A stretch of 64,000 nucleotides of DNA, from NCBI GenBank assembly GCA_043228905.1, contig JBHGNT010000017.1, positions 14,446,001 through 14,510,000 on the forward strand, written 5' to 3'. This stretch comes from Azolla caroliniana. Its lineage: Eukaryota; Plantae; Polypodiophyta. Positions 1 to 64,000 of this stretch are shown here, piece by piece. The first letter of the stretch is position 1; every line of letters starts with the position of its first letter. The notes beneath the pieces are model-generated. The model was given only the letters and a program-made list of their open reading frames with translations. It did not search any database and was not told the DNA's origin. Both the position numbers and the translations under genes were made by a program.

Positions 1-3000
1 GTACAATCAAGCTCCTCTTCATTACTAGCAATGTTCTTTCCATACTCCTCATCAGAATCTTTAGACAGTACTAGCACATTATCAGTAGACACTACTAACA
101 CATTATCAGTACAATCAGTCTGCTCTTCAGTACTTGCCATATTCTTTCCACACTCTTCATGGGCTTCAGTCTTCTCTTCAGTACTTGCCATATTCTTTCC
201 ACACTCTTCATGAGCTTCAATCTTCTCTTCAGTACTTGCCATATTCTTTCCAGAGTCTTCATAGGCTTCAATCTTCTCTTCAGTACTTGCCATATTCTTT
301 CCAGACTCTTCATGGGCTTCAATCTTCTCTTCAGTACTTGCCATATTCTTTCCACACTCCTCATGGGCTTCTTTAGACATACTGTTGTTTGGACATGCCA
401 GCTGCTCTTCACATATGAATGCTTCGTTTTTCTCACAATCCTCATGTGTGGAAGATGTGCTTCCAGAATCTGCCTCCGTGGAAAGGTTAATCCCAGAATC
501 TGACTCTGCACTTGTGCTCCATGAAGTTCCCGATTCAGGCTGCTCTTGTAAACCTAATTAATGGGATTCCAAACAATATTAGTATCAACTCACATACTCA
601 AAAGTTTGCAAACAATGAACATAGGGTTTTGGGCCACATTTTTACCTAATGTTACATGGTCATACTGTACAGCCGTAGATACCCCATTGCAAGTGGTGGG
701 CTCGGTCATCTTCTCCACAACATCTAGGTGCTCAACAGTGTTGCTATGATCTATAGAATGCACCAAAAGCAACAATATAATAGGGTTGTTATGAGCTAAA
801 TCATTGTTTTCAAAGTCTGGCTTTTGACGTTTACCTGGGAGTGTGATAAATTCGTCTTCACGATCAGGTTTTGAACTCGTATCTCCGTCACCAAATATCA
901 TTTCGTCATCAGCTAGCAACACAAGTACATGGTATTAGACAATGGATTAGGTTGACAACGCTCCTGACAGGTGAGAACTTATATGACTCACCATTGCATT
1001 CAACTTTCCTTTTCTTGCCGTTTCCATACAACATTCTTGCAGCATTTCTCTTCTTACTGGGCTCTATTTCTAAAGACACATCATTTCTCTTCTTAGTGGG
1101 CTCTATTTCAAATTGTTGACCGGAGCTTGGGGAATTTGTTTGTAGAAGCATATGTTCCACTGCTCCAATGGCCCTTCTCATACATTCATCCTCATCATAA
1201 AAATCATAGGTTATTGGTAATGATGGTCCCTGAACCTTGGAATGTGCGGCAGATATTGAGGGTTTAGGCACAGGGGCTGGTAGTTCCATGACCTTCCCTG
1301 GCGTGGAGTTGCTTGACACTACGACATTCATTGCAAGAAACAAAAAAACGTTGAACGTTAGTACCATCATCTAAAATATACAATGTAGGTCACAATGTAC
1401 TCCTCACATAGTTCCTAATTTACTGAACTAGTACTAATAAGGAACAATGTACTGCTCACTTAGTTCCCAATTTACACAAGTAGTACTAATCATGCACAAT
1501 ATACACAAGTAGTACTAATCATGCAGAATATACTACTCACTTAGTTACCATGTTACACAAGGAGTACTAATCCCGAACAATGTACCACTGTACTAATCAT
1601 GAACAATGTACTACTCACTTGTTTCCTAAATTAGTGGACTAGTACTTATAAGGAACAATGTACTGCTCACTTAGTTCGCAAATTACACAAATAGTACTAA
1701 TCATGCACAATATACACAAGTAGTACTAATCATGCACAAGTACTAATCCCGAAAAATGCACCACTGACTTTGTCAAATTTATAAGTAGTACTAATCTTGA
1801 ACAATGTACTACTCACTTATTTCCTAAATCACTGAACTAGTACTAATCCCGAACAATGTACTGCTCACTTAGTTCCCAAATTACACAAATAGTACTAATC
1901 ATGCACAATATACTACTCACTTAGTTACCAATTTACACAAATAAGGTACAAATCTAGTACTAATAGGGAACAAAGTACTACTCAGTTCCCAAATTACAAA
2001 ACTAGTACTAATCATGAGCAATGTACTACTCACTTAGTTACAAAACTATTACTAATCATGAGCAATGTACTAGAAACTTAGTTCACAAAGTACAAAACTA
2101 GTACTAATCATGAACAATGTAGTAATTACTAAGTACTAATCCAACAAATGTAGATTGGTATTTTGCACACAAGTAATACTAAACGTGATATGTGTTCTAC
2201 ACACCTAGTTACATAACTTGTACTAATTACACCAACAGTATTGAACTTGAACAGTATTAGTACTAAACGTGATATGTGTTTCACACACCTCATTTCCAAA
2301 TTACAGAAACTGTACTATTATTCAGCAATTTAAGTGACACCTTGTTCCCAAATTACATTACTAGTACTAATTTCCAAGTTACACAAACAATACTAACAGT
2401 CAACAGTGTACTATAAGTATAGTGTTTACTAAACTAATACTAGGCAAGTTACAATATAGATTGGACGATGTTGTACCTGGTTCCCTTTTAGTACTACTAA
2501 TTCTGGAAAATATCCCTTCAACTAACTACACATACCAATTATATATTAAGAGTACTGCCAATACTATCCCATTGTTGTTAGAGATACACTAATACTAATC
2601 CATTGTTCTCCTAAATTTTAAGTATGAATTGTGGCATACACTAGTTCTAGTCCAAATGATAATTGACATTATATAATACAAACAATAGAATAGTAGAGCC
2701 ACATACCGTACGGGTGTACTTTTAAACCCCAAGCATAGTACCACTCAGCCGCAATTGTAGTTTTACAGTCCATACATGTATTCTCTTTCTCAAAATGATA
2801 CTTAGCACATAGCACATGATATGTGTGCAAGCATGGTGTAATCACAACATCCATAGCCTCCAGCTTGAATCCGAGGCCACAAAATATACACCTGGAAGAT
2901 TGCAAACACAAGTTATAATATATTAGCTGCTCACTTATTTATACCATAAAAGTAGAAATAAATAACTTTTAAAGCTAATACCGTGATATAGCTATACTAG

Positions 3001-4006
3001 TAATGGTACTTTCTATACCACTTGGGTGCTCAATTACAGATGGACACAAAGTATCAAAACCATTATGTTTTAAATCCTGCATCAAGCATGCAAGGTTCTC
3101 AGAATGCAACTTTAAGGCTGACAACTTATTATCTATTTCTTCATGTGCATTCCTGCAAGTATCAAGGTCTGTCATCTGTGAATGTAATTGAGCACCCATA
3201 TTGTTCAGCTCTTTCTTCAACTCCTCTTTCAACACCTCACTTTCTGAATTTTGGATTGTCGATGCAATCCATTCATATGTAGTCTTTATTGAAGAAAATT
3301 TCTTTTCTGCCTGTATCTCAGCTGATTTAACTGCTTCCAAATCAGCAAGTAGTGCTTGTATTCTTGAGCTCATAGAAGCTATGCAACCAGCCATCATCTG
3401 TTCATGTTTTTCAGTCATTGTGGCCCGTACCTTTGCCTCTAGAACTTGTTGGACAGGTGTTGTAGCTGGAATATCCACATGAGAGGTTCCAGATGACTTC
3501 AAGCCAGTGTTGGTACTGGAGGACCCTTTGTAATGTTCTGACCGGTGCCGATTAAAATCTTCCCAATTAACGTCGATGCCACCTTGAACTTCACATGCAA
3601 AAGCACGTGCAAAAACAGTACCCACCTCATTGTTAGTGATTTGATTTGTATCATAAACATGTTCGTATCTCGTCTTCAATAAATTGATGTATTCCCTCTT
3701 CAAACCACTCATGTGGAATCCTCGCCTTGTGTCGGGATGTGCTGACCCCCAGGTTTTTAACAACCACTCTCTCAGCTCTGGGTAAACGTCAGGTCGTGCC
3801 CGAAGGAAATAATTCCATCCAAGAGGTGTGTCTCGACTGATGGACTGGTACTGCCAGGTCTTCTTTCTCTGTGTTGATGAATTCATCACCCTTTCTCTTG
3901 TGGGTGTCTTCTTGCTTTCTTTCATGGGTGTCCTTCTTCCTTCCTTCACTGGTGTCTTCACTTTCTCTTTCATCAATGTCTTCTTTATGGGTGTCCTTCT
4001 CGTCAT
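1..4006 (-). CDS. Spliced gene, 3' end beyond the window: helical domain + coiled coil + RING-H2 finger + acidic repetitive tail; possibly transposon-borne
   Basis: Hand-built exons 4006-2982, 2891-2707, 1318-992, 912-835, 750-646, 553-<1, all joined by GT..AG introns with matching phase (one phase 2, then phase 1). RING-H2: CIFC..PCLHTYHVLC..CMDC. Last exon is open to position 1. The 2707/1318 junction is the least certain. Confidence 0.7.
128..370. repeat. 51-bp coding tandem repeat, about 5 copies, encoding EEKIEAHEECGKNMAST on the minus strand
   Basis: cagtacttgccatattctttcc recurs at 128, 179, 230, 281, 332. Confidence 0.95.
1380..2420. repeat. Degenerate AT-rich minisatellite (about 50-bp unit built on AGTACTAAT) inside the predicted large intron
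   Basis: Many variants of tagtactaatcatg(c/a)acaat(g/a)tactactcacttagtt. Confidence 0.85.
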
Positions 4007-4734
4007 TTTCCTAGTCAACACAATTCTCATCAACACATAGCAAATCAATTACCATCAACACATCGCAATTACCATCAACACATAGCAAATCATCACATTG
4101 CATGTACAAACCACATGTACAAACCACATAGCAAATCATCACATTGCAAATCAACACACAATAACCCTAAATAGTCAAACACACAGAAAATAAAACTCAT
4201 CCATGTCAAACACACAGAAAATAAAAACAGACGAATAGGAAAGTCAAAGAAAACGAAAACTTTGTAAATCATCATAACCAACTCCATCACATCGCATGTA
4301 CAAGCCATGTCCAACATACAAAAACCCAAAATAGTAGGAAAAAAACTCATCCATGCCAAACTCACACAAAATAAAAACAGATGGACATGAAACATTAACA
4401 AAACAAAAACATAGCAACTCATCATAGCCAACTCCATTTTGGCCACATGTACAAACATGTCTAACACACAACCACATCGAACAAAATATTGTGATACATT
4501 TTTAAAAGAAACACAGAGAAACACAGAGAAAACAAAAACATACCAGTTGGGCATGCAACACATAGACTATGAATAATCAAAACCTACAAATGGTCATACA
4601 CATACAAATAAAAAACAGACAGAGAGGAAACATTCAGAAAAAGAATACATACCAGTTGGGCATGCAACACAGAGAATACCTGGAGGTCGCTAAACTTGCA
4701 GAGGTACCACACCGTCTTGATTTCGATACCTTGG

Positions 4735-5139
4735 GAGACAAACGAGAAAACTTCAGGATGACAAACGAGCAAAACGTCAGAGGCTGCTGCAGAGGAGACA
4801 AACGAGCAAACTTCAGAGGCTGCTGCAGAGGAGACAAACTTCAGAGGCTGCTGCAGAGGCTGCTGCGTATACAGAGTTCAGAGATCGAACCTGGCACAGA
4901 GGGGAACACAAGAACAACAACAACGGGGAAACAGAGAATCGAAGGTGGAGTGAGAGAGAGAAACAGAAAGAAAGAAAGAAAGAGACCTTCGAAGGTGGAG
5001 TGAGAGACAGAGAGAAACAGACCTTCGAAGGTGTCTGTCTGACAACTTCGAGGTAGAAGAGAGAGAGAGAGAGACAGAGAGTGAGTGAGAGACAAAGAGA
5101 AACAGACCCTCGACGGTGTCTGTCTGACAACTTCGAGAC

Positions 5140-5191
<52 letters not shown>

Positions 5192-5280
5192 CAGACAGAC
5201 AGAGAGACAGAGAGACAGAGAGTGAGTGAGAGACAGAGAGAAACAGACCTTCGAAGGTGTCTGTCTGACAACTTCGAGAC

Positions 5281-5320
<40 letters not shown>

Positions 5321-5375
5321 GAGAGAGAGACATACCAACTGACACGTTCGACTACCAATACCAGAGAGAGAGAGA
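4735..5375. repeat. Compound repeat zone: cagaggctgctg repeats, then units with palindromic ACCTTCGAAGGT separated by (GA)n tracts
   Basis: gagaaacagaccttcgaaggtgtctgtctgacaacttcgag at about 5012, 5097 (variant) and 5238; (GA)n at 5143-5187 and 5284-5328. Confidence 0.85.
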
Positions 5376-5641
5376 TTGACACTGACCACCTGTCACAATG
5401 GAAACCTTCTCCAGGTGTGCTTTCGTACAACTCTACCTAGGAGACTGGGGCAACACTTAATGCATTAAATATGGCCTAGGGACATTCGAGTGTGACGTAT
5501 AATATCTTTGAACATTCGAGTGTGACGTAATGAATTTGTTTTTGGTTTTTTGAAATTTATTTACAATTTTTAATGTTTCTTTTCTTCTTCGATTTAGTAC
5601 TAAATTTTTGGCCAAAAGTTGGTACACCGTAGCATGCTTCG

Positions 5642-5677
<36 letters not shown>

Positions 5678-5699
5678 AACGACCTACAATCTGTCATAC

Positions 5700-7052
5700 G
5701 CAGGTACAGAAAAGAATCGAATGCTACTTGATCTTCCGCATAGACGACTTTGTCTCCCAACACATAGATGCGAGGAGGTCACGATAGTATTGTGTTGCCA
5801 TTTCCAGAATCTCAGTCTTGTCCTCCGTTATCGAGCTGTCTGGTTTTCGCAACCCTTGTATACGTCCACCACCACCCTTGGGTGCCTTGTAGTGAAAGAA
5901 ATGTCGGTTGACCTTGTCGTCTTTTCTAGCCCACCATGCTGCATTTCTTCGAAACAGCATTCGGTTCTTCTCCAAAGTCCTCTCCTCTACCTTCATCTTT
6001 GCTTCCTCCAACTTAGCTCTAGACCAAGTGCAACCAGGGTCTACCTGTAGTAGCCGTTGCGCTGCCGCAACGGCCTTCCTTAATTTTGTTTCAATGGCTC
6101 TAACCTGCTAGAGGGCGCACTTGGTCTCCTGTTGTAAGAAGGAGGAGAGGGCCAATTTTTTTTGCAAATCTTCGCTGGCTGATTCACTGCCTGTGGTGTC
6201 CTGCCATATACTTTGTAAACCGGCCTTCACCTCTTCACTCTTCATGATCTTTGTGGGGATCTTCACATTGAGACTACCCTTGCTATCGTTGGGTGGGGTA
6301 AGGTCTAGTCCTGCCGGTTGATGATCTGAAAAGGTAAGACCTGCCAAGATAGCAAAGGCGCCCCCAAGCTCTTCGAGGGATGAGCTGATGTATATGCGAT
6401 CAAGTCGTGCAAGACTACCGCCCCTAGCATTCCCGGCGGCTCTGGAAAAATGCAGTGAATGTGAGCTTCTCCTAAGGGAAGAGCCCCATGTATCCCTCAC
6501 CCCGATTTTGCCAATTAGGAAAGCCCATGAATCCAGCTCCGCACCATAAATAGGCCTCTGGGTCCCTCCTTTCCTATTTCCCAGGTGTTCAGTCATGTTG
6601 AAATCACCTGCCATTACCCAAGCCTCAGCATCAGGTAATGTTGTCGCTAGCGTCCTCCAAAAGATTGCTCTCTCGGGGGCTGAGTTAGGGGCATAAATGT
6701 TTAGCACCCCAACCTGTAGGTGATTCCATTTCAGAAGCACGTATAAGGCCCGACCCTCCAGCAATGTGCCAGATGATGTTACTTCGTATTGGGCCTTATC
6801 GCTGATCGAGATGCAGACCCCTCCTCTTCGGTGGAGGTCCCCTTGTGCAGCTGACCACCATGTGGTCCACCCACCCGACAGGGGGTTTACTAAGCTCTGA
6901 GTTCGCTCTTGCGAGAGGTGGTGTTCCTGCAAAAGCAATATGTCAATATGGCCCCCTATATTAAGGGGATTCAGCTCCTCCTGAAGTCTTCGGCACTCTT
7001 GGTTTTGTCGGCCTCCACCAAGGCCCTGTACATTCCACGTTAGGATCCTCAT
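5700..7052 (-). pseudogene. LINE (L1-like) ORF2: AP endonuclease domain and linker; frameshifted and truncated before RT
   Basis: APE motifs ILTWNVQG, LLLQE, IYAP, AGDFN, RLDRI, SDH in ORF 6108-7052; linker continues in 5724-6011 (WARKDDKVNRHFF); ends at a (TC)n tract near 5645-5672. Confidence 0.9.
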
Positions 7053-7075
7053 CCGAAAGCGGTGACGTTAACGCC

Positions 7076-7626
7076 TGTCGTGACTCTTGAGTAGGAAGCA
7101 GAGAGAGAGAGAGCGATGGCGATAGAGATAACGATAACGATAGAGATGGCGAGAGCGGTAGAGATAGCGATAGTGATAGAAAGAGAGTGAAAGAGGGAGA
7201 GAGTGCGAGAGAGAGAAAAGTATAAGTGAGAGATAAGAAATGGGAATGCGATTATATTATGAGAAAGAAGATTACAAGGAGTAGGCTAAGGGCTAAAGAC
7301 TGGTGTTGAACCGAATGAGTTGTGATGAGTGTATGGACTCTTATTTATATGCCCTTATGGAGTATTCTAGAATGTTCTAGAATATTTTAGATATTTATGA
7401 ATAATAATAATAATAAATATAATCATGAAATATTCAAGAACATTCTAGAATAATCTAGAATGTTCTAAATATCTCGTAATAACTAAACATATAATTATTA
7501 TGATTACATCTCACATATGTTATTACAATGGTTAAAGTACAATATGTAAACCAAGAGGTTATGGGTTCGATTCCTGGTTCGCCAAGATGAATGTCATGAT
7601 AAGCCAAGATGTATGTCTTCATGACA
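7076..7626 (-). repeat. 3' LTR of the chromovirus
   Basis: Near-identical to 12464-13014; adjacent PPT at 7627-7640. Confidence 0.97.
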
Positions 7627-10600
7627 TTATCCCCCCTTTTCGATGACGAGTTGCACGAGTCGGAAGAAAAGAGTTCAGACTTGGTTTATGAGGATATTGG
7701 TTGTGAAATGCAACAACCATGTCGGAGGCATTGGCAAGATGTTCGGCAGGCTCCCATGTTCGATCATTAGGTGTATAGCCTAACCAATCAACCAAGTAGT
7801 ATAGTTTGTTGCGAATGATCTTGGAGTCGAGGATAGCGGCAACCTCATATTCAGAGCCATTGGAAACGTCAATTGGAGGTGGGGGAGGTGTAACACGACC
7901 CGGAATAGAGCTCGTTGTGTAAGGCTCCAAAAGTGAAACATGGAAGACCGGGTGAAGACGCATATGAGGAGGAAGATCAAGACGAAATGTCACATCATTG
8001 ATCTTACCACTTATGACATATGGGCCAAAACGTTGATAATCCAATTTGTAGCAAGGTCGGGTCGTTTTAATGCTACCTTGTAAGAGCCATACACGATCGC
8101 CTACTTGAAATGTAGTCGATGAATCACGCCGATGACGGTCAGCAATCTTCTTTTGAGTGTTTTGGGCTTCACATAAATGATGCAAAAGCATATCCTGAAC
8201 TTCTTGGAGTCGAGTGAGCCGATCTTCAGCAGCTGGGTTTTTTGGGAGTTCAGGATGTTCAAGCATCGTCCAACGAGGATGGTACCCAATGTTTGCAAAA
8301 AATGGGGAATATCCAGTAGAAGAATGCTCGGAGTTGTTATAAGCAAATTCTGCCAAAGGTAGTAAATCCACCCAATCATCTTGTTGATAGTTGACAAAAC
8401 AACGTAGATATTGCTCGACTGTTTGGTTGGTGCGCTCACTCTGCCCATTAGTCTCTGGATGGTAGCCGGAAGAGAGTTTACAAGAAGTATGTAAGAGTCT
8501 GAACATGTGCCGCCAAAATTTCGAGATGAATTGGGGACCCCGATCACTGATAATATCATCCGGAAGACCATGATGGCGAAACACCTCCCGCATGAGTAAA
8601 TCAGCTGTCTCTTGACTAGTAATGGTCTTTGTGCATGGAAGGAAATGTGCCATCTTCGTAAAACGATCGACAACAGTGAGAATCGAATCAAATCCCTTGG
8701 AAGGTGGAAGATCCGTAATAAAGTCCAAGGAAATAGATTTCCATGGGCTCTCCGGAATAGGCATTGGCTGTAATAAGCCATATGGATGATGTCGAGGCTT
8801 TTTTGATCGGCAACATGTATCACAGCTACGAACATAATCCGTAACAAAATGGCGAAGCCATGGCCACCAATATCGGCGAGAAATCAACTCAAAAGTCTTG
8901 TGGATGCCGAAGTGTCCCGCCATTGGTGTGTCATGACATTGTTGCATGACTTTGAGTCGAGAAGGACCGTCAGGCACATACAAGAGAGTTTGTCGAAAAA
9001 GTAACCCATCATGCCAACTAAACTGGGTGTAGTCTAGACGAGGATTTTGAGTTTGGGAGCTAGATGCACGATTTGGGATAATATGGCTCAAAACCTCTTG
9101 GGCGAACGCATCAGTCGCAATCTGCTCACGAATGGAATCAAGAAGCCTTGAATCTCCCGGTGTGTTGATGGTATGCATTGCCATTATTCGTAGACGATCA
9201 GGACCTAAGAGGATTTGCTTTTGGCTTTCAAATGCGGCCTCTCCAGGTTGAAGTTCCATATACGAACGTCTAGATAAAGCATCTGCTTTTCCTTGTTGCA
9301 TCCCAGGGCGATATAGAATTACAAAATCGAAACGAGTTAAGAACTGCGCCCAACGAGCTTGTCGTCGATTCAAGACTCGAGCACTTTGAAAGTATGTTAG
9401 ATTTTTATGATCATTGTAGACAATAATCTGCTGAGAAGAACCCTCCAGAAAATGACGCCATTGTTGAAAAGAATCCACAATGGCAAGAAGCTCTTTGTCG
9501 TGAATCTCATAGTTGATTTCTGCGGCTTCAAATTTTCGTGAGTGAAAAGCCACCGGGTGCAGTTCACCATCATCACCAATTTGGGATAGTACACTTCCGA
9601 GTGCGAAATCCGATGCATCAGCTTCAAGTATAAAGCGCCTCATTGGATCGACATGGATTAAGATTGGTGCGGATGTAAATGCTTGCTTTAAACCCTCAAA
9701 TGCAGAGTTCGCATCTATACTCCATACAAATGATCGATTCTTGTGCGTCAGTTGAGTGAGGGGCAACACAATTTTTGAATAGTCTTTGATGAACTTGCGA
9801 TAAAAGTTTGCGAACCCCAAAAAACATTGCACATCTCGCACGGACTGTGGTGTTTGCCAATCCAAAATTGTTTGAACCTTTGATGGATCCATAGAGATGC
9901 CATTTGAAGAGACTATGTACCCCAAAAACTCCACTTGACGTTGGTCGAAACTACACTTCTCCAATTTTGCATAGAGACCATACTCTCGTAGCCGTTGCAA
10001 AACTTGGCGAACATGTATATCATGTTCTTCTTGAGTTTTTGAGTAGATCAAGATATCATCCAGGTAAACAATGATGAAGATATCGAGGAAGTCTCGAAAA
10101 ATATCATTCGCCATATGTTGGAAGACTGCTGGTGCATTCGTGAGGCCAAAAGGCATCACTGTGTACTCAAAATGACCATAGCGAGTGCGGAACGCCGTCT
10201 TCCATTCATCCCCAGGACGAATTCGAACAAGGTTGTAGGCACCTCGAAGATCTAACTTCGTGAAATACTTTGCTTCACTGAGGCGTTCTAGAAGGCTTGA
10301 GATCAATGGGAGAGCATATCGGTTTCTAACGGTCACTTTATTCAAGCCTCGATAATCCACGACCATACGAAGCGTACCATCTTTCTTCTTAACGAAAAAG
10401 ATGGGTGCACCAGCAGGAGATTTTGAATGTTGGATAAAACCATTTGCCAAGTTCTCATTGATATATTCTCGAAGAACCTCTAACTCCGTGGGCGAAAGAT
10501 TATAAATTGGTCCCCATGGAGGCTCTTTTCCTGGCTGCAAATCAATTGGGCAATCATATGGTCGATGCTCTGGTAGTCTATTAGCCTTCACCTTATCGAA

Positions 10601-11263
10601 CACATCGGAGAATTCTATGTACTTCTTTGGTAGTTGGACCCCCAATTCTTGTGAGCTAGATGAGGGAGTTGCTAAAACCGCAAATACCATCATGTCTTCC
10701 TTTCTTCCATCCTCTCGTAATTGATGTATAGAGATTGTTGAAATTGTGGGGGATCCTAGATCCTTAGTTGGAGCTTCAAGAGACTTGGATTGTACGGTGA
10801 CCTCTTCAATAGTTCTTTTTCTCCAATCAATGGTTGGGTTATGTAACTCAAACCAAGGAAGACCAAGAACTAGAGAGTGCTCCGGACTACTAATGATGTT
10901 AAATGAGATGACACTAGCCAAATTACCTAGGACTACACGAATTGGTTCAGACTCTTCGACTATATCTCCTGATGCTATAGGGCGACCATCGATGACTCCT
11001 ACAGCTACTGGGTTTGGGAGTTTTTTCAAGATGATGTTTTGAGTCAATGCAAACTCGCGATCCATGAAACAAGAATTGGCTCCGGAATCTAGGAGGGCAG
11101 AGGCTAGGGCGCGATGACCTGTAGATGTGCTAAGCTCGACTTGTGCAGAAAAAACTCTACTAACTTGATTTGATGAAATGGAACCACAACTAGGTACTGA
11201 CTCTACATAACTAGGATGGTCCAACCAAATGGCTCCTATTTTGGCCGGACTTATTCGTTTAAC
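7619..11263 (-). CDS. pol: Pol: protease-RT-RNase H-integrase-chromodomain, probably entered by -1 frameshift
   Basis: LLDSGA, YLDD, DAS, HDTPMAGH..CDTC, GPY, chromodomain YEVAAILD..YLVDWLGY..TWEP; frame open upstream to the slippery site. Confidence 0.96.
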   Translation of the reverse strand, partial: VKRISPAKIGAIWLDHPSYVESVPSCGSISSNQVSRVFSAQVELSTSTGHRALASALLDSGANSCFMDREFALTQNIILKKLPNPVAVGVIDGRPIASGDIVEESEPIRVVLGNLASVISFNIISSPEHSLVLGLPWFELHNPTIDWRKRTIEEVTVQSKSLEAPTKDLGSPTISTISIHQLREDGRKEDMMVFAVLATPSSSSQELGVQLPKKYIEFSDVFDKVKANRLPEHRPYDCPIDLQPGKEPPWGPIYNLSPTELEVLREYINENLANGFIQHSKSPAGAPIFFVKKKDGTLRMVVDYRGLNKVTVRNRYALPLISSLLERLSEAKYFTKLDLRGAYNLVRIRPGDEWKTAFRTRYGHFEYTVMPFGLTNAPAVFQHMANDIFRDFLDIFIIVYLDDILIYSKTQEEHDIHVRQVLQRLREYGLYAKLEKCSFDQRQVEFLGYIVSSNGISMDPSKVQTILDWQTPQSVRDVQCFLGFANFYRKFIKDYSKIVLPLTQLTHKNRSFVWSIDANSAFEGLKQAFTSAPILIHVDPMRRFILEADASDFALGSVLSQIGDDGELHPVAFHSRKFEAAEINYEIHDKELLAIVDSFQQWRHFLEGSSQQIIVYNDHKNLTYFQSARVLNRRQARWAQFLTRFDFVILYRPGMQQGKADALSRRSYMELQPGEAAFESQKQILLGPDRLRIMAMHTINTPGDSRLLDSIREQIATDAFAQEVLSHIIPNRASSSQTQNPRLDYTQFSWHDGLLFRQTLLYVPDGPSRLKVMQQCHDTPMAGHFGIHKTFELISRRYWWPWLRHFVTDYVRSCDTCCRSKKPRHHPYGLLQPMPIPESPWKSISLDFITDLPPSKGFDSILTVVDRFTKMAHFLPCTKTITSQETADLLMREVFRHHGLPDDIISDRGPQFISKFWRHMFRLLHTSCKLSSGYHPETNGQSERTNQTVEQYLRCFVNYQQDDWVDLLPLAEFAYNNSEHSSTGYSPFFANIGYHPRWTMLEHPELPKNPAAEDRLTRLQEVQDMLLHHLCEAQNTQKKIADRHRRDSSTTFQVGDRVWLLQGSIKTTRPCYKLDYQRFGPYVISGKINDVTFRLDLPPHMRLHPVFHVSLLEPYTTSSIPGRVTPPPPPIDVSNGSEYEVAAILDSKIIRNKLYYLVDWLGYTPNDRTWEPAEHLANASDMVVAFHNQYPHKPSLNSFLPTRATRHRKGGIMS

Positions 11264-12378
11264 ACATCCTCTAATTGGCTCAAGACATCAAATCTATTCT
11301 CATGGCATGGGCTAGTAGGCTTAGTACTTAAGTTATTAGAAGTGATAGTAGAACTTGATGTAGGGTTGTCATGTGCACTTACTTGGTAAACTTGACGCCT
11401 GGGTTTATGTGGACAATTCACAGCTATATGTCCTGGACCACCACAGTAGAGGCATAGGCGATGCGCCCGACGTCGTTGTTTCTCAGCATCTGATAAGGGC
11501 CCTCGACGTTGTGTCGACTCTATTTCCATCGGAGTGGGACCATCCCTCGTAACGGGTCTAGAACCTTGTGGCGGTGTGGCGACTATAGAAGCGTATGTCT
11601 GTTCCGGTTGGCAGCGTAACATTTGTTGACGTTCAGAACGTCGCTCAAATAGGCGATTATCACATCGCACAGCTCGGCTAATAGCTTCAGTAAGAGACTT
11701 TGGATCTTCATGGAAAGTAAGAAGAAGATCTTTGACATCGTTACGCAAACCCTGACGGAATTGATCCATTAAGGCTGCCTCATCCCAAGGGATGTCGCAT
11801 GCCAAGAGACGGAAATCTGCGGCATAAGCTGAAGCGGGACGATCTCCTTGTCGGAGTCTTCGAATCTTGTTTATTGCAGTCCTAGTGCTATCCGTATCTC
11901 CAAAACTAGCTTGAAACTCCTTAACGAATGCCTCGAAATCCTCCAGTAATGGTGATTTCTTCTCAAGAAGTGGTGCAAACCATGCTAACGCTGTACCGCT
12001 TAGCAAGGTTCCTATTAATCCCACACGGGCAGCATCAGTTGGATACCGATTGGGATGTAACTGAATCACCAAACGAACTTGATTCAGGAAACCTCGAAAG
12101 AGAGATCTGGTACCATCAAACTTGGCAGGGAGGCTAATCTTTGGTTCCCTTGGGGAGTTTTGAACCCCCGCCGCTTGTTCTCGTAATGTTAATATAGTAG
12201 CCTCAAGTTGATGAACCCGTTGTGATAACTCCTCATATTGATGAGCTTTCTCAGTACTGACTTGTTGAAGATCCCCGAGTAGCCTTTGATTTTCTTGCTC
12301 TAATGCCACAAACTTAGTGGTGAGCATATCGAGCTCCGAAAGGACACGCATATACTCTTGCTTGCTGACCGACTCCAT
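11251..12378 (-). CDS. gag: Gag with coiled-coil N-terminus, capsid domain and CCHC knuckle
   Basis: EPKISLPAKFDG, LRQG..YAADFR, CLYCGGPGHIAVNC. Confidence 0.95.
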   Translation of the reverse strand: MESVSKQEYMRVLSELDMLTTKFVALEQENQRLLGDLQQVSTEKAHQYEELSQRVHQLEATILTLREQAAGVQNSPREPKISLPAKFDGTRSLFRGFLNQVRLVIQLHPNRYPTDAARVGLIGTLLSGTALAWFAPLLEKKSPLLEDFEAFVKEFQASFGDTDSTRTAINKIRRLRQGDRPASAYAADFRLLACDIPWDEAALMDQFRQGLRNDVKDLLLTFHEDPKSLTEAISRAVRCDNRLFERRSERQQMLRCQPEQTYASIVATPPQGSRPVTRDGPTPMEIESTQRRGPLSDAEKQRRRAHRLCLYCGGPGHIAVNCPHKPRRQVYQVSAHDNPTSSSTITSNNLSTKPTSPCHENRFDVLSQLEDVLNE

Positions 12379-12463
12379 AACCGCGGGGGAAAAAAAAAGA
12401 AGGATAAAGAAGAAAGCTTGCTAGAGTTATTGGAGAAAGGGAAAAGAAATATTCGGTTCAAAC

Positions 12464-13014
12464 TGTCGTGACTCTTGAGTAGGAAGCAGAGAGAGAGAGA
12501 GCGATGGCGATAGAGATAACGATAACGATAGAGATGGCGAGAGCGGTAGAGATAGCGATAGTGATAGAAAGAGAGTGAAAGAGGGAGAGAGTGCGAGAGA
12601 GAGAAAAGTATAAGTGAGAGATAAGAAATGGGAATGCGATTATATTATGAGAAAGAAGATTACAAGGAGTAGGCTAAGGGCTAAAGACTGGTGTTGAACC
12701 GAATGAGTTGTGATGAGTGTATGGACTCTTATTTATAGGCCCTTATGGAGTATTCTAGAATGTTCTAGAATATTTTAGATATTTATGAATAATAATAATA
12801 ATAAATATAATCATGAAATATTCAAGAACATTCTAGAATAATCTAGAATGTTCTAAATATCTCGTAATAACTAAACATATAATTATTATGATTACATCTC
12901 ACATATGTTATTACAATGGTTAAAGTACAATATGTAAACCAAGAGGTTATGGGTTCGATTCCTGGTTCGCCAAGATGAATGTCATGATAAGCCAAGATGT
13001 ATGTCTTCATGACA
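12464..13014 (-). repeat. 5' LTR of the chromovirus; TATA at 12737-12730, predicted TSS near 12704
   Basis: Identity with the left LTR; TATAAATA on the minus strand. Confidence 0.95.
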
Positions 13015-13019
13015 ACGCC

Positions 13020-14462
13020 CATATTCGGGCCGATCCCCATGTTAAGGGGCAACCTAACACCTATTTCGGGGGGTATGGTCTCCACAGCAGGCTGCAAATC
13101 CCCTACAGGATTCTCAGCCGGTCGTTCCCGACCCGCTTCAAATAGATCCCGCGATACATTTGTGCTCCGAAGCGGTGGCACCTCTTGCATCCCTCAATCT
13201 AAGAGAGGCGTCGCCAAACCAAGTGTTGGTCGGCCTATCTTACCCTTTCCCTTGTCCTTGAGCTTGCCCGTCCGGATCCACGATTTCACTAATCTGAGGC
13301 CACTACCACCTTCACATTCCAGCGGGAGGGGGGCCTTTGCCAACTTCTCTTCCGGGGTGGACGGTACGAGTTGGGGTTGCATCTCCATCGGGGTAGAGAA
13401 CACAAGTTCAGGCTCTCGCGGGGGAAGGCATGAGGAGTCGCATGGGGACAACATTGCTGCCAGCGCTTCTGGGTCACCATCCCCTAACCCTTGAAGAGGT
13501 GTAAATCTGTTGGTAGCTCTCACCTGTAGGTCGGGTGCATCAGCACTCCCGGAGAGGATCTTTACCCGTTTCAAGGGTTGCTCGTCCGCGCTTGCTGGTG
13601 ACAAGGTAGCGAGACTTCTTTCAAAGGGGTGGTCACGAAAAAGGGTGGAAGAGGATGCACCTAGGCCTCCAAGTTTCCCCTTCTTCTTAGCGGGTATCCA
13701 AGGAGCCTCGTCACCCTTGGTTGGCCCGACTTTGCCCGAGGGTGGAGGTCCCGAGCTTCCCGTTCCAATCTTGCGAGGACACGCCTTAGCTAGGTGTCCT
13801 GTCTGTTTGCAAATGAAACACTGCCCCGGAAGTCCTTCGTAAACCACTTTCACCACTGTGAGACCTAGCTCCTCAAAGTAGAGTCTAATCCTTGATGGAA
13901 GTCCTTGGAGGGAAGGCACCAAGATGCGCAACTTGGGCACCTCCGCAATTGTGTCTGCCATTGACACTTTTTGAGGACATATCATCCCTATTTGTTCGCC
14001 AAAAAGAGGGAGCAGATGGCACAAATGAGGAGGGAGGCCGGGAAATGTTGCGTTGATCACCCTAGGGTTGTTGAGTTTCCGTAACTCTTCAATCGGATTG
14101 AACCCTGGTGACCATGGCTGAAGCAACACCTTGCCGTACTTCAGTTCGAGTACCTTGAGCTCGACCAGTGGTTGCGCCAGCGAGCCATTACCTAATTCGA
14201 TGTGGAAGAAGTTTTTCCCTAAACCCCTGACACTCTTGATCACAGGCATGTTCTCCATCACAGCCACCTGGAACATGTCCCGAACCATTCCTCGACTTGG
14301 TCTACCTGCCAGAAACCTACATATGAAGGAGGTACGTCGTAGACGTTCGATTTCCTCCAATAAGAAACGGTTGGCCTCAGGGGACAACGTAATGTCGAGA
14401 TTTGAACCACCTTCTTCATCGAGCAAACGGGTCGTTGGTGGAAGCACGATTCCTCCCTCCAT
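13020..14462 (-). pseudogene. LINE ORF1 (DUF4283-like + zinc knuckle) with one internal stop; last codons lie at 7075-7049 across the chromovirus insertion
   Basis: LGKNFFHIEL, LQPWSPGFNP, VYEGLPGQCFICKQTGHLAKAC; frame continues past the TGA at 13194. Confidence 0.9.
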
Positions 14463-14789
14463 AGCGAGTAATGTGTCTTGCGAGGCTATCTATGTAGGTC
14501 TTCCCTTCCCCCTTTGTTTTGTGTGTTGTTTAATTAATTAATTAATGTACGTTTTTTGGTTGGGGGAGGGAGGGAGGATTGTGGGTGTGGGAGTACCTGG
14601 ACAACAGCTGGCGTTCTGCTCCTGCTCCTGCTCTGGTGGACAGCGCGCGCGTTCTTCATCGTGCACCTGTACCTGCGCCTGCGCCTACTCCTGTTCGCCC
14701 TGTCTGCACGCCCTGTTCTGCTACTCCCACTCCACGCTCTGCTGCTGCTCGCGCTCCCGCCATCACTCGTCGTTCGTGACCTAAATAAT

Positions 14790-15017
14790 ATTGTTATATA
14801 ATAGATGGAAAACTTAAAATTTGAAAGTATTTGTTTTATTATTAATAAATAATAAATAATAAATAAAAGGTTCATTAATTCCATACTTTTTACTCTCCCA
14901 CAAAAATTGATATTTTTATCTATTATTAAAAGGGCACCTCATATAATAATATTTTTATAATATATATAAGACTTAAATATATTTGGTTTACTTTTTAATA
15001 AAACAACAAATAAATAA

Positions 15018-15048
<31 letters not shown>

Positions 15049-15380
15049 AACGGTTCCATAAATTTCCTGTTTTTATCTTATATTAAAAAGAGGAACTCAC
15101 ACTAATAATATTTTTATAATATATATAAAACTTAAATGGAAATATTTTATTTAAAAAAAAACAATAAAGAAATAGAATAAAGAAAAGGTTCTCATAAACT
15201 TTTATATTTTTATCTCACATTAAAAAAGGGACCTTCCACTAATATTATTCTTATAATAGATGAAAAACTTATGTTTTATTTTTAATAAACAATTAAATAA
15301 TAAATAAAAAGTTAATTAATTCCCCACTTTTTACTATATTTTTTTAAAATAATAAATAAATAAACGAATGGTTTTGTAAT
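14790..15380. repeat. Very AT-rich degenerate tandem repeat (about 150 bp, about 3 copies) with (TA)n
   Basis: tttttatct..attaaaa..gg..c..aataatatttttataatatatataa.acttaaat at about 14913, 15070 and 15207. Confidence 0.6.
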
Positions 15381-15587
15381 ATTCTTGGGGTCATTTTGTA
15401 TTCTCGAATTTTACGAATTTTACGGATGTCGAATACTACAAATTTCATGCGTGGATCAATCTATGCTTGTAAACAACCAATTTTTTACACAATTGATCAT
15501 TACAGCTAGTGAAGCAGCTCCAATCCTCTTTGCTTCTTCATTTTGTTACTTTTTCAATCTCATTCTGATATCTATGATATCATTCTC

Positions 15588-15885
15588 TGTTGAGAATCAA
15601 GCTCAACCTAGTCTAGTGTGTGAACACACCCTTGAGAGTGTGCACTCAAAGGTCAAAAGTAACCACTCTTATCCACACATTAACTATGTGTCATAGAATA
15701 TAATTCTATGACACATAACTAATGAGCTTTCACATTCCCCATGTCCCATGAGCTTCGGTAGTTAATGAAGAGAGAGAGTGACTATATAAAGCACTCTCCT
15801 CCTACTTTGTAATAAGTTCGGTTAATCTCCTTTGTGATATACATTGTCTTGAGTATTCTATTCTTGTTCAAATCTATCTATCTTG

Positions 15886-15930
<45 letters not shown>

Positions 15931-18900
15931 CACACACACTCACAACACATATCTCTAGTCTATTCCGTCGACATTCAAGAAGAACTGGCTCATCGCTATC
16001 GTAGTGCGACTACATAGCTCGTATTCAAGAGAGAAGAAGAAAGAAGAAATCTACATCGAACATCATGAATACTCAAATTGGGAGCGCTCTCCCTAGCGAG
16101 AAGTTGGACCGAAACAACTTCGCATCTTGGGAGTACAAGATGCACCAATACCTTGTCGGCCAAGGCTATTGGGGTTACATCAAGGGAGCACAAGAAAACC
16201 GACCCGACCCGGAAGACACCAACCACTCAACATGGGAGCAAGCAGCGAGTCGAGTAATGTATTTCTTAGCGACATGTGTTCACGACCACATGCTCTATTA
16301 CATTCGAGAAGCCAAGACGCCGAAGGAAGCGTGGGAAAATCTACGAAAGATTTTCGCCACCAACACGACCACGAGGAAGCTTCAACTCTGCCAAGAGTTG
16401 AACAACATCCAACAATGGGACATGTCCATCACAAGCTACACCTTGAGGATCAAGGAGCTTTGTGACTCTCTCGGCTCAATAAGCGTCAATGTGGATGATG
16501 ATGAGATGGTGCAAATATGCCTTGGCAGCCTTGCACCACGGTTCGGCTCGATGAGAACCGTCGTCCTAGCAAGGGAGAATCCTCCCTCTTTCTTTGATCT
16601 TCAATCTATGTTATTGGTCGAAGAGAATCATGTTCAAACAAGGAGCAATGCCTCGGAAGGCCACATGCTCTACACGCATTCGAATGGAGGAAGAGGACGC
16701 GACCAAGCAAGAGGCCGATTCGGTCAAGGACGAGGTGGCGGACGAGGTCCGACTTACGACAGCAACTCCCAAATTCGGCAACAAGACGGAAACCATTGAG
16801 GAACCTTCGGAAGAAGGGGGAGCTTCCATTCCGGTTCGAGTCGACAAAAACTCGATCGAATGCGCTTATTGCGGAAAAATCGGCCACCATGAAGAAGAGT
16901 GTCGAAAGAAGAAGCGTGAGTCGGCTTCCACAAGCCGACAACTCACCAATTACGCCACCAACTCTGACTATGAAGATCATGGTGGAATGTTTGTAATGAG
17001 ACATAGAGCAAATCCTATGTCGGCCTCTACTTCGACTAATGCCTCCAATCCGGAAGATGTATGGTTCGTCGACTCCGGTGCTTCGAACCATATGACGTCC
17101 CATCAAGAATGGTTCAAAGACCTTCGAGAGCCGGATGGACCCTGTTATGTCGAGACCGGAGACGACACCACTCATCTGATTCGGCATGTCGGCAATGTCC
17201 CATTCGAGAAAGAAGGTGAACAAACTTGCATAAAAAATGTCTTACATGTACCCACCATAACGAAGAATTTGGTCTCGGTCGGCCAAATTGTGGAGCAAGG
17301 GATACAAGTTTGATTCAACCAAGGAGGTTGCTTCATCGAGAAGGAAGGCCGACTAATTGCTCGTGGTCGAAGGGAAGGCCGAATGTTTGTCCTCGAAGCG
17401 AACAAGGTAAAATCGACCATGTTTGCAAAGGGCCTCAAACACAACGCCGACATAGAGCTATGGCATAAAAGAATCGGCCATATCAATCTCAACAAACTCA
17501 AGGCGATGCAATCAAAAGGAGTCGTCATTGGGCTCCTGACCTTCAAAGAGAAAGAGATTGAAGGAGTATGTGAAGCATGCCAATTCGGCAAGCAACATCG
17601 ACACCCGTTCCCGAAGGAGAGGAACGTGAGCAAAGGCCTATTGGACGTAGTCCACTTGGATGTGTGGGGACCGGCACAAACGGCTACGTTCGGAGGATGT
17701 TGGTACTATGTTACCTTCATCGACGACTTCTCTAGATACACATGGATTTTTCCCATGAGGATGAAGAGCGAAGTGTTTACACACTTCCAAAAATTCAAAA
17801 GCGAAGTCGAAAAGACAATTGGGCGTCATGTACATGTCTTCGGTCAGACGGAGGAAAGGAATACTTCTCCGATGCGTTCACGGCATACCTTCGACAAAAA
17901 GGAATTCGACAAGAATTCATTTGCCGACACACCACAACACAATGGTGTAGCCGAACGCAAGAATTGGCACATCCTCGAAGTAGCAAGGGCCATGCTAAAT
18001 GAGAAGCATATGCCCAAGTCATATTGGGCAGAAGCTACAAATACCACCATCTACCTCATGAACTGGTGCACAACATCCGAAGTGCACGAGGTCACCCCGC
18101 ACGAGAAATAATATGGGAAGAAGCCGGATCTATCCCATGTAAGGATATTCGGCTCCATTGCATACGTGCACATTCCCGATGAGAAGCGGTAGAAGCTTGA
18201 CCCAAAATCAGAGAAGTGCATCCTCGTGGGGTACTTACAGGAGAAAAAGGGGTACAAGTGCTTCAACCCCTCTACTCGGAAGACTCGTGTATATTGGGAT
18301 GTCGTCTTTGACGAATCGACATCATGGTAAAAACCCGAGCCGACTCCTCCCGAACCATCTACGAACGACCTCGACAACACAGAAGACGATGATCAACTAA
18401 GGTCAATACTCGAAGAGAGTCCGATCTCAACTAGATTGAGCGGACCACAAGAGCCTCCGAGCAACCAAAGCTCATCTCGGCCAAGTCCAAAGATGGACAA
18501 AGGGAAGGCCAAAATGCCGGAAACATGAGGACGATCACTTCGATGGCAACAAATCGACTCATTCACTCGATAGTGAGTTTGATGGCTTTGATGTGCCTCT
18601 TATTAGGTCACCCGGAGTTGAGAAAGCACTCACATCGGCAAATGAGAAACTCCGTCACTCCACCCGAGAGAAGAATCCGGTTAGCCGATTCGGCTACAGC
18701 GACTATATGGCATACCACTATGCCTTTATGATGAAGGTGGCAACAGTTCGAGAACCGGAGAGCTTTGCCGAAGCCGCTAAAGATCCTCGATGGGTTGAAG
18801 CGATGAACGAGGAGATGCAAGCTCTCAGCAAGAATGAGACATGGGATCTCGTCCCTCACTCACCGCACAAGAAGGCAATCGACTGCAGATGGATATACAA

Positions 18901-20791
18901 AGTGAAGTATAATGCTAACGGTTCCGTCAACCGCTACAAAGTTCGACTCATAGCAAAGGGTTACGCACAAACACATGGCGTCGACTATGAAGAGACCTTT
19001 GCCCCGGTGGCAAAGATGACAACTGTGCGAACCGTGATAGCGCTTGCAACAGCGAAAGGGTGGCACCTCCACCATATGGATGTCAAGAACGCTTTTCTTC
19101 AAGGCGAATTAGAAGAGGAGGTGTACATAGTACAATCACCCAGCTTCGAATCCAACATTCATCTAAAAGCCATCTGCCGACTCAAGAAGCCTCTCTACAG
19201 CCTTAAGCAAGCACCACGTGCTTGGCACTCAAAGATAACACAATATCTTCATCGAATCGGCTTCCGAATGTCAAAATCCGACAATTCTCTCTATGTAAGA
19301 AGCGATTCTGAAAGTCCGATCGTCATCATCCTGTACGTGGATGATCTGGTCATTGGAGGTGAGCATCTAATTGACATCAACAAGGTCAAATCCCTTCTTT
19401 CCAACAAATTCGAGATGACGGACATGAAAGAGCTCCACTACTTCCTTGGCATCGAGGTAATTCGGACTCCAGCCGGGATTATGATCTCCCAACGGCACTA
19501 CATTCTCAAGTTGTTATACAAGTTCGGGATGACTGAGTGCAAGTCTGTGGCAACACCTTTCGACCGAAACCTCAAACTAGATGCCAATTCTGGCACCACA
19601 GAGTGTGAGCCGACTCAGTATCGACAACTGATCGATAGTCTTATCTACCTCACGATCGCTCGACCAGACCTGAGTTATCCGGTCGGCCTTCTTAGCCAGT
19701 TCATGCAAACGCCATGAGATATCCATTTGGATTGTGTTAAGAGAGTGCTACGATACGTGAGCGGAACGATAGACTATGGTATTCTCTATAAGTCGGCCAC
19801 GCCATTTCAACTTGAGGGGTACATAGATGCTGATTGGGCAGGCTACAAAGCCGACCGACGATCAACCTCTGGTTTTGTCTTCTCCCTCGGAAGTGGAGCC
19901 ATCTCCTGGAGTAGCAAGAAGCAACCAACCATCGCTCTTTCGAGCACAGAGGCCGAATACGGGGGCGCGGCGGTGGCTGCATGTGAAGTCGTATGGCTCA
20001 AGAGGATATTAAAGGATCTGGGTGTTCCCATCAAAGATCCGATTCTCCTTTACTCCGACAACATGAGCAATATTTATCTGGCTCGAAACTCAGTGTTCCA
20101 CGCATGCACAAAGCATATCGAAGTGCACTATCACTTCATTCGAGAGCATGTTCAGGCTGGCGATATCGACCTTCAACATATGTTTACGAATCTTCAGACA
20201 ACCGACATCTTCACCAAAGCCCTAGGAGCCGACAACCTTCGGCAATTCCTGTCAGACCTTGGGTTGACGGTCCTTGACTTGCCAAGCTTGAGGGGGAGTA
20301 CAAGCCGGATGTACCGGATACCGTCCGAACCGGATATGAGCCGAAGCGGACATCAACCGAAGTAGCCGACCAAAATTGAGCTTGAGGGGGCGTGTTGAGA
20401 ATCAAGCTCAACCTAGTCTAGTGTGTGAACATACCCTTGAGAGTGTGCACTCAAAGGTCAAAAGTCACCACTATTATCCACACATTAACTATGTGTCATA
20501 GAATCATATTCTATGACACATAACTAATGAGCTTTCACATTCCCCATGACCCATGAGCTTCGGTAGTTAATGAAGAGAGAGAGTGACTATATAAAGCACT
20601 CTCCTCCTACTTTGTAATAAGTTCGGTTAATCTCCTTTGTAATATACATTGTCTTGACTCTTGAGTATTCTATTCTTGTTCAAATCTATCTATCTTGTGT
20701 TTCTCTCTCTCTCTCTCTCTCATACACACACACTCACAACACATATCTCTAGTCTATTCCGCTGCACAAGAATCACCACCAATTCTTTACA
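15588..20791 (+). mobile_element. Near full-length decayed Ty1/copia element
   Basis: TSD TTCTC (15583-15587, 20792-20796); 5' LTR from 15588 (U5 and PBS deleted); 3' LTR 20393-20791; PPT 20381-20392. Confidence 0.95.
16065..20365 (+). pseudogene. Copia gag-pol with several stops and frameshifts
   Basis: CAYCGKIGHHEEEC, WFVDSGASNHMT, WHKRIGH..CEACQFGK, VHLDVWGP, MDVKNAFL, LYVDD, YIDADWAG, DIFTKAL. Confidence 0.95.
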
Positions 20792-22206
20792 TTCTCGAAC
20801 CGATCAAGGATAATTCTTATCTTCCCCTCCCATATATTCTCTATTTTAAGGTATTGCCATATTATTTTTATCTATAGTCTCATTTCTCATGGCTCACATG
20901 CTTCTATGTTTGTTTTACTTGTTTTAACACATGCGCTACTTGATGGTTAGTAAAGAGACGCTAGCCATTGTACAATTTTTTCATGCAGTAGCTGGTTATA
21001 GTCTTTCCATGATAATAAACTAATAAAGACAACTAAACACCATAGGGTTTTTTCTTCATAACACTCTATTTCTGATTAACTCTGGTCTCGTTAATTCTGC
21101 CTTAATCTTTAAATCAATTAACAAAGTAGTTTCATATTCAATTTGTATTTTTTAGTCTAAAAGTAGAATACTATATTAAGAATCTAGATTAGATAGAACG
21201 AAGTAATTGGGATTCTTTAGCTTTCTCTTCTTTGAAGGCTAAGCATGTTGTGTTACAAAGACAATTGCGTCATGTCAAAACAAGCATTGAAAACTCTATC
21301 ATAGTAGTTTAGTCATATTTTTTCACAATGGTATCAGTCAATCATTTGTAGCAACACAACCATGTGCATGAATGTTTCTGAAAGTTATATAGATGTGGTT
21401 CTAGGTCAATTTCCATTTGAGGTTTAGCATCTAAAATAATGTGTGATGTCTTGATCTTTGATGTTATACCTGGTTATATAGTCAATCCATCTCTCACTCT
21501 AGTCTTGAATCCAAATCTAGCTCATGCCACATGAGTTAGTGTCCCATAACCAAATGAGTGTACATCCAAGTTTCCAAACATTTACAACTTGAGTGATGCA
21601 TGATCATGTTATGGGCCAAGTGACAAGGCTTGTGGTTTTATTATTAGGACTCTTTCCAACTGAGATTTTAGGGTTTAGGAACCTAGAGGTGGGAAATGGA
21701 AAGGATAGGAAAAGAGGCCTCTATATCCAAAGTTCAATAACGAAAACTCTAGTAGATGAAGATAACCTTGCGCATGGTTTTTGATACCTCTTTAACCCCC
21801 TCAATTAAGGGACAACAACATGTTTCCAAGATACAAAGGGTAGTAGCGCATAGCCATATTATCTATGAGTTTTTTGCTGCGTAAACGCTAGCAAACAACA
21901 CATATGAGAGTTGTCTCTACCTGAAGGAAACCAGCAATAAGCAATGAATCGCATGGTTCGTGAGACTTCCATCGACATAGGATTGGGTTTGGTTGAACGC
22001 GACTGGAGCATCCGTAGAGGAAATGACAAGATGAGAATTGGTGCGATGATGCAAAAGTGGTGGAGTTAGCCGGTTCCTAAAGGGACGGACGGACGAGGCT
22101 ATCAATAGCAAGTCTTCTTCGAAAGCATATTGATGTACCTGGGTGGGTGGTAAAGCAACAAGAAAAAGCGTTCGTCATGCAGCAGCATCTCCGTGGGAAC
22201 CAGAAA

Positions 22207-22472
22207 CCAATCGGAATTGAGCCACGTAGGATTTGTTGGAATTCAACCATAAACCAATAGGATGGAGCCACATAGGATTTGTCAGGATTCGGGCGCAAGC
22301 CAATAGGATGGAGCCACGTAGGATTTGCTATGAATTGTAAGCCCTAAACCCTAAACCAATAGGATTGAGCCACATAGGATTTGCCGGGATTCGGGCGCAA
22401 GCCAATAGGATGGAGCCAAGTAGGATTTGCGGGAATTCTTCTTCGGCCCCAAACCAATAGGATGAGGCCACG
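22207..22472 (+). promoter_or_regulatory. Array of six CCAAT-N9/10-CCAC(G/A)-type motifs upstream of the GDSL gene
   Basis: CCAAT at 22207, 22254, 22300, 22356, 22402, 22454; exact CCAAT-N9-CCACG at 22300 and 22454. Confidence 0.6.
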
Positions 22473-22516
22473 TAGGATATCTGCAGCTTTTTCTTTCTCT
22501 TTTGTGGTGGGAACAC

Positions 22517-22547
<31 letters not shown>

Positions 22548-22776
22548 GCAGCAGAAAAGAAAAGAAATGGGAGGAAAGAAAGAATTTGCTGTCTTTAAAA
22601 GAGCAGAAATTTGTGTGTTTTTGGGGTTTTGGGGGAGAAAGGGTGTGCACAGCAAGAGATTTGCCTGGCCTTTCATTTAATGATCACTACTGTGTGCTGA
22701 TGGGATCCACCTATCCACCTATCCCCCATCCCCATCTGTCATTTATGGCCAATTTCCTGCAGCCAAAGTTTTGGCC

Positions 22777-25623
22777 ATGGCTACCCCCTTGCTGCTCCTC
22801 CTCTCCTCCTTTGCCCTAATTTGCCTCCTTTCTGATCATCCCATTTGCATCTGCTCCCATGTTGATGTGGGCATCCCACTCACCGCGCGGCCATTGTTGA
22901 AGGCGATCTTCGTGTTCGGAGACTCTTTGCTGGACCCCGGGAATGATGAGAAGCTCCTTACTCTGGCAAGAGCCAATCGGCTGCCTTATGGCCGAGACCT
23001 CCCCGACCACCGCCCGACTGGTCGCTTCTGCAATGGCTTGCTCACCTCGGACATTATTGGTATGGCCCCATAAATTCTCCCTTCCACCTGTAACCTGCTA
23101 AAGGTAAAATGTAAAGGGCCATTTGTATTGTAATTCATTTTCCAAACTTTGGCTTATTCTTTGTATTTCTGGAAATCTTAGAGGGTAAGGTTTTGTCTTG
23201 AGGAAATTGGTATTCTTTTGGCCCTGTTGTGTTTTGGAAAGTGATTTGTAGAGCCATTTTCTTAGGAACAGTGACTATAATATGAGGGGACATTTTCATA
23301 TGTTTTAGTAACAAAGGAGCATTCTTTTTATTTGTTCAAGACTTGGGTGTTTCTCGATGATGCTTCGGTGTTTTGCTGTATAGTTTGCTTCATTTTTTAA
23401 ACCGTAAAGGATAGGATTAATTGGGATATAGAAGGGCGTCTGATGTTTCTGATTATGGTCATCTTTGAAACATTTCGGGTAGCGCATTTTTTGGTGTTTT
23501 TCCATGGAAGTCTAATTTTGCTATCAATGGCTAAATGGATACATTTCATGTCTACTTCAAGAAGTTTACTCTCTTTCTTTCAGTTCTTTTGTAGATGAGA
23601 CAGCATTCTCAGTGGTAACCATAAGATGTAAATTTCTTTCTTTCTCCAATCCTATATTTATACGAGTAGTTTTTATATCTTCCTTTTCTTTCTTGAAAAG
23701 ATGTCATGTTGCTAAGGGTGGAGAGGATAATACTCAGGAGCTCTAAGTGGATTGTACATTTTAGAAGCCACTCTAATATCACATGAAAAAAGGGCCCCAA
23801 GTATGTCTAGATTTTGGTAGGAGTTATAATTTGTAACATAAAGTTATGTTTAGATGTTGGAATGGATTGTCATATGACATGAAAAAATAATCCTAGCTTA
23901 TGACATCAAATATTGTCAGAGATATATGGATTATTGATACAATGTAGTTTGTGCATTGAATCAGTGTGCAAATTACAATAATGAATTTTTCAAAAGGCAT
24001 TAAATCTTTCTTTTTGGTTCTGAGTTTATGTCTTTAACACCTTAGCTTTAGCTCATTTAAATTCCCATTTTGCACTAGCTTCATTTGCAGGCTTGCCATA
24101 TCCTCCAGCTTATCTTCTCAATAAAGACAACATAATGACTGGAACTAGCTTTGCATCCTCAGGGGCCGGAATTATGAACCTCACAGGTTACCAACTGGTA
24201 ATTTATGTTATATAGTTTGAGTAAACCATGTACAATAGCACCAAAATTGTTGATAATAAAGTCCATTTGATTGTATATATGAATCTAAGCATGAATTGGT
24301 GGTACAAATAGTGTCTTTGACATTGCATAAAAATGACTTCATGGTAGCTTTTGCTGTGTGTGTCTTGATATCGCTAAAACTGAAGCATGTTTACCGATAT
24401 ATGAGTTGGCTGATCATAGTGGTGGTGTTGCACGTTCTATTTCAGTGTTAATCGCATACTAGCTAGTAAGCCAAAGATAGAATATATACATACTCACATA
24501 CATTGTGTGTATATGCATTATGTATGTATGGATCAATGTGTATCCAAAAGTTTAATGACAAGTTGTGGTGCTTGGAACAGCTGCAGCGAATCGACTTCTT
24601 TCAGCAGGTTGGTTTCTTTAAGGATGTGAAACAGAAATTGGTGGAAAGGCTGGGAAGTGAAGAGGCAAGGGTTATGCTCTCAAGTGAGTCATTAATAATT
24701 GTGTGTTTGGGCAATAATGACTACCTCACCAACTACTTCGGTAACCCTTTTGGCCTTAGCTCGTCACAACGCAAGTACTCACCTAACCAATTTTGCAACC
24801 TTCTCATCTCCATCTACAAGGAAAACTTAATGGTAACTCTTTTCATAGTTAGATATGCAAAAGTGGGATTGTGTAAGATTTAAGCTTAAATACAACGCAA
24901 AAATTATTTCTATGCTTCCTAGAAACCTGCCATTATATATTTGAAGGCAATGCCTTTCAGATTATGTGTTAACACATAACATCTTGCTATATGAATGTGT
25001 AGGAGTTATACAATGCCGGGGCTCGGAAGTTCGCAATAGTGTCGCTTTCTGCTATCGGTTGCACTCCATTGGAGCTACTCATAAGTCGTAGCCTCGATGG
25101 AAGCTGCAATAATGCTGTCAACAATGAGGTAATAAGGTTTAATAGTGCCTTGCAAGCAATGATAGAGGACTTGCAAGCCACATATTCAGATGCGCACTTC
25201 ACCTTCCTCAATTCCTTTAATATGGTGTACCAGATCATCCAAAATCCTACTGCACACGGTAATATGACATCTCATTAGAAATCTCTTGATTACTAAATTT
25301 CTAAGTACATCGTCATTTGAGGTATCATGAGATAGATCTTTTGATGAGTAGTTTATTTTACTTGTGTGAGCCCTTAAAGTTTTTTGAGATTTTTGATGTC
25401 AGGTTTTGTGTATGGTTCGAAGGCTTGTTGTGGAGCAGGGCCATATAAGGGGATTCCTTGCTATCGAATTATTAGTTCAGTTTGCAGAAATGCTTCACAG
25501 TATGTTTTCTGGGACTTTGCGCACCCGACACAAGCCATCAATGCTGTTTTAGCGAACCAATTTTGGAGTGGATCCTCACCTGATGTCTCCCCATTCAACT
25601 TGCAACAATTGATTGCCTTGTGA
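22777..25623 (+). CDS. Secreted GDSL esterase/lipase, 5 exons, 376 aa
   Basis: Exons 22777-23059, 24079-24197, 24581-24832, 25003-25258, 25403-25623 (1131 nt, GT-AG introns). Signal peptide, [40 protein letters not shown]. Confidence 0.95.
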
Positions 25624-26273
25624 TATGCAAAGCATCCAACCACAATTTTTAACTAATCATATTCACTTATTTTAAATTTCTTTTGGTTCTCTGAACCGGT
25701 GGAACATTTTCCAGTTGCTCTTGGATTTTTCGAAGGTCGAGTAAGGTTTACAAGATGGATGTTTTTCCAAATCTAGCCGTCACCAAGAGTGAAAGACTTA
25801 TTGATCCTAGTTGTTTACATAGAGGAATTACCTATATAATCTTGTACAATTAACGTGGATTTAATGTTTGGTCTCGTCTCAAATATCAATTTGATGTCGA
25901 TTTGGTCTTTTGCTTTATGTTATACCATATAGACAGACAGATTCACGTCAATACTAGTCACTTGGGCATCTTGAAGAAGTTAATATAAGCATCTCTCTGT
26001 CTCTTGTCTTTTCTTTTCTTTTTGTAAAAGCACGCAATTATATTAATTGTATGGAAAATCCACTTGTTAAAACTTCGTAGTCTCCTCTACCCACCTATCC
26101 TATGTAGAGAGAGGAACATCATGTAAACTTTAAAGCCATTAGAAAACCTAAATATGAGACTACTGGAGAGATAAGATAATCACATACATTTCTAACCATC
26201 TCTCTCTCTCTCTCTAGTCTCATAGGTCATAATTGACCTTGGAAGACAATAATATCTATGTATCTATCTCCAC

Positions 26274-26304
<31 letters not shown>

Positions 26305-26322
26305 AAAAAATATTGCTCATGT

Positions 26323-26590
26323 TCAAGGCATCACTTTTCATCTTAGATGGATGAAGGAAATGTATGCATGGATGGTTCTGTTGAAAGTATCTTGATTTCT
26401 TTACCCTGAAGTTTGGCATTTCTTTGCACATTCAATGGATGATCCAATCAATTGGTCAAGGCATCACTTTTCATCTCAGACGGATGAAGGAAATGTATGC
26501 ATGGATGGTTTTGTAGAAAGTGTCTTGATTTCTTTGCCCTAAAGTTAAGCTTTTCTTTGCACATTCGATGGAAATTATCCAATCAATCAA
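26323..26590. repeat. About 134-bp diverged tandem duplication following a poly(C)-poly(A) tract (26273-26310)
   Basis: tcaaggcatcacttttcatct..ggatgaaggaaatgtatgcatggatgg at 26323 and about 26456. Confidence 0.85.
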
Positions 26591-28801
26591 TGACTATTGG
26601 AAATGTGATAATCTCATTTAACGGATGTTGGGAATAACATTTTCTCATTCACTAGATTAAAGTTGTTGGGAATGACAATAACTTCTTGATTGATGTCATC
26701 GAGGATGCCTACCCCTTTGTGAGATGATTCAATCAAAAGTTGAAGTTTACATTGACCAAACTTTGTGCAATCACGAGTTGATGGATGATATGAACCATTT
26801 CTCGTCATATAACATGACCCTAGAGCTATAAAAGAACAATTTTCTTCACCAATCAATAATACTTACGAGTTTGGATCTTGCAACCCAAGTCTTGAATAAA
26901 CCAATCTTCAAAGTCCTCGTGTTCTTTTTAAAACATCTTGTCGAACCTTGCTAAACTTCACACCATTTTTATGTATGTAATGAACATCTACTCAAATTTT
27001 GTCTTTGAATATATTAAATATAAATATGTGGACACAACCTCAAGTAAGGAACTACAAAATACAATTGAGTTTCTCTTCATTTCCCTTGATGACCCTTTGG
27101 TGTCATCATCTCCTCAAATGAATAGACCACATAATTGTTGGGCCAGGGGCTGACCATGGGTATTTCGAGAAATAAAGAAAACTTGCAGGCATTTGGGGAA
27201 ATAAAGAACCCATGGGATGCTTTTACTTGAATTTTGATGGAAATGCAGCCAAGGATCTTAGAATCTTGCCTTTTAATTTAATTTTTTTGTAACAAAAAGT
27301 TTACTATTTTGGCTCAAATGTAAGTAAAGTAAAACATGACACATTTTGGTCAAAATGCACTCCCAAAAAAACTATATAATGACATTTTGAAACCATACAC
27401 TTCGTTTTGAGCACTTAAAAGTTCTTCAGCACAATATACAAAGGAGCACAACACTTTCATGTAACATAGCAACATGAAAAGGGGGCCTAACAAAAGTGGT
27501 TCAAAGTTACAGATATATGTAGCATAAAAAGAACCTTAACAAAGTGATTCCAAGATTCAATTGCACAAACTAACAAGTCCCTTGATCAATCATTTTCAAC
27601 TTCACGAAACCAGAGAAAAACAAAAATTCATTCATTCACAACCAGATTCAACAATTATGGAGAAAGAAAACAACCGAGAGATTCAAAACATCTATATTTT
27701 GTTCAGAGTTCATTCCTCACGATAGGGCCTACTATGCTTGGAAGTATCGAAATGCATCAACATAGCTCTCAATGTCATCCTTCACATGATTCAATTTGGA
27801 CAACGTACCACTTCTAGATAGGGTCCCATCGACTACCTCACTTGGGTTTTTTTGTACCCATCTATAATTCTTTGAAGTTGATGTTTTGCCACCATCTTCT
27901 TTGATAAGACAAGGATCAATAGGAAGATCCTTCACCTAAGTGAATATGTTCTTCAGGCAATATTCCTCCTTGGAACTTGTCACCCAAAGGACTAGTAGTA
28001 GAAGTAGTGATATATTTGGTTGTCTTGTTTTATGAGAGCACAACTAGAGGTTGCCATGTGGTCCTAGTCATCTTGTCATCATGTAAAGGCTTGTCTAATG
28101 GGCAATGCCCATGCCCCATTTCAATAAATACCTTAAAGGAAAAGATGCCTAACACCATCTATAGTATTATATTTAAGGGGACAAATTCACATTCACCAAA
28201 GGAAAATTTGAGGCAATTCCAAACACCGTCTTTCCTTGATATTGTTTTAGCACAATCAAATTATGTTATCACGTGAGCCATAACATCAAACAACTCCAAC
28301 ATGCTAGGGTCTCATCAAATTATGCAATAGCATGCCTATTGAGCTTTCCCATTGATATTTCAACATGATCACTAATATTTCATGAGAAAAGTAGTTCTAT
28401 CCAACACAACGTATCAATTTTGATCAATTTTGATTAAAGGAGAAGAGTTATGGAACATTATTGCTTTAGGTCTAATGGTTATAAAACTTTATTGATTAAA
28501 TTTGTGGCAGTTTAGTTTGGATTTCTGTAATTTTTGCTTGGTAAAAGTCCATTGTACTTCCAATTTTCATGAGTGAATGGAGTGGCTTATTTGTTTTCAC
28601 AATCAAAGAAATAAGCAGCAGTCAACCAATTAAAATCATCAACAAGTTGACATATTATAGATTCAACATCTTATAGGGGTACACAATTAGTTGGAGTACC
28701 TTAGCCTAAGAGCATTGCATGTTAGATTTGTCATATGTGCATGCATGTAGTATGGTAGGATTTTAGGGTATTACATACATATCCACGTGGATAAGTGGTA
28801 C

Positions 28802-29030
28802 ATTGTAAATAGTTTCTCCTTTAAATCAGATCGCATACATTAGCTAGCATAAGTTGCACATTTTACCAATTTGTAAATCACTTGGTGGTGATGTAATAGG
28901 TCATTCAAAGATAGTTATGTCGTAAGTTGTAAATTGTTTCTCCTTTAAATATGGTTGCATACATGCTAACATAAGTTGCACTTTTTATCAATATGTAAAT
29001 CACTTGGTGGCGATGGATTAGATCATCTAA
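28802..29030. repeat. About 125-bp diverged tandem duplication
   Basis: ttgtaaat.gtttctcctttaaat..gcataca..cataagttgcac..gtaaatcacttggtgg occurs twice. Confidence 0.85.
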
Positions 29031-31737
29031 AATTCTTAATGATGGCCTTGGTTGAAACCACAGACCGTAAGGTTCCTAGCTTTGAGATCATGGGTTCACA
29101 ACTTTATTAGTTGGGATAGTTGTCACATGTTTTCTTCATATTCTTCAGGGCTTTTGTCCAGTGGCTTAAATGGTGAAATTTGGCTTACGAAATCCGAGAT
29201 GTGGTGTGGTCTCCAAATAAACAAGGGATATTACAAGTAAAGCACAATGTGATGCAATAACTCGTATTTCAAAATGTAGGAATGAATTAACCTTTAGAAA
29301 CAAACAAGATAAGTTTCCGAACTATTGCTTTACAACATGAAAAATATCAACATTAACCCCCTCTCATTAGCGGGTAATCAACTATACCATAGGTATTTAT
29401 TAAAATATCATGACATACCCTTGGTCAAAACTAGATATATCACATGCACCTTAAATCATGCGTTAATGTTATGCCTAATGTTCTTTCCATGATTAATCAT
29501 TCATTTGGGAGAGATGCAATTAACAACGTTGCATATTTCATTGTCAATTATCGAAGCTGGACAAATTTCTTTTTCTTACCATGTCCTTGAGTTTATCGAC
29601 CTTCGAGCTCTCGACCAAATACATGGATGACACGTGTACTCATTCTACTGGTCATTTTCAACATTCTGATTACTTGTTTGGTCACCCCTCGAAGGTTTAC
29701 ACCAACATTATCAAGTTATCAAAGCATTTTCTCCTTTTTGCACCCCCATTAGGGAAAAGTATATCTATTAGAGATGTATGTACCTTTTCGTCTTTCTTTT
29801 TACTAGGGCATAAGGTGGCATTTTTTCTACAAATATCTCATATGGTAGACCGTAGGATTAATACTATACCTAACACAAAAGCTATAATGTTGATGTTTTC
29901 CGCCTTTTAGGTACAATAAAGTCCATAATATTCAAACCTACAGAGGTAGTAACAATGTAAGCAAATGGAGAATGGAAGCACTACTAAAGAATCTAAACAT
30001 TTTTACAAAAGCCAACCCATATTTCACAACCTAGAAACAACCAAAGGTTAAGGTGAATTACGAGTAATTTGAGGTTTATGATTGGTGGAATGTTGCAAAA
30101 TTGATATCGGTCATAAAGGTCAACATACCTTTGTAAACAAAAGTTACAAAAAGACGAGGATTTGTCTTATAGGATGAAAACGATCATCGAAACATAGAAT
30201 TGTGACTATCCTCATAATGCCAAATGTCTTTATGGGTATATTCACTTGAGAATATTGTAGCATTGTTTATAAGTTCAAAGAGTCCTTGTGTGAAAATGAC
30301 GTATATTAATTATTTTACCTAATATAACCATGTTTGCTGATCGTCGAGAATTTAAGAACAAGTGAACAAAAATTAAATCTCACTACAAGCTCGTATTCAT
30401 TAATGTCTTGTAGTGATTTCCAAAGAACATAAGTGTTATTAAACTCCTTGAAGGATGTGTGGCAACCAGTCCAATGATGCATGTAGTCAATAAATTAATC
30501 TTAAAGCAAAGGTTATAACTTATATATATGTATGTAAGGAGCTTTTTCAAGTTTTATGCACGGGACAAAAATACTTTAGCTAGTGTCCATGATTCCCGTA
30601 AGGCTTCATTGAAGGTACTACGAACCCTCGCACACGTAGCATGACACTTTTGAGTCTCCAGTGTAAAGAACGGAAGGATATATGTACATATATGTTCATA
30701 TATTGTTTCTCGATTACCAATATTATTCGAGGGAAATAGGCCATGTATGCTTCTATCTATGAGAAGTTCAAAGCGTATGCTTGCTTGTATGTAAAGATAA
30801 TACACATATATGCTTGGTCAAATGGACTTCTAATCATATGATAATCAAGATTTAAATAGATGACTTTACTCAAAAATGATTTCTCCAAATCTTGGACATC
30901 AACCCCCACAAAACAACTATGTGTGTCGTCCCAACAATTATGTGGCCAATTCATTTGTTTTTCTTGATCATTTGTGCTATTTGACCAAAGAAGACATATC
31001 AACTTCCTAATTAAAGAGTAATTAGTATTTGGACTTGGTACATGATCTTTACTTAAGGCATAAGTAACTTTGGATAGGCAAACAAAGGTAGTTTTGCAAA
31101 TAAGCCAACATATCTTTTAAGATTCTCCGACATATTTTGGTGATTTTCCATATGGTCAATAATACATGTACAAGTTTAAGCAAAAGTAAGAATAATGTAA
31201 GTTCAAATAGGATGGATGGATACATACTGACAATAATGATGATCCTATGACAAATGAAGACATTGACAAAGTTAACCAATGGAATTTTTTGGAAGAGTCA
31301 TATAGAAGAAGAGCAATTGAGAGAATTTGAGACTATACACAAATGTTTCAATAAGGCATTATTTTGTTTCATGGAACATGCGTGACATTTTCGGACACCG
31401 TGCTAAAGTAGGGCCACATATTTGATCATGTGCCCCTTCTTTATTTATAGGCTCACACTTCACTACATGAATTAAAAACTCATTCAAGTTGTTTACACTA
31501 CGCAAAGCAAAAATTATGGTGCATGAGGAAATGAAGTTGACAATCCAAGTTTTCGAAACAAGCGCGATATGTGGTTTAAATGATCATATCATCCACTGAG
31601 AAAGTTATCATTTTATGCATTATAACAAAGCTTTGGAATGCATGATGAAGCTCCACTTTTAACTAAACATTATATCATATCATAAGTTATAACATATACA
31701 TATATCATTATATGTATGCATGTTTAAGCAACATCTT

Positions 31738-31934
31738 CTTCTTCTTCTTTTCCAAAATGAAGCTACTTTCCCATTAGTTAGGAAGGATTATTACAAAGAG
31801 AATGTACAAGGAGGCTTATACATAGATCGGGGAATCTCCCTCCGATCAAGTTCAAGAAAATGAGACTAGTTACATCGCCTTTCAGACTGACTACTTAATG
31901 TAAGTACTATAGCTAAAAACAATGCCCTTCAGTG
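31738..31934 (-). mobile_element. Short non-LTR retroposon insertion (5'-truncated LINE or SINE) with (AAG)n tail
   Basis: 14-bp direct repeats TTAAGCAACATCTT at 31724-31737 and 31935-31948; (CTT)n at the left end. Confidence 0.7.
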
Positions 31935-34301
31935 TTAAGCAACATCTTTTAATACAAATGTTCACCATGTAGACGCATTTCGAATGGTTTGTGTGTTTTT
32001 GTCAATAGATCCACATACATAAAACCCTAGATGAAAATAATCCCCTATAGATTCAATAATGAATCCAAATGCTTATAAAAATGAGAGATACCATACGTGC
32101 TCACTGCTCAGTGAGATTATGGAACTCAATTGTAATGAGGATCATCCTCACTATTGACTCACCACCTTGGAAATTTTCATTTAAGTATGGTTTGATGTAG
32201 GGGAGGGGGAAATTATGCAAACATTGAATCCACAATATACATTCGTATTTGTGTAACTTTTTAAAATTTTGAAATTATGCTTGGCCTGTAAAACTGTAAA
32301 AAAATAAATTGAAGAGAATTTTGTTAAAGCAAGAAGACAAATTGAAATTTTCAAGTTCTGGTTGACGATTATTTTGTCGACATGAGATTGTGTAAGGGAT
32401 GGAGAATATTTCGTTGAACCACGAGTCAAGACACATGAGTTTTTACCTAGATAAGAGGGGGGGCTAGCCTAGGGAATGTTCACACTAGTTGTGTGCAAAA
32501 ATGATTCATAAAACTGCGACCAAAAGGATACTTTGATACCAATATTGTAGGCATCTTATGTTATGTATGCACTTTACTTGTGTCAAGCTCGTAGCCAAAA
32601 ATCAAGCGTTTATTCTTTGACTGACTATGAAACTATGCCTACTAGTGCCTTATGATTTAAAAATCTATATTTTTGTTTCTTTGTAAACATTTGAAGTTAT
32701 TGTGTATGTATCTCAAGTTTAGATGGATTTAAAGAGAAAACAAAAAAATTCCTAGGAAATATGTTATGTTTTGTATGGAGATGGTTTAAGGAGCAAGACT
32801 TACCGCCAACTAATCAAGGCTTAGCTTAGAAGGTGGTGCCAAATTAAATGCATTTTGTTTAACCATTCTAAAGTGCTACAGTTTGAGGAAAGATCTAGAA
32901 GGCTTGAGTTGTATCGAGTTATATATTGAGTTGCTCACATGTTAAGCCTAACAGTGAGTAGCAAAAGGTATGGTGAAAACTTGAAATTTTGGGGTTAAAC
33001 AGAATAATGTATTGACGTACATACATATGACTAGGGGTTTCCAATCATAACATATTGGTCCTTTGGTGTGTGAAACAATGTAAGTCATGTGCTTCTGTGT
33101 GGTTTTACTATGCATGTCACTAACTACTAAAACAATTGAAGTCATTCTTTTAATGGAAATCAAACATACATTCCTATCGATATAAAGGTGTGTGTAAAAA
33201 GTCATCGATAACCGAAGTAAAAAAAAGGGAAAGAGAGAGTGTATTAAAACAAGAATGAACATTAAAGGCGTGAAATTAAGGGTCGAGAAAACTGGTAAGC
33301 GAAATAAGAAACGCCCATTTTAATAGTATCAATATGGAAGTACCCTTACTAGTTTCCAAAATGATGGAAAGCATGTTTTTGGGTCAATAAAACTAGGATT
33401 TTATGATTTCGCAAAAGAGAGAGAATTGATGTAGATGATATATTATTCTCCTTGGGGACCAATAACATGACCTTGGGGGTGAGAGAGAGAGAGAGAGAGA
33501 GAGACCCCGAGGTTTACTAAAGTGTCAACTTACCTCCTAAAAATCTACTCGCAATGCCCGCCAACAAGTAGCATCCATCAAAAGATGTAGTATCATGCGC
33601 TTCATATACATTCACATGTGGAACACTTCACCTAATGTGGCATATGAACTGTAATGAGAGGATCAGAATGTGGTTGGTTGAAGACCATGATGGGATTCAA
33701 GAGTCGGCACGATGCCTGAACAAAAAACAAATGTTCACATGTTTTTGGCAAGAGGATTCATGTTTGCTAGGGAGTTTGAACAATCAAGCAAGAATTGGTT
33801 TGCTAGTTACAAAGCGGTGTGCGAGTCTCTCTTGTTCTCTTCCTTGAGTCTCTCTTGTTCTCTTCCTCTGGAAGCAGAGAGTGAACTTACGATCATTTTT
33901 TTAACATGGGGTGGGGGCAAGAGAGCAGTTAGTCCATGGTAAAAGAAGGCAATTGTAGATCTTAATTTTCAGGATGGAGGGCATTGGGAGAGGAGAGGGA
34001 TGTGCATGCACAAGAGAGGTACGTTGTAGCATCTAGAGGCGAAGGTGGTGGGGGTGTGGGGACAAGCACGATGGTGGTGAGACAATGACAAAGAGACAGA
34101 TAAAGACATGGAGATAGAGATAGACATAGTGAGTATGTTGTAAAGTAGAATTCTTTTGCCATTGGTGAAGGAGAGGTTTGTTTGTACACACACATACACA
34201 ATCACTCACTCACTCACTCATTGATAGAGAGAGAGAGGGAGAGCTCGTGACTTTTGTCTATAACTAAAATTGAGGGAGTAGTGATGGTACTACTACTACT
34301 A

Positions 34302-34302
34302 C

Positions 34303-34363
<61 letters not shown>

Positions 34364-34411
34364 TGCACATACACATACACATACACATGCACATGCACAT
34401 GCACATGCACA
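34302..34411. repeat. (CATACA)n(CATGCA)n microsatellite
   Basis: Direct reading. Confidence 0.95.
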
Positions 34412-34888
34412 CATTTGCTACATACAACATACATCCACATGTATGATGTGTACTACATAATATGGTAGTGATGTGACTCTTGTTCCTCCTCTCCTCTTCT
34501 TTAGCTTGCTTGCTTCCCATTCAAGCATCAATCTCAAACTTCCACACACACACATGCACATAAACTAAAGGGTGGGTTCCATCTATAGACCCCACACCCC
34601 CCACCCCCAAAAGAAACCCAATCAACACACATAACAAGCAACTCTACTATAGTAGTTAATATCATGTATTGCATTGCATTGTGTACATAAGAGTATGTAT
34701 GTAAGAGTGAGACTTCCTTCTCCTTCCTTCTCTCCCTCTTCTTATCCCCAACTCCATCTCCTTCACTTATTTGGTTTTCTTCTTAGTCTTCAGCTATAAT
34801 AAACACACACAACACAACACAAACACAAACACATAAATCCATCTCTCCCACCCTTTCCTCCTCCTACTAACTCCACCTCCAAAAGACA

Positions 34889-35464
34889 ATGCTCAATCTC
34901 CTCTCTCTCATTAGTGCTCTCCTTCATCACCATAACCACCATCACCATCACCATCAATTCCTTCTTCTTCTTCTTCTTCTTCTTCTTCTTGGCATAGCTC
35001 TTCTCCCGGAATGCGGTGCGCGGCTCCTTCTCGATGATGGTACACACGAGAGCATGCCATGGGGTGGCGCGAGGTCCGTTCCTCGGCCAATCCCGTCCTT
35101 CGACCGTGATTCGGCGCCCGTCCCTCTCCCCGAGTTCCCCACCCTCGGCCCACCCATGGTTTGGTCATTCCCTGCACCTCCCCTGCCTTCTTCTCCTTCT
35201 CCTCCATTACATCACATTGTTCCCATCTATCCTGGCATCAAGCATCCATCTCCTCCTCCTCCTCGGCTATCGCCATCGGAAAGGCGGCATCGGAAAAAAC
35301 ACTGCTCATACAACAACCCCCCTCCTCCTCCTTCTACTTCCCCTCCTCCAATTATCAGTGTTGTTGCAGCTGAGCCTGTAACTTACCCTGGCTACACCAT
35401 AGAAGCTCCAGAGAGTGCTCCTCAACCAGTTGCTGGAGGCCCTGTTCCCCCTTCTTCTTCTTAA
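34889..35464 (+). CDS. Secreted proline-rich (HRGP/extensin-AGP-like) protein, 191 aa
   Basis: Poly-Leu hydrophobic core, then CGA/RLL cleavage-like site; SPPPP and PPPPPSTSPPP motifs, basic RRHRKKH, APESAP; CT/CA-rich leader. Confidence 0.75.
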   Translation: MLNLLSLISALLHHHNHHHHHHQFLLLLLLLLLLGIALLPECGARLLLDDGTHESMPWGGARSVPRPIPSFDRDSAPVPLPEFPTLGPPMVWSFPAPPLPSSPSPPLHHIVPIYPGIKHPSPPPPRLSPSERRHRKKHCSYNNPPPPPSTSPPPIISVVAAEPVTYPGYTIEAPESAPQPVAGGPVPPSSS

Positions 35465-38400
35465 CATTTAACTTATACCATCACCATCATCACCATCATC
35501 ATCATCATCATCACCATCACCCATCACCCATCACTCCAAGTCCCTTCATCATCAGCATACATCCCTCTAGCACCACACTTTTCTTTGTTGTCTCCCAATT
35601 CTTTCCAGAGCTTCTGTTGTTCTGACATAACCAAGAGAAAATTTAAAAGGCATATGTTTCTAAATTTGGGGTTCATCACCATCACCATCACCATCATCCA
35701 TCATTCATCATGATGCAAGGAGGGAGAGAGCCATCACATTGTGTGGCATTTGTGTAAAGTGGTGTGAAACCAAATCGCGGTCACATCGATTCCTATATTC
35801 GTTAGCATCATCGAAGTCTCGCTCCGCTCTCATTTCTTTCGCCCCCTCCCTTCCAAGCTCCGACACTTCGGGGTGTCGATCATTAGGTTGTTGGGCTCTA
35901 GCCCGGGATCGGATCTAATTCTGTTTGATTCTAATGTGTACATGCTCCACACCAAGCCAAGCCAAACAAAGTCGGGTGTCGATCGATCGTAGATTGTTGG
36001 GCTCTAGCCCGGTCGGATGTAATTCTATGATTCTAATGTGTATGCGCCCGCACACCAAACCTAGCCAGGGCCGGAACTTGATTTGTGGCCCTAGGACACC
36101 TTCTCTACACATTAGGAAACCTTCTCAACAATTTACTTGTTTTGCATCATTTGCTTTGCCATGCATGTTGGACGACATGCTCGACATACTTGGCTGGGTT
36201 TCGAAAGGAATTTTAGGAGAAAGTTTTTTTGTTTTTGTTTTTTATGTCTTTGTGTGTCTCTCATCCCCCATTTGTAAGTACTTTGCGCCCGACAAGCTTG
36301 TGAAAATCATTTGGTCGGGGTTTCGGTGAATGAGGGCACACCTTCATTTTCAAACAAATGTGGTTCGAAGCTAGTGTCCTAGCTCTAGCTTGGACATCTC
36401 AATTAGAGTCTCTACTTTATGATGTAAATGCTCCAACTTCTTGGACATATTGATTTGTAGTGATTGGTTGTAGTGCAAAATTCCAATTCTTTGGAGGGCT
36501 ATCTTCTTCTTTTTGTGGTGTCAACCTTACCATTTTAGATGGAGAATTCAAATGAACGATGTGAGTAGTGTGACAATGGATATTTTTGTCGGCCGAACAA
36601 GGCCATAGATTCTTTGATTATGAAAAAAAATGGTGAGAGCATTTGATGAACATGATTACTTTTGTGAAGCATCAATGTGGACATGTCTTTTCTTAATCTT
36701 CTTGACTAGTTCTTTTGTGTTGCTAAGGTAGGGATTATCGTCGTAACAAAGTGAAATATCTGAATCCCAATGAGATGCAACAATCATAACATTCAAGTAT
36801 TCCGCACATCCCAGGAGAGAGAATTGGTTAACAATAAATAATGTTATACTCCTTGGCCTTTTTACATGGGCAATTGATGGTCATGCCTTTGGGGCTCTGA
36901 TTCAATCACATGTTTTCCATGGTTGTCTTTCTAGGGAAACCACCAACTATCATGTCATGGAATTCTATCAAACTACTCGTCGTGAATTTTCTTTTTATGG
37001 AACTGCATGATTGACTACGGTGTTTGCGTGCACCATAGCGTTTATTATATTACCCATGGTTTCTTCCACATCCATGTTTGTATTCTTAATGTCCAAAACA
37101 TGCAGGCAGTCAGAACAAAACACGTTAGCTTGTTGCGATTAACTTTTCATGATGCAAGTGATTTTCAAAGGTCCATTAAAATTACTTTTTGGTGGACCAA
37201 AACCATTCAATTTTCAAAAGTCTACACTTCATATTGATTCAATTTGAAATTTGGAAAATGAATAAGGACAAAATTTAGTCCTATACGGGGTTTCCTAGAG
37301 TTACATTTTTATGCACAATCCATGTCAGTAACATGTAGACAAAATATATAAATCATCACATTGTAAGTGTAGACACAATGTCTAGTAACTATGGATTCAC
37401 ATCTAGTGCTTATGAACATATGATAAAGCAGAAATAAAGCATTCACAATACACTAAAAAGGTTGAGGTTATTAGTGGGACATTGTTCGACTTGTGCCATA
37501 TGAGGGATTGATGTTGTAGAAAAGGTCATCATAAGTTGCTAGAAATCACATCGACCATCTACACCAAACTTTATATAGATCTATGTCAAACCAATTGCAT
37601 GTAATAGGCACACATTGAATCAATACATATTCTATGTATTGAAAGAATAGCCCTACTTGGCCCCTTCTATCACTTGAATCCCCATTATAGCAAGTCTAGG
37701 ACACATAGATATGTTGTGAGCATCCATAACACATTCTCCTTATACGATTTGGTAGAATATATCATTTTGACACAATCCTAGAGATGATGTTTGTTGGATT
37801 GAATATCTTCATTGTAAAATGTGTGAACACTAGGTAATCTAGTTTGAAAAGTGTTGTCGCAACTAGATAGATGCCAATGATTAGAAATGGTTCCATGGGT
37901 AGGTTTAGGGTTTCCTTGGTTTAGTGATTTTAAAATTAAGGTTGCTTCAATAAATGTTGCCTATAGTCGATAATTATTGCGATGCTTTGATGCCCCTCTT
38001 TCCTAACTTGCTGAAATAGAAGCTATGAAGTGATTTTATGTGCTTATTTATTCTATAAGTGTTTGACTATTGCCATAGGTGAAGATAGGTACTACCATCT
38101 GACATATTTCCTTGAAGAATGCATTTCAATAGTTCGCTCCACAAGCAAAGGCCAAAGGATTGGGGGGAATGTAACAATTTGGCGCATTCATATGAGATAA
38201 TGATTTCAGGGATAGATTGTGTGTTGGTTTATCTAGTATCTACCTCGATGTCATGGATTTAGTTGAAGGTGAACAGATCATGTTAGTCCGGGATATTGAG
38301 TTCTTGAAGACGTATTGATACTTTTCATTCGGCTCGTAATACGAGAGGTAGTTTTGAAGATCCCTCAAACCCAGAGTTGTAAAAACATAAAGTTTTTGCT

Positions 38401-40849
38401 CTTCATGGTGACAATGTTTTATAGTTTTCAATTCCAAAAAATATAGCATTAAATCTTCATAACCATCACATGAAACATTTGGCAACTAAGATTTTATATG
38501 ATGCTTACATTGTTTGGCAACTACATTGAACAATGGGTTTATATTGCCATGTTAAAGGCAATAGGAGTTGCAACTTTCAACTATGGAAACCCGTGGGCCG
38601 TAACTATGAAAAGAGGGAATTCCTTAAACATTGATTCGTTTACTGGGGTTTTCACGTACTAGTTAGACAAACAGTAAACTTGTTATTTTTTATGCATTAC
38701 TATCATAAAGCTATAATATTTGTGGGGTAAGTATCAATCAAACTATTTTTAAGATCGAATTTATTTGGTTTCATTGTCAATACAAGCAACAATTTAATGT
38801 ACATTGTGTCTAACTTTGAAGCTAATACAATGACATCACTCCATAAAATCATTTTCCTTATCAAAATACTTCATTTACAAAAAGTAGTGAATATTGTTTA
38901 CATCATTTTTAATTTAACAATTAGTATATATAATCCATTGTTACCATAGGATACACAAGTCATTAACACGAGAGCTTGTGGGTAAGTGTCGATAAGAAGT
39001 GCTAGGAGATCCTTATTGTTACGATGTCATTGCACTATCAACAACCATAAATGATAACGTAAGAGTCAAGACTACCACTAGATAGTTTTCTCACACATTG
39101 ACAATTTAAATTTTAGACCACCTCATCCAAAAGTATACCAAAACCCAAAGTTTTAGCTTCCTTTCTAGGACGTAAATAGTTAAATACCCTTGTATTTTTC
39201 TTTATTTGTGCGAAAGCTTGACGTTTTCATCATTTCCCCGAATGCCCTTCCTCTCAAGAAATTACATGTTATATTTGAGCAATTACATGGTCAAAGTGTT
39301 CCCTTTCTCTCACTTATATTGGCTTTTTAGACACTTATGTTTGGTCCATTTGTACTCCTTTCCTCATTTATGGGGTTTGACCGTGGGTACTTCGGAAAAT
39401 AACGGAAACATAAAGGGCATTCAAAGAAACAAAGAGAAACCTATTCTATATATAGCTCTAATTTTACCACACTTTTTTAAGTGAGAAATAATTTATCAAG
39501 TTATTCAAATTCATCAAGAACTCACTTGAAAATTTGAGCATGACTAAAACTACATGAACAAGTAATTCTCATGCATGTTAGACATATCAATGTGAAGATA
39601 AAATAAAAAGATCAATTGTAGCCTTACTTTACCTATCATTGCTTATAATTGGATGTTGATCTCCATTTAGGTGTCCTTAAAAATATTTCACGATGCTTGA
39701 AGTATATACATTGAAAGGAGCTTGGAGGATACATTAGGTTCGCACATGTGAAATTATTTTACTATAAGTAGACAACTAGAATATGTATATACTAGACGCA
39801 ATAACTACATGTCAATGGAGGAAAGAGCATAATGTAAATACCTAATTTAAATGGTGTAATCATTAATAGACATACCCTTATGTTGGATGTCATTCAACTC
39901 TTCTCAAAATTGAAATTTGGGGGCGGTTGCGTTAAAAGGTAAAGATCTCTTTTCGATTTTTTGTGCTTAATTCAACATTTGTGTTGTGTACATAGGAAAT
40001 CATATGATTGTCAATACACAATATTAGGCAATTCATCATATGGCATTCCTCTTTTTTCTCTTTGGTATAATCAAAGCTTTTTGGATCCTACACCTTTACC
40101 AAATCACAGTCGATGTAGCCTTGATATCCTTGTCATGTTGTATTGCTAACTTGTGAAGTTGGATCTATCGGGCTTCTCATTTGGGAGTGAGGTATCCATT
40201 TGCATTATCGCTAGAAGTATGTGAAATTTACCTAACATCTTGGTGAACTCAATGTGAATGGGGCATCAAGAAGAGATGGAGGAATCAAGACAAACAAATT
40301 GGAGTTCTTGTAGATGGCATATGATATTGGAGAGGGAGAGCAAACTAGTGAGTTCATTATTTCCGTTTGTGTGGCAATCTTTCAAGAAGTTTTTAAAGGG
40401 AAACTTCCTAGTGGCACAAAATTATTTGAGGCCATGAAAATGGTGAAAACAATAAAATAAAACCTAGAGTATGCTTGAATCCATTACATGCATATTGTAG
40501 AAGAAGGTTTGGATTCATTCACACAACTGATGTTGAAAGGTGAGGAACCCAATGCCAAAAGAGGTCAATAGATTACATAGCTACCAAAATATAAGAAGAA
40601 CATAAAAAAGTGGAGAAGAAAACCCAAATCAAACAAAGCCCAAGTTCTACTAAATCAAAGATTCTCTAAATTTTCTCTTGAATTCTACCACCTCCTCCCT
40701 TTGATACTTGATTCTCTCTTTGGACAAAAAACTCTATGATTCCACCATAACACACAAATCCACAATTTACTTTGACACTACCACCAAGCATCTAGACAAT
40801 CATCATCATGGACTTCAACGCTAACATTCGGTACCAACCTAGATCATAG

Positions 40850-41150
40850 CAAGGCAAGACCAATACTTTGTCTTTCCACTCAGAATTCAAGCTTCAAGCA
40901 AGGAGTGAGGATTGTGGCCAATTGCCTCATACATAAATCAATCTTGAGTAGTTCAACTTATTTGTAACCTAGCTGCTACTCATAAATATGAGAAAGTACC
41001 AAATAACATAGATTCTTGGGCCTTGGCAAAGTCGATCTCTAATGCACCTTGAGAAAACTTGAACAAACTCCTTTGAAAACAAGTATCGCTTATGAAATTA
41101 TCTGACCTATTGACATTAACTTGAGATCCTAAAGGGGTATTCGAAAGTAC
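40850..41150 (-). pseudogene. Highly decayed LINE RT remnant
   Basis: GALEIDFAKAQ near 41015-41048 resembles the LINE RT K(I/L)DFxKAYD motif; single motif only. Confidence 0.3.
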
Positions 41151-41909
41151 CTTTAACCAGCCATATGAGCTCTATCTATAACCACCCATGGGGATCTCTT
41201 TCAAAGGATTTCATCACCAACCTACCATGTTGATGGAGGAGAAAGAGTTTGTATTTATAGTCATAAACCACTTCACCCCAAGACGCCCATATCCTATCAT
41301 GTTCAAAGCCGACCTCAGAGGAACAAAACTACAACCATCCAACTGAAACAATTCCATGGTCTTCTCGAGGTGAAATCACTTCGGATTGGGGACACCAGGC
41401 TGTGGCACACTTCAAGAACAGGTTGTTCGAGCATATCAACACCTTGGAAAAGCTATGCCTGCCCATGCCTTGTGCAAGCGCTCAAGTGGTTATAGCAAGG
41501 GTTCGCGTGTTTCGACCCGAGGAGGCATCATTCAGAGTTTCTGCTCTCGGGTCTGAATCGAGCTCGGACATCCTTGCAAGTCAAAGTGAGGCCTTTCAGA
41601 GGAGGATTGCTGCCCATTTCCCAGGAGCGATAGATACGGGCATGTGCAAAACGTATAGCTTAGCCAAGGGCATCCGGACAAAACTCCGGTTTCTCTCTTG
41701 GACATGGACATGACATGGATATGGTGATGGAACCCACACATGAATGAATGAATGAAACAGAGAAGTTGAGAACAGGATTAGATATTTTTCCACTGGTTTT
41801 TATTGAGGGCCTGTGATGATGAATGGATATGGAAGGGGGCCAGGGACTGAGAACCACAGGCATGGCAATGAAGCTGAGCAAAATCACCAGTAAATGATGA
41901 ACAACAGAT

Positions 41910-43637
41910 ATGGCAATGATCCTTAGGTATGCACTCCCTCCTCCCCTTCACAGCCTGACTCTTGAATCCCATGAACCCAGCTCAGGTCCACCCAAAAAGC
42001 TCAAGCAGAGAAGGTCTTCAGGGCTGCTCCGTGAACGGATCCCCGAGAAAAGCGCCGTAGAACAAGAATTCCAGACTCGGAGGTCTAAGCATACGTTGAA
42101 GCTCTTAAAAGATGCAGTGAATCTCCTCGACGGGCAGAATCTCGAGATCGATACCGAAACTCTCGCGGTTCTCATCAAGAGCTGTACAAATGCAGATTCT
42201 CTCCCTGCTGGTCAGTTTGTTCATCAACATATACTTACAAATGGCTACGAAGGAGACACTTATCTATGCAATTTCCTCATGGAAATGTATGGTAAATGTG
42301 GTGATATTGAAGAAGCTCGGTTCATATTCGACGAATGCATCTATGAGCCAAATGTGTTCTCATGGACCATTATCATTTCAGCCTATATTCATCACAGGAA
42401 ATTTGATGAAGCTCGGAACCTTTTCCGAGAAATGCAAGTAAATGGTGTGAAACCAAACACGTTTACTTTTAGTACGATTCTCGCGACATGTTTGAATCCA
42501 GCCCATGGCGAAGACGGCGAACAAATCCATGCAGATGCAATCCTTAATGGGCTTGATGTTGATGTTGTCGTAGGAACATCTCTGATCAATATGTATGGGA
42601 AATGCAAGACTAAAGAAGATGCTTTATTTGTCTTTGAAAAGATACAACATCGAGATCCTGCAGCATGGAATGCTATTATATCAGTTCATGCCCAACACGG
42701 AGATAGTGAGAAAACCCTTATGTTGTTTCAACACATGAGGGAGAATCGTGTCAAACCGAATGCCATCACATTTTCAAGTGTCCTTGGGGCATGTAATAAT
42801 CCTAACTATTTAGTGCATGGTGAAGCTATCCATGCCAAAATAGTGGGTAAAGGTTTCTTCTCTGACACTGTCATTCAAAATGCTCTAATAGATATGTATG
42901 GGAAATGTGGTTGTGTTGTTAATGCGCGGTCAGTATTCGAGAAAATGCAATCTCGGAATGTTGTTTCGTGGACATCTATCATTGGGGTTCATGTGCAGCA
43001 TCCTCGACAAGCTCTTCAGCTTTACAAACAAATGCTCTCAGACCGTTTACAACCGAATGAATTCACATTTCTTTCTGTTCTTGCCGCTTGTGGCAATCTC
43101 AAATCTTTAGAAGAAGGCCAACTTGTCCATACGTTAATTATTGAGAACGGACTTTGCTCTAATGTAGCAGTAGCAACTTCCTTAATTAGCATGTATGGGA
43201 AATGTATGGAAGTGGACAGTGCGAGATGGGTTTTCGATGATATGAACAGACGGGACTTAGTGTTATGGAATGCTATGATTGCTGTATATGCACAACATGG
43301 GCTTGGTAAAGATGCTCTTGATGCTTTCCATCGAATGCAAAAAGAATGTGAGAAACCAGATACGATTACATTTACAAGTATCTTCAATGCATGTAGTCGC
43401 TCAGGTCTCGTTGAAGAAGCTTGTCATATTTACAGATCGATGGAGAAAGACTATAACATACTTCCATCCATAGAACACTATGGGTGTATGGTTGACCTTT
43501 TTGGACGGTCTGCTTTAATGGAGGAGGCAGAGGATTGTATTGATACAATGCCGCTCATTCCAAATGTGGTTATATGGGACACTTTTGTAAATGCTTGCAG
43601 AGCTGAATGTGATAAAAAACAGATGCAACTTACTTGA
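41910..43637 (+). CDS. PLS-class pentatricopeptide repeat protein, ending in a partial E domain without DYW
   Basis: Repeated triplets LI.MYGKCG / WNAII / PN.ITF.SVL.AC; terminal IEHYGCMVDLFGRS..PNVVIWDTFVNACR; Ser/Pro/Arg-rich N-terminus. Confidence 0.95.
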   Translation: MAMILRYALPPPLHSLTLESHEPSSGPPKKLKQRRSSGLLRERIPEKSAVEQEFQTRRSKHTLKLLKDAVNLLDGQNLEIDTETLAVLIKSCTNADSLPAGQFVHQHILTNGYEGDTYLCNFLMEMYGKCGDIEEARFIFDECIYEPNVFSWTIIISAYIHHRKFDEARNLFREMQVNGVKPNTFTFSTILATCLNPAHGEDGEQIHADAILNGLDVDVVVGTSLINMYGKCKTKEDALFVFEKIQHRDPAAWNAIISVHAQHGDSEKTLMLFQHMRENRVKPNAITFSSVLGACNNPNYLVHGEAIHAKIVGKGFFSDTVIQNALIDMYGKCGCVVNARSVFEKMQSRNVVSWTSIIGVHVQHPRQALQLYKQMLSDRLQPNEFTFLSVLAACGNLKSLEEGQLVHTLIIENGLCSNVAVATSLISMYGKCMEVDSARWVFDDMNRRDLVLWNAMIAVYAQHGLGKDALDAFHRMQKECEKPDTITFTSIFNACSRSGLVEEACHIYRSMEKDYNILPSIEHYGCMVDLFGRSALMEEAEDCIDTMPLIPNVVIWDTFVNACRAECDKKQMQLT

Positions 43638-44593
43638 AGCTGTCTACACAAATTTAAATGGATCTACGATCTCATGCAAGTACACTGAAATGTGTTGCCT
43701 TCTGATGAAAATAGCTTTCCAATTGTGAGATGAATGCAGCTCAACTTTGAATCTTGATCGAGATCTCCAATTGTTAGATGACTTGCGCAAGTGCTCTAAT
43801 GTGTTGCTTTCCAATTGTCAGATGGATTGCTTCATGTTGCTTGCTAATGCTATAAGTGCAGTTTGCTTCAATGAAAATGTGTGCTTACATCCAACATATG
43901 CTCCAGATTTGAGCTGTTACTGACATGGCTTATACACTCATCTCGTCACCGCATGTGATAGGAAAGTGTACAAAAATGTAAAGGAAGAGACACACAAAGA
44001 ACTTGCCAAAATTTCATTCTAGAATGATAGCTGATCTTTTAGTTCTAGCCAATTAATCATCAGTAAGTCTATATTGAGATGTTTGATCATCCATGTCAGG
44101 TTAAGCCTGTGAATGATTTCCATAACACTCCTAGACTGATTGATGTATTCTGTTGTGGCTCCAACAAACTTGTGCACCAGAATGTATATGTTGATGACAT
44201 GAATATTTCCTCACAACACTGCCTACCTAAGGTATTTGACATTGCCTTGTTGACATTTTTGTAGATTCCTCCAAAAAATATTCTAATAAAACCAGCACAG
44301 AACTGTGTACTTCGGCATTTGATTTAAATTTCCTTCCCGACGTTAAAAACTTTAGAGAAAGAGAAAAACAAACTTTGTAAATTTTATTATTTGATATTGA
44401 GTAAGGTAATAATTGAATATTAATACAATGCAAACACACAGACATCGTGGAGCTCCCTGATTCTTCTTGACAATCGCCATCCTTGGGTATATTTCTCAAT
44501 CTAGATCCTTGAGAGTCTTATCCGTGTTTAAATGGCAGTCCTTTCGGTCTACACAGATTTTTAGTGTGAAATCATCGCTCTGGTTTTCAATCA

Positions 44594-44667
44594 AGTTCAT
44601 GATGATCATGATCCGATGTTTGCTGCGTTTGACCTTATCTATGGGGCTTACTTTCTAGCTGAGTATT
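44594..44667 (+). ncRNA. Candidate C/D snoRNA with a D' guide to 5.8S rRNA
   Basis: C box ATGATGA 44599, TTGA 44629 preceded by TTTGCTGCGT (pairs with recalled 5.8S ACGCAGCGAA, one G-U), D box CTGA 44659; weak terminal stem. Confidence 0.4.
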
Positions 44668-45057
44668 AGAAACTCGATACGTCGGAGAGGTTTCAGAGTT
44701 TGAGACATGGCTGAGTATTAGAAACAGATTTTTCCCAGGAGAAGATATCGGGCTTCCGCTTCCACAACTCCATGACTCCATCATGCGTACCAATGGGCAT
44801 CGAGGCTTAAAGTGCTAGTTTTGGAGAGATGTTAATGCTGTGTTACCTTTTCTGGATTGATTCTGTCATGAGCTACCTCCTCTCCAAATTCAATCCAAGA
44901 ATGAGATTTCAAAAGATCAATCCAAGAATTCAGATTTCTAAAGAATCCAATGACAAATTGCATGAATACAGAGGTTTCTGTTGCAAAGCAGTTTATTTTT
45001 TTTGTTTTTGTTTGGGGATTTGTCCGGACAAGTGTGAACACAAGAAGAGAGGAGAAG

Positions 45058-45066
45058 TAAACCCTA
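45058..45066 (+). promoter_or_regulatory. Telo-box upstream of the snoRNAs
   Basis: AAACCCTAA near 45058; telo-boxes are common upstream of plant snoRNA and translation-machinery genes. Confidence 0.4.
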
Positions 45067-45133
45067 ATCTGGTAAAAGCTTTTAAAGCGATGGCCTACAG
45101 TACCGAGAGAGAGCAGTATGCTTCTGTTCCTCT

Positions 45134-45229
45134 GAGCACTGTGATGACTTGATTTGTTGATGAACGATACTCTGATGATGAAGAGTATCTGTGAAATCCT
45201 AACAATCCTCCTACTCATACTGAGTGCTC
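45134..45229 (+). ncRNA. C/D snoRNA predicted to guide 2'-O-methylation of an A in 25S rRNA
   Basis: Stem GAGCAC/GTGCTC, C box GTGATGA 45141, D box CTGA 45220, guide CCTCCTACTCAT complementary to recalled 25S AUGAGUAGGAGG. Confidence 0.85.
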
Positions 45230-45326
45230 CATTTCACTTTTGCCTGGACCTGATCGACCATTTCAGTACATAGTTTACCTTAGTCTCTAGTTTCCATTGC
45301 TACAAATCCACTGGTTATGAAGCTCT

Positions 45327-45486
45327 GCAGGCTTGTGTGTACAACTCTATGATTCTTGCTTCGTAGAATGTTGAATGGACAGCCTGCTACAGGGAATACT
45401 GTTATGTATGGGCAAGATCCGGCGAACCGATCGAACTTCTGTTCACTTTCCTTACCGGTTTTTGCATACTTCACTGCCCTACATTC
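45327..45486 (+). ncRNA. H/ACA snoRNA, two hairpins, predicted 18S targets
   Basis: Stems GCAGGCT/AGCCTGC and GGGCA/TGCCC, each followed by ACA 15 nt from the pocket; pocket GATCC + ATACTTCAC fits recalled 18S GUGAAGUGU-UC-GGAUC. Confidence 0.75.
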
Positions 45487-46699
45487 CCTCTTTGCGACAT
45501 GTTTTGGAGGACATTTTGTTTTCCTTCTCTCTGCTTTCTCTGCGTTTTGTTTTCTTTGATTATGTGTCTAATGATGATAATGGAGGTAAATCAAGCAATG
45601 GTTTTCCTTTATTTTCGCCGATCAGATTATCCATGTCGTTGGTTCCATGCGCCTCGAGCAGGAATCGACAGGTGCATGATCATGAGACGTGATGAGGGAA
45701 GGAATTAAGTAGATGTGGTATTCTGCTAGTATTTCATGATTAACCGAGTGATTTCAGCTGAGCAGGCCGGTGATCTGGAAAAGTTTGGGAGAGCCAATCT
45801 AGTGTCTACACCATGAAAAGATTCATCTCTCCACAGAACAAAATCGAAACAGTATTTAAAAAGCCTTTTGGGGTGAACTCAAGAGTCTTAGACATGTACA
45901 TCTTTCGCAAACTCAGAATCTGAGGAACATATATATGCATATGAATGCCAAAAATCTATGCAGGCCATGGTTAAGCTTAGAGTTAGAACCAGTGGATCAG
46001 CTAAATATGCTTTCGTATACGTGGAGGCGGATGTGACTATAATTAGTCAACACCCTACACCTTTAAACCCTAGAGCGTTGCCTGTAACTAGGCAACACCG
46101 GAGAATTTGATTCCTGAATCATCGTTTGCCACCATTAAACATTACCTGAGACTTTGATCTCTGAATGATAGCCGTTGTGACTACTATCAAACAACTCTTT
46201 GTCCACAATTAGACATTACCTGAGATATAGATCAAATAGTACCTGAGACTTCGACCCCAAACTCATTGATGCCTTAATCAAACAGCTTCTTTGTCTATAA
46301 GCATCACACTTGAAGCTAAACGTCGAAATCTAAATCAATACTGCAACCATCTTGCAAATGCCTGGTGTTGCAAGATAATTAATCAATATATGCAAAGTAA
46401 ATATCCGAAGTTCAAGTATATGCCTCCAACCTGCTAATCACGTGCATTCTTCAAGAAACTCTCAATTATTTAGATGTCAACATATCAAATTATGGAAGTT
46501 TCTTCCAACACACATAAGTTAATGAAGACTTTTGTTGTCAGATATCAATCAATGAACGAGGATTCTTTTCTTATCCAACAATTATCCTCTTCTTCAGTAC
46601 ATAGCATAATTGTACTACTATGTAATAGATGATAAGAGTTGTTGGTGATACAAACTATAATACAACTAAAAGAGTTAATTGCAATAGCAACTAGAGCAT

Positions 46700-48800
46700 A
46701 ATACTCTACACCTCTCTAATGTTTGTCCTGGCTTCTTCATTATATAATAGAGAAATTGTAGGAAATGTTGGATGTGTATGAAAATACAGTTAATAATTGT
46801 AACTAATTTATAGATTTGGTGTAGGGTTATAGATTTGGTGTAGGATCACGAAATCTCGCCCACATGTGGAAATAACTCACACAAAAGGTAATAGTGGATC
46901 CGAATGTGGATAATGTGGAGTTCATTGAAAATCGACTTTAGCCAAAGTCCCTCTTTTAGCGATCAAGGTGGTGACAATACACTCGACCTCAGTGGAGGAC
47001 AATGTTAGCGTAGATTTGTTTCTTTTGTCTTCCGAGTGATGGCTCACTCACTAAATGTGAAAGAGATAGCCAGGTGTAGATTGTGAAGTGTCTTTGTCAG
47101 CACCCAAGTCTGCATTTGTCCATCCATGTAGTGGAGCAACCATTCCACCTTTAGAGAAGGCGGGGAAGGCCTTGAAAGAGACGGTCATATTGCGTGTGTA
47201 TTTTAAGTATTGGAGAACACACTTTAAAGGTTGCCGAATGATGGGCGCTTGGATGCTTCATAAACGGGATAGAAAACTTGTGGAGCATGATAGATCATTG
47301 CGGGTGTAGCGCACGAAGTACAACAAACTACCAACAATTTGGTGGTATGGTACATTTTTTTATAAAAGCAACTTCTTCAAGAGTTGAGAGAGAGTCACAG
47401 TTACACAGAGGGCAAGGAACTATAAGCAATTGATAGCAATCCATCATGTCAAACTTTTGAACAATACCATCAGCTAATTTATTATGAGAGTCTTTAAATC
47501 CATCATGTCTTTAAATTATTTGATTTTTATGTTTGTGCATTCTAATTGTTAGTAATTAAGTAATTCCTATGTTTTGAACTTGCAATTGTGTTACATTTGA
47601 TTTTTATGTTTGTGCTTTCTAATGTTTAGTAATTAAGTAATTCCTACGTTTTGAACTTTCAATTGTGTACAGGTTTGATTGAAATCATTCTCGAATACGA
47701 ATGCCTGTATGTTACTTATGGTTCATTCTATCCTTTCCATTACTTTGGAAAACCTTTTCAGCGTTAGAGAAGGAGCAAAATTGATCCCTACATCTTCAAC
47801 ATACATGACAAAGGCTAAAAGTCAGAGTAGATGATAGATACGATATACCACTCAATGGTAGCTAGAGTTTCATATAGTTCTTGTATAGATTTAGTTTTCC
47901 CTTTTTTTGCACTAATAACATATTCTATCATTATGTCGTTTTTGTGTAATATTTCCCAAAGCTTGATCAACACATAGCCACCGTCCCATCAATGTCCCAT
48001 TCTGATGGATATTACAATGACTAATACCTTCCAAGTGATAACATAATCGTCACAACAAAAGCCTAGCCCGCAACACCGATGTCTTAAGACAAGAACCTTT
48101 TGACATAATGTGTTTTATGAGGGTAACTAAGCCTTATATTTATACCCTTGATTAAGCCCCCTTGAATAGATGTGCCTTTCTAAAAGACTCAAATAATTCA
48201 TTATAAAGATCATTATAGTGTAAGCATCCATCATTCCTTCTATTCAATTACATTGGTTCGTTTAGCATTAATGAACATACCCTTCACTTATGTGTACATA
48301 TTGTGTGCAAATTCCATCAAGTGTGGTAGAATACATGATCTTCTCTGTCTCCATTACTTTCAATATTTCCATTTCTTCGTTTTATTACCCTAGTAAACTA
48401 TTTTACTTGTTTGAGAGTTTAATATTTTCTATCCTTTGAGGTCATGTTTACTCCCCATACCCAACGAACCATCCCCTAAAGCTTATATCATCCAGCTTTG
48501 ATCTGTGATGTGGACTTCCATTTACAATGGCTACTTACTACACCAAAAAAATTGACATGGGAGACCAAATGTGTGTCACCATACCATAAGGTACATGGTA
48601 TTTGGCCTTGTAATGTGGTGTGAGGAGTCCTATTTTGTAGATTGGAGGTTGTCAAGAATGCAACTTCCCAAAACTGGTTTTCCATTCGTCCCATTTACAA
48701 AAGTTCTGTTCTTTGTCTTAGCAATGCCATTATGTTGGGTACTCGTAGTGAGCATGGTTTTAGGTATGATTCTCAAATTAGAAAAAGATTAAACAGAAGT
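46700..48800 (-). mobile_element. Old Copia remnant between the snoRNA copies
   Basis: NVPYHQIVGSLLY near 47320-47360, LSSTEVEY near 46980-47000, FWEVAFLTTSNLQNRTP (integrase) near 48630-48675. Confidence 0.75.
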
Positions 48801-49471
48801 TGGTTATTATAGTAGTTCCTTTTCATGTTATCTCGTTTGGATAATTAATATGAGTAATAATATTTACCCCTGCTGCTGTTCTTTTTATATCCGTGAATTG
48901 ACTAATTTATACTTCTATTTCCCTAAACCCCCCTCATAAGATGTCTAGGAAAAGACAATTCTGTCTTTCTTCAAAATTGTATGACAATTGCTTTAATGGT
49001 TTTGAGCTTTGGATTGGATTATTGTAATCAAGACAATTATCGGTCAATCTTCATCAAACCCAGATCCTCAGATCCCACTATTTTCACTTCCTGCTGTTCG
49101 GATTTAGGGTGGTATGCACATCAGTCCAAGTCCAGGAGAAAATCTGCACGAGTTCATGTTTCATTACACATGTGCATGTATTGGGAATTCTGGAGGGGCG
49201 GAATCAGATTCAAATTCAAATTCATGACGATGCATCTGTACCTTCCTGCATGAAGTAGCAAGGAGGCATAGATTATCTTATTTGATTGAGGAACACAAAG
49301 AAAAGCAGCCATGAAATAGTTAGTCTTCTTTAAACCATAAATCAAACAAGAAGAATATCCTGTTCTAACAAAACAAAGAACACTCAAATCACTTTGTCAT
49401 AATTATACTCTAGCGTTTAATCCAATCAAACAGAAATCAAAGCAGAGAGCACAAAGCATGTCACAAAGATG

Positions 49472-49632
49472 GAATGTAAGGCAGTGAAGTATGCAAAACT
49501 GTTAAGAAAAGTGAACCGAGGTTCAATCAGTTCGCCGGATCTTGCCCCCAACAATTCAGTCGTCCATGTAGCAGGCTGTCCATTCAACATTCTACGAAGC
49601 GAGAAATCATAGAGTTGTACACACAAGCCTGC
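49472..49632 (-). ncRNA. H/ACA snoRNA, inverted paralog of 45327-45486
   Basis: Same pockets and ACA boxes; compensatory pair AACCG/CGGTT versus AACTG/CAGTT. Confidence 0.75.
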
Positions 49633-49721
49633 AGAAATTCAATCTAGAGGCTTCAAGCATGAAAAATAGAAGCTAAAACAAATATCGCAATGGACGGTCA
49701 GATCAAAGCAAAGAAAAAATG

Positions 49722-49815
49722 GAGCACTCAGTATGAGTAGGAGGATTGTTGGGATTTCACAGACACTCTTCATCAAGAATATCGTTCATCAACAAATCAA
49801 GTCATCACAGTGCTC
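49722..49815 (-). ncRNA. C/D snoRNA, inverted paralog of 45134-45229
   Basis: Identical C box, D box, terminal stem and guide; internal region differs. Confidence 0.85.
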
Positions 49816-52270
49816 ATTATTAAGAGAAAAGACGTGATAGTGATTGTATCGCTTACTATCTCTATGGTCGATCTACGGATTTAAGGCTAACATGTCTATT
49901 CCCGTGTAAAGTTGTCATTACGATCTCTTTGATTGCTTATCATTACGATAACGGACTACAAAAGTATGTAAGGTTATCATTACTTGGTATCTTCCATCTT
50001 ATTAAATCAGACAAGTTGGCTTGCCAATCAGAATTATTACGCCAAAATTCAATGAAACAGACAACCAAGTCATGAAAAGACATGTAGGGATGCTTTCGCC
50101 ATTATGACATTGCGCAGCCATTCAGCGGCCACAAGCTTCCCTCTCCATCTAAGGATATGCGTCTATGCCCGTCACACATCGCGAGGATATGCGCCGCGTA
50201 TGAACCTTTCTCGCGGAATACCACGTCGCTTCTTTCCTTCCGAAGCACGACGCTCGGCCTAGGGCAAGATCAAAACACTAACACAAGCAATTTTGGCATA
50301 CATATGATATCTGCTACATATGATATGCGGTTTGATCCCGTAAATCATCAGCAATGAAGGCATTGTTATGGATCCCTTTTACACAAAGAACTTCCTCTTG
50401 TTCTGTATGCAGATCAACGTGTCTGTAACAATCCATGTCACAAGTGAAAATACGAGAGGAAAACAATCACAGGGAGAGAGAAATATTTAGCATCAACTCA
50501 ACGTCTATGGAGCACATCCTATGAATCTGATGCATCTTTTATCACACAAAAACACAAGGAAATCAAAACAAGGGCTCCGCTCTAGCATACTTTCGTCACA
50601 AGTAAGCCCTCACGTTCTTGACATGAGAAATCCTGAAAACAGAGATGTACTCACCGCCTCCTTGCGCAGAATCATTCAGATGGAGATGGATTCTCAACGC
50701 AGGAGAAACAAGAGACGGGGAGAGCACGACGGGGAGAGGAAGCCTCTCCCACAATGCAGCGAGGGGATCACTGTAGCACAGCTATGACTCGATAACCTCC
50801 CATGGTGGAACGCCGCATCCCACACTCTCTCGCGCAGCTCCTGAAAGAGAGACACAACACACAAAGGAGGCTCCTTCCAGAAAGGCTGGGAGAGGGAGAG
50901 GAAGCAAAGGCATGGCGTGGAGAAGGCGCTCTTAAGGGCTGTGCAAAGCAGTTCCATGGCGATGGCCTGGAGAATCTCCGAAACACAGAAATGGATCAGA
51001 GGAACAGAGATGGAGAAGGAGATGGAGATCATTTTTCTTGAACATATAGACAGAGAGAGAGAGAGAGAGAGAGAGAGCCATGAAGAGGAACAGAGAGGAA
51101 ACCCTAATTCCAGCCACTCAGGTTTCACACTTGGGAGCCCAAAAGTGTGGACGGACACTGGACACTTCTGAACAAACCAAAAACTCATTTTTACCAAGAC
51201 CATAAAAGATGCAAGACCAAAGAGAGTGACAAAGCTATTCTTGAATGTCCAGCTCTAGTTTTATTAAGTTTTTATACACAGATCGTACTTCGACGATGGG
51301 AGAATGGCCTCATTCGGGAGGTGGTTTCATATCATGTGCAAATTGCCGACACGACACCGCCGTTATTAAAGACGCTTCAACGACACCATGCTCCTAGAGC
51401 CATTCTTCATGGAGCTAGAGTAAAACGATCTTTTGATAGTATATCAATTGGTCCCAACCCATTTTCTCTAGAACATGGCTCTCTCGGGCAATATCATAGA
51501 TTCTAGGCAGAAGACTAATCAGAATAGTGTGTAGAGGAAATATGTGTGTGCATGTGAATGTTGAACCTCCTCTCGATCTTCCCGCCTCGTTATTTCCTTG
51601 TATACGAAGAGCCAACACTTCGTGGAAATTTCAACCACAACGCGAATGCCTTCATGGATTTGGTTTCCATGAAGGTTTTAGACTTCATGGAAACCTTTTC
51701 CATGAAGCTGGTTTCTTTCACGTACGTAGCCTTCAACTTCTATTATCATCCAATCAAAAAGGCGCAAGATTTTCAAAATCTAGAGGTGTGGGTTGATCGA
51801 GTCCCATGCTTGACAAAATTTTGTCATAAAGATACTTGGAATTTTGTGTCCAAAGATTGGTCACAAACCTTGTAGGAATGGCTCGACAATAGAGTGTTGA
51901 TCCCTTAGAAGTGAGAGTTCAAAACGTCCAACAAAGTGGAAATAGTTTTTAGTGTAGTTTTACATCTTATGCTTAGTTTTCTCAGCTATACATCCATTCC
52001 GTCACAATCCCCATTTAGCCCAAACCACAATAAGAAAAACATTAAATGAATTTCTACTCTCTCCAAAATAGATATAAATTATAATAGTCTCCTTATTTTT
52101 GAAGTGTTTCCCACATGCTCTCCAGATTTGCTACCCTTCAATTCTATGAACTACCACAACCTTTTCCCGTATATTGAAATTAAACCATTGACCTTGTTGT
52201 TCTCATTGATAGCTCTTACCATTTGAGCATCCTATTTCCTTCAAACTATGCCCTTCAATCGAAATATGTA

Positions 52271-53694
52271 TGTTGAGAATCAAGCTCAACATAGTGCAAC
52301 GTGTGAACACACCTTTTGAGAATCTATGATTACTCAAAGGTCAAGAGTCACACCACTACTCTCTACACATTAATTATGTGTCATAGAATCATATTCTATG
52401 ACACATAACTAATGAGTTACATACTCCCTATGACTATGAGTCTTCACATTCCCCAAGAGAGAGTGGTTGTTGTAGTTAGTTAATGAAGAGAGAGGGTAGG
52501 GTGACTATATATAAAGCACCCTCCTCACACTTCATACTAAGTTGGTTGTGACTCCTTGTAATGCTACATTTTTGTATCCCTTACTTTACTTGTGAATATA
52601 CACCTTCTTCTTGAGTATTCCTTTTTCTATATATCTCATGTTCTCTATTCTCTCCTCTAATTCCTCTCACACATACACATAACACACATCTCTTCCGCTA
52701 CACAAGAATCATACTCGATTCTTTACATGGTATCAGAGCGGTTTGGTAGCTCAATCTAGCCCATCTACATGTGTTGTGTTCTACGTCGACGTTCGAGAAG
52801 AACTGGTTTATCGTTATCGTAGTGCAACTACATAGCTCGTGTTCGAGAGAGAAGGAAAAGAAGAAAGAAAGCTTCATCGACATAATGAATACTCAAATGC
52901 GGAGCGCTCTCCCTAGCGAGAAGTTGGACTGAAACAACTTTGTATCTTGGGAGTACAAGATGCACCAATACCTTGTCGGCCAAGGCTATTAGGGTTACAT
53001 CAAAGGAGCACAAGAATATCGACCCGACCCGAAAGACGCCGACTACACAACATGAGAGCAAGCGGCAAGCCGAGTGATGTATTGCTTGGCGACATGTGTT
53101 CACGACCACATGCTCGGCTACATTCGAGAAGCCGAGACGCCAAAGGAAGCGTGGGAGAATCTACGAAAGATTTTCGCCGCCAACACAATCGCGAGAAAGC
53201 TTCAACTCCGCCAAGAGTTGAACAACATCCAACAAAGGGATATGCCCATCACAAGCTACACCTTGAAGATCAAGGAGCTTTGCGACTCGTTCAGCTTGAT
53301 AAGCGTCAATGTGGACGATGATGAGATGGTGCAAATATGCCTCGGCGGCCTTGCACCACGGTTCGGTGTGATGAGGACCGCCGTATTAGCATGGGAGAAT
53401 CTGCCCTTGTTCTTCGATCTTCAATCCATGTTGTTGATCGATGAAAACCATGTTCGAACAAGGAGCAACGCCTCGGAAGGCCACATGCTCTACATGCATT
53501 CGAACGGAGGAAGAGGACGCGACCGAGCAAGAGACTGATTCGGCCAAGGACGAGGCAGACGAGGTTCGACTTACGAAAACAACTCACAATTTCGACATCA
53601 AGACGAAAGCCATCGAGGAACCTTCGGAAGAAGGGGGAGCTTCTATTCCGGTCCAAGCTGACAAAACTTGGTTAAATGCGGATATTGCGGCAAA
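52271..53694 (+). mobile_element. 5' part of a Copia related to 15588-20791: LTR 52271-52727, PBS, decayed gag ending in the zinc knuckle
   Basis: TGTTGAGAATCAAGCTCAAC start, TTTACA end, PBS TGGTATCAGAGC (iMet) 52728-52739, gag closely similar to 16065-16880. Confidence 0.93.
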
Positions 53695-54327
53695 CTTTGA
53701 CCTTTCGTTAAAGGATGTGGGTTCGTCCAACTTTGAGGGTTTGGAAAACTTTGACCTTTCGTCGAAAGATGTGGGTTTGTCGAACTTTGATCTTTCGTCG
53801 AAGGATGTGGGTTCGTCGAAAGATGATCTTTCGTTGAACTTTGTGGGTTTGGCAAACTTTGATCATTCGTCGAACTTTGAGTGGGAAATTTGAATTTTTT
53901 GACGCCAATGACTGTTTCGTGTCCCGTAGGATGATCGTAATCAGCGAGAATCACGGTGATCACTTTTTCCTTGCAACGGCTAAATCTCACAAATGCTTAG
54001 CGTTAACTAGATGAATAGTTTGCTAATGTCCGAGCGATTAAGGCAGAGAAAATTAAAACTAAAAAAAAACAGAAAATTAACTTAATGAAAATGTGAAGTA
54101 GTGAAAATTTTAATTAACATGGTTTCCTTTCGATTTCTTCCCTCGTTAAGTGGGTTGCCTACGAGTGTTTGATCACTCGAAGTCGGCTTCAAGCGTCGGT
54201 TGTATCCCCGGCAACGACACCAAATAGATGTGTAGGATCTATGTATCGATGGAGTTAACTCCTCGATGTCATTCACGGAGTTCGGACCAACATATACCCT
54301 TTTGATGGCGAATCAGGCAGAGATGGT
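53695..54327 (-). mobile_element. Fragment of an Athila-like gypsy: 5' LTR end, tRNA-Asp PBS and leader with 18/36-bp tandem repeats
   Basis: TGGTGTCGTTGCCGGGGA at 54222-54205 matches the recalled tRNA-Asp 3' end with 2 mismatches, 6 nt from a CA at 54229; repeats at 53695-53880. Confidence 0.7.
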
Positions 54328-55333
54328 TGTTAGACACCTCCGAGCCTCACACTCACTTAACAATTAGTAGATGAGTAAGCACGATATCTCTCTCACTCTC
54401 TCAAGCTCACTCTGATAGACAATAGGGTAATGAATGTAGAAAATAAGAGTAATGAATATGTTTATTAACCCTCTTTGCTAAGAGGTCTAGCACCAACAAG
54501 GAAGAGAGATTAGTGTTCTTTAACTAAACACCTCACTAATCTCTCTTAAGCTTAAAGGTTACAAGAAGGAGGAGAGGAAGCTCTAGGTCTTAATCAATAG
54601 GGAGATCTTTACAAATGGAAGAACCCTTACAAAACCACCACCATGTGGTTTATATAGCATTTACATTTAGGGTGTGGACCTTTCACACTTGGATGTCCCT
54701 TAGTCGTCTTTCCTCTTGCCGTTCCCTCTTTGTAGGTCCATTAGCCATACTACGTCCTTGTTGATGTGCTCTTCTTCATTACCGGTCGTGGTGCGATCCA
54801 AGCACTTAACATCCCCCCCAACCTAATGAGTGCACACCCCCGGGTGCAGTGTGGGAGGGGAGCTTCAGGCGTCGGGGGCAAGAAGGATAGAGTAGGGGGG
54901 TTCGTTAGGGGGTGGGTGGTCGGCGGCAAAGATGGTGGCGAAGACGGCAGATGTTGAGCGGTGGTAAACAGATTTCTTGCATTTGATCGGTCGTCGTGAA
55001 GAAGTCCTTCTTGGGGCTGGTTATCCACGTGGTGGTGTTTTAGCCGGCTAAGGGAGAGGGGGGTTTCTACCAAAACTAATGTAAGCGGGAAAAAAGCGTG
55101 TGTCGATCATGGTTTCAAAATCCCGTTTGTAGATGGCGAGGAGCACGTTGACGCGGGTCTAGAGGCTGACCAGTTGATGACGTTTGAGGCCTTTATTCAA
55201 ATCAAATGCGAGAGCCCACGCTGGTTGGTCGTGTTGCTTGAATGCAAGGGTCTCATAAGGGCTAGAGTCGAGGAGGATGAGCAGCAGTTGCAAAAAATGA
55301 AGACTGGCTTGAATGTCGAGGTATGTACGAGGG

Positions 55334-55805
55334 AAACGTCATACATGGTCTCTCATGCTCGTTGGTGTTTCAATTATGCGTGAGGACCGCACATAGTCGC
55401 TCACGCCCGTTGGTGTTCCAGTTCTCCGTGAGGACCGTACATGGTCGCTCACATCCATTGGTGTTCTAGTTCTCGGTTAGGACCGCACATGGTCACTCAT
55501 GTCCGTTGGTGTTTGTGTCTCTGGTGAGGACCGCACATGGTCGCTCATGCCCATTGGTGTTCTAGTTCCCCATGAGGACCACACATGGTCACTCACACCG
55601 CTTGGTGTTCGTGTCTACGGTGAGTACCGCACATGGTTGGTCACACCCATTGGTGTTCCAGTTCCCAATGAGGATCGTGCATGGTCTCTCATGCCCGTTG
55701 GTGTTTGCGTTCCTGGAGAGGACCGTACATGGTCGCTCACACCCGTTGGTGTTCTAGTCTCCGGTGAGAACAACACATGGTTGCTCATGCTGGTTGGTGT
55801 TCCAC
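55334..55805 (+). repeat. 48-bp tandem repeat, about 10 copies, just upstream of a PPT
   Basis: gaggaccgcacatggtcgctca variants at 55382, 55430, 55478 and onward. Confidence 0.92.
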
Positions 55806-55847
55806 TCTCCACTCACCCCTACACAACACTTTCGAAAAGGCGGTCGT

Positions 55848-56385
55848 AAAGGGGAGGATAATGTCGCAATACAATGACATAAAATATATAGTTGGTGAGG
55901 ATTGAACTTACAACCTCACATGAACAATACATCATCCTCAACTATCTTCATATGAGCATTGTATAACATATATTTGGTCTACATATCATTGTATAAGATT
56001 ACATGATCTAAGTATACTATCTAGACATCTGTAACAAAGTTCTAGAAAGTTCCAAGGTTCTAAAAGGTTTTAGAATATTCTTAAAAATATTGTAACGTAT
56101 GTACTTCAACTTAGAGTATAAATACTTGTAACCTTCATGGTCCCTTTCAAGGGATTCAGCACCAGTCACTGACATGTTAATCTAGTATTCTTCATACTCC
56201 TCATTTCGTTGCTCCCAACTTCCCCAGTTTCATTGATCTTCATATTTGTCTTCATACTCTCTAGTTACTCACAACTTCTAGAGTTCCTAGCATCGTCACT
56301 TCAAGTTTCACGTTCGTAACCTTATCATTCGTAGCCTCGTGTCATCCGTGCTTCGTCGTAGTCCATGGTTGGTGTGTCCGTGACA
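55848..56385 (+). mobile_element. PPT and 3' LTR (55862-56385) of a second chromovirus-like family
   Basis: AAAGGGGAGGATAA|TGTC resembles the young element's PPT junction; ends GTGACA; TATAAATA near 56117; ttctagaa-type motifs; no 5' LTR or TSD seen. Confidence 0.75.
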
Positions 56386-56583
56386 ATCCCGTGCAATTGT
56401 GGTATGGTCGCGGGTGGGAAGTCGGCTTCGTTTTGGGACCAAGAATCTAGTGGAACCTTTGTGCCAACCTTGGACATTTGTGAGTGCTTTTCTAACTCGC
56501 CAAATAACATGTTCTTCGCGGCATGGTCCTTCGGCGAAAATCACGTGGACGTTCACACATTTGCGTAGCGCGGATCTCCTTGT

Positions 56584-57300
56584 TTAGATGTTAGCGTTTC
56601 TTTGGCCTTGGGTGGCCGATGGTTGTGCACGTTCTTTTTTGTTGGGTGGTTTCGTGCTCTGGAGTTCGTCGAGATCGGTGGGACGTGATTCAAGTTTTGT
56701 TGCAACGAGTTTCTCGAACCTCACACCATTTATAGTTTCGAAGGAGACGATGTTCTTGCTTGGTGACAAGAGACATTTGCTTATGTGACACCAATCTAAA
56801 CCGAGGAGGCACGAGTACAACACTTTCGGTGGGAGGACCCGAACTCGAATTGAGTGGTCACTGTATTTTGTCTTGATGTTACACACAAAGGTTCCAAGGC
56901 AGCGTGATGTGGAACCATCGAAGCCAAGGAAGTTGTCGTTGCATACTTCGAGGTCCGGGCAACCTAGATGTCCCCATGTTTCGAAGGAGAAAAGGGTTAG
57001 TGATGCTCCGGTGTCGATTACCGCCATTAAAGGTACGTCATCGGCGAAGCATGGTAGGTGCGTCGTCACGTCATTAGAGTCAATCACCTTAGCCATAGCT
57101 GTAGGGTGGGTGTCCCCTTGTCTTTTTAGTTTCGCTTGTGCATTGCAAAGATCGGTTTCTAGTCGGGCCATTCGGCCTTCCAATGCCTTAAGTTTGGCTT
57201 CCACTTCTCGTTGTCGAGCCATGAGTAGGGCTTCGAGGGTGAGGGGTATGTAGTAATGTTTGAGCTTGCTCCCATTGATGAATCCTAGGTTGTCGAGTCC
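56584..57300 (-). pseudogene. Coiled coil + retropepsin-like aspartic protease, in frame with the integrase C-terminus
   Basis: AVIDTGASLTLFS..GFDG..LLGLDW. Confidence 0.8.
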
Positions 57301-57826
57301 TTTGAGTGTGCATATTCAACATGCTCCTGTCTTGGTAATCTTTGACCACATAGGGGCCTTCGCCTTGTAATTTGAGCTTCTTTTTGTGTCATTGTGAGGC
57401 GAATTTGAGAGCCATGTACCCTTTAGCTAGGTCTTTATCTCTTACTTTGTTGTCGTGCCACGCCTTTCTATTGTCTTTCTTTGTCAAGAGTGCTTGGAAT
57501 GCGAGAAGGCGAGTTTCGGTCAACCGTTCTAGGTTCTCTAGGTGTGATAGGAGGGGGTTCCTATCCCATCGTTCTTGGATGGCTATCCTGAGGCTAGGGA
57601 CGAGAAACTCGATGGGCAGTACCGCTTCTTGTCCATATACTAGTTTGAATGGTGTGTGGCGAGTTGCTACTTTGTAGGAGATGTGGAAGGCCCACAATAT
57701 GGCTTGGAGTTTGGTGCTCCAATCGGATCGCGAAGCGGCAATTATCTTCATGAGCTCTTGCACTAGGGGTAATAAGGGGAGCTCTTGCAGTGTGTCACCA
57801 TAAATTCGCCTAGTAGATGTTGTCAA

Positions 57827-59834
57827 TGTTAACGTGCGGAAGCGTTAGACAGAACCGGTTCAACCGGATAGCAACAGAGAATAAGATAAAGGTTTTAATG
57901 GAGAAGCTTAATACACAGAGAGTATACGCGAGAGAGACAGAGAGAGCAGAACGTAAATATAGATTTAAAAATAATAAAAACACTCTGTAAACTCTGTACA
58001 TAGAATGTGCTTAGAGAGCACTTTTATACAAGTCCATAAAGGACTGACAGAAGTACTGACAGGTACTTCAATATTATTCCTACGTGCGACTGACACTAAC
58101 TACGAGACAATGATTACCTAGTGGTCTAGGCTCCTACTAGGCTTCCGGTTCATGCTCGAATCCGGCTCTCCAATCCGTCTCCCCGATCTGGCCGGTTGTT
58201 TCTGGATACCATCCGGATACTGATCCGGCTCTTGGTTCCGGATACCGATCCGGCTCATCCTTCCAGATGTCGATCCGGCTCAAGCTTATTCAGCCGATCC
58301 GGATCTGGTTGAGCTTGCTCGCTCAACACTCCCCCTCAAGCTCACCTTGAGGTCAGATCATGGTGTTAGTGTCCGTGGCAACAGGTTCTGCTACCCGGCT
58401 CCTTCTGGCGTCACTCCGCCTTGGTCGCACTCCTCGTCTAGTCCGGTCCTGTTTGCCGCGACCCTTCTGGTTCAGCGCACCTCGACCTCCTCGGTCCGCT
58501 TGTCTGCTCAACAGACCCATTTCAGCTCCCTCGCTGCTGCGATTCCGGCGCTTGTCGACCCATCGGTTCCTTCGTGTTGGTGTCGACTTCCGCTGCGTCC
58601 GTGTCCGCTTGGCCTTTAGTTGATCCGGCTCCTCTGAATCCAACTGTTGAAACGATTCGGTTGCCTCCGATTCGTTCCTGCACTTGTCCGAGTCAGTGTT
58701 CTCCAACTCGTCTTCCGGTTTCAGGCCCTTGACCACATTAGACCATGTCCCTGTCTTGGCCTTCTCCTTCCGGTCGGCTCTATCCTTCTTGACTCTACTA
58801 CCACTGCCGCTCGTTCTGACTTGTTTGTAGGTGCTAACTTCCTTCGTCAACTTGGCTTCCTTTTTCCTCTTGTCTCCCCCTTTGTTTGTCCTTCCCTTTC
58901 CGGTTCCTTGTTTGGTGTTGTTAGCAGTTTCTTTGCCTTTGCCCGTTCTCCCCCTCAAGTGTGACACGTCGAGATGCTGAACACCAAGCATTTCGGTGAA
59001 GTGCTGCAACTTGTCGGATCCAAGCAGTTTGGTGAAGATGTCGGCAACCTGCCGATCCATCTGAACATACTGAAGTTCAACTTCCCCGCTCAGGACCCGC
59101 TCACGCACGAAGTGATAATGCACTTTTATGTTCTTTGTTCGAGCATGGAATACAGGGTTCATGGCCAACTGCATGTTGCTTATGTTGTCGCAGTAGACTA
59201 GGATTGGGGTCGGCACTTCGATCTGGAGATCTCGCAGCAGTTGTCGAAGCTAGATGGCTTCATAGGTGGCATTGGAAGCGCCCCGGTATTCAACCTCAGT
59301 GCTCGACATAACCACTATTGGCTGTTTTTTGTTGCTCCACGCAACGACTGCACTACTAAGGGAAAACATGTAACCGGAGGTGGATCGACGATCCGATGCA
59401 TCACCAACCCAGTCGACATCGGTATATCCGACTAACTTCCCAGCTATACCGTGTCTGTATAACAGTCCCCGATCCTTCATGCCGCTAACATACCGGAGTA
59501 TTCGGTGTGCGCACTGAAGGTGCTCGACAGTTGGCTTCTGCATGAATTGGATGATCACTCCGACCGGGTAACTGATGTCGGGTCGAGTGATTGTCAAGTA
59601 TATGAGGCTTTCGACTATTTGTCGGAACCATTTCTCATTGCAGGCCGGTCAGGAGTCGAGACGTAGCTTCAGGTTCTGGTCCAGGAGTGAGGAGACAGGT
59701 TGGGATTCTGTCATGCCAAACTTGTATAGCATATTCAACACATAATGGTGTTGTGAGAGCAATATGCCATTGGGGGTTCGGATCACCCCGATCCAAAGAA
59801 AATAATGAATGTCCCCCCGGTCCTTCATTTCAAA
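57827..59834 (-). mobile_element. 3' part of a Copia (RT end, RNase H, long tail, 3' LTR 57827-58328) inserted in the gypsy integrase
   Basis: FEMKD, TRPDISYPVG, GYTDVDW, YCDN, QVADIFTK; PPT 58329-58340; LTR TGTTGA..TTAACA. Confidence 0.92.
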
Positions 59835-60429
59835 TGTGTTAACTCTTCGAGCCGGACAATGGCCTAACATAGGGTGTCTACGTGAGACACTTCACCAAAG
59901 GGTGTTACGGCAACCGGATTAGACTTCAACGCTTAATCCGACTTAGTTAAGTTACTTATTAGGATCGTATTTCATAACACGCGTGAGATATAACAATTAA
60001 GACAGAATGGCAATTAACACAGCGAGATAACAACGCTTAAGCTTTCATTAATTAACCGCTAACTATTACATTGTATCCATGCCTTTAAATAGGTTTCCGG
60101 TCTGTATTACAAAACGGTGCCATCCGCACCTGTTCGGGATCGGTCCGGATCCGGAACGGCATACCGCTTCCGGTCCGTCCGTCCACACTCATAGCTTAAT
60201 TACAACCACATTCCTACTACTTAATTAGCTCTCCGTTTCCCACTCTGGACTCCTTTGCCGGCCGGTAACACATGGCACGCCTGTGGGACAGTACCTTGTA
60301 CGTCGAATCCACAACCGACCCTTGCTATTCTTCGTCCAAAATGTCCAGAATGCTCTGTTCGAGAGGCTCCAATGGTTCATCTGGAAGTGGTTGTTGTTGT
60401 TGTTGTTGTTGCTGCTCTGTTGTTGTCTG

Positions 60430-63321
60430 CTACGGCGGGTCCGTTGGTGGTTGCTGCGGCTGCTCCTCCGTTTGTGGCTCTGACACCGGCGTCTCCGTCG
60501 TTGCTCCCTGCGTCGTGGTGGTCTCCGGTTGACTGGTTCCCGGCTGGCCCTCAGCTGACGACGGTTCCTCATCACTAAGGTTAACCGTTGTCGCTTCCCG
60601 TGCTTTTTCTTCCCGTACCCGGGACCGCTCGTAGCTTTCAAACTCAATTTGAGCGTCCAGCCTATCATCGTCCAGTTGAGCTACGAGCTGCCTGACCTGC
60701 GCCAGCTGTTCATCTGCCAGGACTTGGAAGTCGTCGGCCAGCTCGTCCCGTATGGCGGTGAAGTCCTCGGAAGTCAACGTATAACAGTCATCTCCTTCTT
60801 TCCGCCGGTTTGCCACATCCGCCGGTAGCAACTGGAGTTCCGCCGCGTTTTGTGCCCACTTTGTCCACCATTTTACGGAGCTTTCATCAATCAAGTGCTT
60901 CGTCTGATTCAGCCATGCCCGGAGGATGGACTGAATCCGGCTCGTTCCCAATTGCGATTTGCTTTCCGCCGCTTGCCGTTCCTCCTTCAGTTGTTTGATG
61001 ATTTTTACGTTGTCCTCCACCTGCGCCTTGTAATGCGTCAATTGCCTTTGATATGTACTTTGTAATTTCTGCAATACTGTTGACGCTCTCTCCTTGTCTT
61101 CCTGTTGCTGCCACTGGAGCTCCATCCGGACCTTCTCCGCCTCTTCCAAGCGTCTTGTATTTTCCGCCCGTTCGTCGGCGATCGCCATCGCGGGCCGATC
61201 AACTGCCTGCTGGAGCTCGGCCATCCGTTCTTTATGCTCCATTTCCAGCCGTTTGTAGTCCCGGTGCAGGTGCTCAAAATCATCCATCTTTTGCTTGAGC
61301 CATGCGTTGATCTGACGACGGGCCCGGTCCTCGCGGTCCTTCTGCTGGCGGAGCTCTTCCTTTAGCCGTTCAATCTCTGTTTCCGCCGTTTTCCGCAGCT
61401 TGTCCTTTTCCTGCAGCACTTTGTCTTTCTCCTCCTTTAGCCGGTCGTACGCTTGATGGCCTTTCCGGAGGCTCTCCTCTGGCCGGTGGAGGTTCTCAGC
61501 AGTCTTCTTTAATTCGGCTTCGGCCGCCGTCTTCAATTCTCGTTCACGGCTCCTTAGCGCATCTTGTGCGGCAAGTTCCTCTCTCAATTCCGCAAGCTCC
61601 CGAGCTTGCGCCGCATCTCTCGCCGGAACGGTTTCTGTTGTCGGGGTCTTATTGCTATGTACATGTCGTTCCGTTTCATTATTCTGTACACTTACCGGAG
61701 TCACCGGTGATTGGATCCGTATTTTGGCCATCTCTGTCGTGACCTGATCCAAATCTTTTTCAAGGCACCGGATTCTGGACCGGGCCGTCTCTAGTTGTTC
61801 GGTTGTGACGAGCAACCGTTCGCTTTGCGCTCTTTCTTCCGCCTCTATATACCCTACTGCTCCAGCTATCTGTTCGCCTATCCACCGGAGCCACAGGCTA
61901 CCGGTGCCTTGCTGTGCTTGGACGGAGGTTTGATAGATGGGCTCACTTGTAGAGGGGTGGTCCCGCCTGGTTGCGCCGAGTTGCAGTTCCATTTCTGCCC
62001 GTGGACCATCCTGCTGTCCTGGTTCCCCTTGCGCTTCTTCTTGGCTGACCGAGGGAAGCTGCAGTGACCTTTCCGGCTCTGGCGGGATGGGACTTGCCGG
62101 TGTTGCCGGTGGTGCCGGGGCTTCTGTTTCCGGTGCCATCTGCACCGGTTCCGGTTCCTTCCTTGGCGAGGGAGTCTCAGTATGGGGAGCCGGTGTTCCC
62201 TCCGTCTGAGGGTCCGAACGTTTCCCGACTGTCTCAACGGTCCTTGCCGACGACCGTCGATGGAGGTGCTCCGTAGGCTCCTCCTCTATTTCCTCCTCCT
62301 GAGCTCCGGCATTGAGTTTTGCCGCCAAGGGGTCCACTTCTCGATTCACCGGTCGGCGGAGTGTGACCTTCACGGGCCGTGCCGGTGGTTCCTCCTGCGC
62401 CTCCGTTGGGCGCTTCCGGCTTCCGCTTCCTGCTGCCGCCTGTTCTGTATCCACCGCCTTTCCCTTTCTAGCCTTAGAGGCCAACAACTGTTGCCGTTTG
62501 GAAGCCGTCCTTGGTGTGCCGTCCGGCACTCTTCCTCGCTTCTTGGGCTGGACGGTTTGAACGGGTGGCACCAACAAGGTGAGCCACTGCGTTACGGCGT
62601 GCCATATCCTCCGTCCGTCTCGACCTTCTTTGCCATCTTTGCCTCTGACGATCTCAATCGCCGCACACAACCCGTCTGCGATCAATACCGGCCAATCCAC
62701 CTTGATCCCTTCATAGGTGGCGATGATCATCCCTGCCCGGTTCTGCGGCATGACACGGGGTCTAGGGTACACGTGGCCGTATTCATGGAGCACACGAGCA
62801 ATTTCGCGGAACAACATATCTCCGCCGCCCTGTGTCCGGTAGCCCTTGCTGGCTAGAGAGTACTCACCAAAATACCTGATGAGTTGCTCCGGGGTTGGAT
62901 TGTCGATCGTGAGTATGCCTCCCTCCGGAAGGCCTGTTAACGCTCGAATCGCCTCTGCCGTTATGACCTCTGTATCGATTTCCTTGATCACTTTGTCGGC
63001 TTCTTTGTGTGGCGGTACTTCCATCATCATCAAGAAGCCCTCGAGCCCGTGTTGCTTCAGCCATGTCTTGGCGGCTTCCGACAGCGTTTGCGGGTCCATC
63101 TCTGTGTCGGGGTCTGATTGCGGTGACGAGGATGGATGGTGATGAGAGCGGGGTTGAGAAAGAGAGAGTTCAGAAGGTGGGGGTTCTCTGTGCGCAGGTT
63201 CTCGTCTGATGATCTTGCAGCGTTTCGGTGCTTCTGTGCTCCTGGGTTCGCGAAAGTAGAGGGTCTCTACGCGCAATGGTTTTTGTCTGTGCATTCTGGC
63301 GCCTTTTTCGAGTTTGTGCAT
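60430..63321 (-). CDS. 963-aa accessory ORF downstream of pol: helical N-terminal domain, Pro/Glu-rich linker, long coiled coil
   Basis: Uninterrupted ORF in sense orientation between the integrase stop and the LTR; probable frameshift near 60440 into a poly-Gln tail. Confidence 0.85.
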   Translation of the reverse strand: MHKLEKGARMHRQKPLRVETLYFREPRSTEAPKRCKIIRREPAHREPPPSELSLSQPRSHHHPSSSPQSDPDTEMDPQTLSEAAKTWLKQHGLEGFLMMMEVPPHKEADKVIKEIDTEVITAEAIRALTGLPEGGILTIDNPTPEQLIRYFGEYSLASKGYRTQGGGDMLFREIARVLHEYGHVYPRPRVMPQNRAGMIIATYEGIKVDWPVLIADGLCAAIEIVRGKDGKEGRDGRRIWHAVTQWLTLLVPPVQTVQPKKRGRVPDGTPRTASKRQQLLASKARKGKAVDTEQAAAGSGSRKRPTEAQEEPPARPVKVTLRRPVNREVDPLAAKLNAGAQEEEIEEEPTEHLHRRSSARTVETVGKRSDPQTEGTPAPHTETPSPRKEPEPVQMAPETEAPAPPATPASPIPPEPERSLQLPSVSQEEAQGEPGQQDGPRAEMELQLGATRRDHPSTSEPIYQTSVQAQQGTGSLWLRWIGEQIAGAVGYIEAEERAQSERLLVTTEQLETARSRIRCLEKDLDQVTTEMAKIRIQSPVTPVSVQNNETERHVHSNKTPTTETVPARDAAQARELAELREELAAQDALRSRERELKTAAEAELKKTAENLHRPEESLRKGHQAYDRLKEEKDKVLQEKDKLRKTAETEIERLKEELRQQKDREDRARRQINAWLKQKMDDFEHLHRDYKRLEMEHKERMAELQQAVDRPAMAIADERAENTRRLEEAEKVRMELQWQQQEDKERASTVLQKLQSTYQRQLTHYKAQVEDNVKIIKQLKEERQAAESKSQLGTSRIQSILRAWLNQTKHLIDESSVKWWTKWAQNAAELQLLPADVANRRKEGDDCYTLTSEDFTAIRDELADDFQVLADEQLAQVRQLVAQLDDDRLDAQIEFESYERSRVREEKAREATTVNLSDEEPSSAEGQPGTSQPETTTTQGATTETPVSEPQTEEQPQQPPTDPP

Positions 63322-63473
63322 GTCGCGTACTTAAAATAACATTATGTCCTGTGGTGGCGCTTTAAATGCCCACTACGTACCTTTTCGCTCCACGCTCTTT
63401 CATCCATTCATTCCTCGCTTTTGCATGATTGTTTTTTTTTTTTTTTCCAGTTATTATTATTATTAGTGTGACG

Positions 63474-64000
63474 TCACATGTCCGTTGGTCCTCCCGGACC
63501 CTTACTGGCCTCATTCTCTCCGGTTCCCGGCTTGCCGTCTCTGCCGTCTTGGTGGTTGCCGTCGGTCCTTTGCTCAAACGGGTTCTTAGGCATCGGTCCT
63601 CTATATGCCTTTAACCGGAATCCGTTGACCCATTTGCCCAGCACTTCGCCGGCAAGTGTCCCCAACTGGTAGGACCCATTATACTCCCGTGTTAGCCAAT
63701 ATGGTTCGGTCCATCTAAACCTTAGTTTACCCAGCATCTTGCCCATCCGGGTTTGGAATACTAACCCCGGTTTGCCGATTGCGAACATTTTTTCGTTACC
63801 TTTCCTGTGTCGGTCGACGAATGCTTTTCGTTGCCGTTGCTCCAATTCTAAATGTAAGATGCTGGTCAACCGTTGTTCCTCCAGCTCACACAGCGCTGTC
63901 AACCTTATTGTCTCCGACTCCTTCTCGTTCAGCCATTCTCGTAGCTGGATCCGTAAGCTAGGTACTTGAAATTCTACCGGCATGACCGCCTCGAGTCCGA
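63474..64000 (-). CDS. Gypsy integrase C-terminus (partial)
   Basis: EAVMPVEFQVPSLRI, KLRFRWTEPY, VNGFRLKAY. Confidence 0.9.
   Translation of the reverse strand, partial: GLEAVMPVEFQVPSLRIQLREWLNEKESETIRLTALCELEEQRLTSILHLELEQRQRKAFVDRHRKGNEKMFAIGKPGLVFQTRMGKMLGKLRFRWTEPYWLTREYNGSYQLGTLAGEVLGKWVNGFRLKAYRGPMPKNPFEQRTDGNHQDGRDGKPGTGENEASKGPGGPTDM

What the first reader, a model, noticed from the sequence alone, without database searches (positions are those of the whole stretch)
7513..7584. tRNA-like A/B-box module, antisense in U3, in the LTRs of two different families
Seen: both LTRs of the young element carry TATTACAATGGTTAAAGTAC..GAGGTTATGGGTTCGATTCCTGGTTCGCCA (7521-7584 and 12909-12972). 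This has a perfect B box (GGTTCGATTCC), tRNA-like spacing from the D-loop TGG, and a CCA end, but no anticodon stem. It is antisense to the element and about 40 nt from the outer LTR end. The otherwise dissimilar LTR at 55862 has GAGGTTGTAAGTTCAATCCTCACCA in the same relative place and orientation (55917-55893). Established: B boxes bind TFIIIC and can act as chromatin barriers in yeasts and animals. Inference: these elements may carry a built-in insulator or Pol III promoter that shields the LTR promoter from flanking heterochromatin.
Basis: partly seen in the sequence, partly recalled or inferred. Interest (0 to 1): 0.8.

Follow-up and report, generated by a model that had tools for sequence, protein, structure and literature searches.

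The report
Backward tRNA promoter in retrotransposon ends
Many families of protein-coding jumping genes in this plant genome keep a backward-facing copy of the two promoter boxes of a tRNA gene in their end repeats, while the tRNA's folded shape is lost; it likely binds the tRNA-gene factor TFIIIC and would help keep the element's own promoter open, which is untested.

Summary
Confirmed and wider than reported. The motif lies antisense in outer U3 of both LTRs of an intact, self-priming Tcn1-like chromovirus. 84 of 90 sampled PPT-LTR junctions of this lineage carry it, in families whose Pol proteins fall to about 45-55% identity and whose U3s no longer align. Across 28 family representatives the D-loop TGGT, positions 44-47 (RGGT) and GTTCRANYC stay fixed, mostly at tRNA spacing; stems, anticodon arm and the 'CCA end' do not. 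Two families of an unrelated tRNA-Trp-primed Ty3/gypsy lineage carry the same antisense module. The genome holds 6,614 intact modules (control 0). The window's second family is a non-autonomous relative, not an independent case. The pattern fits a TFIIIC site selected at DNA level better than a Ty3-like tRNA-annealing site, which is not excluded. Shielding is untested: no RNA or chromatin data were available, and the module does not track the chromodomain. Closest known: Helenus TRIMs (sense strand, non-autonomous). The scan had not noted this feature before.

The parts
7521..7574 (+). tRNA-derived A/B-box module in U3 of the 3' LTR, antisense to the element: T8 7521, G18-G19 7530-7531, positions 44-48 7556-7560, B box G53-C61 7565-7573
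   Evidence: sequence; best A/B score in window; cross-family conservation
12909..12962 (+). identical module in U3 of the 5' LTR, pointing out into the flank
7076..7626 (-). 3' LTR of family A (551 bp, TG...CA)
12464..13014 (-). 5' LTR of family A; TATA about 12732-12737; predicted start of R about 12704
12451..12461 (-). self-priming PBS, 11 nt complementary to the predicted 5' end of the RNA (12694-12704)
   Evidence: same layout with covarying letters in 4 other families
7627..7642 (-). polypurine tract; on the + strand it ends in a T4 run (possible Pol III stop for the 3' LTR module in this family only)
7619..11287 (-). pol ORF, 1222 aa stop to stop: RT, RNase H, integrase, SH3, chromodomain with the three cage aromatics
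11251..12420 (-). gag ORF with zinc knuckle
7364..7450 (.). heat-shock-element-like nGAAn arrays between the module and the TATA box (also in the 5' LTR)
   Evidence: 4 three-unit matches; function untested
7071..7075 (+). 5-bp target site duplication (other copy 13015-13019); the target is a LINE split between ORF1 (13194-14489) and endonuclease (6108-7067)
55898..55952 (-). module in family B LTR, antisense; G53 at 55907; G18 lost in this copy
55862..56385 (+). 3' LTR of non-autonomous family B, preceded by a PPT and 48-nt tandem repeats (from about 55284)

Best explanation
The LTRs of this retrotransposon lineage carry, antisense in outer U3, a tRNA-derived A-box/B-box module that has kept its promoter letters and lost its cloverleaf; it likely acts as DNA that binds TFIIIC and would keep the neighbouring Pol II promoter open against silencing from the flank. 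Shown: position, orientation, lineage-wide retention, letter-specific conservation, recurrence in an unrelated lineage, self-priming of the host elements. Inferred: capture from a tRNA-headed SINE-like repeat, then purifying selection during transposition. Inferred from yeast biochemistry: TFIIIC reads positions 44-47 and 53-61, and the A-box remnant would place TFIIIB on the AT-rich U3 DNA between module and TATA box. Untested: occupancy in the plant, any antisense Pol III RNA, and the barrier or open-chromatin effect. Odds: about 0.7 that it is a TFIIIC/Pol III DNA site, about 0.45 that its main benefit is to the element's Pol II promoter.
For: 84 of 90 PPT-LTR junctions score above the 95th percentile of shuffles (median 20.2 bits against -0.1; next 130 nt 7 of 90; other chromovirus clade 0 of 26); 60 of 90 have an exact GTTCRANYC (counted). 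Pol identity to family A falls to 54% (L147) and 42-53% in segments (L152, L154), and U3s of distant families give no BLAST alignment. In 28 family representatives G19, T47, G53, T55, A58 are 28 of 28; T16, G18, T54, C56 27 of 28; G46, T20 26 of 28; position 57 is a purine in all; position 59 takes all four bases. [quoted passage not shown] CpG decay: aged copies show TG 6 times and CA twice at 56-57, family representatives TG once and CA 11 times (Fisher p=0.004). G53 never turns to A while G51, G52, G57 do so in 26 of 84 cells (p=0.0002), which wobble pairing to a tRNA would not predict. G18-G53 spacing is 34-36 in 24 of 28, as in 14 of 17 tRNA genes of the assembly. T-stem pairs fall from 28 to 8 of 28 by the fifth pair. 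The same antisense module occurs in 7 of 30 tRNA-Trp-primed, chromodomain-less elements (2 families, one with two tandem modules) and in 11 metagenome loci.
Against: No occupancy, chromatin or RNA evidence. Within family B the module (0.92-0.97 per 15-column block) is no better kept than the rest of U3 (mostly 0.92-0.99, two blocks lower), so most genomic copies decay neutrally. Family A3 has a fixed T54C, outside the B-box consensus but fine for wobble pairing. The 5' half of the A box is weak (T8 0.68, G10 not kept). No conserved upstream TATA and no conserved T4 terminator (T4 inside the LTR in 6 of 28). One sub-clade (L229, L232, L233, L247, L263) keeps only a decayed version and related elements L265/L266 lack it, so it is dispensable. 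Presence does not follow the chromodomain. The Fisher tests treat related families as independent. No plant barrier of this kind is reported (PMC9540200, passages). The B-block can still pair 12-19 nt with some host tRNA.
Confidence: 0.47

Rival explanations
1. RNA-level site: the element's RNA carries the complement of the T-arm and D-loop in its 3' U3 and anneals a host tRNA, as the 3' half of Ty3's bipartite PBS does, for dimerisation, packaging or end-bridging, even though priming is self-made.
For: Same place and strand as Ty3's U3 segments that bind the T and D arms (PMC5371799, passages). The 44-65 block forms 12-19 nt runs with some tRNA of the assembly when G:U is allowed; 18 nt with a Lys-TTT gene for family A. 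T54C in A3 and G-to-A at 51, 52, 57 are wobble-compatible.
Against: Pairing is no better than for column-shuffled blocks (15.5 against 15.0 nt; -29.3 against -28.8 kcal/mol; perfect complement -45), although that null keeps column preferences. The Trp-primed families pair only 7-8 nt with tRNA-Trp, their own primer. C48T (7 of 28) and C62T (16 of 28) give A-C mismatches; G53 never wobbles. Only 47 tRNA sequences of about 12 amino-acid types, some probably organellar, were held.
Confidence: 0.2
2. A working Pol III promoter whose product matters: the 3' LTR copy would make a short antisense RNA over the U3 end and PPT (about 125 nt in family A) that limits copy number or feeds small-RNA pathways.
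For: A and B boxes at tRNA spacing with AT-rich upstream DNA; the A box serves TFIIIB placement rather than TFIIIC binding in yeast (PMC11724288, passages); T4 right behind the PPT in family A.
Against: No conserved terminator or transcript length; the 5' LTR copy reads into arbitrary flank; A-box 5' half decayed in most families.
Confidence: 0.15
3. A neutral relic of one or more SINE insertions into an ancestral LTR.
For: A free SINE-like family matches the D-family module at 87% over 79 nt; copies decay neutrally after insertion; some sub-clades lost it.
Against: Letter-specific retention across families whose Pol is about 50% diverged and whose other U3 DNA is unalignable; CpG asymmetry at 56-57; same strand and region in an unrelated lineage.
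Confidence: 0.08
4. The module works on the unintegrated cDNA or in target choice: bound TFIIIC tethers the cDNA end or attracts new insertions, as Pol III factors do for Ty3.
For: It lies 15-72 nt from the U3 end in the Tcn1-like families, in family E inside the terminal inverted repeat.
Against: Only 2 of 32 family A flanks hold a strong A/B module, both other LTRs of the family; in the Trp-primed family L370 the modules lie about 170-390 nt inside the LTR.
Confidence: 0.07

Closest known systems
Helenus / TRIMp3 (Kojima 2024, PMC10886601; text parts 1-4 of 6, passages, 4 supplement passages)
   Same: tRNA-like sequence inside LTRs, conserved around boxes A and B, mostly no functional tRNA; same RGGTC before the B box in the supplement sequences seen; SINE-into-LTR origin proposed.
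   Different: Helenus are non-autonomous, 311-1263 bp and tRNA-primed; in the sequences seen the module is on the sense strand near the LTR 3' end before a T run. Here it is antisense, in outer U3, in autonomous 5.9-8 kb elements with a TATA-type promoter. The paper expects autonomous elements to use Pol II and notes without detail that 'not a few LTRs' in Repbase resemble part of a tRNA.
Cassandra and Ajax TRIMs (as described in PMC10886601)
   Same: Pol III internal promoter captured in an LTR.
   Different: 5S-derived, sense, drives the element's own RNA (shown for Cassandra), conserved terminators.
Ty3 bipartite PBS (PMC5371799, passages)
   Same: Sequence complementary to tRNA T and D arms in U3 of a Ty3/gypsy RNA.
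   Different: Ty3 binds the same tRNA at its 5' PBS; these elements self-prime or use a tRNA that the module does not match.
tDNA/ETC TFIIIC barriers of yeasts and animals (PMC11724288 and PMC9540200 passages; Simms 2008 and Noma 2006 seen only as reference titles)
   Same: B-box DNA without a functional tRNA.
   Different: Host loci, not carried and selected by an autonomous retrotransposon; no plant case reported in the review passages.
Tcn1 clade chromoviruses (PMC6317226, PMC2864245, PMC3350952; passages)
   Same: Chromodomain with aromatic cage, self-priming, 5-bp TSD, two ORFs.
   Different: No tRNA-like LTR module in the passages read; more distant relatives from metagenomes lack it (0 of 30 above 12 bits).

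Membership tests
Tcn1 chromovirus (host element) | RT-RNaseH-integrase followed by a chromodomain with the three aromatic cage residues | tested here: met
   Pfam hits; Y, W, Y in place
Tcn1 chromovirus (host element) | self-priming PBS complementary to the RNA 5' end | tested here: met
   11-12 nt match 33 nt after TATA in A, A4, C, C1, E, with covarying letters; by sequence only
Tcn1 chromovirus (host element) | clusters with named Tcn1 references in an RT-RH-INT tree | not tested
   tree has no named references
Helenus / TRIMp3 | tRNA-like sequence with boxes A and B in the LTR | tested here: met
Helenus / TRIMp3 | short, non-autonomous element | tested here: not met
   5.9 kb with open gag and pol; L360 7.9 kb
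Helenus / TRIMp3 | module on the sense strand, able to transcribe the element | tested here: not met
   antisense here; sense in the Helenus sequences seen
tRNA gene or pseudogene | cloverleaf with acceptor, D, anticodon and T stems | tested here: not met
type 2 Pol III promoter / TFIIIC site | B box GTTCRANYC | tested here: met
   perfect in family A; 60 of 90 junctions exact; invariants
type 2 Pol III promoter / TFIIIC site | A box at tRNA-like distance | tested here: inconclusive
   TGGT and spacing kept, 5' half weak except in C and D families
type 2 Pol III promoter / TFIIIC site | upstream TATA/CAA and downstream T4+ terminator (PMC13578239, passages) | tested here: inconclusive
   AT-rich but no fixed TATA; T4 inside LTR in 6 of 28
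type 2 Pol III promoter / TFIIIC site | TFIIIC occupancy or Pol III transcription | not testable with these tools
   needs ChIP or stranded raw reads
Ty3-type bipartite PBS | U3 segments complementary to T and D arms of a host tRNA | tested here: inconclusive
   12-19 nt with wobble, no better than shuffled columns
Ty3-type bipartite PBS | same tRNA primes at the 5' PBS | tested here: not met
   self-priming; Trp-primed families pair only 7-8 nt with tRNA-Trp
chromatin barrier insulator | blocks spread of silent chromatin | not testable with these tools
   no chromatin data

The most novel reading that the evidence does not exclude
Autonomous plant LTR retrotransposons have, in at least two unrelated Ty3/gypsy lineages, captured tRNA-type TFIIIC sites and turned them outward as a built-in insulator for their Pol II promoter, seeding thousands of TFIIIC sites across the genome and offering the first sequence-defined chromatin barrier in a plant.
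Probability: 0.33. Interest if true: 0.88.

Novelty: new variant of a known kind. Interest (0 to 1): 0.68.

Why it matters
Pol III boxes in LTRs are described for tiny non-coding TRIMs, where they transcribe the element. Here they face backwards in coding elements, so they must do something else, and selection has kept them over deep divergence and in two lineages. A 2022 review says barrier elements remain largely unidentified in plants (PMC9540200, passages); a 55-bp module with defined invariant letters makes a TFIIIC barrier directly testable. If it instead anneals tRNA, it would show a tRNA role in elements that do not prime with tRNA. Thousands of such modules (6,614 pattern matches, about 4 of the first 30 being tRNA genes) could also compete for TFIIIC.

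Tried and rejected
RNA evidence: no RNA holder listed; four runs laid were contigs and show neither strand nor level; one contig of run X1 covers the module with three listed changes, none in the B box, too thin to use. tRNA gene or cloverleaf: rejected. CCA end as a mature-tRNA or primer relic: out of register and not conserved. Target for 5' or 3' tRNA fragments: conservation stops at 61 and is patchy over 1-15. Conserved RNA hairpin: family-specific only (sense fold of A z -1.0; B z -2.2; family C has its own internal hairpin). Pol III-targeted insertion: 2 of 32 flanks. Within-family conservation test: no excess, uninformative because copies decay after insertion. Link to the chromodomain: not found. 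WRKY W-box as the reason for positions 44-48: considered from recall, absent in family A. In the metagenome set 9 of 79 loci were left out because the match ended far from the C-terminus, and many others had too little DNA or no located LTR. No covariance model was built because no shared structure exists. Host organism not determined.

Full report
The host element. The motif lies in both LTRs of a 5.9-kb element on the minus strand (LTRs 12464-13014 and 7076-7626, one mismatch, TSD ACGCC), inserted in a LINE. It has open gag and pol frames with RT, RNase H, integrase, SH3 and a chromodomain with the three cage aromatics. Its PBS is not a tRNA complement: 11 nt match the LTR 33 nt after the TATA box, and the same layout holds with covarying letters in four other families. 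This is the self-priming described for the Tcn1 clade (PMC6317226, passages). The family is young: all 40 scored LTR hits were 100% identical. The genome is 523 Mb; a PPR gene in the window points to a land plant; the host was not determined.

The observation. The module is on the + strand at 7521-7574 and 12909-12962, antisense in outer U3, with a perfect B box and G18-G53 spacing of 35. It is not a tRNA: no ARAGORN or Rfam hit and no stable fold. The CCA falls at tRNA positions 70-72, not 74-76, and is not conserved. The LTR at 55862 belongs to an older, abundant (1,317 candidates) non-autonomous family with the same PPT junction and a self-priming PBS, so it is a relative and not a second origin. 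Among 30 aligned copies of that family the module is no better kept than most of U3.

Spread in the lineage. To sample without using the motif I searched the PPT-LTR junction (2,693 matches, control 3) and took 90 of the first 100 listed; the 10 left out belonged to families already held or lay beside a taken site. With a matrix from 17 tRNA genes of the assembly, 84 of 90 pass the 95th percentile of shuffles on the antisense strand of the first 130 nt (median 20.2 bits; shuffles -0.1). Controls: sense strand 39 of 90 (median 4.5; the T-loop is nearly palindromic), next 130 nt 7 and 8 of 90, upstream DNA 17 of 90, the other chromovirus clade 0 of 26. The threshold is lenient; 60 of 90 have an exact GTTCRANYC. 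Pol identity to family A runs from 91% down to 54%, and 42-53% in segments for D families; distant U3s do not align. A strict genome-wide pattern gives 6,614 matches, control 0; of the first 30, 17 are LTRs of this lineage, 6 the SINE-like family below or similar, 4 tRNA genes, 2 another Ty3/gypsy, 1 unassigned.

What is conserved. In 28 single-copy representatives (20 from G000, 8 from metagenomes) the fixed letters are T16 G18 G19 T20, A44 G46 T47, and G53 T54 T55 C56 R57 A58 C61; 59 is free; the anticodon arm and flanks stay at or below about 0.7; spacing is 34-36 in 24 and 42 in 4; T-stem pairing decays from 28 to 8 of 28. The box positions were used for anchoring, 44-48 were not. [quoted passage not shown] The CpG at 56-57 gives an alignment-free test: aged copies show TG 6 and CA 2, families TG 1 and CA 11 (p=0.004, families not independent). 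G53 resists the G-to-A change that 51, 52 and 57 accept (p=0.0002, same caveat). Against this, family A3 fixes T54C and one sub-clade keeps only a decayed module.

Beyond this lineage and genome. Of 79 metagenome loci, 70 were examined; 11 carry the module, all from ERZ-prefixed records at 53-86% identity; 0 of 30 other loci with a located LTR start exceed 12 bits, some starts being uncertain. In an integrase tree the module sits in two well-supported clades, with module-less L265/L266 and decayed L263 between them: one gain with losses or two gains. L360 is an intact chromodomain-less Ty3/gypsy (23% identity to family A Pol) with a tRNA-Trp PBS and two tandem antisense modules in U3. Among 30 Trp-primed elements, 7 in two families carry the module and 23 do not, apart from two isolated hits far upstream. 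A free 215-bp repeat in GA microsatellites (2,006 candidates), with a tRNA-like head and A-rich tail, matches the D-family module at 87% over 79 nt; it is a likely donor, but the direction of transfer is not shown.

Mechanism. Because the module faces away from the element it cannot make the genomic RNA, unlike Helenus, where it is sense in the sequences seen. Letter-specific retention without structure, tRNA-like spacing, tandem duplication and recurrence fit a protein-read DNA site, and TFIIIC is the known reader. Its place between flank and the heat-shock-like arrays and TATA box suggests a barrier or open-chromatin role; this is inference. The Tcn1 chromodomain type binds H3K9me in MAGGY (PMC3350952, passages), but presence of the module does not follow the chromodomain. 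The main rival is tRNA annealing to U3 RNA as in Ty3 (PMC5371799, passages): pairing of 12-19 nt is possible, yet no better than shuffled columns, and the Trp-primed families do not match their primer (only 47 tRNA sequences held). An antisense Pol III RNA lacks a conserved terminator. Insertion next to Pol III sites is not seen (2 of 32 flanks).

Literature. Ten full-text searches found Helenus, Cassandra and Ajax, Ty3's PBS and yeast or animal TFIIIC barriers, but no antisense tRNA-box module in U3 of autonomous LTR elements. The library lacks most subscription journals and Repbase, and Kojima mentions undetailed tRNA-like LTRs there. I read parts 1-4 of 6 of PMC10886601 and four supplement passages; passages of PMC6317226, PMC2864245, PMC5371799, PMC11724288, PMC3350952, PMC9540200, PMC13578239 and bioRxiv 10.64898/2026.03.01.708851; other titles only as listings. 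Supplements of the Tcn1 papers were not read and may hold LTRs that bear on spread. tRNA numbering, box consensus and the HSE motif are recalled. Family labels are mine.

Verdict. Real, selected, lineage-wide and recurrent; a new variant of Pol III-box-bearing LTRs; function likely through TFIIIC, shielding untested. Interest 0.68.

Noticed in passing
L356:1872-2025, L407-L423 (G000): About 215-bp SINE-like repeat in GA microsatellites with two head-to-head tRNA-like modules and an A-rich tail; 2,006 candidates; its head matches the D-family LTR module at 87% over 79 nt.
   Followed up: partly
L360 (G000:C1:905500-915000), L366, L392: Young tRNA-Trp-primed, chromodomain-less Ty3/gypsy families with one or two antisense A/B modules in U3; lineage not named.
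   Followed up: partly
window 7364-7450 and 12752-12838: Arrays of heat-shock-element-like nGAAn units in U3 of clade A, C and D families, absent in D2 and E; suggests heat-responsive transposition.
   Followed up: no
window 7299-7315 (- strand) and L141-L148: The self-priming 5' end of R itself reads like a sense B box in families A and C; it changes with the PBS in D and E, so probably coincidence.
   Followed up: no
L129, L130, L367: LTR pairs inverted exactly at the self-priming site, as if fold-back products of self-priming were integrated.
   Followed up: no
L147, L162, L267: In family E the B box sits in the loop of the LTR's terminal inverted repeat, 15 nt from the end.
   Followed up: partly
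L371, L373: Two Trp-primed families have a sense B-box-like motif about 60 nt before the LTR 3' end, without a clear A box.
   Followed up: no
L260, L261: Tcn1-like metagenome elements with an extra TATA-preceded ORF between pol and the 3' LTR.
   Followed up: no
window 55284-55830: 48-nt tandem repeats before the PPT of family B, also seen after the LTR region of L263.
   Followed up: no
G000 C5:17.99 Mb, C8:17.80-17.82 Mb, C16:4.99-5.11 Mb: Large tandem clusters of tRNA-Lys and tRNA-Trp genes.
   Followed up: no
window 41901-43637: PPR-repeat gene among the retroelements.
   Followed up: no
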